From the NCBI GenBank assembly GCA_031364865.1, contig JANLWZ010000246.1, forward strand, positions 1 through 40,272: a DNA stretch of 40,272 bases, read 5' to 3'. The DNA is from Elusimicrobiota bacterium. GTDB taxonomy: Bacteria > Elusimicrobiota > Elusimicrobia > 2-01-FULL-59-12. Both the position numbers and the translations under genes were made by a program. Positions 1 to 40,272 of the stretch are shown here, in pieces. Every line of letters begins with the position of its first letter. The stretch's first letter is position 1. The notes under the pieces were generated by a model. It did no database searches. It saw only the letters and a program-made list of their open reading frames with translations, and was not told the origin of the DNA.

Positions 1-1
1 T

Positions 2-304
2 ATGTCGGGGAACCTCACATCCGATGTGACGACCGTCCGCTCTGTCGACAACATCGGCATTGAGCTTAGTTGGACCGGCGTCCCGGTCGGCACCTTCACA
101 GTCGAAGGCTCCGTCAGCGGCGATACCTGGGTCACGCTTTCCTTTCAAGATCCAACTGGAGCCCTCGTCTCCTCGATCCCAACTGCTGGGGGACCGCACC
201 TCATCAGCCTAATAGACTTTCCCTACGATCAGGTTCGCGTGAAATATACCAGCACCTCAGGTACCGGTGTTCTCCAGTGCTGGCTGATGGCGAAGAGGGC
301 GTAA
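2..304 (+). CDS. hypothetical virion-associated protein, C-terminal part (appears to continue from 40232..40272 across the window junction)
   Basis: Open frame from base 2 to TAA at 302-304. It lies immediately upstream of the fibre gene. It is in frame with the ORF that runs off the 3' end of the window (gtt ga|t atg). Confidence 0.6.
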
Positions 305-308
305 GCTT

Positions 309-1673
309 ATGTCAGACTATAAATTTCCTCCTGTTTCCGGTTCCGGAGGCGGAGGAGGCGGCGAAGTCAATACCGCGTCCAACGTAGGAACGGGCGAAGA
401 TGTCTTCAAAGCCAAAGTCGGCGTAGACCTTCAATTCAAAACGCTGCTCGCAGGAACCGGCATCACGATCACTCCCGGAACGGACGAAGTCACAATCGCA
501 GCTCCTGATACCGGCGATGTAGACGGACCAGCAAGTGCAGCCGACAATTCGCATCCACTTTTCGATGGCGTCACCGGCAAGCTCCTGAAGCAAGGCAATA
601 CCGAAGACAATAGCGTCTCCCTTCAGCCGCTTGTAGATGGAGGCCTCAATCTCGGAAGCCCTTCCAATCGCTGGGTTGGCCTCTATGTCTCCGAGTCCTT
701 TCTCTTTGGCGAAGACTTTATTTCCGGCGAGTTCATTTCACAGACCACGGCGCTAGAACTCTCCTTCGCGCATTACGCAAACACGACACTCGCCCCCACC
801 CTCTTCTTAAGGAAGTCTCGCGGAACCTACGCAACACCCACTTCGGTTGCTAATGGTGACTTACTCCAAACGCTGAGTTTTCAGGGCACAACTGATGGGA
901 CAGGGTCCTTTCGAACCGGAAGCCGAATCGTCGGTGCCGTCTCTGCTGCCATAGTCTCCGGAAACCTGCCTCCTTCGAGTCTTTCCTTCTTCACATCGAA
1001 CACGGCTAATGCCGAAACTGAGAAGCTTCGCATCTCTCACGACGAAAGCCTGATTTTCCCGACGGCGGCTTCACTAGGAACCGTTACCGTCGCAGACCGC
1101 CCTGGCGATGTTTGGATGGGCGGACGGCTCGTTTTCGGAACTGGCGATCTCTCAACCAATCGCAGCATAATCAAGAAAGATACTTCCGGAAACAATCGAC
1201 TGACGATTGCTTCAGACGTGATCCGGCTTTTCCGCTCTGATGATTCGACTTACTACGCCTCTTTCGCTAAGGTTGGAGCTAGAAGCTATTTCACAATCAC
1301 GGATGGCGATATCCTTTTCGATGCCGACGGCGGTGGAAGCATCGGCTCTCGTGATGGCGGAAGCACCTTCGAAAGACCGCTCGACATTTTCCTCTCCCGC
1401 AACCTTCGGGTCGGCCTAGGCGGAGGAATTCGCATCGCCGAGGGCTTAAATGGAACTTCCGGGGCAGTGTCTCTAGTTGCAGGTTCGGCCACTGTTGCTA
1501 CAACAGCCGTGACAGCTACCAGCCGCATCCAACTTACCGGAAACGATGACGGAACAGGAACCCCCGGCTTCCTTCGAGTCACTGCCCGAACTCCAGGCGT
1601 AAGCTTTACGATCACTTCTTCAACTGGGGCCTTGGATGATTCATTGGTCGCCTGGTCGATAACTAATCAGTAG
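309..1673 (+). CDS. tail fibre / receptor-binding protein
   Basis: 454 aa. Gly-rich N-terminus followed by [34 protein letters not shown], a motif I recognise from phage tail-fibre N-termini. Ser/Thr/Gly-rich beta-type composition. Located in the late arm next to the lysis genes. Confidence 0.7.
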
Positions 1674-1686
1674 GAGTAAGAAATAA

Positions 1687-1941
1687 ATGGCCCTTCAGAA
1701 AACAAAAACAGCGAGATCGGGAGCATCCGTTTCCTACCATCGCATCGTCTGTATTAGCTTCGAGAAAAGCCGAGGCGTAGTTGAGATCAGCATCGCCTCT
1801 CACACCGAAGCCCCTGGCTCACTCGAAGCCGTCGAGGTCTCGATGGTTCACCTAAGTGGGCAGAGCGCCTGCCCGTCCTCAAGCGAAGCCTACGCCGCTG
1901 TGAAAACACAGCCGGAGTGGTCGGATGCTACAGACGCCTAA
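1687..1941 (+). CDS. hypothetical protein (possible fibre assembly factor by position)
   Basis: 84 aa ORF with AGGAG upstream. Follows the fibre gene and overlaps the holin start by 17 nt. Confidence 0.45.
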   Translation: MALQKTKTARSGASVSYHRIVCISFEKSRGVVEISIASHTEAPGSLEAVEVSMVHLSGQSACPSSSEAYAAVKTQPEWSDATDA

Positions 1942-2338
1942 AGTCATCGCCTGGATTAAAACCGCGATCCTAACAAGCATCGCGTTTTTCGCTCCTGTAC
2001 ATAAACTTATGTACATGACGGTGATTCTTATTGGCTTCGATCTGGTCACTGGTCTCTGGGCAGCCGTTAAGCGAAAAGAGCGCATCTCTTCCACGAAGCT
2101 GCGCCGCACCGTCGCCAAGACCATCGCCTATCAGACGGCCATCATGCTCTCGGCTATCGTCGAATGGTTCTTCCTTCCCGAAATTCCCTCAATCCGAATC
2201 GTTTCCGCCATGATCGGCATTACGGAGGCTACTAGTGTTCTGGAAAATCTTGAAAGCGTTACTGGCCTCAAGTTCCGCGAAGCTGTCATCTCCAAACTCC
2301 AAGGAAAACGAGATGAGCAACCCCCCTCGGCTGGTTGA
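1925..2338 (+). CDS. holin (Phage_holin_4_1-like)
   Basis: 137 aa with several hydrophobic helices. Carries a GFDLVTG motif and a C-terminal ITEATSVLENL motif, resembling the E..SILEN signature of that holin family. Overlaps the endolysin start. Confidence 0.7.
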   Translation: MLQTPKVIAWIKTAILTSIAFFAPVHKLMYMTVILIGFDLVTGLWAAVKRKERISSTKLRRTVAKTIAYQTAIMLSAIVEWFFLPEIPSIRIVSAMIGITEATSVLENLESVTGLKFREAVISKLQGKRDEQPPSAG

Positions 2339-2756
2339 GACTCGCGTCCGCCACACAAACAATGGCGACTGCCCAAAATGCGAAGAAATCCTTAACCGCT
2401 TCGCGGGATGCCATCCCATGCTCGTCGATTGGTTCGTTCAGCTCCAGAGAAAGCACCCAGACGCGCACATAAGTTGTGCTGGAAGAGGAAGAAAAGACCA
2501 GGAAGACGCGAAGAAAAGAGGGGCCTCGAAGGCGAGCTATGGCGAAAGTGCTCACAACTACAATATGGCGCTAGACCTCTTCAAGATGCATCAAAGCGGA
2601 GCCGAATGGCCGAGAGATTGGTTCAACGAAGTTGTGGGAAAGACCCTTCCGGGCTGGCTAACGTGGTACGGCGCTCCAGGCAGCAAGTTCTTTGAGCTAC
2701 CGCACGTCGAGGTCACGAATTGGCGATCAGACCAACGGAAGAAGTTGGTCGAGTAA
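2313..2756 (+). CDS. endolysin, zinc peptidase M15 family (L-alanyl-D-glutamate / D-Ala-D-Ala peptidase-like)
   Basis: ATG at 2313 preceded by AAGGA. ESAHNYNMALDL resembles the SxHxxGxAxD motif and ELPHVEV resembles the C-terminal D/ExxH(F)E motif of M15 peptidases. Directly follows the holin. Confidence 0.75.
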   Translation: MSNPPRLVETRVRHTNNGDCPKCEEILNRFAGCHPMLVDWFVQLQRKHPDAHISCAGRGRKDQEDAKKRGASKASYGESAHNYNMALDLFKMHQSGAEWPRDWFNEVVGKTLPGWLTWYGAPGSKFFELPHVEVTNWRSDQRKKLVE

Positions 2757-2973
2757 GGTCAATCCCCGACGCAGCCCCCATCTCGAAGGCGCCTTCAAGG
2801 GCCTCTGCCCGACTTTTCCCATCAGCGCAAATCTGAACGAGCACGCAATTATTCTGCCGCGCAAGCGTCATCACTAGCGTATAGCCACGCTTCCCATGAT
2901 GCCGAAACTCAATGAAGTTGATGCGGTATCCACGCGCTTGCGCATTTCTAAGCTTACTCACTTTTCCCACCAT
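2713..2973 (-). CDS. hypothetical protein
   Basis: 86 aa from ATG 2973 with AGAGGA about 11 nt upstream. Overlaps the terL stop by 16 nt and the convergent endolysin 3' end by 44 nt. No recognisable motif. Confidence 0.35.
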   Translation of the reverse strand: MVGKVSKLRNAQARGYRINFIEFRHHGKRGYTLVMTLARQNNCVLVQICADGKSRAEALEGAFEMGAASGIDLTRPTSSVGLIANS

Positions 2974-4343
2974 GGCGTATTGTCCTCTTTTCCTAGGCGC
3001 TCCTCGATGTCGCGCATTTCTTTCTCCCAATAAGCTTCCGTGTTGAAGGCGGGCTCATCCACCTTCGCTTTATATCCCCAATGCGTGCTCTCTCGCCAGG
3101 CATAGAGGAAGGAGTCGCAAAGATGGTTCTCATAGCGGGGATCTTCCTTCTTGCGATCCTCGTCCCACTGTAGCATTTCCAGCTCGTTACGAAACTCCGT
3201 CAACTCAAGATCCAACTGAATCTTCCCCTCAAAAAAATCCGAGTTCACAAGTTCAATATACTCGAACTTTTTTGTCTTCTCTGCCGCTTTGATAGAGATG
3301 CCGTATCGCTTCCGCATTTCTTCGACGATTGTCTTGCCCAAACCGCCAGTATCACAAACCGTGGCAACAGGATTATAGCGAGACTGAAAATCACGAACCA
3401 CATTGACGACCTCCGTAACAATCAATTGCGACCGCTTAAAGGTACTGACCACATGCAAGTTGGGCGATGCCTCTGAGAAGGCCAAAACCGTGATTGCGGT
3501 AGCGTCATTATATCCTAAGTCGACGCCCAAAATATACTGCCAATCCTTCCCGCCAGGAAAGCTACGCATGTTCCGATTTCGGTCAAAGCGATAGACGAGA
3601 TCGCCCTCGGTCTTAACCCACACTCCGCAATACTCGCGGAGATATTGCGGATTATTTGCCGACCAGCGCTTCTTTTTTCGGTAATTCTCTAGCCACTCTG
3701 CCGCATGTTTTATGTACGGGTTATCAAGAAGGGTCCACTTATGGGAAGAATAAGTCTTGTCCGCTCCGGTTGTAGCCTCATAGAAGGGGCCGGTACAGGA
3801 AGCATTGGGAGTGCCGACCAGACACAACGTGCCGTTGAAATCGATCAAGGCGGGAGTAATGATGTCTTCGATCACATAGGTTATGTGGCTGCCGTAGGAT
3901 TGTGCCTCATCCAATACGGCCAATCTGAGGGCCATTCCGCGAAGCGATTCGGCGGCGACGACATCGTTAAGGCCCACACAATAAATAATCGAGTCATTGG
4001 CGAAGGTACAAGTCAGCTCCGTCTCATTGAACTTACAGCCAAGCTCGAAACGCTTCGTCAGCTTCTTCAAAAGCCCCCAAATCACCTTTTTGGCACTGGC
4101 CCTCGTGAGAGCCCCATAGATGCAATTCGCCCCACCGTGGAGTAGACACTCAATGATGAGGTAGACGGCGAGAGCATGGCTCTTTCCTGCGCGACGTGAA
4201 CAGACGGCGCTCTTGAATTTGCCTACATCCTGAATGAAGGCCTTCTGCTGTTGGAAAAGCTCCGCAACTAGCTCATTAGGGACAATCGTTCGCCCAGAGC
4301 GCTCCAGAAGCTCGCGCAGTACTTCTTCAGGCCTGATGGACAT
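2958..4343 (-). CDS. terL: terminase large subunit
   Basis: Walker A-like CSRRAGKSHA, Walker B-like LAVLDEAQ, and a C-terminal RNaseH-like nuclease region (GVDLGYNDATAITVLAF). ATG at 4343 (MSIRPEE). The track ORF extends to a GTG at 4388. Confidence 0.9.
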   Translation of the reverse strand: MSIRPEEVLRELLERSGRTIVPNELVAELFQQQKAFIQDVGKFKSAVCSRRAGKSHALAVYLIIECLLHGGANCIYGALTRASAKKVIWGLLKKLTKRFELGCKFNETELTCTFANDSIIYCVGLNDVVAAESLRGMALRLAVLDEAQSYGSHITYVIEDIITPALIDFNGTLCLVGTPNASCTGPFYEATTGADKTYSSHKWTLLDNPYIKHAAEWLENYRKKKRWSANNPQYLREYCGVWVKTEGDLVYRFDRNRNMRSFPGGKDWQYILGVDLGYNDATAITVLAFSEASPNLHVVSTFKRSQLIVTEVVNVVRDFQSRYNPVATVCDTGGLGKTIVEEMRKRYGISIKAAEKTKKFEYIELVNSDFFEGKIQLDLELTEFRNELEMLQWDEDRKKEDPRYENHLCDSFLYAWRESTHWGYKAKVDEPAFNTEAYWEKEMRDIEERLGKEDNTPWWEK

Positions 4344-4575
4344 AGCTAATAGCCCGGATGTTGCTCCAAGGAATGAGGTAGCGTCCACCAGCGGAAGTAA
4401 CGATCACGCCATTGGCCATCTCCTCCATCTTGACGCGCGTCTTCTCGTCGATCCAGCTCTTAGAGCCGATATCGCGAATCGTTACGGCCTCAACGAGCTG
4501 TAAGGAGAGAATGGCGCTTCCAGCCGAGATCGCGGCATCGTGGGAGCCAGTGGGTTGCATAGATTTCTTTACCAT
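4327..4575 (-). CDS. hypothetical protein
   Basis: 82 aa from ATG 4575 (MVKKSMQ) with GGAG 9 nt upstream. Overlaps the GNAT 3' end and the terL 5' end. Confidence 0.4.
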   Translation of the reverse strand: MVKKSMQPTGSHDAAISAGSAILSLQLVEAVTIRDIGSKSWIDEKTRVKMEEMANGVIVTSAGGRYLIPWSNIRAISYVHQA

Positions 4576-4915
4576 GGATGCTTTCTCCAAAAGCCTTCTC
4601 AATAAGGCTTGTTCCAATTCCTAGTCGTCGGTAGAGCTGCTTCACATATAGGAAGTGAACTATCGGCGTTTTTTCGATTTCTTGCCCGACGATATACCCA
4701 AAGATTTGATTTGGGTCTTCAGCGCTGCACGCCAAGATTGTACGTGCCGTGAAAAGGATTTTCGTAATTGCTTCAGTTTGCGCTTTATAGTAGACATCAT
4801 TTGGCCAATCCCTCGTTAATTTTGAGTTCCGATACGCCTTCAGCCACGAATTGAAGATGAAGGCCTGGTCCTCAGGCCGCGCTGGGCGGAATAGGATCGG
4901 AAGATTCTTTGCCAT
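4490..4915 (-). CDS. GNAT-family N-acetyltransferase
   Basis: ATG 4915 (MAKNLPILFRPARPEDQAFI) with GGAG 7 nt upstream. YRRLGIGTSLIEKA fits the acetyl-CoA binding R/QxxGxG/A motif. Confidence 0.65.
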   Translation of the reverse strand: MAKNLPILFRPARPEDQAFIFNSWLKAYRNSKLTRDWPNDVYYKAQTEAITKILFTARTILACSAEDPNQIFGYIVGQEIEKTPIVHFLYVKQLYRRLGIGTSLIEKAFGESIHGKEIYATHWLPRCRDLGWKRHSLLTAR

Positions 4916-5069
4916 CGTCTTTCTCCGCTTCTTCCATCGCATAAATTGCGCCCTGGAGCTGGAGGGCACGCTGCGTTGAGGCAGCTAGCTCCTTCTCAAG
5001 CTTCGCCCGATGTTCCATCGTCTTCTTCAGATCTTCCTCGAACTTCGTTTTCAGGCTCTGTACTGACAT
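4872..5069 (-). CDS. hypothetical coiled-coil protein
   Basis: 65 aa with a strong SD (AAGGAGAG) 7 nt upstream of ATG 5069. Heptad-like charged sequence. Overlaps both neighbouring genes. Confidence 0.55.
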   Translation of the reverse strand: MSVQSLKTKFEEDLKKTMEHRAKLEKELAASTQRALQLQGAIYAMEEAEKDDGKESSDPIPPSAA

Positions 5070-5397
5070 TGATCGACTCTCCTTTCAAGGACTTCATTAA
5101 GTCCGATTCTTGTGCAAAAAGTTTTTTGGCCAATTCCGCAAGCTGCTCTTTCGTCAGATTCTTCAGCTTCGATTCTTTCTCAATCTCCCGCTCTTCCATG
5201 GCCACAGAGCGAAGAGCCTTAACGCAAACAGAAAGAATCTGTGCATCATCCCCATTCAACCCATTTCCTGACGCCTTGCGAGCAAGCGCATCAATGGTAT
5301 CCGAAATGATGTACTTCGTCCTTTCTACCAGCGAACGGACCGACGGGTTAACGACCTCTATGGAGCCATCAGATCCTTTTTTTACAATTCTACTCAT
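4996..5397 (-). CDS. hypothetical protein (small-terminase candidate by position only)
   Basis: 133 aa from the second ATG (MSRIVKK) with AAGGA 8 nt upstream. Lies upstream of terL in the packaging arm. No diagnostic motif. Confidence 0.5.
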   Translation of the reverse strand: MSRIVKKGSDGSIEVVNPSVRSLVERTKYIISDTIDALARKASGNGLNGDDAQILSVCVKALRSVAMEEREIEKESKLKNLTKEQLAELAKKLFAQESDLMKSLKGESINVSTEPENEVRGRSEEDDGTSGEA

Positions 5398-5902
5398 TCC
5401 CATCGTCCTTTACAACCTTTTTTACCACGAAGTCGAAGCGAGCCGCCTTCTTCGCAATCTCCTCTGCCTCTTCCTTCTCATATCGAGCGTCGGCCATCAT
5501 GCGCTTCTTAATGCGCAGCAGGACCGTAGTCACGTTCTGATGCTTCATGCCCTCTTGTGCCCCAATTGCCCTGTGTGTTGCGCCAATAACATGCTGTGCC
5601 CACATGCGCTTTTCCTTCGGCGTTTTGAAGGTGCCATGGTGGAGGTACCAGCCTGCCTTCTGGAAGTAGAAGACCGTCTGGGGGCGATAGGCCTTCCGCA
5701 GGTTGCTGAAGGGCTCTGTCATGAGGGCGCTGGTCGTATCGCCCTCTATATAATGATATTCCAAATCCTTGAAGCCGGTCGCGCGGAGCTTCTGGTACCA
5801 TTCGGCCTTCAGTTCCAAAAACTCGGGCTTAGTAAAAGTAGCCGGTTCCCTAACTCTTCGCTTTGTCTTTTTCCAGTCTAATCTCTTGGTGCCTGACGAC
5901 AT
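5390..5902 (-). CDS. hypothetical basic protein, possible DNA-binding / small-terminase candidate
   Basis: 170 aa. Basic N-terminus, a WYQKLRATGFKDLE segment and a possible HTH (GMKHQNVTTVLLRIKKRM). Function inferred weakly. Confidence 0.5.
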   Translation of the reverse strand: MSSGTKRLDWKKTKRRVREPATFTKPEFLELKAEWYQKLRATGFKDLEYHYIEGDTTSALMTEPFSNLRKAYRPQTVFYFQKAGWYLHHGTFKTPKEKRMWAQHVIGATHRAIGAQEGMKHQNVTTVLLRIKKRMMADARYEKEEAEEIAKKAARFDFVVKKVVKDDGNE

Positions 5903-6041
5903 AGAGTCCTAGTTGATAACGCCGTTGTAGAAGCTTCGCCTGTTTATAAGAGCGAATTACCGGCGAGAGATACGTCCGCTCAATTGCATCGGCCACTCGA
6001 AAGCCTCCGCCATAAACTTCGATTGTGTACCTACGATTCAT
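5850..6041 (-). CDS. hypothetical protein
   Basis: 63 aa from ATG 6041 (MNRRYTIEVYGGG), which avoids overlap with the upstream gene (stop at 6046). No clear SD. Confidence 0.4.
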   Translation of the reverse strand: MNRRYTIEVYGGGFRVADAIERTYLSPVIRSYKQAKLLQRRYQLGLYVVRHQEIRLEKDKAKS

Positions 6042-6045
6042 AGTT

Positions 6046-6345
6046 CTATTTCGCGAGTGCCGCGCCCACTGCAATACCCGCCAATGCCCCCAGACCAGCA
6101 TAAGCCCACCAAGGCAGAAGAGGGCGATCCCTAATAGCAGCAATTTCTCGTTCATAGGAAGCATCGCGTTGTTTCCTCACTTCATCGGCATACCGCTCTA
6201 TCGCGGACTTCTCGGCCTCTAGCGCCTCTGTGTACTCAATACACGCATTCAGCGCATTGTCACAGTTTCCGGCATAAACAGGTGCCGTCACAAGAGAAAA
6301 TAGCGTAAATACGCTAATTATCAATTTCTGATTTATTGTCGACAT
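6046..6345 (-). CDS. envelope protein with N-terminal signal peptide and C-terminal TM anchor (spanin-like candidate)
   Basis: MSTINQKLIISVFTLFSLVTAPVYAG signal-like N-terminus, charged helical middle, C-terminal LLPWWAYAGLGALAGIAVGAALAK. Overlaps the upstream membrane coiled-coil gene by 32 nt. The start is uncertain; the track ORF extends to 6411. Confidence 0.5.
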   Translation of the reverse strand: MSTINQKLIISVFTLFSLVTAPVYAGNCDNALNACIEYTEALEAEKSAIERYADEVRKQRDASYEREIAAIRDRPLLPWWAYAGLGALAGIAVGAALAK

Positions 6346-6589
6346 AGATCTTAATTGCATCCTGTGCTTTTTTCTTCTTCTCTTCTGAGGCCTTTCGGGC
6401 AGCGTCGACATCGTTTGCGATTTCTCGAAGGCGTTGCTCGTCCGTGTTCTTCAGAAGCTCATGCCGGGCTTCATCGCGCTGCGTCTCCGCCCGATTCAGC
6501 TTAAAGCCGAGATAGGAGAGGACGATCACAACCGCCGCGACAATCGCCGCAACCGGATTTTTAAGGAAGAACTTCAGCGCTTCTATCAT
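6314..6589 (-). CDS. N-terminally membrane-anchored coiled-coil protein (i-spanin-like candidate)
   Basis: ATG 6589 with AAGGA 5 nt upstream. 91 aa with one TM (PVAAIVAAVVIVLSYLGF) followed by a highly charged helical region. Confidence 0.5.
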   Translation of the reverse strand: MIEALKFFLKNPVAAIVAAVVIVLSYLGFKLNRAETQRDEARHELLKNTDEQRLREIANDVDAARKASEEKKKKAQDAIKIYVDNKSEIDN

Positions 6590-7037
6590 TTTTTCCTTCT
6601 CGCTTGAGCCAATAAATGCCCATGTTGTATGCGGCCCACGCATCCTCTGAGTCGAAGACTTGTGGGCTAAGCAAGCTTTCCCATAGGTATTGGGTTTCCG
6701 CCCAATTTGCCGCCTTCTGCCAGCTCTTAATGTAAACATCCTGATCTACAAAAGCGCCAGTAGCAGCAAGAACGCCGCCAGCCAGACCGACCGACCAAAT
6801 GCACATATAATGAGTACCATAATTAAGTGTCTCAATATGTACCTCGTCTTCTTTTCCAATTCCTAGCGTTGTCACCAGCGCTTGGAGCTGATCGTAAATC
6901 TCGCCCAACCGCTTGAAGGCGTCTTTGCCCTTCGCGGTCAGTGTTCCCGCTCGCACAAAGCGCCCAGCCTCATCAAAAAGCGCCCATCCCAAGCTTTTGC
7001 TTCCAGGGTCGATAAAAAGTTTCTTACTCTTTGACAT
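6561..7037 (-). CDS. RuvC-like Holliday junction resolvase / endonuclease
   Basis: 158 aa. N-terminal FIDPGSKSLGWALF (catalytic Asp), HIETLN (Glu) and SEDAWAAY near the C-terminus, as in RuvC-fold resolvases. Adjacent to the DNA polymerase. Confidence 0.7.
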   Translation of the reverse strand: MSKSKKLFIDPGSKSLGWALFDEAGRFVRAGTLTAKGKDAFKRLGEIYDQLQALVTTLGIGKEDEVHIETLNYGTHYMCIWSVGLAGGVLAATGAFVDQDVYIKSWQKAANWAETQYLWESLLSPQVFDSEDAWAAYNMGIYWLKREGKNDRSAEVLP

Positions 7038-8982
7038 CTGCTAGCGAATGAATCTTCAGGATCTGCGCTCTAAAGGGAAATTCCAAAGAGAGCTTCTCGT
7101 TTACTGCCGTTAGCGCATCCTCAAAAACGAGCCGCGCCTCTTCGTAGCGACCTTCTGGCACATGCCAACCAGTCGCATCATGTACATCTAACAAGAATGG
7201 TACCATATCCAGCTTCCGCTGTCCACCTAACCGATGAATCTCGAAAACCCAAGCCATAAGGGCATCATGCCCACAGCTCTGAATTACGCGATTCAGGAGG
7301 TCCTTGCACCAGAAGTCGGGCAGCCGCACGATCCGCCCAAAGGGAGTCTTGATCTGCCCCTCTTTGCGGTAGACAGCATAAAGCGCTCCTTCTAGCCGCT
7401 TCACAGCAGCAAACTTTTTCCAATAGGCCTCGTGCAGCCGCTTTGCTTGGGGGAGCGAGATCTCGATATTGTCCTGCGAAAGGATTTTCTGAATCTTTCC
7501 GGGTCCTGCGCCGTACTGCGAGGCCAGATGCACTACCTTCGAGATATTGCGCTCACGCTTAAAAAGGCTCTTAACCTCATCCGTTGGCTTCTCATTTGGG
7601 TTGTATCCTGCGGCCAATTCCTTGTTCTCCGGGAAGAGAGCCAAAGCCGCATCCAGATAGATATCGCCCTTACGGTCCCGGTATACCTTCAGAAGCGTCG
7701 GGTCCTCGGAGAGAAGGGCCGTGAAGAAAGGTTCGATGGAGGTCAAATCCGCGTAAATGCCGACCCGCCCCTCCGGCACCTTGAAGGCCTGCATCAGCTC
7801 GCCTTCCTTGAAGGGCAAATTCTGCATATTTGGCTCGCGTCCAGAGAGCCGTCCCGAGACGGTGCCCGTCACATTGAAGGAGGGGTGAATTCGCCCATCT
7901 GCGGCAATGTGCTTTAGGTAGCTCTCCGCATACGTGATCGCCGTTCCTACCTTCGAGTGTTTCAGAAGCAGGGCTGCCGCCGGATGCTCCATCTGTTTCA
8001 GTGCGACCTTGTTAGCCTGCCGCTTGCCCTTCGGGGTTTTCTCCTTCACGCGCTCACCGATGACGTCATAAAAAAGCTCCGCGAGCTGGTCAGGCGAATC
8101 GAAGTTGAAGCGCGCGTGGCGCGTAGTGTCACTTATAAATGACAAGCGTCCCGCCTCAGTTTTATAGGAAGCTGCTCGCTCGTCGCGCCACTTGGCCTCT
8201 AACTGCGCGATTTCGGTAGAGCAAAGCTTGTAAAGCTGCTCCTCAATTTCCTGGAGCTGCGCGGTCCGACTCTCGATGAAGCGCTCGACAATAGTGCGAT
8301 CCGTCGGAACGCCTTCGCGCGTGTTCCACTCAATCAAGCGCTTATAGGAGATGATAGTATCATGAAAAGCCCAGTATGCATTTTCATCAAAGAAGCCTTT
8401 CAATTTGTCATAAACGCAATAGGTCGCATAAGCATCCAATGCCGCATATTCTGCGAGCACGTTTAGATCGGCAAGAGCAAAGCGCGGATTTTTCTTATCT
8501 CCGCCATTTGCGATGATCGAGTCCATAACAGCGTCTTTATTGGACTTGTCCCAATGTAGAAGATCCGTCATGGCCGCCTTCAGGGAATAGCTCTGCTTCA
8601 CGTATGGGGCGGAGGAGAGATGCCAGAGAATTTGTGTGTCTCGCGTGAAGGCCACTTCCACTTCGAGGTGTCTTGCGAGCCATCGCTCGTCGAAGAGGTA
8701 ATTTTGTCCTACCGCGCACGTCAAACTTGCGAGAAACTGTCGCAAAATGACAGTTACTTGCTGGGGGGAGATGGCCGAAAGCTCAGGCCCATGGAAAAGC
8801 GGAACGTAGAAGGCCGGTACTCCGGGGGCATAGATGGAGACGCCGAGAAGCTTGGCCCCTGGAGCATTCTCATCTAACCCGGTCGTTTCCGTATCAACCG
8901 CAACCGGCCCCGTAGGGTCAATCTTTGTGAAAAGGGACGTAAGTGTTTCCGGGTCCTGAACTAATAGCCAATCTATCTTCAT
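7024..8982 (-). CDS. DNA polymerase, family A, with 3'-5' exonuclease domain
   Basis: 652 aa. Exo I VDTETTGL, motif A IYADLTSIEP, motif B RNISKVVHLASQYGAG, motif C LLDVHDAT. Confidence 0.92.
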   Translation of the reverse strand: MKIDWLLVQDPETLTSLFTKIDPTGPVAVDTETTGLDENAPGAKLLGVSIYAPGVPAFYVPLFHGPELSAISPQQVTVILRQFLASLTCAVGQNYLFDERWLARHLEVEVAFTRDTQILWHLSSAPYVKQSYSLKAAMTDLLHWDKSNKDAVMDSIIANGGDKKNPRFALADLNVLAEYAALDAYATYCVYDKLKGFFDENAYWAFHDTIISYKRLIEWNTREGVPTDRTIVERFIESRTAQLQEIEEQLYKLCSTEIAQLEAKWRDERAASYKTEAGRLSFISDTTRHARFNFDSPDQLAELFYDVIGERVKEKTPKGKRQANKVALKQMEHPAAALLLKHSKVGTAITYAESYLKHIAADGRIHPSFNVTGTVSGRLSGREPNMQNLPFKEGELMQAFKVPEGRVGIYADLTSIEPFFTALLSEDPTLLKVYRDRKGDIYLDAALALFPENKELAAGYNPNEKPTDEVKSLFKRERNISKVVHLASQYGAGPGKIQKILSQDNIEISLPQAKRLHEAYWKKFAAVKRLEGALYAVYRKEGQIKTPFGRIVRLPDFWCKDLLNRVIQSCGHDALMAWVFEIHRLGGQRKLDMVPFLLDVHDATGWHVPEGRYEEARLVFEDALTAVNEKLSLEFPFRAQILKIHSLADVKE

Positions 8983-9148
8983 GGGCTTTCTCTCTCCTTA
9001 GTACCTGTAGTTCTCGGTCAATCTCTCTAAGGTCGTTTGCGGCATCTGAAACTGCGTGCCAATCCTCGTCGCCATCAATCTTGGCGCGCATGTACTCAAT
9101 CAATGATTGTCGCTCTAATTGTAATGTCTCTGTTCTTTTAATTGTCAT
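8918..9148 (-). CDS. hypothetical protein
   Basis: 76 aa with charged helical sequence. ATGA-type 4-nt overlap with the upstream ORF. Overlaps the polymerase start by 65 nt. Confidence 0.45.
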   Translation of the reverse strand: MTIKRTETLQLERQSLIEYMRAKIDGDEDWHAVSDAANDLREIDRELQVLRREKAHEDRLAISSGPGNTYVPFHKD

Positions 9149-9321
9149 GCCCGCTCTATCGCGACCTTCAGGGCCTCTACGACTTCCTTCTCAATCTTCT
9201 TATGAAGCTGCCACGTAAGCGAGCGCGCAACCATCGGGTAATGTGCCTCAATATATTCGGTTGTCGTCACGATGTGTACCAGCGCTTCGGTCAATGTCTT
9301 TTTGAGGTCTGCGCTTTCCAC
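9145..9321 (-). CDS. hypothetical protein
   Basis: I prefer the GTG at 9321, 8 nt after GGAGGG. The track ORF extends to ATG 9405, but that N-terminus has odd Cys/Phe-rich composition and no SD. Confidence 0.4.
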   Translation of the reverse strand: MESADLKKTLTEALVHIVTTTEYIEAHYPMVARSLTWQLHKKIEKEVVEALKVAIERA

Positions 9322-9576
9322 AATCAAAACCCTCCAAAGACGAGCAATAGTGGTGCAACAAAGAAAAAAACAAAAACCGCGATATCTCGCCAAGGAAGCG
9401 TACATACTATATCAGATATGGCTAATATGATATCGCGCATCTCAATCAACGCTTCCTCAAAGAGTTTCCGAAAAGTATTAAGCATAGGCTTACATTTAAC
9501 CAGAAAACGAGACTAAATCCAAGACCCTTGTAAACCGCGATCAAAAACCAAAATTCAAAGGGAGGGAGAACCATAA

Positions 9577-10056
9577 CTACTCCTGGCAATATGTCGGCTT
9601 CAGATGCAAAATTCCTAACCGACGATAGGCCTTAGCACAGGTCCCGGTCGGGTCATCGTCAAAGGTGATTGTGCTCGTAGGCCGAATGGTTCGAATAAGA
9701 TCGGTGATTTTGTCGGCTTTGTACTCGGCACCAGAGCGCCAGTCATTCGGAGAGCGCATGTAGAGTTCGCCAGTCGGGAACCGTTCTTGTTCCAGCCACT
9801 GAAGGGTCGTGTCGCGGTAGCGCTCGTCGCGGGCCGTCAAATAGACAACGTGTCCATTTAGGCTATGGAGAATTTCGCGCATGGAGGGCACTTGCGGGTC
9901 AGCAAGAAGACGCTTCTCGTCCTGGATCGCCGTCAGCCATTTCAGGAAAGTCTTTTTCCTTCGGTGGTCGGGTTCGGGTCCGGCCTGTTTGTGGCGCTCA
10001 GACCAATCCGCAATGGTGCCGTCAATATCGACGACTATGAGCATCCCCTCATACAT
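9577..10056 (-). CDS. HAD-superfamily phosphatase (nucleotidase / polynucleotide 3'-phosphatase-like)
   Basis: 159 aa. Motif I VVDIDGTIA (DxDxT), motif II YLTAR, C-terminal FDDD acidic motif. Confidence 0.7.
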   Translation of the reverse strand: MYEGMLIVVDIDGTIADWSERHKQAGPEPDHRRKKTFLKWLTAIQDEKRLLADPQVPSMREILHSLNGHVVYLTARDERYRDTTLQWLEQERFPTGELYMRSPNDWRSGAEYKADKITDLIRTIRPTSTITFDDDPTGTCAKAYRRLGILHLKPTYCQE

Positions 10057-10396
10057 CCTGCTTCTTCTCCGGCAACGGCATTCGGCTATTTTTGAAGCGG
10101 TCGTCGAGATTGGGATGGTCTTCGAGCGTCTGAAGGGCCATGCCTAGATTGCACTTTGCGTGGCCTAGGTGAGATATGCCACTCTCTGGGTCGTTGTCTT
10201 CTCCGCACATGAAGGCAAAAATGTGTCGGAGGGCGGCGGAAAGATACCGGGAGATTGCAATGCCATTGCGCCAGTTGTGGTTGCCGTACTTTTTGGCGCC
10301 ATACGTCATACCCAATGCTTCGGCCTCGATACCTTTAGGGGAGAGGAGGGCCATCATGGGTTTCTCGCCGTCGTATTTCTTTCCGCCGCCTTCCAT
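10049..10396 (-). CDS. dATP/dGTP pyrophosphohydrolase-like domain protein (DUF5664-like)
   Basis: 115 aa. KYDGEKP...GAKKYGNHNWRNG...SAALRHIFAF..GED.DPESGISHLGHA matches my memory of that phage family. Confidence 0.55.
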   Translation of the reverse strand: MEGGGKKYDGEKPMMALLSPKGIEAEALGMTYGAKKYGNHNWRNGIAISRYLSAALRHIFAFMCGEDNDPESGISHLGHAKCNLGMALQTLEDHPNLDDRFKNSRMPLPEKKQDV

Positions 10397-10403
10397 GTTG
10401 TCG

Positions 10404-10853
10404 TTACTCCGCTGCCTTCACATTCTTCACGCGCTGATACGCAACCGTGCCATCCGCGCTCTCTTCGATTTCGAGTTCGAGCTTCACTTTTGCGCCAACG
10501 GTTTTATCGAGATCCGACTCATCGCCTTCAACCGAGGGGAGACGGAAGGTGTTGATCTGGTCTACCGTAATGCCAAATGTCGTCAAACGCGACAGCAGCT
10601 TACGCTCTGAAAACGGAATTGGAGATCCGTCTTTGCGAGTCATCATGAGATAGTCGAAGATGAGTTTGCCCTTATTGGAGGCGCCCGTCAGCTTATAGAC
10701 AATCTTGTAACCCTGCGTGCCCGTCCGGTCGGAGGTATAGGGCTCAAAAGAGTCCACAATCCCCGCAAAGCTGCCAGCAAGCGGTTTACGACTATCGTCT
10801 TTTTCGGTCTGGGCCGCCTTCAAGCGATCCATCAATGAATTTACTTTGCTCAT
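10404..10853 (-). CDS. possible ssDNA-binding protein (DUF669-like), otherwise hypothetical
   Basis: 149 aa. Size, position next to the recombination nuclease and a loose resemblance to DUF669 phage proteins. No firm motif. Confidence 0.35.
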   Translation of the reverse strand: MSKVNSLMDRLKAAQTEKDDSRKPLAGSFAGIVDSFEPYTSDRTGTQGYKIVYKLTGASNKGKLIFDYLMMTRKDGSPIPFSERKLLSRLTTFGITVDQINTFRLPSVEGDESDLDKTVGAKVKLELEIEESADGTVAYQRVKNVKAAE

Positions 10854-10864
10854 AGTATCTTTAC

Positions 10865-11749
10865 TTACCCTTTCTTCTTTTTTGTTGTTTTTGGAAGCCG
10901 CTCAAGCCAGCTCTCAAAAGTAATAGTGCCCGCGTCATACGCTTGACAAATATTTTGTGCTGGACAATAACTGCACTCATTATATCCGCGTACTCCGCCG
11001 AATTCAACCCATTTTGGAACGCCCATCAATTTCTTCGCGTCCGTGTTGACCACGATTTCCTTCAAGTACGCCAAAACGTTCTCCGGCCCAAAGCCAGTCT
11101 CAATCTCTCGTCCCTCTTCCGAATGCACAACGAAGAGGCCATCCTTAACTTGCACCTCGTAGAGGCGGATAGAAGGATCGCGCTTGACCTTTCCGGCCAT
11201 AGCATAAAAGTAATGGCCGATGGCGATGATCCAACAATCTCGCTTCAGAATAGTCATGTAGTGCGCACTTTGCAGCACATGTCTTCTGAAGGGCGAATCG
11301 GCGCCAATCTGCTTCTCGACGGAAAAATTGGAGACGAGTGATTTTGCCTCGACACCAATCCACTCACCGTCCACTTTGATCTGAAAATCGGGGGTTCCCT
11401 GCCATTGTACGTCCCTACCATTCAATTGTATGGTAGCCTTGACCGCTTCTTCGCGCACGTATTCAGAGCAGGCAAGCTTCAGCTTCCCCTCCAAGAATAG
11501 CTCGTGTCCGAAACCTGCGGAGAACATGACGCGTTCGTCGAAGGAAACGGGGCGCTCGACGCCTAGGAGGCGAGCTTGGTCGAGGCGACCACACTTAGAG
11601 GCCAAAATATCTTTGCCAACGATTGCTCCGGCCATTGCTCCACGGAGGACGCCAGCAGTAGCGCCAGCCTTGACGAGCCGCTCTGCATTTTCATTCTCAT
11701 TCCCAGTCACGAGCATCTCGCGGAGGGCCTTCAAATTTTTAGTGCTCAT
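10865..11749 (-). CDS. PD-(D/E)XK exonuclease, Cas4/RecB-like with C-terminal Cys cluster
   Basis: GTPDFQIKVDGEWIGVEAKS (D...ExK), LQSAHYMTIL (QxxxY) and C-terminal CSYCPAQNIC. ATG at 11749; an alternative TTG at 11776 follows GAGGGAGAG. Confidence 0.7.
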   Translation of the reverse strand: MSTKNLKALREMLVTGNENENAERLVKAGATAGVLRGAMAGAIVGKDILASKCGRLDQARLLGVERPVSFDERVMFSAGFGHELFLEGKLKLACSEYVREEAVKATIQLNGRDVQWQGTPDFQIKVDGEWIGVEAKSLVSNFSVEKQIGADSPFRRHVLQSAHYMTILKRDCWIIAIGHYFYAMAGKVKRDPSIRLYEVQVKDGLFVVHSEEGREIETGFGPENVLAYLKEIVVNTDAKKLMGVPKWVEFGGVRGYNECSYCPAQNICQAYDAGTITFESWLERLPKTTKKKKG

Positions 11750-12530
11750 TATAAACGTGCTCCAAAATTCGCTCAATCTCTCCCTCTTCTACGGAGGGCC
11801 ATGGAGCGCTTTGTAAATTTTGCAATGCTTCGTCGCGAGTGTAGTTACATTCTAGCATGTCGAAGGCCGCAAGTAAACATTGCTTATGGCTTTGTCCGCT
11901 CTCGGCTCCCTGATGTAGGAAGCGCCAAGTCCGCGCAGAGAGGGGAAATTTTCCGCCTTCCATGCGAAGTATTGGCGCCCTTCGGGGGAGAATCTCAACG
12001 TGGGGAGCACCGCGCTCCGATAGCCAACTGTCCAAATCTTTGACAGCTATGCGATTGCCAACCGCATAGAGGCTCTGATCGGAAAGCGTGTCGTCTCTAT
12101 GGTGTCCTGCGACTCGACTGAAGCGGGAGGGATTGGAATTGTTGGGATCGCACTTGGTCACCTTAAGCAAGCGTTTGAAAAGCGCCTTATAGGCCAACTT
12201 CCCATTTAGTGGATCGGAGAGCGAGATTACTCCGTGGTAGCTCTTCCCACCCGAATATACAATCGAAGCAAAGAGATGCCGATTCTCGTCGAAGAAGCGG
12301 AGCTGCTGCTCTAGAGGCACCTCATCAAACTCCACTAGGAAATTGCGATAGCACGCGACATTCGCATCCTTCCTTCGGGTCCCGCGCTTGAAGGGGTTGA
12401 GCGAGAAGAATGCGGCCCAGTCATCGACGCGCTCGACGGGATAGAGGCGCGTGCCCATCGCGTCCATTGCGGCACAGACGAACTCGTTCGGATCAAAGAG
12501 AACGCTCATTTGCTTCTTTGTGGACGACAT
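11739..12530 (-). CDS. archaeo-eukaryotic-type primase (prim-pol domain protein)
   Basis: ATG 12530 (MSSTKKQ) after GAGGG. FLVEFDE (acidic motif I), SGGKSYHGV (sxH motif II), KCDPNNSN (motif III-like). Confidence 0.6.
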   Translation of the reverse strand: MSSTKKQMSVLFDPNEFVCAAMDAMGTRLYPVERVDDWAAFFSLNPFKRGTRRKDANVACYRNFLVEFDEVPLEQQLRFFDENRHLFASIVYSGGKSYHGVISLSDPLNGKLAYKALFKRLLKVTKCDPNNSNPSRFSRVAGHHRDDTLSDQSLYAVGNRIAVKDLDSWLSERGAPHVEILPRRAPILRMEGGKFPLSARTWRFLHQGAESGQSHKQCLLAAFDMLECNYTRDEALQNLQSAPWPSVEEGEIERILEHVYNEH

Positions 12531-12689
12531 CGCGGAGCCCTCGGGTTGTGTAACGGACAACTCGTAATGACAACGAAAACATTGATCAGTTCGTGGTAGC
12601 CTCGGCCAAAGCAATTATCGGATGCAGGACAAAAGCAGCCATGCGCATAGGCGCGTTGGGAGCCTGGCTTCGGTAAGAGTCGGGGACGA

Positions 12690-13970
12690 CTAGCCCGCCG
12701 TTTTCGGGCGGAGCTTTTCGAGTAGGGTTTTCTCACTGATAAGTCCCTCCAAAGAAAGCGAGTGCGCAGCGTTGATGAGGCATACGGTTTCCTTTCTAAT
12801 GCGTGGACCATCACGATGAGAGAGCCGCTGCACCTCGATGCCGTAGCTCTTTAGCTTATTTGCAAAATTTCGCTTATTGATGAAGTGCGAATAATTCGCT
12901 TCCTTCACCCAATCCTGGAAGATGCGGAAGAGAGAGGAATAAAGGACGGTCGCCGTCTCCTCCCCTGGTCCTACCTGAAGGGCATGCTCATCGACGAAGT
13001 CATTGACGGCATCGGCGCCGACAAGGCCTTTCTGATGCTCGACGACGCGGGCTTCAATGGCTGGCCAATAGGCATTGCGCTCTTCGGAGATGCCACGCCA
13101 AAGCTTCTGATAGTCGACCGTAACGCCTTCGAGCGGTGGGGCCGTCGGATAGCCAATAATGTCGCGGAGCGTTGGGCCTGGGATGCGGATCTCGAAGAAG
13201 CGTCGAGCACCTGTCGGATCATTTGAAAGGGTAGCCACGGAGTGGTTCGAGGTACCCAGAAAGCTCACGCGGTTTTGGACCTTCATCACGCCGTTCGTAT
13301 AGAGGACGCGGCCCAATACATCATCGCCGGAGACGAGCTTCTTTAGGATTGAGGCATCGGCCCTATCGAGACCGGCCATCTCGTCGAAGAAAACGATGAA
13401 GTATTTTTCGAACATGGGAAATGCGCTGCGGTCAAGGGCAACATCAATGGAGGCAGTGGCGAAGCGAGTCATGAGTGGGCCGCAGAGCTGCTTCACGGCG
13501 ATAGTCTTTCCGGTTCCCTGTGGGCCGGTGAGAACGGGCATTAGGTGATGGTCGACGCTTTCGCCGAGCATCTTACGCTTAACATTCGAGAGGAAATGGG
13601 CCAGGACTCCGACGATGACGGGATCGCAGCTTCCAGTTAGTCCCAAAACGAAACGCTCTAGTTGGGAGAGATCGGAAGGTGCTCCCTTCGGCTGCGAGAC
13701 ATTCTCATAGACACGTAGCGTCCGAGCATCTTGAAGGGATGCGAGGTAATCGCGGATCGCAATCTCGAATTCCTTGATGCTGATTAGGCGGTAGCGCTTT
13801 CGCGTCTCGGCTGGGAGTGCATCGCGGTGTTCCAAGTAGGCAAGCCAAACGGACTCCGAAAGCGCCTTCGGGTTCCTTCCGTTAACGTGTCCCACGACCG
13901 TTCCGCCATCGTCAATGGTGTAGCCATTGTTCGTCAGCCAGGTCGTGAAATATGAAAGCGCGTGATTCAT
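12690..13970 (-). CDS. SF3 / VirE-D5-like replicative helicase (P-loop NTPase)
   Basis: 426 aa. Walker A LTGPQGTGKT, Walker B FIVFFDEM, followed by LKKLVSGDD...R..Y......V.FLGTSN as in VirE/D5-type helicases. Confidence 0.75.
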   Translation of the reverse strand: MNHALSYFTTWLTNNGYTIDDGGTVVGHVNGRNPKALSESVWLAYLEHRDALPAETRKRYRLISIKEFEIAIRDYLASLQDARTLRVYENVSQPKGAPSDLSQLERFVLGLTGSCDPVIVGVLAHFLSNVKRKMLGESVDHHLMPVLTGPQGTGKTIAVKQLCGPLMTRFATASIDVALDRSAFPMFEKYFIVFFDEMAGLDRADASILKKLVSGDDVLGRVLYTNGVMKVQNRVSFLGTSNHSVATLSNDPTGARRFFEIRIPGPTLRDIIGYPTAPPLEGVTVDYQKLWRGISEERNAYWPAIEARVVEHQKGLVGADAVNDFVDEHALQVGPGEETATVLYSSLFRIFQDWVKEANYSHFINKRNFANKLKSYGIEVQRLSHRDGPRIRKETVCLINAAHSLSLEGLISEKTLLEKLRPKTAG

Positions 13971-14722
13971 TTGTATTTGGCTTTCTTATCCTTGAGATTC
14001 TCTCGGCTCGTTCCTTGACACCAGCCCCCACAGTCTTTACAACGATATCGTATTGCGCGGCTGCTGACGTAGTTGATCCAACCATGACTCTTTAGTCGAA
14101 GGCCTCCACACTTCGGGCAGCCATCGGGCCTACCGTCGGCAGGCTGAGCAACATTCGGATGCTTCATCATCCACGGAAGAAGTCTGTTGTAAACCTTCTC
14201 CAGCAGCAGCACGTCCTGTTTGTTGTAGCGCTCCATCAGGCTCCAGCTTTTCGCATCTCCACCCATGCAGCCAAGCCACAGATCGAAGCCGCCCGTGTTG
14301 ATCTTTTTGCCGAGCTTCAGGAGCTGGCCAAGATCGTTCAAGCTGTTGCTATTAAATTTAAAATAGTTCTTGGCGACCTTCTTTGTGTCGACGCTCTTTG
14401 GAAGAGGGAGCGGGTCCAAGCCGAATTCCAAAAATTTGGCGTTGGCTTTCTTGTAGTCGAAGTCGTCCCCGTTATGGGCCACGATGATGTCAGCCTTTTC
14501 TAGTGTGGCGCGGAGGCGGATGACAAGCTCCTTCTCCGTCAGCGTTCTGCGTGAGTGGCAGGTGACCTCGGGCTCGCCCTTCCACTTGTAGGCGAAGGAG
14601 AGGAGCTGCCATTCCCGCTTATAGGCGATGACGTCCTGCTGGTATTTGCCCCAAACATAGGCCAAATTAGGGCTCGTCTCGATATCGTAAAAGAGGATTT
14701 TTGCTTTCATGTGTGTTCCCAT
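13967..14722 (-). CDS. DEDD-type 3'-5' exonuclease with C-terminal zinc ribbon
   Basis: Exo I FYDIETS, Exo II AHNGDDFDY, Exo III YNKQDV. C-terminal CPKC...CKDC. ATGA overlap with the helicase gene. Confidence 0.7.
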   Translation of the reverse strand: MGTHMKAKILFYDIETSPNLAYVWGKYQQDVIAYKREWQLLSFAYKWKGEPEVTCHSRRTLTEKELVIRLRATLEKADIIVAHNGDDFDYKKANAKFLEFGLDPLPLPKSVDTKKVAKNYFKFNSNSLNDLGQLLKLGKKINTGGFDLWLGCMGGDAKSWSLMERYNKQDVLLLEKVYNRLLPWMMKHPNVAQPADGRPDGCPKCGGLRLKSHGWINYVSSRAIRYRCKDCGGWCQGTSRENLKDKKAKYK

Positions 14723-14723
14723 G

Positions 14724-14897
14724 TTATCTCTTTTTCATTTCCGCCACAAGTAGCTCCATAAAAAGCCGCTTAACTACGCGTTTCTGTACACGATAGCGCT
14801 TAGAGCGGACGCCTGCCTTTTTAAGTAAGGCTTTCCATGCCCAGTCTGGTAATTGGATTAGTCCGTTTGGCTGTACAACAATTAGCTCTCTATTCAT
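14724..14897 (-). CDS. hypothetical basic protein
   Basis: 57 aa from ATG 14897, which forms an ATGA overlap with the upstream stop. Confidence 0.45.
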   Translation of the reverse strand: MNRELIVVQPNGLIQLPDWAWKALLKKAGVRSKRYRVQKRVVKRLFMELLVAEMKKR

Positions 14898-15151
14898 TTC
14901 TTTTCCCCCAATGCATCGAGGGCAGCGGCTGCCGTCCAAGGCGTTCCATTGACAGACGTTGCGATCTTGTTAAGCGCCTCTGCATAGTCCACAGCGATCT
15001 TATTCGCAATCCAGTAATTCTCAGATAGATTCTGATTCTCTTGAATCAACTCCGACACATCATGAGCTAGGCGGAATTCGTCCGAGTCCACAACATGACG
15101 ATCCATTGTGTCTTGTGCCCAGTCGGCAAGGCGTTTGTATAAGTTTGACAT
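14894..15151 (-). CDS. hypothetical protein, member of the small paralog family (C-terminal ..YW..AAL.ALGEKK)
   Basis: 85 aa with GAGGAA 5 nt upstream. Its C-terminus resembles those of 15369..15707 and 16051..16287. Confidence 0.6.
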   Translation of the reverse strand: MSNLYKRLADWAQDTMDRHVVDSDEFRLAHDVSELIQENQNLSENYWIANKIAVDYAEALNKIATSVNGTPWTAAAALDALGEKK

Positions 15152-15186
15152 TCGTGTTCCTCAGTCAATGTGGGTAATTTCGTCGC

Positions 15187-15372
15187 TCATTTCGCATTCT
15201 CGCTTCCCGGCACGCTCACGTAGAAATCGGATTTCCCTCCGACATACTTGGTGGGCGGTGGATTTCTCGTTAGGTAGTCTTGGTGCCGCGCGGTGTTTCG
15301 CCACTCAAGTACGCAAAGCACCAAAACCCAAACCAGCGTTTGAACGTAAATCGCAATTGCCATGTCACTCAT
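15187..15372 (-). CDS. small membrane protein
   Basis: 61 aa with one TM (IAIYVQTLVWVLVLCVLEW). ATGA overlap with the upstream gene. Confidence 0.5.
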   Translation of the reverse strand: MSDMAIAIYVQTLVWVLVLCVLEWRNTARHQDYLTRNPPPTKYVGGKSDFYVSVPGSENAK

Positions 15373-15707
15373 TCCTGTTTCTCCCCCAACGCTGCGCGAG
15401 CTTTGTCGCCGATAAGTTTCAGTAAGCCGCGCCAGTACATTTCAGAACATCCGGTGCCTAAGACGCGCGGATCAAGGTTGAGCCTTATGTTCTCGGTAAT
15501 TACTTCCAACGCCTCTTGATAACGTTCCGCCCGCCTTTCGTTAACAAGAGCCAGTTCTGTGAACGCATCGAGGCGATTTTTCAGTGAGGCCATCGCATCG
15601 TCCACCTTGTACCAACACCTAACGGCGGTGCAGTCTAGCGCGTGCTCGTGCGCTACCAGCGACGTTGCGTTGCAGTCACAGGCGAATGCGAAGTCTTCGA
15701 AGGTCAT
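15369..15707 (-). CDS. hypothetical protein, small paralog family (C-terminal MYW..RAALGEK)
   Basis: 112 aa with 4-nt overlaps on both sides. The C-terminal 50 aa align by eye with 16051..16287. Confidence 0.65.
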   Translation of the reverse strand: MTFEDFAFACDCNATSLVAHEHALDCTAVRCWYKVDDAMASLKNRLDAFTELALVNERRAERYQEALEVITENIRLNLDPRVLGTGCSEMYWRGLLKLIGDKARAALGEKQE

Positions 15708-16054
15708 TTGATTTCCCGCACGTTAATCAGCTGGGCGGAATGAGACGGGACAGTATCCAACTCCGAGTAATTCTCGATCCACTTATCGTAGTGACCCATC
15801 CCTCCGCATTTAAACACTTCGACTGCGCCCTTCAACATCTTCACCCTTTCATCCTCCCTGATTTGCTCTTCCACAATAGCGAGGAATGGCCCACAGGTCT
15901 TAAGGTCGGCGAACCATTCTTTCAGTTTGGCGTTGGCGCGTTCGGCATTCGCAATCGCTTGGCACGTTCCGGCGACATGTTCTAGGTCGCCCTTGTCGCT
16001 GTAAAGACACTCGGCGGTTCTGCCGCACGGGAAATCATCTGCCTTGAATTTCAC
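15704..16054 (-). CDS. hypothetical protein
   Basis: 116 aa, translationally coupled on both sides, several Cys. Confidence 0.6.
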   Translation of the reverse strand: MKFKADDFPCGRTAECLYSDKGDLEHVAGTCQAIANAERANAKLKEWFADLKTCGPFLAIVEEQIREDERVKMLKGAVEVFKCGGMGHYDKWIENYSELDTVPSHSAQLINVREIK

Positions 16055-16287
16055 TTCTCCCCCTTCAATGCGGCGCGAATAGTATTCTGAATCCCCTTAA
16101 CGACGCACTCCCAATACATATCGCTTCCGGGCTGTGCTTTTACGAGCGGGTCCCACTGCCACTCGATCAATTGGTCCGCTTTCTCCAACGCCTCTCGAAG
16201 CCTCTTAATCTCCTCATGCCTCGCCCCCAGTTCCACTCGTAGCTCGCGAATGATGTCCAGCATTTCAGCGATGGTTAGGTCGGTCAT
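16051..16287 (-). CDS. hypothetical protein, small paralog family (C-terminal MYW..RAALKGEK)
   Basis: 78 aa, coiled-coil-like N-terminus, conserved C-terminal motif. Confidence 0.65.
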   Translation of the reverse strand: MTDLTIAEMLDIIRELRVELGARHEEIKRLREALEKADQLIEWQWDPLVKAQPGSDMYWECVVKGIQNTIRAALKGEK

Positions 16288-16288
16288 G

Positions 16289-16543
16289 TCACTCCCCCTT
16301 GCCCTGCAAAATCGCGACGAGTTCGGCGTTGTTTTTCTGCCTGTCTACGCAGATTTCTAAATCCCGACACTCAAGCCCATGCCACTCATCCCTCTGCTCG
16401 ATGGCCTGCCGAAGCGCCGCGATGAGGCACTTAACATCGATAAATACACCATGCCACTCGATAGCCTGACTTGCGTTTCTGGGTCCGCGAAGTTCAAACC
16501 TTTCTTCCAGCTCTTTCAACGTCTCGTCTACAGTCTTACTCAT
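16289..16543 (-). CDS. hypothetical protein
   Basis: 84 aa from ATG 16543 (MSKTVDE), 9 nt after GAGAGGGG. The track start at 16552 abuts the SD. Confidence 0.6.
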   Translation of the reverse strand: MSKTVDETLKELEERFELRGPRNASQAIEWHGVFIDVKCLIAALRQAIEQRDEWHGLECRDLEICVDRQKNNAELVAILQGKGE

Positions 16544-16736
16544 AATCCACATCCCCTCTCGGATTTACCGAAGGTAAAACGACATTTCATATCGTTTCAG
16601 ACTCCAACTTTAACTTCTGTATTTCTTCCTCTAGGGATTTAATCTTACTTAGAATAGCTTCGCGCTTCTCCGCTTTATGCTTTTGTTCGGCGAGCGCTAA
16701 GGCTTCCAATTTACCGGGCCTACTCTTAATCTCTTC

Positions 16737-16853
16737 CTATGGCTCTGCTATAGAGAAGTCGCTTAGAGTTTTAACTGGAAAACAATTACATGGATCATGA
16801 CTATGACAACGTTGCCCGCTGTTACAAGTATTGCAGAAGTCCCAATTAGCCAT
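16737..16853 (-). CDS. small Cys/His-rich protein (38 aa), possible zinc-binding
   Basis: Below the track's size cut-off. ATG 16853 preceded by GGAGGAGAGGG. Translation: MANWDFCNTCNSGQRCHSHDPCNCFPVKTLSDFSIAEP, ending at TAG. Confidence 0.4.
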   Translation of the reverse strand: MANWDFCNTCNSGQRCHSHDPCNCFPVKTLSDFSIAEP

Positions 16854-16889
16854 TACCCTCTCCTCCAAAATCTTTGCTGCGGGCCGGGC

Positions 16890-17027
16890 TTAATACCGGC
16901 TGGGGAGTTTCATGGTGTTATTCTCTGGCTTCTTCGTCTGTCGGTGCAGCCCTTCTGCCAGTCTCCTATAAGCAACGGCTACCGAATCCCGTTGCCTATT
17001 GCGTGTCCTTCCACGCCGCCGCAGCAT
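16890..17027 (-). CDS. small Arg-rich protein (45 aa)
   Basis: Below the track's size cut-off. ATG 17027 preceded by GAGAGGTGAGG. Translation: MLRRRGRTRNRQRDSVAVAYRRLAEGLHRQTKKPENNTMKLPSRY. Confidence 0.3.
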   Translation of the reverse strand: MLRRRGRTRNRQRDSVAVAYRRLAEGLHRQTKKPENNTMKLPSRY

Positions 17028-17051
17028 TTCCTCACCTCTCGGCTTGGAAAA

Positions 17052-17285
17052 TTAACAATCCTTATTCAGTGTCTCTACTGCCCAAAATATAGTTGCAGTC
17101 AGGAACAGAAGGCCCACAAGGAGAGCGATGAGCCCACGACAGCCTGCTTGGTCATATCGATCTCCTATGAAGCCTAGGGCACATGTTACAAGCAGACCTA
17201 TAGGAACCGTTGCAAGCATTCCCAGGGACGTCTGCGCCAGCCACACTTTGAAGCTGCAACAATTTTTCTTATTTCGCTTAGCCAT
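17052..17285 (-). CDS. small membrane protein (two TM)
   Basis: ATG 17285 (MAKRNKK) with GGGAGA 6 nt upstream. Two hydrophobic helices. Confidence 0.55.
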   Translation of the reverse strand: MAKRNKKNCCSFKVWLAQTSLGMLATVPIGLLVTCALGFIGDRYDQAGCRGLIALLVGLLFLTATIFWAVETLNKDC

Positions 17286-17286
17286 T

Positions 17287-24058: not shown

Positions 24059-24192
24059 TTGTTCACCTCTTTCGCCTTGAGTATAGCCCTCAGAGCCTCT
24101 CTCGCCTCATAGAGCGAGGGATAAGTTGAGATCAAGACGCGAACGTCTTGGATCAAGTAGTATACGCTTCGACCTTCAATGATATATGTCAT
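24055..24192 (-). CDS. small hypothetical protein, first gene of the early leftward operon
   Basis: 45 aa from ATG 24192 (MTYIIEG) with GGAG 6 nt upstream. In-frame alternative starts at 24204 and 24345 would run through promoter-like repeats. Confidence 0.5.
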   Translation of the reverse strand: MTYIIEGRSVYYLIQDVRVLISTYPSLYEAREALRAILKAKEVNK

Positions 24193-24215
24193 TGTATTCT
24201 CCATGCAGAATACTA

Positions 24216-24234
24216 TTGCAAGCACGCGGCCAAA
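24216..24234 (-). promoter_or_regulatory. sigma-54-type motif L1 (minus strand TTTGGCCG-CGTGC-TTGCAA)
   Basis: Correct GG-N10-GC spacing. The ATG at 24204 starts 14 nt after the -12 C. Confidence 0.5.
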
Positions 24235-24310
24235 GCGCCACGCACGGCGAATTGTGAAAAGGTGTCTAATTCCACGGCTTTGCCTGAAAGATATACAGTT
24301 TAGGGCTTTG

Positions 24311-24329
24311 TTGCAACTCTCATGCCAAT
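24311..24329 (-). promoter_or_regulatory. sigma-54-type motif L2 (minus strand ATTGGCAT-GAGAG-TTGCAA)
   Basis: TGGCAT-N5-TTGCA. Confidence 0.5.
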
Positions 24330-24359
24330 TTTCGGAAAGATACATATGATATTTTTTTC

Positions 24360-24378
24360 TTGCAAGGCCCGTGCCAAC
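24360..24378 (-). promoter_or_regulatory. sigma-54-type motif L3 (minus strand GTTGGCACGGGCCTTGCAA)
   Basis: Perfect TGGCACG-N4-TTGCA. Confidence 0.6.
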
Positions 24379-24427
24379 GTATTATCATGCAATTATCGGA
24401 CCACGCACTGGCCCCGCGATTGCATTA

Positions 24428-24446
24428 TTGCAAGAATCATGCCAAT
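24428..24446 (-). promoter_or_regulatory. sigma-54-type motif L4 (minus strand ATTGGCAT-GATTC-TTGCAA)
   Basis: TGGCAT-N5-TTGCA. Confidence 0.5.
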
Positions 24447-24464
24447 GCTCGTGTGTGTTCTCTC

Positions 24465-24483
24465 TTGCAAGATACGTGCCAAA
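24465..24483 (-). promoter_or_regulatory. sigma-54-type motif L5 (minus strand TTTGGCACGTATCTTGCAA)
   Basis: Perfect TGGCACG-N4-TTGCA. Confidence 0.6.
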
Positions 24484-24487
24484 CCAA

Positions 24488-24505
24488 GTGGCACAATCTT
24501 TGCAG
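24488..24505 (+). promoter_or_regulatory. sigma-54-type motif R1, rightward (GTGGCAC-AATCT-TTGCAG)
   Basis: Perfect TGGCAC-N5-TTGCA on the plus strand, about 115 nt upstream of the first late-arm ATG (24617). Back-to-back with L5. Confidence 0.6.
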
Positions 24506-24511
24506 GGGGAC

Positions 24512-24533
24512 TGTTCAATCAAACGTTTGAACA
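24512..24533 (+). other. 7-bp inverted repeat TGTTCAA-N8-TTGAACA at the predicted 5' end of the late transcript
   Basis: Read directly from the sequence: arms at 24512-18 and 24527-33. Confidence 0.6.
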
Positions 24534-24547
24534 ACCGATCACCGGAA

Positions 24548-24567
24548 GGGGGGTGGGGGTGGGTGGG
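24548..24567 (+). other. G-quadruplex-forming motif GGGGGGTGGGGGTGGGTGGG
   Basis: Four G-tracts of at least 3 G separated by single T loops, on the sense strand of the late-arm leader. Confidence 0.7.
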
Positions 24568-24616
24568 CGTTTAATGCACAATCTGTGACCAAAACCATTT
24601 TTTGGAAAGAGTAACT

Positions 24617-24997
24617 ATGCGAAAGTATTTAAGAAACATCTTCGCCGCTCTAAAGGCCCCCTTCATGGATGCCCGCAGAGAGGAAGTAGAGAATCTCGCA
24701 AAGACTATGAATAAACACGGCATTCGCTTCCTTCGCATCGGCCACATGGAGATACGCATCGCTCCTGCTGCGACCGCTTCGCGGGAAAACGGCGAAGGCG
24801 TTCAAGAGCTGGTCGTGCCCTTCGAGGATTTGGCCCTCCCGCCCTCTATGCGCCCCGCCACGCGCTCCGAAGCCCTTCCCCACCCCGCAGGCCTACCCTA
24901 CATGGGCGAACCCGCCATTAAGACCGACCCAGCGGAAACGGAAGACGAGCTGCTTTTCTGGTCCTCAGAGGACGACATGCCAAAGGACTCTAAATAG
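24617..24997 (+). CDS. hypothetical protein, first gene of the late arm
   Basis: 126 aa from ATG 24617 (AAGAG upstream). The track start at 24602 is a TTG. Confidence 0.55.
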   Translation: MRKYLRNIFAALKAPFMDARREEVENLAKTMNKHGIRFLRIGHMEIRIAPAATASRENGEGVQELVVPFEDLALPPSMRPATRSEALPHPAGLPYMGEPAIKTDPAETEDELLFWSSEDDMPKDSK

Positions 24998-24999
24998 AG

Positions 25000-26802
25000 A
25001 TGAGTAAACAAGTGCAACTTACGCCTTGGTGGGAAGACGAAAAGAATTCACACTCCGGCATTCAAGCCATTCTGGAGAACCTCCAGTACTCGCAGAGCGT
25101 TCGCTCCGCCGCTAACCTCCGTTACGCTCGCCTCTATGGCAACTTGGACATCTACGGTCTGGCCCCATATCAATACTTCCGCACCGTATCCCAAACAAGT
25201 GACGCTCTGCGAGGCGGTTCCCGCCTAACCTTCAACGTAATCAAAAGCGTGGTCGACACCGTCGGCTCGAAGATCGCCAAACACAAGCCGCGACCCCTCT
25301 TCCTCACGAACGACGGCGATTGGTCTCTCCAGCAGCGCGCCAAACGCTTGAACCGCTTCGTCCAAGGCGTCTTTTACGAAACGGACGCCTACGGCAAAGG
25401 ACAGACCGCCTTCAGAGACGCGGGCATTTTCGGAACCGGCATCCTGAAGGTCTACATCAAGGACGCTCGTCTCTGCATCGAGCGTATCATCCCCGAGGAA
25501 CTCATCGTTGACGCGAGCGAGAGCGTCTACGGCAAGCCCCGCTCCTACTACCAGGTCAAGCACGTTGACCGCCAAGTCCTCCTCCGCATGTTCCCGGACC
25601 ACGAAGGCGCAATCCGCTCCGTTAGGAACACGAGCGAACAGGGCGCCGAGTCGCAGCTTACCTCCGACATGATCAAGGTCACCGAAGCATGGCACTTACC
25701 TTCGGACAAGAAGGCAAAAGATGGCCGACACGTCATAGCTATCGAGAATGATACGCTTTTTAGCGAAGAATACAAACGTGAAGTGCCGCCCTTCATCATT
25801 TACCATTGGACGCCTCCGGTCTTGGGCTTCTACGGAACGGGGTTGGCCGAAGAATTGATCGGCATCCAACTAGAGATCAACAAACTGCTCCGCCAAATTC
25901 AGCTTTCGCATCACCTTCTCTCGACACCGAAGGTCCTCCTAGAGAATGGCTCCAAGATTGTCTCCGCGCACATCAACAACGAAATCGGCGCAATCATCAA
26001 GTACACCGGAACGCCTCCACAGATCGTGGCCTTCCAGACGGTTCACCCAGAGATTTACCTTCACCTCGAACGACTCTATGCTAGAGCATACGAGATCGCC
26101 GGAGTGTCGGCGTTAAGCGCTCAGGCCAAAAAGCCCAGTGGGCTGGACTCAGGTCGAGCGCTTCGAGAATTCAGTGACATCGAGAGTGAGCGCTTCGCCA
26201 TTCAGCAACAGCGCTACGAAGAATTCTACATGGAGCTTTCGCGTCACATCATCGAACTCTCGCGCGAGATCGTAAAAGAACATGGCGGCTTCCGCGTGAA
26301 GGCCCCCAACAAAAAACTGATTGATGAAATCGACTTCAAGGAAGTTAGCCTAGAGGACAGCTCCTACATCCTCCAATGCTTCCCCACAAATTTCCTTCCC
26401 GCGACTCCCGCCGGAAGATTGCAATCGGTCCAAGAGCTGATGACCGCAGGCCTCATCTCCCCCTCGATGGGACTTGCCCTTCTGGACTTCCCTGACCTTG
26501 AAGGCGCGATGAGCCTTGCCAACGCGAACTACAATATTGTGATGTCGTCGCTTGAGAACATCATAGAGAAGGGCGTGTACGAAGCGCCCGAACCCTACAT
26601 GGATCTCTTGACGACCAAAATGCTTTCTCAAATGTTCTACTTAGACGCCAAGAGCAACAAGGTGGACGAGGATAAGCTTGAGCTTCTCCGCCGCTACGTT
26701 GATGCAACCGTGGCGCTCATCAATAAGGCAACTCCACCGACTCCGGTCGGAGCGCCTGCCATGCCAGCAATGCCTACAGGAGGTCCATCAGATGTCGGAT
26801 AG
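25000..26802 (+). CDS. portal (head-to-tail connector) protein
   Basis: 600 aa. Size and position immediately upstream of scaffold and major capsid. No single diagnostic motif read. Confidence 0.7.
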   Translation: MSKQVQLTPWWEDEKNSHSGIQAILENLQYSQSVRSAANLRYARLYGNLDIYGLAPYQYFRTVSQTSDALRGGSRLTFNVIKSVVDTVGSKIAKHKPRPLFLTNDGDWSLQQRAKRLNRFVQGVFYETDAYGKGQTAFRDAGIFGTGILKVYIKDARLCIERIIPEELIVDASESVYGKPRSYYQVKHVDRQVLLRMFPDHEGAIRSVRNTSEQGAESQLTSDMIKVTEAWHLPSDKKAKDGRHVIAIENDTLFSEEYKREVPPFIIYHWTPPVLGFYGTGLAEELIGIQLEINKLLRQIQLSHHLLSTPKVLLENGSKIVSAHINNEIGAIIKYTGTPPQIVAFQTVHPEIYLHLERLYARAYEIAGVSALSAQAKKPSGLDSGRALREFSDIESERFAIQQQRYEEFYMELSRHIIELSREIVKEHGGFRVKAPNKKLIDEIDFKEVSLEDSSYILQCFPTNFLPATPAGRLQSVQELMTAGLISPSMGLALLDFPDLEGAMSLANANYNIVMSSLENIIEKGVYEAPEPYMDLLTTKMLSQMFYLDAKSNKVDEDKLELLRRYVDATVALINKATPPTPVGAPAMPAMPTGGPSDVG

Positions 26803-27655
26803 CGCCAGCGCAGCCCTTGGAACAACCCAGGTTCAGCAAAACCCAACAACCGCTGTCGCGGGAATGCCCGCTACAGGGACTCCAACGCCTCCGGCGGATG
26901 GGCAGAAGCCACAAGAGACGGCTGCGCCAATAATCGAGGCGCCAAAAGCCGACCCGCTAGCACCCAAATTCGCAGCACTCACACGCAAAGAGCGCGACAT
27001 TCAGCGGAGAGAGAAAGAGCTTGAGACCAAAGAAGCGGAAATCCGCGAAAGCGCCAAGCGCAAGGCCTCAGAGAACCCGCTCGAAGCCCTGAAGGAAATG
27101 GGCCTCTCTTACGACCAGATCACGGACTACCTGCTGAAGCAGGGCAAGCCGGACAACGAGCGGAAGCTCGCGAAGGTCGAAGAGGAGATGGAGAATTGGA
27201 AAAAAGAGCAGCAGCAGCGCGAAGCCAATGCTCAGCGTCAGCGAGAAGAGACGGCCATTGCCTCCTTCAAGCAAGACATCAAAAAATTTGTTTCTGAGAA
27301 TGCCGAGACGTTCGGCCTCGTTTCTGAAAGCCAGTCCCATGAACTGGTTTACTCGACCATCGACGCGATTTACGCGAAGACTGGAAAACTGGTACCAATC
27401 GAGGAAGCAACGAAGCTGGTTGAGGCACACTTAGAAGCTGAAGTAGACAAGATAGCATCTTACAAAAAGGTGCAGCAGCGGCTTGCTAAAAAGCCGTCCC
27501 AAGAAACGCAGGTGGGTGAACCGGCGGCGAAGACAGAAACCCCGACCCTAACAAACGATCTCGGTGTAAAAGCTACGATTGCCCGCGCTACGTCACACAC
27601 GGAACAATCAGAGTTTGAAGCTGCGGTCCGCATGTTAAAGACGGCAAAGCAATAA
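26792..27655 (+). CDS. scaffolding protein
   Basis: ATG 26792 after AGGAGG, overlapping the portal stop. 287 aa, highly charged Lys/Glu/Gln-rich helical sequence between portal and capsid. Confidence 0.7.
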   Translation: MSDSASAALGTTQVQQNPTTAVAGMPATGTPTPPADGQKPQETAAPIIEAPKADPLAPKFAALTRKERDIQRREKELETKEAEIRESAKRKASENPLEALKEMGLSYDQITDYLLKQGKPDNERKLAKVEEEMENWKKEQQQREANAQRQREETAIASFKQDIKKFVSENAETFGLVSESQSHELVYSTIDAIYAKTGKLVPIEEATKLVEAHLEAEVDKIASYKKVQQRLAKKPSQETQVGEPAAKTETPTLTNDLGVKATIARATSHTEQSEFEAAVRMLKTAKQ

Positions 27656-27657
27656 CC

Positions 27658-27681
27658 TTGACTGGAATGGTTCCAAGTCAA
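27658..27681 (+). other. intercistronic hairpin between the scaffold and capsid genes
   Basis: TTGACTGGAA-TGG-TTCCAAGTCAA: a 10-bp stem with one bulged A. No T-tract follows. Confidence 0.5.
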
Positions 27682-27711
27682 AATTGCTTTCCTAACAAGG
27701 ATTAAAAACAA

Positions 27712-28932
27712 ATGGCTCTAGATCTCACATCCTTTAGTGCAGCGCTGAAAACGCTGTACACGGATAGAAAGATCAACGACCTCGTCTATAAAGACAACGC
27801 CCTTTTGGCAATCATGCCGAAGATGGAGCGTTTCTCAGGCGAGAACTACAAAGTTCCGTTGATCTATGGCAATCCCCAGGCCCGTTCTGCGTCGTTCTCC
27901 AACGCGCAGTCACAGGTCTCCTCGGCTAACTCGAAGCTGAAGGCCTTCCTCTTGACTCGCGACCGGGATTACTCCCTCGCGCAGATCTCGAACGAAGTGC
28001 TCAAAGCATCCGAGAGCGACATGGGCGCGTTTCTCCGCGCTGCTCAGGTGGAAATCGACGGCGCGATGCATAGCATCGTCCGCTCGCTCGCCATCTCCAT
28101 GTTCCGCAGTGGCTCTGGCTCGATTGGTCGCCTCGACCCGACGACGGTCCTCGCCTCCACGAACCTCCAGCTCACGAACGCTGATGACGTGACCAACTTC
28201 GAAGTTGGCCAGGTCCTCGTGGCGTCCGTTGCTGATGGTGGTGGTGCGGTGAAGGCCGGATCGTTGACCGTGGTTGCGGTTAACCGCATCACCGGTGTCG
28301 TGACGATGAGCGTTGCGCTGACGACGGGTATCCCGACGATTGGCTTCAACGACTACATCTTCGCGCAGGGCGATTACGACTCGAAGGTGAAGGGTCTTCA
28401 GGCTTGGCTGCCTTATGGCGGTCCGTCTGCTACCCCGTTCTTCGGAGTAGACCGTACTGCTGATGCGACCCGTTTGGGCGGCATTTGGCAGGATGGTTCA
28501 GCGAAGCCCGTCGAAGAGGCTCTGATCGATCTCGCGAGCTTGATTGCTCGTGAAGGTGGACGGCCTGACGTGTGCATCATGAACTATCAGGACTACGCGA
28601 ATCTGGAAAAGGCGTTGGGCTCCAAGGTGATCTATGACACCATGGAAGCTTACAACATGCCGCAAATCGGCTTCAAGGTGATTAAGATCGCCGGACCGAA
28701 AGGCGACATCAAAGTTGTGGCCGACCAGAACTGCCCAAGTGGGTTCGCGTACATGCTCCAGCTCAATACGTGGGAATTGGCTTCGCTTGGAAAAGCGCCG
28801 AGCCTCTTCAACACGGATGGCTTGGACATGCTCCGTAATCCGACGAGCGATTCGCTCGATATCCGCATCTATTACTATGCGCAGGTATCGTGCAACGCGC
28901 CCGGATTCAACGGTGTCGTGAAGCTCCGCTAG
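27712..28932 (+). CDS. major capsid protein
   Basis: 406 aa with AAGGA SD. Follows the scaffold and is followed by the strongest terminator in the window. Composition is typical of HK97-fold coat proteins. Confidence 0.8.
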   Translation: MALDLTSFSAALKTLYTDRKINDLVYKDNALLAIMPKMERFSGENYKVPLIYGNPQARSASFSNAQSQVSSANSKLKAFLLTRDRDYSLAQISNEVLKASESDMGAFLRAAQVEIDGAMHSIVRSLAISMFRSGSGSIGRLDPTTVLASTNLQLTNADDVTNFEVGQVLVASVADGGGAVKAGSLTVVAVNRITGVVTMSVALTTGIPTIGFNDYIFAQGDYDSKVKGLQAWLPYGGPSATPFFGVDRTADATRLGGIWQDGSAKPVEEALIDLASLIAREGGRPDVCIMNYQDYANLEKALGSKVIYDTMEAYNMPQIGFKVIKIAGPKGDIKVVADQNCPSGFAYMLQLNTWELASLGKAPSLFNTDGLDMLRNPTSDSLDIRIYYYAQVSCNAPGFNGVVKLR

Positions 28933-28942
28933 TATCTATGGT

Positions 28943-28975
28943 GGGGGAGGGAATTGTTTCCTCCCCCGCTTTTTA
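28943..28975 (+). terminator. rho-independent terminator after the capsid gene
   Basis: GGGGGAGGGAA-TTG-TTTCCTCCCCC: an 8 GC-rich bp stem extended by G-U/A-U pairs, followed by GCTTTTT. Confidence 0.8.
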
Positions 28976-29033
28976 AAAACATTAGAGACTTGGCACAGCG
29001 TGCCTATAAGTCTGATGAAAGAAGTAATTTTTT

Positions 29034-29384
29034 ATGGCCAATCGCGATTTTAAGACAGTACAGGCTCTCAATCGAGAAGTAAAAGTTATTAGCGCTCGCG
29101 CTACCCTCTCGGGCGTTTCGGCGCCGGTTATGGTAGACGGACTCGGCGTGACGATTACTCGTCTCGGAACCGGACAGTACCGGGCAACAACCGACAAGTT
29201 TAATGGTCTTCTCAGCGTGAAGCTGACGATCCACTCGTCTGCTCCCCAGGCTCGCTGGCTCCAGTGCGGCGACCATACGAGCAGCACAGTAGACTTTCGC
29301 TGCATCGACGGTGCAGGCGCGGAAACTGATCTCACGGCTGCCGTTTCCATCGAGATGACCGTCCGCAATTCGACCGTAAAGTAA
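29034..29384 (+). CDS. hypothetical virion protein (possible capsid decoration / minor head protein by position)
   Basis: 116 aa, beta-rich composition, immediately after the capsid terminator. Confidence 0.5.
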   Translation: MANRDFKTVQALNREVKVISARATLSGVSAPVMVDGLGVTITRLGTGQYRATTDKFNGLLSVKLTIHSSAPQARWLQCGDHTSSTVDFRCIDGAGAETDLTAAVSIEMTVRNSTVK

Positions 29385-29431
29385 GGTTATAGCCTTAAAG
29401 CTATAGCCCGACTTTCAGGTTATAGCCTTAA
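29384..29431 (+). repeat. two 15-bp direct repeats AGGTTATAGCCTTAA (29384-98 and 29417-31) with embedded palindromes
   Basis: Read directly. TATAGC-N6-GCTATA and GCCTTAAGGC palindromes lie in the 75-bp intergenic gap. Confidence 0.8.
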
Positions 29432-29459
29432 GGCAATAGAATTTAGTAGGAGAAGCCCA

Positions 29460-29714
29460 ATGCTCTTAGGCAAAGCACCAGCAGAAATGGCAAAAGCCAT
29501 CGCAGAAAAATATGAAGCACCAAGTGAGCCGCAGGGCATTGGGCATACTCCGACACAGGAACCCGAAGGAATGGACCCCTTCGAGATGGGCGAGCAATCG
29601 GCTGCCGAAGAAATGATGAGCGCCATCCAAAATGGCGACCACACGCTTTTCCGCTCCTCGCTCGACAGCTATCTCGAAATGAAGGGCCTAGAACTTCGAC
29701 GTAAGGAGAAGTAA
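29460..29714 (+). CDS. hypothetical acidic protein
   Basis: 84 aa with AGGAG SD. Confidence 0.55.
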   Translation: MLLGKAPAEMAKAIAEKYEAPSEPQGIGHTPTQEPEGMDPFEMGEQSAAEEMMSAIQNGDHTLFRSSLDSYLEMKGLELRRKEK

Positions 29715-29719
29715 GGCAA

Positions 29720-30400
29720 ATGGCCTCTTCCGTAACATTGCAGTTTCTCCGCGACCAATCCCGCGCACGAGCGGACATGGAGCAGAGCGGCTTTATTTCT
29801 GAGGCCGAGCTTGATGCTTACATCAATTCAGGCGCGCAGGAACTCTACGATCTCTTAACCACAAAGTTTGAGGACTATTACCTGACAGATGTGGAACTTC
29901 CTGCCGTTGGTCCTGATTACGTAATTGACGTACCTGCCGATTTCTATAAGCTGCGCGGCGTAGACGTACAGGTTAGTGATGGAACGTGGGCGACCGCCAT
30001 GCCCTTCACCTTCCAAGAGCGCAATCGCCTTCAGAACCCGCTCATCTATCCACAGGCCGAACAAACAACGGTCATGTACCGCCTTCGAGGCAATAAAATC
30101 CAATTTCTGGGCAATACCGGAAGCCCCATGAACGTGCGGCTCTGGTACGTGCCGATTTTTGAGAAGCTTGTCGCGGGAACGGACGAGATTGACGGCGTGA
30201 ATGGTTGGGAAGAGTACATCATTCTTGATACGGCCATCAAAATGCTTGCAAAAGAAGAGAGCGACCCACGCGTACTGATGGCCCAGAAGGCCGCCATGCG
30301 CCAGCGGATCGAAGACACTGCTGCAAATCGCGATGCCGGGTCTCCTGAGCGGGCGACGGATGTTTCCGTCAACCCCTTCGGCCCCTTCCAGAGGTTTTAG
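29720..30400 (+). CDS. head-tail adaptor / tail tubular protein A-like (positional call)
   Basis: 226 aa with AAGGAG SD. Position between the head genes and the large tail proteins. Confidence 0.4.
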   Translation: MASSVTLQFLRDQSRARADMEQSGFISEAELDAYINSGAQELYDLLTTKFEDYYLTDVELPAVGPDYVIDVPADFYKLRGVDVQVSDGTWATAMPFTFQERNRLQNPLIYPQAEQTTVMYRLRGNKIQFLGNTGSPMNVRLWYVPIFEKLVAGTDEIDGVNGWEEYIILDTAIKMLAKEESDPRVLMAQKAAMRQRIEDTAANRDAGSPERATDVSVNPFGPFQRF

Positions 30401-30402
30401 GC

Positions 30403-30714
30403 GTGCCCATCACACCCTTCAAAAAGATTTACACCGAGGATCAGCAGCTAACCGACGTGCAAGGCAACATCGAGAGCACGGTCCGTGGAGTCATTCTCTG
30501 TCCGCTTCTTGACGGAGTACTCCTGCAAGGCGTACCGCTTATCGCCGGACAGCCAAACGTGGTTTCGCACCAGTTGCAACGTAGCTTCCGAGGCTTCATC
30601 GTGGTCGACAACTTGGCAAATACAAACATCTGGCGACAAGTCGACACGACGCCAGGACTAACATTAACGCTTCTTTGTAGTGTGAGCACTACAGTTTCAC
30701 TTTACGTTTTTTAG
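30403..30714 (+). CDS. hypothetical virion protein
   Basis: 103 aa, GTG start, beta-rich. Confidence 0.45.
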   Translation: MPITPFKKIYTEDQQLTDVQGNIESTVRGVILCPLLDGVLLQGVPLIAGQPNVVSHQLQRSFRGFIVVDNLANTNIWRQVDTTPGLTLTLLCSVSTTVSLYVF

Positions 30715-30732
30715 ACACGGAGCAGTTTCTCT

Positions 30733-32154
30733 ATGCCACTCACACCGAACATGGGGCTTCTTGAATCAACGCCGCTGGTCACGCTAGGACCGCTTTGGGC
30801 GCAGAACATCGAGGACTCGCTCCTCCTCATCGACGCCCACGACCACTCTTCTGGCAAAGGCCTTCAGATTTCTCCTCCAGGCCTGAACATCAATTCGGAA
30901 CTGAGCTTTCAGTCGCAGGTCGCCTCAAATCTGTTCTCCACCAAATATATTTCGCAGGGCGCCTCTCTTCCGGGCACAGAACAGCGCGCTCTTTATGCGG
31001 TCGGAAACGAGCTGTATTTTAATGATGGAGCGGGGACTCCAGTTCAAATTACGGCAGGCGGCAGTGTCAACGTCTCTGGTGTCGGTGGTATCTCTGGCAT
31101 GGGAGCCACAACGGCTGCCGTCACGTATTACGATTTCATCAAGACCTTTGTCTTCACACAGAACGCGGGCATCACTGCAAGCGTCGATCACGGTCCGCTA
31201 ACGATCCGCGAAAACATTTTTGGCGCGCAGGGCATCACCCTTCAGAGCCCGGCAGCCCTAGCATCGAGCTACTCCATCACGATGCTCCCCTCGCTCCCGC
31301 TGACCACGCAACCGATTCGCATCTCCCCCACAGGAGTTCTTAGCGCAGCCTCGTTAGACGGCAGTATGCTTGTCTCCGGCATCACGCTTTCCGGCACGGT
31401 TTCGGTTGGTGCGCTGACTTCGGCAGGCGCCGTCACAATCAACGGCGGAGGGCTCGATGTCAACGTCGGTGGCATTAACGTAGATGCTGGCGGCATTCTC
31501 GTTAACGCGGGCGGTATCCAGGTTGCGAGTGGCGGTGGAAATATTGCAACCACGAACACTAACATTGTGGTAGGAAATTCCGCAAATTATTTCGTCGGAG
31601 ACCGTTGGGCGAGCCTCTTTGATGGTAGTTGGTTCGCAAACTACGAAATCTCTGGTGCAGCGGGACGTCTTCTAACCGTAAGAAGCAACGCCATCAATGT
31701 GGGAATAGGCTTCCGTTCTACCGGCATCTTTAGCCCAGTAGCCCTTGCCCACGGAGATACTTATGGACAAGATACCCTATCTCTAGTTAACCTTGTCACA
31801 AACCGCGTCTTCCCACTCGCGGTCTCTGGTGGTAGTTCGATTGTTTCGCTTTGTATCCTGAACGGCTCAAACAATGGGGCTGCTGTCATCTCGAACAGCA
31901 CTGGAGGAGTGACTTGTGCCTTGGGTGGGGCAGGCGTCTATAACTATACTTTTACGACACCTTTCTTGCAACCGCCTTCCATCGCAATCACTATTGACTC
32001 TGCCACAAACACTACCTGGACATACAAGGTCACGGGCCTTACTACTGCAGGCTGTACTATAACGACGGCAAACACGCCAAACGGCGGCGGAGTCGTTTGG
32101 ACCGCTACACCCGTAGCACACGTCTTCACTTTTATCGGAAAGAAGCCCGCCTAG
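30733..32154 (+). CDS. tail fibre / tail spike-like protein
   Basis: 473 aa. The N-terminal LIDAHDHSSGKG..I....LNIN..L.F segment resembles conserved phage fibre N-domains. Internal GG-x-V repeats (INGGGLDVNVGGINVDAGGILVNAGGIQVASGGGNI). Confidence 0.6.
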   Translation: MPLTPNMGLLESTPLVTLGPLWAQNIEDSLLLIDAHDHSSGKGLQISPPGLNINSELSFQSQVASNLFSTKYISQGASLPGTEQRALYAVGNELYFNDGAGTPVQITAGGSVNVSGVGGISGMGATTAAVTYYDFIKTFVFTQNAGITASVDHGPLTIRENIFGAQGITLQSPAALASSYSITMLPSLPLTTQPIRISPTGVLSAASLDGSMLVSGITLSGTVSVGALTSAGAVTINGGGLDVNVGGINVDAGGILVNAGGIQVASGGGNIATTNTNIVVGNSANYFVGDRWASLFDGSWFANYEISGAAGRLLTVRSNAINVGIGFRSTGIFSPVALAHGDTYGQDTLSLVNLVTNRVFPLAVSGGSSIVSLCILNGSNNGAAVISNSTGGVTCALGGAGVYNYTFTTPFLQPPSIAITIDSATNTTWTYKVTGLTTAGCTITTANTPNGGGVVWTATPVAHVFTFIGKKPA

Positions 32155-32160
32155 AAAACC

Positions 32161-35100
32161 ATGGCACTTAAAAAGCAAAATATTCCGATTCTGCTCAACA
32201 AGGGTCGCCAAGACATCGTTGACCCGAAGACCGTCGAGCCTGGCACGCCCACACGCCTGACGAACGCCGTCTTCACGAAGGCAAATCGCTACTCGAAGCG
32301 CTTCGGCACGCGCTCTCTTTCCAAAAGTATTCTAGGAGGCGGAGAAATAAGCTCCGCGAAGAAGCTAGAATCGTTTCAAGACGAGCTACTGCTCCTGACC
32401 GAAGACCGTGTCTACACGTATGCGCCCGAATCTGACGAGTGGGTCGATAAAGGCATAGTTCCACTAATTGTGACCTCCGTAGAGGAAGTCATTCGCAATA
32501 CTGAGCAGCAGACCTCTCCAGATGCCAATATCGTTCGGGGGACAATCGTCTCCGCTTGGGAAGATACGCGCGGGGGCGTCTTCGCGACCGCCTATGACGC
32601 CATCTCAAACGCCATCAAGGTGCCCGACTCTCAAATCGCAGCCGCACCAGCCATGCGTCCGAAGGTCGTCTCTGTAGGTAACTTCGCTTTCGCCTTCTAT
32701 GCCTCCGGCAGCACAATCCGTCTCCGCAGGTATTCAACAACGTCTGGTACGATGTTCCTCCCAGAGCAAAGCCTGACGGGTGATCTGAACGTGACGGGCT
32801 TCTTCGATGTTTGCGTCTTCAATAACGCAATCATTCTTGTTTGGCACACAGTTACCAACGAAATCCGAGTCTGTTACGTGAATCAAGACGGAATTGTCGG
32901 TTCCCCTGTGACCGGATTTCCCACTGCAACCTCATTTCCTACCCCCGTCACCGGCTGCTTAGGTGCATGGGTAGACTTGTTGAACGGCGTAATTCACGTC
33001 GGTTGGTTTGACGCGGCCACTGGAACGCATGTACGAGGCATTCGCGCGGTGGACTTTGGAAGCCAATACGCCCCGGTCTCTGTAGACGCCACACTTTCTC
33101 CCACCACGCGCAACATAAGCGGCATTCTGGTCTCAGGCTCGACAACACGGCTTTTCTATGAAGTTTCTGCTGCCTCTCCTTCTAATGCTCTCGTTAAGAC
33201 GGCTACGGTCACGGCCCTCGGCATCACTACGGCCCCCCTCACCGTCCTTCGTTCGGTGGGAATGGCCTCGAAGCCCTTCGTCAATCCTTCTGGCGTTCAC
33301 CTTGCTGTCGTACATGATTCTACTCTACAGTCTACTTATTTTGTAACGGATTCGGACGGCCTTATCCATTCCCGCTCTGCCTCTGGCACCGCAGGCGGTC
33401 TTTCTTCCCGCGCTTCTCACTTGCCGGAGATATTTTTTGGACCAAACGGCCAATTCCTACACGTTGCCGAAATTAAGACGCAGGTCATTACCGAAAATAA
33501 CACGACCTTCACGCGAACAGGCGTCTCCCGTTTCTCACACGACTTCACACTCGAAGTCTTTCCCAAAACGAGCGAATTCGCCGGAAGCCTCTACCTACCT
33601 GGCGCCTTCCTACAGGCCTATGACGGCGATGGCTTCGTAGAGGCCGGGTATCATATCTATCCCGAGGGAGTTTCGGCCATTGTTGCCGGAGCAGGCTCAA
33701 TTGGTATCGGAACCTATCTCTACTACGCAATGTACGAGTGGGTCGATGCGAAAGGACAGCTCCATAGAAGCGCTCCGTCCATCCCACTCACGGTCGTTGT
33801 TGGCGGCGCAAATAGCACTGTCACTCTTACGATCCCAACGCTGCGCATTACAGCAAGACAGGGGACTAGAACTGCACCCATCATTGCCGTTTACAGAACT
33901 ACAGCGGGAGGCACAATTCCCTACCGAGTCTCTTCGCGCACTGTTGCAGGCGGCAATAATGGGCTCTTCCTCTCCGACCCAACGGTCGACTCAATCACTT
34001 TCGTAGATGTGCTGGCTGATACTGCCATCACGAGCCAAGAAATTCTCTATACCGCAGGCGGTGAATTGGAAAATTTGCCAACGCCGCCCTGTTCGGCAGC
34101 GACCGTCTTCAAGAACCGGCTCTTCCTCAACACGACGGACGGCTCGCGCGAAATTTTCTTCTCGAAGGAATCTTCAGCAGGCGTCGGCGCAGGCTTCAGC
34201 CCGCTCTTAATCCTGACGCCCGACAATTCGGCAGCAGACACGTTGGGCCTCGGTGTCCTTGACGACAAATTGATCCTCTTCAAAAACTATTCGGCCTATG
34301 TGACTTTCGGCGATGGCCCAAATGCGACAGGTGTCGGCGGCGCCTTTTCCGTCCCCGAAAGAATTGCGACCAGTACGGGCTGCCCATACGCAGCGAGCAT
34401 CACGTCCGCAAAGCAAGGTCTTTTCTACAAGAGCACGAAGGGCCTTCGCCTCTTGGATCGTGGTCTAAATGAGGTCCCAATCGGAATTCCCGTAAAGGAT
34501 ATGGATGGGCTCACAATCTCCAGCGGAATTGTCATGCCCGAAGCCGAAGAAATCCGCTTCCTTCACGCGGATGGAGATGCGGCCATTTACAATGACCTTT
34601 TCCAACAATGGTCCTCCTTTACAAACTATGCCGCGATTGACTCGGCCATTTGGCTGGGCGTCTTCGCCTTCGCTGAGGCAGACGGAACCGTCCGCCTAGA
34701 GGATCGGTCTTCTTTCACTGATGCAGGCCAATTCTATCCCATGACAGTCGAAATGGGTTGGATAAGCCTCGCATCGGTTGAGGGCTTCCAACGCGTTTGG
34801 CGCCTCCTCCTTCTCGGCGAATATAAGAGCCCACACAAGCTTCGCATCCGAGTCGGTAAGAACTTCGAGCCTAGTTGGACTGAAATAGTCCACTTTGACC
34901 CGGCCACTGCCCTGAATCAGGCAACCTACGGAAGTTCCTCACCCTATGGTGCCGAATATCTAATGGGTAATGGCTCATCAACCTCTCAAGTGGCACTCGA
35001 TTCGGTCTACCAGGCTCGCATCCATCTCGCTACTCAAAAATGTGAGAGCATACGATTCGAAATTATGGACATCCAAGTATCTGGAACTTTTGGCGAAAGC

Positions 35101-35190
35101 ATGAATCTTTCGGCATTGTCTCTTGAGGTAGGAGCGAAGACAGGCTCCTTCAAAGCCTCTCAATCTAAGAGCGCAGGATCTAAGGAGTAA
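32161..35190 (+). CDS. large tail protein (tail tubular protein B / nozzle-like, positional call)
   Basis: 1009 aa, beta-rich, located between the adaptor-like and internal-virion-like genes. Confidence 0.45.
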   Translation: MALKKQNIPILLNKGRQDIVDPKTVEPGTPTRLTNAVFTKANRYSKRFGTRSLSKSILGGGEISSAKKLESFQDELLLLTEDRVYTYAPESDEWVDKGIVPLIVTSVEEVIRNTEQQTSPDANIVRGTIVSAWEDTRGGVFATAYDAISNAIKVPDSQIAAAPAMRPKVVSVGNFAFAFYASGSTIRLRRYSTTSGTMFLPEQSLTGDLNVTGFFDVCVFNNAIILVWHTVTNEIRVCYVNQDGIVGSPVTGFPTATSFPTPVTGCLGAWVDLLNGVIHVGWFDAATGTHVRGIRAVDFGSQYAPVSVDATLSPTTRNISGILVSGSTTRLFYEVSAASPSNALVKTATVTALGITTAPLTVLRSVGMASKPFVNPSGVHLAVVHDSTLQSTYFVTDSDGLIHSRSASGTAGGLSSRASHLPEIFFGPNGQFLHVAEIKTQVITENNTTFTRTGVSRFSHDFTLEVFPKTSEFAGSLYLPGAFLQAYDGDGFVEAGYHIYPEGVSAIVAGAGSIGIGTYLYYAMYEWVDAKGQLHRSAPSIPLTVVVGGANSTVTLTIPTLRITARQGTRTAPIIAVYRTTAGGTIPYRVSSRTVAGGNNGLFLSDPTVDSITFVDVLADTAITSQEILYTAGGELENLPTPPCSAATVFKNRLFLNTTDGSREIFFSKESSAGVGAGFSPLLILTPDNSAADTLGLGVLDDKLILFKNYSAYVTFGDGPNATGVGGAFSVPERIATSTGCPYAASITSAKQGLFYKSTKGLRLLDRGLNEVPIGIPVKDMDGLTISSGIVMPEAEEIRFLHADGDAAIYNDLFQQWSSFTNYAAIDSAIWLGVFAFAEADGTVRLEDRSSFTDAGQFYPMTVEMGWISLASVEGFQRVWRLLLLGEYKSPHKLRIRVGKNFEPSWTEIVHFDPATALNQATYGSSSPYGAEYLMGNGSSTSQVALDSVYQARIHLATQKCESIRFEIMDIQVSGTFGESMNLSALSLEVGAKTGSFKASQSKSAGSKE

Positions 35191-35200
35191 GGGAACCTTT

Positions 35201-36130
35201 ATGGCAAACATTGGCGGAGCAGCTTCAGGTCTCGCAGGAGGCGCCTCAACTGGGGCAGCCCTCGGCTCTGTAATTCCAGGCATCGGAACAGCCATCGGCG
35301 GAGTGGTCGGCGGTCTGATTGGCGGAATTGGCGGCCTATTCAGCGGTGGAGATGACCCGGAGGTTGTCCAAGAACTATACAGACAGCCTGGACTAGAAGC
35401 CGCACAGGGCCGACTTGGCACGCTTCTTGCGCAACAGCAGCAGCCCGGAAGAGCTGTCGCAGCGCTTGAAGGCTCACAGCAATTTCGCGGTCAGCAGCTC
35501 AGTCTCGCCGAACAGCTCGCACAGGCGGCAGGCGGCCAAGGCCCTTCCATCGCCGATCAGCAGACGAAGATGGCGCAGGAAAATGCGATGGCGCAGGCGC
35601 TTGCGCTTCAAAGCTCGCAGCGCGGTGGGAACGTCGGCCTTCAGCAGCGGCAGACGCTGGGCTCGATTGCGCAGCAGAATCAGGCGCTTGCACAGCAAGG
35701 ACAGCTCGCAAAGCTTCAGGAAATTTTCACAGCCCGCGCAGCCCTCGGAGATTTGCTTGCACAAGGGCGCTCTGGTGATGTACAATTGGGACAGGGCTTT
35801 ACCCAAGAACAGGCTGCACGAACGCAGGGCGCAATCGGACTCGAAGGCGTCTTGGCTCAGCGTGAGCTGGCGCAAGCAGCCGCGAATCAGAATCTCGAAG
35901 GCGCTCTCCGCAATGTCGACGAGGAAGAACAGAAAAGAGCCCGTCAGGACTTCGGAGCCGCTCTCGGCGCTGCCAGTTCCTTAGGCGGCTTCCTCAGCTC
36001 ACAGTCGAAGCCTAGCGGAACCTCAGTGGCTGCCGACGGAATTCGAACAGCAAATATGGTAGGAAACGCTTCCAATATAAACGTGGGCTCCGCGCTCACG
36101 AGTGGCCTCAAGTTCCTCGGAGGCAAATAA
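35201..36130 (+). CDS. internal virion / ejection protein candidate
   Basis: 309 aa. Gly-zipper hydrophobic N-terminus (GGAASGLAGGASTGAALGSVIPGIGTAIGGVVGGLIGGIGG) followed by a Gln/Ala-rich helical region. Confidence 0.5.
   Translation: MANIGGAASGLAGGASTGAALGSVIPGIGTAIGGVVGGLIGGIGGLFSGGDDPEVVQELYRQPGLEAAQGRLGTLLAQQQQPGRAVAALEGSQQFRGQQLSLAEQLAQAAGGQGPSIADQQTKMAQENAMAQALALQSSQRGGNVGLQQRQTLGSIAQQNQALAQQGQLAKLQEIFTARAALGDLLAQGRSGDVQLGQGFTQEQAARTQGAIGLEGVLAQRELAQAAANQNLEGALRNVDEEEQKRARQDFGAALGAASSLGGFLSSQSKPSGTSVAADGIRTANMVGNASNINVGSALTSGLKFLGGK
35415..35431 (+). promoter_or_regulatory. intragenic sigma-54 consensus match CTTGGCACGCTTCTTGCG
   Basis: Perfect TGGCAC-N5-TTGC on the sense strand inside 35201..36130. 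Confidence 0.3.
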
Positions 36131-36134
36131 GACT

Positions 36135-37694
36135 ATGGCACTAAAACCAGTCGCAAAACTTCCTAGCACAACTACTCCCGGCGGCGAAAAGACCGTCTTC
36201 CAGGACTCCGACTCTGGCGAGCTTTTTGTTCGCAGCGGTAGCGAAATGGTCGCCGTCTCAAAAGAGAGTCCGCTCCATAGTACTATTTCTCGCAGTCTTC
36301 CTGGAGCTGTTGAGCCTGTCGTCACAGAAACGCCCATCGCTCCAAAGCCGGTTGACGTTGTGCAGGCGGCTCGCACTTCTATTCCCGCACCGAGTGCTCC
36401 GCAGGAGGCAGAGGCTCCGACCTCCGCTCTTACTCCCGTCCCGGTCCAAGCTCCGCAGGCGCAATCGCCCATGAAGGAAAAAGTTCAGATCACGGAAGAA
36501 GCGCAGCTCGTTCCTCCGGCGCTCATCAAAGAATATGAGGACTCGCTGAGGGCACAGCAGAATGCCGCACAAGCTGGGGCCGAAGCCGCAATGAAGCAGG
36601 CCGGGGCGGAAGTCGTGCAGCGCGAAGTTCGTGAGCAGGAACTCGCACAGTCCATGAAGCGCCAGCAGGACTTGATGGCCGAGTACAGCAAGAAAAAGGA
36701 AGAGAATGAAGGGCGTGTCCGCACGCGCATTCAAGACCTCCAGGAGCAGAAGGTCGATCCACAGCGCTTCTTCAAGGATCGTGGAAATTGGGACACGCTT
36801 GCCGCAGGCTTAGCAATTGCAGCAGGCGCCTATGCTTCCGCTCTTACTGGTGGAGAGAATGCAGCCCTTCGCATCGTCAATAGCGCCATCGACCGTGACA
36901 TCGACGCACAGAAAAGCGAACTTGCGAAGAAAAAGGACCTCGTCAATCTCGAAGACAATCTCTACGCGAAGGAAATGGCCTTCTACAACGATGCGCAGCA
37001 GGCGGAAGCCTCCGTCCGCTTGACGCAGCTCTCCGCCTTCGAGAACCGTCTTCAGAATGCGGTTGCTAAGAGCCAAAATCCAATAATTGCGGCGAATGCT
37101 AAGAGAACACTTGCCGGACTCCAGCAGCAGGCTGCGGAATGGAAGGCAAAGCTTGCTCCTAAAGCACAGCAAGTGACGACGCGAGAAGCGGCTACTTCCA
37201 AACTCGATCCGAAGACGCAGCTAGAGGCCTCGCATCAGATTCAGAAAAATCTAAACGACAATCAGGACATTACGTCCTATCGCTCAGCGAAGAACACTCT
37301 ACAGAAGCTTGAGTCGAGCATAATTGCTGGTCGCCCGGAAATTGCAACCGTAGATTTTGTTGCGACTTACCTGAAGCAGGGCTCCTTCGGCCCGAATTTG
37401 GTGGAGATTCTGAAGGCCGCTCAACCTGGAGTGCAGAACGTCTCGGACGCCATCAAAATCGAGCTTGGCAAAGGAACTTCCAGCGCCTTTGTAAAGGATC
37501 TTCGTCAATATCTGAAGGCGGACAAAGAGCGACTCTCGAAGCAAATTGGTCCGCAGGTTGAGCGACTTAATGCTGAGGCGCAGATGGCCGGATATCGTGG
37601 CATCGAAGACTTCGCTGATTTGGATCTCTCGGAAGTTAAGCGCTCTGCAAAATTCGACGAGATAGCAAAGAAAACCGGCAAAAAAGTAAAGTAA
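36135..37694 (+). CDS. internal virion protein candidate (coiled-coil rich)
   Basis: 519 aa from ATG 36135 (GGAGG upstream). The track start at 36102 is a GTG overlapping the previous gene. Confidence 0.5.
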   Translation: MALKPVAKLPSTTTPGGEKTVFQDSDSGELFVRSGSEMVAVSKESPLHSTISRSLPGAVEPVVTETPIAPKPVDVVQAARTSIPAPSAPQEAEAPTSALTPVPVQAPQAQSPMKEKVQITEEAQLVPPALIKEYEDSLRAQQNAAQAGAEAAMKQAGAEVVQREVREQELAQSMKRQQDLMAEYSKKKEENEGRVRTRIQDLQEQKVDPQRFFKDRGNWDTLAAGLAIAAGAYASALTGGENAALRIVNSAIDRDIDAQKSELAKKKDLVNLEDNLYAKEMAFYNDAQQAEASVRLTQLSAFENRLQNAVAKSQNPIIAANAKRTLAGLQQQAAEWKAKLAPKAQQVTTREAATSKLDPKTQLEASHQIQKNLNDNQDITSYRSAKNTLQKLESSIIAGRPEIATVDFVATYLKQGSFGPNLVEILKAAQPGVQNVSDAIKIELGKGTSSAFVKDLRQYLKADKERLSKQIGPQVERLNAEAQMAGYRGIEDFADLDLSEVKRSAKFDEIAKKTGKKVK

Positions 37695-37708
37695 AGCAAA
37701 GCTACTCT

Positions 37709-40168
37709 ATGGTGCTTTTCAATAAAGAAACAGGCGTTGCTGAAGAAGTCGCAGATCCAAATTCTGCGGTCATGCAAGGAACGCACGAACTGGATAAGAG
37801 CGCATTAGTTCGTGTCTCCAATCCTTCCGATGGTTCCGTCTATGAAGTTGACGCGCCAACGGCTGCCGAACTTCTCGGTCTCGGTGGACGCATCCAGAGC
37901 CCAGAAGAGCAAAAGAGCCTCGAACTCCAAGAAAAATTCGGAGACGCTCCAATCACAGCTTCCGTCTTGGGAGCAGCACGCAGTCTTTCCCTCGGCACGA
38001 CTGACATAGCTGCAAACGCTCTCGGATACGCCGAGGAAGTTCGCGCCATCAAAGAGCTAAATCCAATTGCCAGTACGACCGGCGAGGTTGGCGGCATTGT
38101 GATCCCGATGCTTCTTTCTGGCGGTACAAGTGGCATTGCTCAGCTCGCAAAAGGTTCGACTGCGCTCACGAGGGGAGTCGGAGCGACTGCAAAGAGCCTG
38201 GGAGCCAAACTCGCTGGGAAAGGACTTGGCGGAAAAGTGGCGGAAGCTGCGCTTGAGGGCGCGGCCTATGGTGCCGGAACGAGCATCTCAGAGGCCGCTC
38301 TCGGCCAGCCCGAACACGTCGCCGAAAACCTTCTGATCGGAGGCGGTCTCGGAGCCCTTCTCCCCATCGCTGGAGCTGCGCTCAAGAAGACGGCAAAATT
38401 TGGTATCGAGAAGGCGCTTCCCGCAGTCGAAGGCCTTTTTGACCGCGACAATGCTCAGCTCATCAAAGACCTTCACCGGCTTTCGCCGGAAGCTGCCGCT
38501 AAGCGCACAATCCTGACTGACTATGCCACGAAGGATGCACGAAACAACCTGCGCTCTTCGCTCGTCAATATCGGCGAGACAAATGCTGAGCTTGGTCGCA
38601 TCGGCAAGGAACTTTTTGAGGGAACGAAGTTGGCTAATGTCGATACGTTCGTGGCCAATATTCCACGCGCACAGATCGACGAGCTTGGTGTTGCTCCCGT
38701 ACAGGCAGAAATCCTAAAGACACTTGAAGGCCTTCAGGCGCGTCCGGCTCTTTATGGTCGTGCTCCCGCTTCAGCCCTCCAAGAGACCTTCGAAGTTCTC
38801 TCTAAGCGGACGGCAAATGCGAAAAATAATGGAGAAGTCTTTCGCGCGATCAATGAAGCAAAGCAAGAAATCTCCAAACACACAAGCTTTCCGAAAGGCA
38901 GTGCTGCCACTCCCGAACAGATGCGCGCTGCGGAACCCCTGAACGAGCTTTATAGAAGAATTGCTGACTCGCTAGAAAATGCGAACGTGTGGGGCAAGGC
39001 CGGAACGACGCAGCAAAAGCTCAATTCCTCCTTCTCCGAGTTTGCAAGCGCGCAGACCGACTTTAATCGCGCCTTCACCACACGCGGTCAATTCTCGACA
39101 AAGAAGTTTCTTTCCATGCTCGACCAGAAGGACCCTGTAAAAAGTAAGCCTCTGATGGAGATTTGGAACCGATATTTGGGAACCTCTAATAAGATGCGTG
39201 AGCAGCTCATGCATTTTGGCTCCGATCAGCTCGACAATATCGCCATGCGGAAAGACGGCATAAAAAAGTTTGGCGACGAGCTAGAGAAGCTCTCGCTCAT
39301 CCGAAAAGTCGACGAGATGAAGAGCCCACTCGCCCCCATCGCTATGGTCTTCGGACGTGTCGGCATCCCCATCAACAAAATTGTTCCAGGCCCACAGCAG
39401 AGCATCAAAATTCTCGCCATGGCTGAGAAGCAAGCCGCACGTCTCAACGATACGTGGGTGGGCGAGATGGCCAAGACCTTCGGAAGCCTCTCGGCTCCTG
39501 TGACCGCGAAGGCCGGAACTGCCGTTGCTCCTCTCTTTCGGGACAACGAAGAGGCCGATGCACTCATGGGCCATGTTGCAGAACTTGCCGAGAATGCGCC
39601 GAAACTGACGGAACTTGCCGAAATGAAGATCGGCCCACTCTACGAGGTAGCGCCAAAGGTCGCGCAAGCCTCGCTCGATCAATCAATCAATACCGTCTAC
39701 TACTTGGCCTCGAAGCTCCCTGCCGATACGGCAAATCCTCCGGTTCTAGGGCTCTCGCGTCCTGGCCCACGCTTCGCTGATTCGGAAATCGCGAAGTGGT
39801 CGCGCCACTATGCTGCCGCAGTTGACCCGATGCGTCTCCTGAAGGAAATACAAACGGGAACCGTTGCGCCTGAGACGGTCGAGACGGTCAGCGTACTCTA
39901 TCCAAATTTCTATGAGAAGACGCGCCAAGGCGTCCTTCAGTACTTGGGCGAGAAGAAGCCGAAATTGCCATACAATAAGCGCCAATCCCTAGAAATGGCA
40001 CTCGGCATCTCGGTCGATGAGTCCATTCAACAGCCCAATCTGATGGCCTATCAATCGACCTTCCTGGAACAGACACAACAGCAGCCTACGGCACAGCCTT
40101 CAGGGAAGGCGCCAACTGGGCTTGGGCAAGCCATGCTAACTAAAGGACAATCTCTTACGACCCGCTAG
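37709..40168 (+). CDS. large internal virion / ejection protein candidate
   Basis: 819 aa with a Gly/Ala-rich hydrophobic segment near residues 120-230. Position matches T7 gp15/gp16-type proteins. No lysozyme motif seen. Confidence 0.5.
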   Translation: MVLFNKETGVAEEVADPNSAVMQGTHELDKSALVRVSNPSDGSVYEVDAPTAAELLGLGGRIQSPEEQKSLELQEKFGDAPITASVLGAARSLSLGTTDIAANALGYAEEVRAIKELNPIASTTGEVGGIVIPMLLSGGTSGIAQLAKGSTALTRGVGATAKSLGAKLAGKGLGGKVAEAALEGAAYGAGTSISEAALGQPEHVAENLLIGGGLGALLPIAGAALKKTAKFGIEKALPAVEGLFDRDNAQLIKDLHRLSPEAAAKRTILTDYATKDARNNLRSSLVNIGETNAELGRIGKELFEGTKLANVDTFVANIPRAQIDELGVAPVQAEILKTLEGLQARPALYGRAPASALQETFEVLSKRTANAKNNGEVFRAINEAKQEISKHTSFPKGSAATPEQMRAAEPLNELYRRIADSLENANVWGKAGTTQQKLNSSFSEFASAQTDFNRAFTTRGQFSTKKFLSMLDQKDPVKSKPLMEIWNRYLGTSNKMREQLMHFGSDQLDNIAMRKDGIKKFGDELEKLSLIRKVDEMKSPLAPIAMVFGRVGIPINKIVPGPQQSIKILAMAEKQAARLNDTWVGEMAKTFGSLSAPVTAKAGTAVAPLFRDNEEADALMGHVAELAENAPKLTELAEMKIGPLYEVAPKVAQASLDQSINTVYYLASKLPADTANPPVLGLSRPGPRFADSEIAKWSRHYAAAVDPMRLLKEIQTGTVAPETVETVSVLYPNFYEKTRQGVLQYLGEKKPKLPYNKRQSLEMALGISVDESIQQPNLMAYQSTFLEQTQQQPTAQPSGKAPTGLGQAMLTKGQSLTTR

Positions 40169-40231
40169 GCTATGCCAAATAGCTTTATATAGGCAGGGCC
40201 ATAAGCCCTAATCTACAAGGAGCCCCTCGAA

Positions 40232-40272
40232 ATGTCTCGCCAAATCGTTATCCTCCCGCACCACGCCGTTGA
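40232..40272 (+). CDS. 5' end of an ORF running off the window (MSRQIVILPHHAV...), probably the N-terminus of the 2..304 protein
   Basis: ATG 40232 lies 10 nt after AAGGAG. No stop before the window end. The frame joins base 1-304 exactly. Confidence 0.55.
   Translation, partial: MSRQIVILPHHAV

Follow-up and report, generated by a model that had tools for sequence, protein, structure and literature searches.

The stretch of DNA analysed here (the window; 40,272 bp) looks like the complete genome of an uncultured podophage-type virus. A circular junction is suggested by a small ORF that ends on the last base of the window and by an ATG at base 2, and the rightward arm starting at 24617 continues past the window end into the window start. 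This arm is arranged in the order small protein, portal, scaffold-like protein, major capsid protein and tail proteins. Its first ORF (24617..24997, plus strand) begins with the ATG at 24617 and encodes 126 aa with the C-terminal residues ELLFWS; it is followed by the gene of an SU10/P22-type portal (25000-26802, plus strand) and further downstream by that of the major capsid protein (27712-28932, plus strand). The leftward arm is opened by six ORFans, and the run of small ORFans from 24204 to 22084 had no family match. The first of them (24055..24204, minus strand) starts either at 24192 or at 24204; an earlier, sequence-only reading of this DNA had set the gene borders at 24192 and 24617, and both were confirmed. 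Beyond the ORFans, the leftward arm encodes a 3'-5' exonuclease, a VapE/D5-type helicase, a primase-like protein, a MazZ-like pyrophosphatase, a HAD phosphatase, DNA polymerase A, RuvC, a GNAT protein and the large terminase (2958-4388). An iteron and AT-rich region of the classical type is located at 20540-21080.

No close isolate phage of the window was found. Megablast with half of the window gave no match, and the major capsid protein is only ~20% identical to those of Arthrobacter phages. A search of genome contigs with the portal returned only two matches with 39-41% identity, both from Saccharibacteria MAG bins and both without the repeat arrays described below. tRNA genes were not found in the window, and known RNA families were absent from 19500-25500 in an Rfam scan.

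The two arms are separated by a 425-bp divergent control region (24193-24616) with eight TGGCAY-N5-TTGCA sites, five of them strong and three weak. The sites were scored with a weight matrix derived exclusively from arrays of unrelated IMG/VR contigs in order to avoid circularity. On the minus strand, the weak sigma-54-like site TGGCCGCGTGCTTGCA (24217..24232; <10 bits) keeps the GG-N10-GC arrangement, and its predicted start at ~24206 lies just upstream of the first leftward ORF. Further minus-strand sites are the strong TGGCATGAGAGTTGCA (24312..24327; 21.3 bits) and TGGCACGGGCCTTGCA (24361..24376; 23.4 bits; perfect consensus), the weak TGGTCCGATAATTGCA (24388..24403; 11.4 bits), the strongest site TGGCATGATTCTTGCA (24429..24444; 25.9 bits) and the strong TGGCACGTATCTTGCA (24466..24481; 23.3 bits; perfect consensus), for which a start at ~24455 is predicted. 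On the plus strand, the weak site TGGCCCCGCGATTGCA (24409..24424) forms a face-to-face pair with the 24429 site, in which 4 nt separate the -12 elements. The strong rightward site TGGCACAATCTTTGCA (24489..24504; 18.2 bits; perfect consensus) has a predicted start at ~24515, ~100 nt upstream of the structural operon and its ATG at 24617. Downstream of this last rightward site follow a G-quadruplex-type tract, GGGGGGTGGGGGTGGGTGGG (24548..24567, plus strand), and a conserved leader, ATCTGTGACC-AAACCATTTTTTGG-...TAACTA (24581..24616, plus strand), which was recognised from the alignment and extends from the G tract to the first rightward gene. The leader had no Rfam match.

Two further sites are located outside the control region. 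The isolated perfect site TGGCACTCGCTTTGCA (20410..20425, minus strand; 12.1 bits) is intergenic and points at the ATG 20359, 50 bp off, where the second leftward gene block opens; its predicted start at ~20399 lies 40 nt ahead of this ATG. The other one, TGGCACGCTTCTTGCG (35416..35431, plus strand; 17.8 bits), is intragenic (ORF 35201-36130), is not conserved in the related contig L011 and is of uncertain status. The sequence-only reading had reported six copies, all of which were found at their positions, and those at 24388 (minus), 24409 (plus), 20410 (minus) and 35416 (plus) come in addition. The three copies that it had called perfect (24361 and 24466 on the minus, 24489 on the plus strand) are so, and exact TGGCAC-N5-TTGCW matches occur four times in the window. 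From its plus-strand pattern TTGCAAG-N3-CRTGCCAA, the copy at 24216, which reads TTGCAAG-CAC-GCGGCCAA, departs strongly and the one at 24311 by one base (TTGCAAC). The window shows a strand bias with five or six leftward sites vs one or two rightward sites, and site and gene are co-oriented for 24489 (plus), 20410 (minus) and the leftward sites of the window.

The motif is strongly enriched. With up to one mismatch, TGGCAC-N5-TTGCW was found nine times in the window, while 100 dinucleotide shuffles averaged 1.19 matches and never reached nine. A weight-matrix scan with controls, which the sequence-only reading had proposed, bore out its claim, as six window matches reached at least 16 bits vs 0.07 expected from Markov simulations; five of the six fall within 24312-24504. 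Two other readings of the repeats were dropped. An 88-aa ORF (24322-24588) spans the array, and coding repeats were therefore considered, but the period in relatives is 28 bp, which is not a multiple of 3. When TTGCAA was read as a sigma-70-type -35 element, only two repeats had a -10-like hexamer at the proper distance, and sigma-70-type matches were not enriched in 19500-25500 (8 vs 5.7 ± 2.6 in shuffles).

Eight related contigs were collected by portal homology alone (54-61% identity) and thus independently of the motif. In L011, L015, L140 and L141 (54-60% portal identity), arrays lie at the same place as in the window, with seven sites at an exact 28-bp period in L011, five in L015 and six each in L140 and L141. 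L139 has two weaker sites, L012 starts inside a site, and the contigs L013 and L014 break at the array position. The G-quadruplex-type tract is kept in the relatives 17-45 nt past the last rightward site and is followed there by the conserved leader (ATCTGTGAC...AACCAYTTTTT...TAAGTA). The sequence-only reading had also suggested checking whether related phages conserve the GG and GC dinucleotides; only the -24 and -12 elements are kept, while the spacers and the stretches between the sites vary. The majority orientation flips within the family, as L011, L140 and L141 have mostly rightward sites vs mostly leftward ones in the window, and the sole leftward site of L140 and L141 is at least 580 bp away from the first leftward gene. 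Relatives with only 35-49% portal identity showed no arrays and a different gene order.

Arrays of the same kind are widespread in viral and metagenome data. Two TGGC-N7-TTGCA elements 8-16 nt apart were detected in at least 120 IMG/VR loci vs 14 for the reversed pattern. The strict triple-array pattern, for which the chance expectation of three in a row is practically nil, was present in 74 IMG/VR loci and in at least 120 metagenome loci. In 94 of the listed loci, three or more sites fall within 400 bp, and in several loci there are 9-15; arrays of 9-25 copies were found in L030 and L045, the latter with up to ~25 in 700 bp. The contexts are phage-like throughout. The large terminase is found beside the arrays in 61 of the listed loci, and a 129-aa AT-hook protein, an M15 peptidase and a second portal type in ~40 each; T7-type primase-helicase, ThyX and GP88 are further neighbours. 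The array-bearing phages range from 33 to 65% GC and have differing terminases and portals. No protein family common to all of them was found in the listed loci, and GP88 and DUF932, which had been considered as shared factors, are both absent from the window. For a large group of these IMG/VR loci, close isolates were found neither for the portal nor for the terminase, the primase or the AT-hook protein. Roseophage CRP-125, used as a comparison genome, is an ordinary RNA-polymerase-bearing autographivirus without arrays. Outside the arrays, only 16 strong sites were counted in 675 kb; most of these are intragenic, and not one lies before a gene.

Some of these surroundings could be expected if the array were not an element of gene expression but a replication origin, working through iterons or through tandem promoters with a G-rich R-loop element as primer of DNA synthesis, or a pac/cos site of the terminase. 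Many contigs end in or beside arrays, and in the large IMG/VR group the array is situated ~280 bp from the AT-hook gene that precedes the large terminase. In the window family, the G-quadruplex-type tract after the array recalls transcription-primed origins such as those of ColE1, the mitochondrial CSB II and the T7 primary origin; an R-loop origin, however, would still need active promoters. Separate iteron regions exist in the window and in L011 (2500-2640), and the large terminase gene of the window is 20 kb away from the array. Contig breaks are to be expected at tandem repeats and G runs from assembly alone. Moreover, sites of a phage-specific initiator or small terminase should vary among unrelated phages, but the motif is constant; a pac/cos site would be expected in or next to the small-terminase gene and to be specific to the lineage, which the motif is not. 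We therefore regard an origin or packaging site as very improbable.

The motif itself points to sigma-54. The spacing is nearly invariant: within the portal-defined family, TGGCAY-N5-TTGC occurs 20 times and the other spacings from N2 to N9 occur 0-1 times, and in the listed IMG/VR loci the N5 spacing was counted 461 times vs 2-6 for other spacings. A logo of 433 unique sites showed T at -27 (0.67; Y 0.83), G at -20 (0.66), R at -19 (0.78) and A or T at -11. The positions -27, -20 and -19 had played no part in choosing the sites. The extended sigma-54 consensus is said to read YTGGCACGrNNNTTGCW (attributed to Barrios et al. 1999), and the unselected positions -27, -20, -19 and -11 agree with it. 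The GG and GC elements at fixed spacing by which a sigma-54-dependent promoter is recognised are present, and the consensus quoted elsewhere, TGGCAC-N5-7-TTGCT (PMC12316311), is of the same form. The proposal of the sequence-only reading that these are sigma-54-type -24/-12 elements is upheld at the sequence level by the strict GG-N10-GC spacing, the unselected positions, the relatives chosen independently of the motif and the occurrence in unrelated phages of 33-65% GC. This sequence evidence strongly supports elements of this type over a repeat arisen by chance or an operator peculiar to the phage.

A different binder would be a phage regulator or a very divergent sigma-54-like factor, with the sites serving as operators of a genetic switch. 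The early ORFs of the window are all ORFans, which leaves room for an unrecognised DNA-binding protein. Formally, TKGCA-N6-TTGCA is an 11-bp direct repeat, the kind that is bound by tandem winged-helix dimers, and the face-to-face pairs make 37-bp palindromes. A sigma-54-like phage protein has been reported as well, namely gp2 of Pectobacterium phage Q19, on the basis of weak HHpred similarity to sigma-54 (PMC7693777). However, the half-sites of the 433-site logo are consistently asymmetric, the first having GG where the second has TG, which sets them apart from sites of tandem homodimers, and even the degenerate positions -27, -20 and -19 match sigma-54. An operator should co-vary with the binding protein of its phage, but the motif is the same among unrelated gene sets and unrelated structural modules without a shared protein family. 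Its constancy over 33-65% GC and unrelated lineages argues for a conserved host factor and not for a phage operator, and we consider operators of this kind improbable.

If host sigma-54 is the factor, an activator is needed, and it was searched for on the phage side. The sequence-only reading had seen no bEBP, no RpoN-like protein and no phage RNA polymerase, and this absence was upheld by domain and motif searches of the window. Pfam (40 ORFs) and PHROGs (20) revealed neither a bEBP with its Sigma54_activat domain nor an RpoN domain, a sigma factor or an RNA polymerase, scans for GAFTGA, Walker A and RpoN box motifs yielded nothing relevant in the window, and neither did PDB sequence searches with the two largest window proteins that lack an assignment. 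The only P-loop proteins of the window are the VapE/D5-type helicase and the terminase. A bEBP signature was also absent from the 1,689 and 987 ORFs that flank arrays elsewhere, so that a cognate bEBP was not found on the phage-encoded side. The array loci have no recognisable enhancer in common; GGACC-N5-GGTCC palindromes were considered as a general enhancer, but they are array-adjacent only in L140 and L141.

The arrays follow a recurrent architecture. Neighbours on the same strand are 25-29 bp apart from start to start, and neighbours on opposite strands come in two arrangements, face-to-face (-12 elements 2-5 nt apart) and back-to-back (~26 from start to start). In face-to-face pairs, each predicted start lies inside the partner site. 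Most arrays with two trusted flanking genes are situated in divergent intergenic regions (47 of 61), only two of the 61 being in convergent ones. Most frequently, one to three sites of the opposite strand are interleaved near the downstream end of a run on one strand ('+++-+', '+++-+-+-+'); this layout is shared by L140, L141 and L015, and the bias of the window is the reverse. In the large IMG/VR group, the majority strand faces small ORFs, often with GP88 first, and leads away from the packaging operon, which is faced by one to three sites. GP88 is the conserved first gene in the majority orientation, 150-850 bp off, in at least 12 IMG/VR loci.

The reading that we favour, at about even confidence, is that the sites would be bound by host E-sigma-54 and would act as the main promoters of the phage, driving both arms. 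Binding of E-sigma-54, promoter activity and an interference logic are what we infer; what the analysis shows is which sites these are, how far they exceed chance, how they are conserved, distributed and placed, and that no bEBP, sigma or RNA polymerase gene was detected. The isolated 20410 site, intergenic and properly oriented, and the preference of the arrays for divergent regions speak for promoters, as do the match to the consensus at strict spacing, the conservation in relatives and across unrelated phages, the background level of sigma-70-type matches in 19500-25500, the absence of a detected phage RNA polymerase or sigma factor and the precedent of a single sigma-54-like promoter in phage YuA. 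Against them stands the lack of a bEBP in the window and in the flanking ORFs elsewhere. If the side of the array includes the first-expressed genes, a phage-made activator could not yet be present. The spacing of 26-29 bp is smaller than the footprint of one holoenzyme, and neighbouring sites can therefore not all hold polymerase. Copy numbers of 9-25 exceed the apparent need for promoter strength, and the overlapping face-to-face starts, the flips in orientation, the majority strand leading away from the packaging operon in the large IMG/VR group, the remote leftward site of L140 and L141 and the scarcity of promoter-placed sites outside the arrays likewise count against promoters.

The same features would be accommodated if the arrays bound sigma-54 or E-sigma-54 mainly for ends other than the initiation of phage mRNA. 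The host sigma-54 pool could be held in dead-end closed complexes, or the bound sites could be roadblocks or insulators between the arms; sigma-54 regulons (stress, RNA repair, motility, defence) would be shut, or a competitor for core polymerase would be removed. E-sigma-54 closed complexes are stable without activator. Such a trap would need none and would fit the absence of bEBP genes, the dense packing with copy numbers up to those of L045, the mixed and flipping orientation and the near-absence of isolated promoter-placed sites outside the arrays. The sequence-only reading had named a sink as its alternative, and this much of it stands: the packing, the face-to-face pairs and the orientation flip fit a sink at least as well as plain promoters. 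Nevertheless, we rate it below promoters. The arrays are almost confined to the divergent control region, most of them have at least one site facing each arm, the 20410 site is a perfect and properly placed single site, and GP88 follows the majority orientation at 150-850 bp in at least 12 IMG/VR loci. Furthermore, sequestration of sigma-54 has no known benefit, and if the holoenzyme were trapped, core polymerase that the phage needs would also be lost. A trap is thus considered rather unlikely.

With host E-sigma-54 promoters as the preferred reading, the minus-strand sites 24312, 24361, 24429 and 24466 together with the weak ones would drive the leftward arm of ORFan, replication and terminase genes, and the 24489 site would drive the rightward portal, capsid and tail operon via the conserved G-rich leader. 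The 20410 site would restart transcription of the second leftward block, past the rhomboid gene and the iteron region. Stacking of sites 26-29 bp apart may improve the capture of scarce E-sigma-54, which would be poised as closed complex. The embedded face-to-face site on the minority strand would lead to mutually exclusive occupancy, and the two arms would therefore compete by promoter interference. Candidate triggers of open-complex formation would be a host bEBP, which might work in solution or at an enhancer not recognised here, and a new kind of phage protein. We extend this only tentatively, and with some doubt, to uncultured phages of several lineages without own polymerase or sigma factor, whose whole transcription might run via E-sigma-54 arrays with no canonical phage bEBP. 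In that case, opening would be brought about by a new phage activator or bypass factor, or by a host bEBP that is switched on by infection.

The sites share the TGGCAC-N5-TTGCW consensus, the distance of 10 bp between GG and GC and the preferences at -27, -20, -19 and -11 with bacterial sigma-54 promoters such as glnAp2, pspA and Pu. Each of the latter stands alone, has its enhancer 80-150 bp upstream and is served by a bEBP of its own, whereas the phage arrays have 5-25 copies, 26-29 bp apart, on both strands and no recognisable bEBP gene. Among phage systems, T7 has three sigma-70 early promoters, A1-A2-A3, which are ~90-125 bp apart, have one orientation and are activator-free; what they have in common with the proposed promoters of the arrays is the stacking of strong host-polymerase promoters at the start of a podophage transcription unit. 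In coliphage 186, the sigma-70 promoters pR and pL are face-to-face, 62 bp apart and under the control of a repressor. As proposed for arrays of the window type, a strong and a weak opposing promoter overlap, with mutually exclusive firing or occupancy, but in the latter the -12 elements are 2-5 nt apart and lie inside a repeat array. Pseudomonas phage YuA has one sigma-54-like promoter (Ceyssens et al. 2008, via bioRxiv 10.1101/2023.10.13.562163). YuA is likewise without own RNA polymerase and was reported to use a host sigma-54-type promoter; unlike the arrays, this promoter is one among sigma-70 and phage-specific promoters and is neither tandem nor central. T4 late transcription (cf. PMC2988020), with gp55/gp33 and the gp45 sliding clamp as mobile enhancer, also requires an energy-dependent, enhancer-like activator for promoter opening. 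It differs from the arrays in that T4 has its own sigma factor and co-activator and that its late promoter is a simple TATAAATA box.

The sequence-only reading had held that tandem sigma-54 arrays as a phage control region were undescribed. This agrees with the full-text literature searched outside subscription-only papers, in which single sigma-54-like phage promoters (YuA) were found but no arrays. The dense arrays of sigma-54 -24/-12 elements on both strands of phage control regions, with no bEBP detected on the phage side, are real, conserved and widespread.

Sigma-54 is the only bacterial sigma factor that is unable to open DNA without an ATP-driven activator, and it is seen as a system of low abundance under tight control that serves special host regulons. 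Stacked sigma-54 sites without activator imply either a new way of firing or bypassing E-sigma-54 or a deliberate capture of the sigma-54 pool, and either of them, if true, would be a new mode of phage takeover. New sigma-54 effectors could then come within reach, as could a compact natural device from which to build synthetic promoters that are tight and of high gain. As the hosts would have to carry rpoN, the arrays, which occur in hundreds of environmental contigs, could also mark the host range of these phages.

Directly 3' of the last rightward sigma-54-type site of the window, the non-template strand carries a G-quadruplex-type tract, GGGGGGTGGGGGTGGGTGGG, at 24548-24567. The tract is kept in the window's relatives, contigs that were fetched by portal homology alone, and again stands just past the last rightward site (L011 3531-3550, L015 1603-1618, L139 5193, L140 1308 and L141 3195). 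In three further relatives (L012, L013 and L014), the contig ends at the tract or beside it. Among the 94 arrays, defined as loci with at least three sites within 400 bp, 11 had a G-quadruplex-type motif within 300 bp, compared with an overall total of 37 such motifs in 1.19 Mb. The tract might form a structure in the 5' leader, serve as an element of an R-loop or an origin, or assist DNA melting.

Alignment A2 revealed a leader, kept in seven relatives, that separates the G tract from the first rightward gene (window 24581-24616); it reads ATCTGTGAC(C/G)-(A/G)AACCAYTTTTT(T)RG-...TAAGTA/TAACTA and matched no Rfam family. The gene that follows (24617-24997, plus strand) encodes a small protein ending in EELLFWS and precedes the portal gene, an arrangement shared by the window, L012, L014 and L015. 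In four other relatives, the small-protein gene is inverted, on the minus strand, and adjoins the portal start, leaving hardly any sequence between the two genes (L011 3811-4110, L013 197-517, L140 1450-1719 and L141 3342-3701). The module has thus been flipped within the window's phage family.

Palindromes of the form GGACC-N5-GGTCC and two copies of GGTCCAATAAGACC were located directly 5' of the array in L140 (1091-1133) and L141 (2889-2903 and 3024-3037). They could be enhancer sites of a dimeric activator. Neither the window nor L011 was found to have these palindromes.

L045, an IMG/VR sequence of 147,530 bp, carries 45 sigma-54-like sites within 6.5 kb (1-6511), about 25 of them on both strands inside 700 bp and with many small ORFs around; it is a case of extreme site density in a large phage genome. 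L037 (2728-2805) and L119 (3346-3423), both contigs of about 94 kb, contain three variant sites, GGGCAGGTAGCTTGCA, with a 31-bp period, directly 5' of three canonical sites with a 29-bp period. The variant has GGGCAG as its -24 element and retains GG-N10-GC. In at least 12 array-bearing loci, including L030 (gene 2997-3701), L067, L084, L087, L120, L116, L039 and L137, the majority-strand sites are followed first by a gene for a Cys-rich protein of the GP88 family (PF17338). L011 has such a gene, while the window does not.

Elsewhere in the window, an AT-rich intergenic block (20540-21080, 45% GC) is iteron-like, with TGTCTACAT/ATGTAGACA in about nine copies and GAGTTAAGTCTATG and TTGTCCCAGAA twice each. 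It is probably the replication origin. Its counterpart in L011 (2500-2640) holds six copies of GAAGCCTCGATTAAGGG.

The lone plus-strand gene within the leftward arm (21155-21874) encodes a rhomboid-family intramembrane protease (Pfam E 3e-12), which is unusual cargo for a phage. A collagen-repeat protein is encoded in the same arm (18859-19509, minus strand), and a tail-fibre-like protein with a K1-lyase-type C-terminal (intramolecular chaperone) domain at 309-1673 (plus strand). A MazZ-type dATP/dGTP diphosphohydrolase N-terminal domain (PF18909, E 2.5e-28; 10049-10396, minus strand) is likewise present in L139 (495-821). No PurZ-like gene was seen. The MazZ-type gene adjoins a HAD phosphatase gene, a pairing that may point to editing of the nucleotide pool or to modified DNA.
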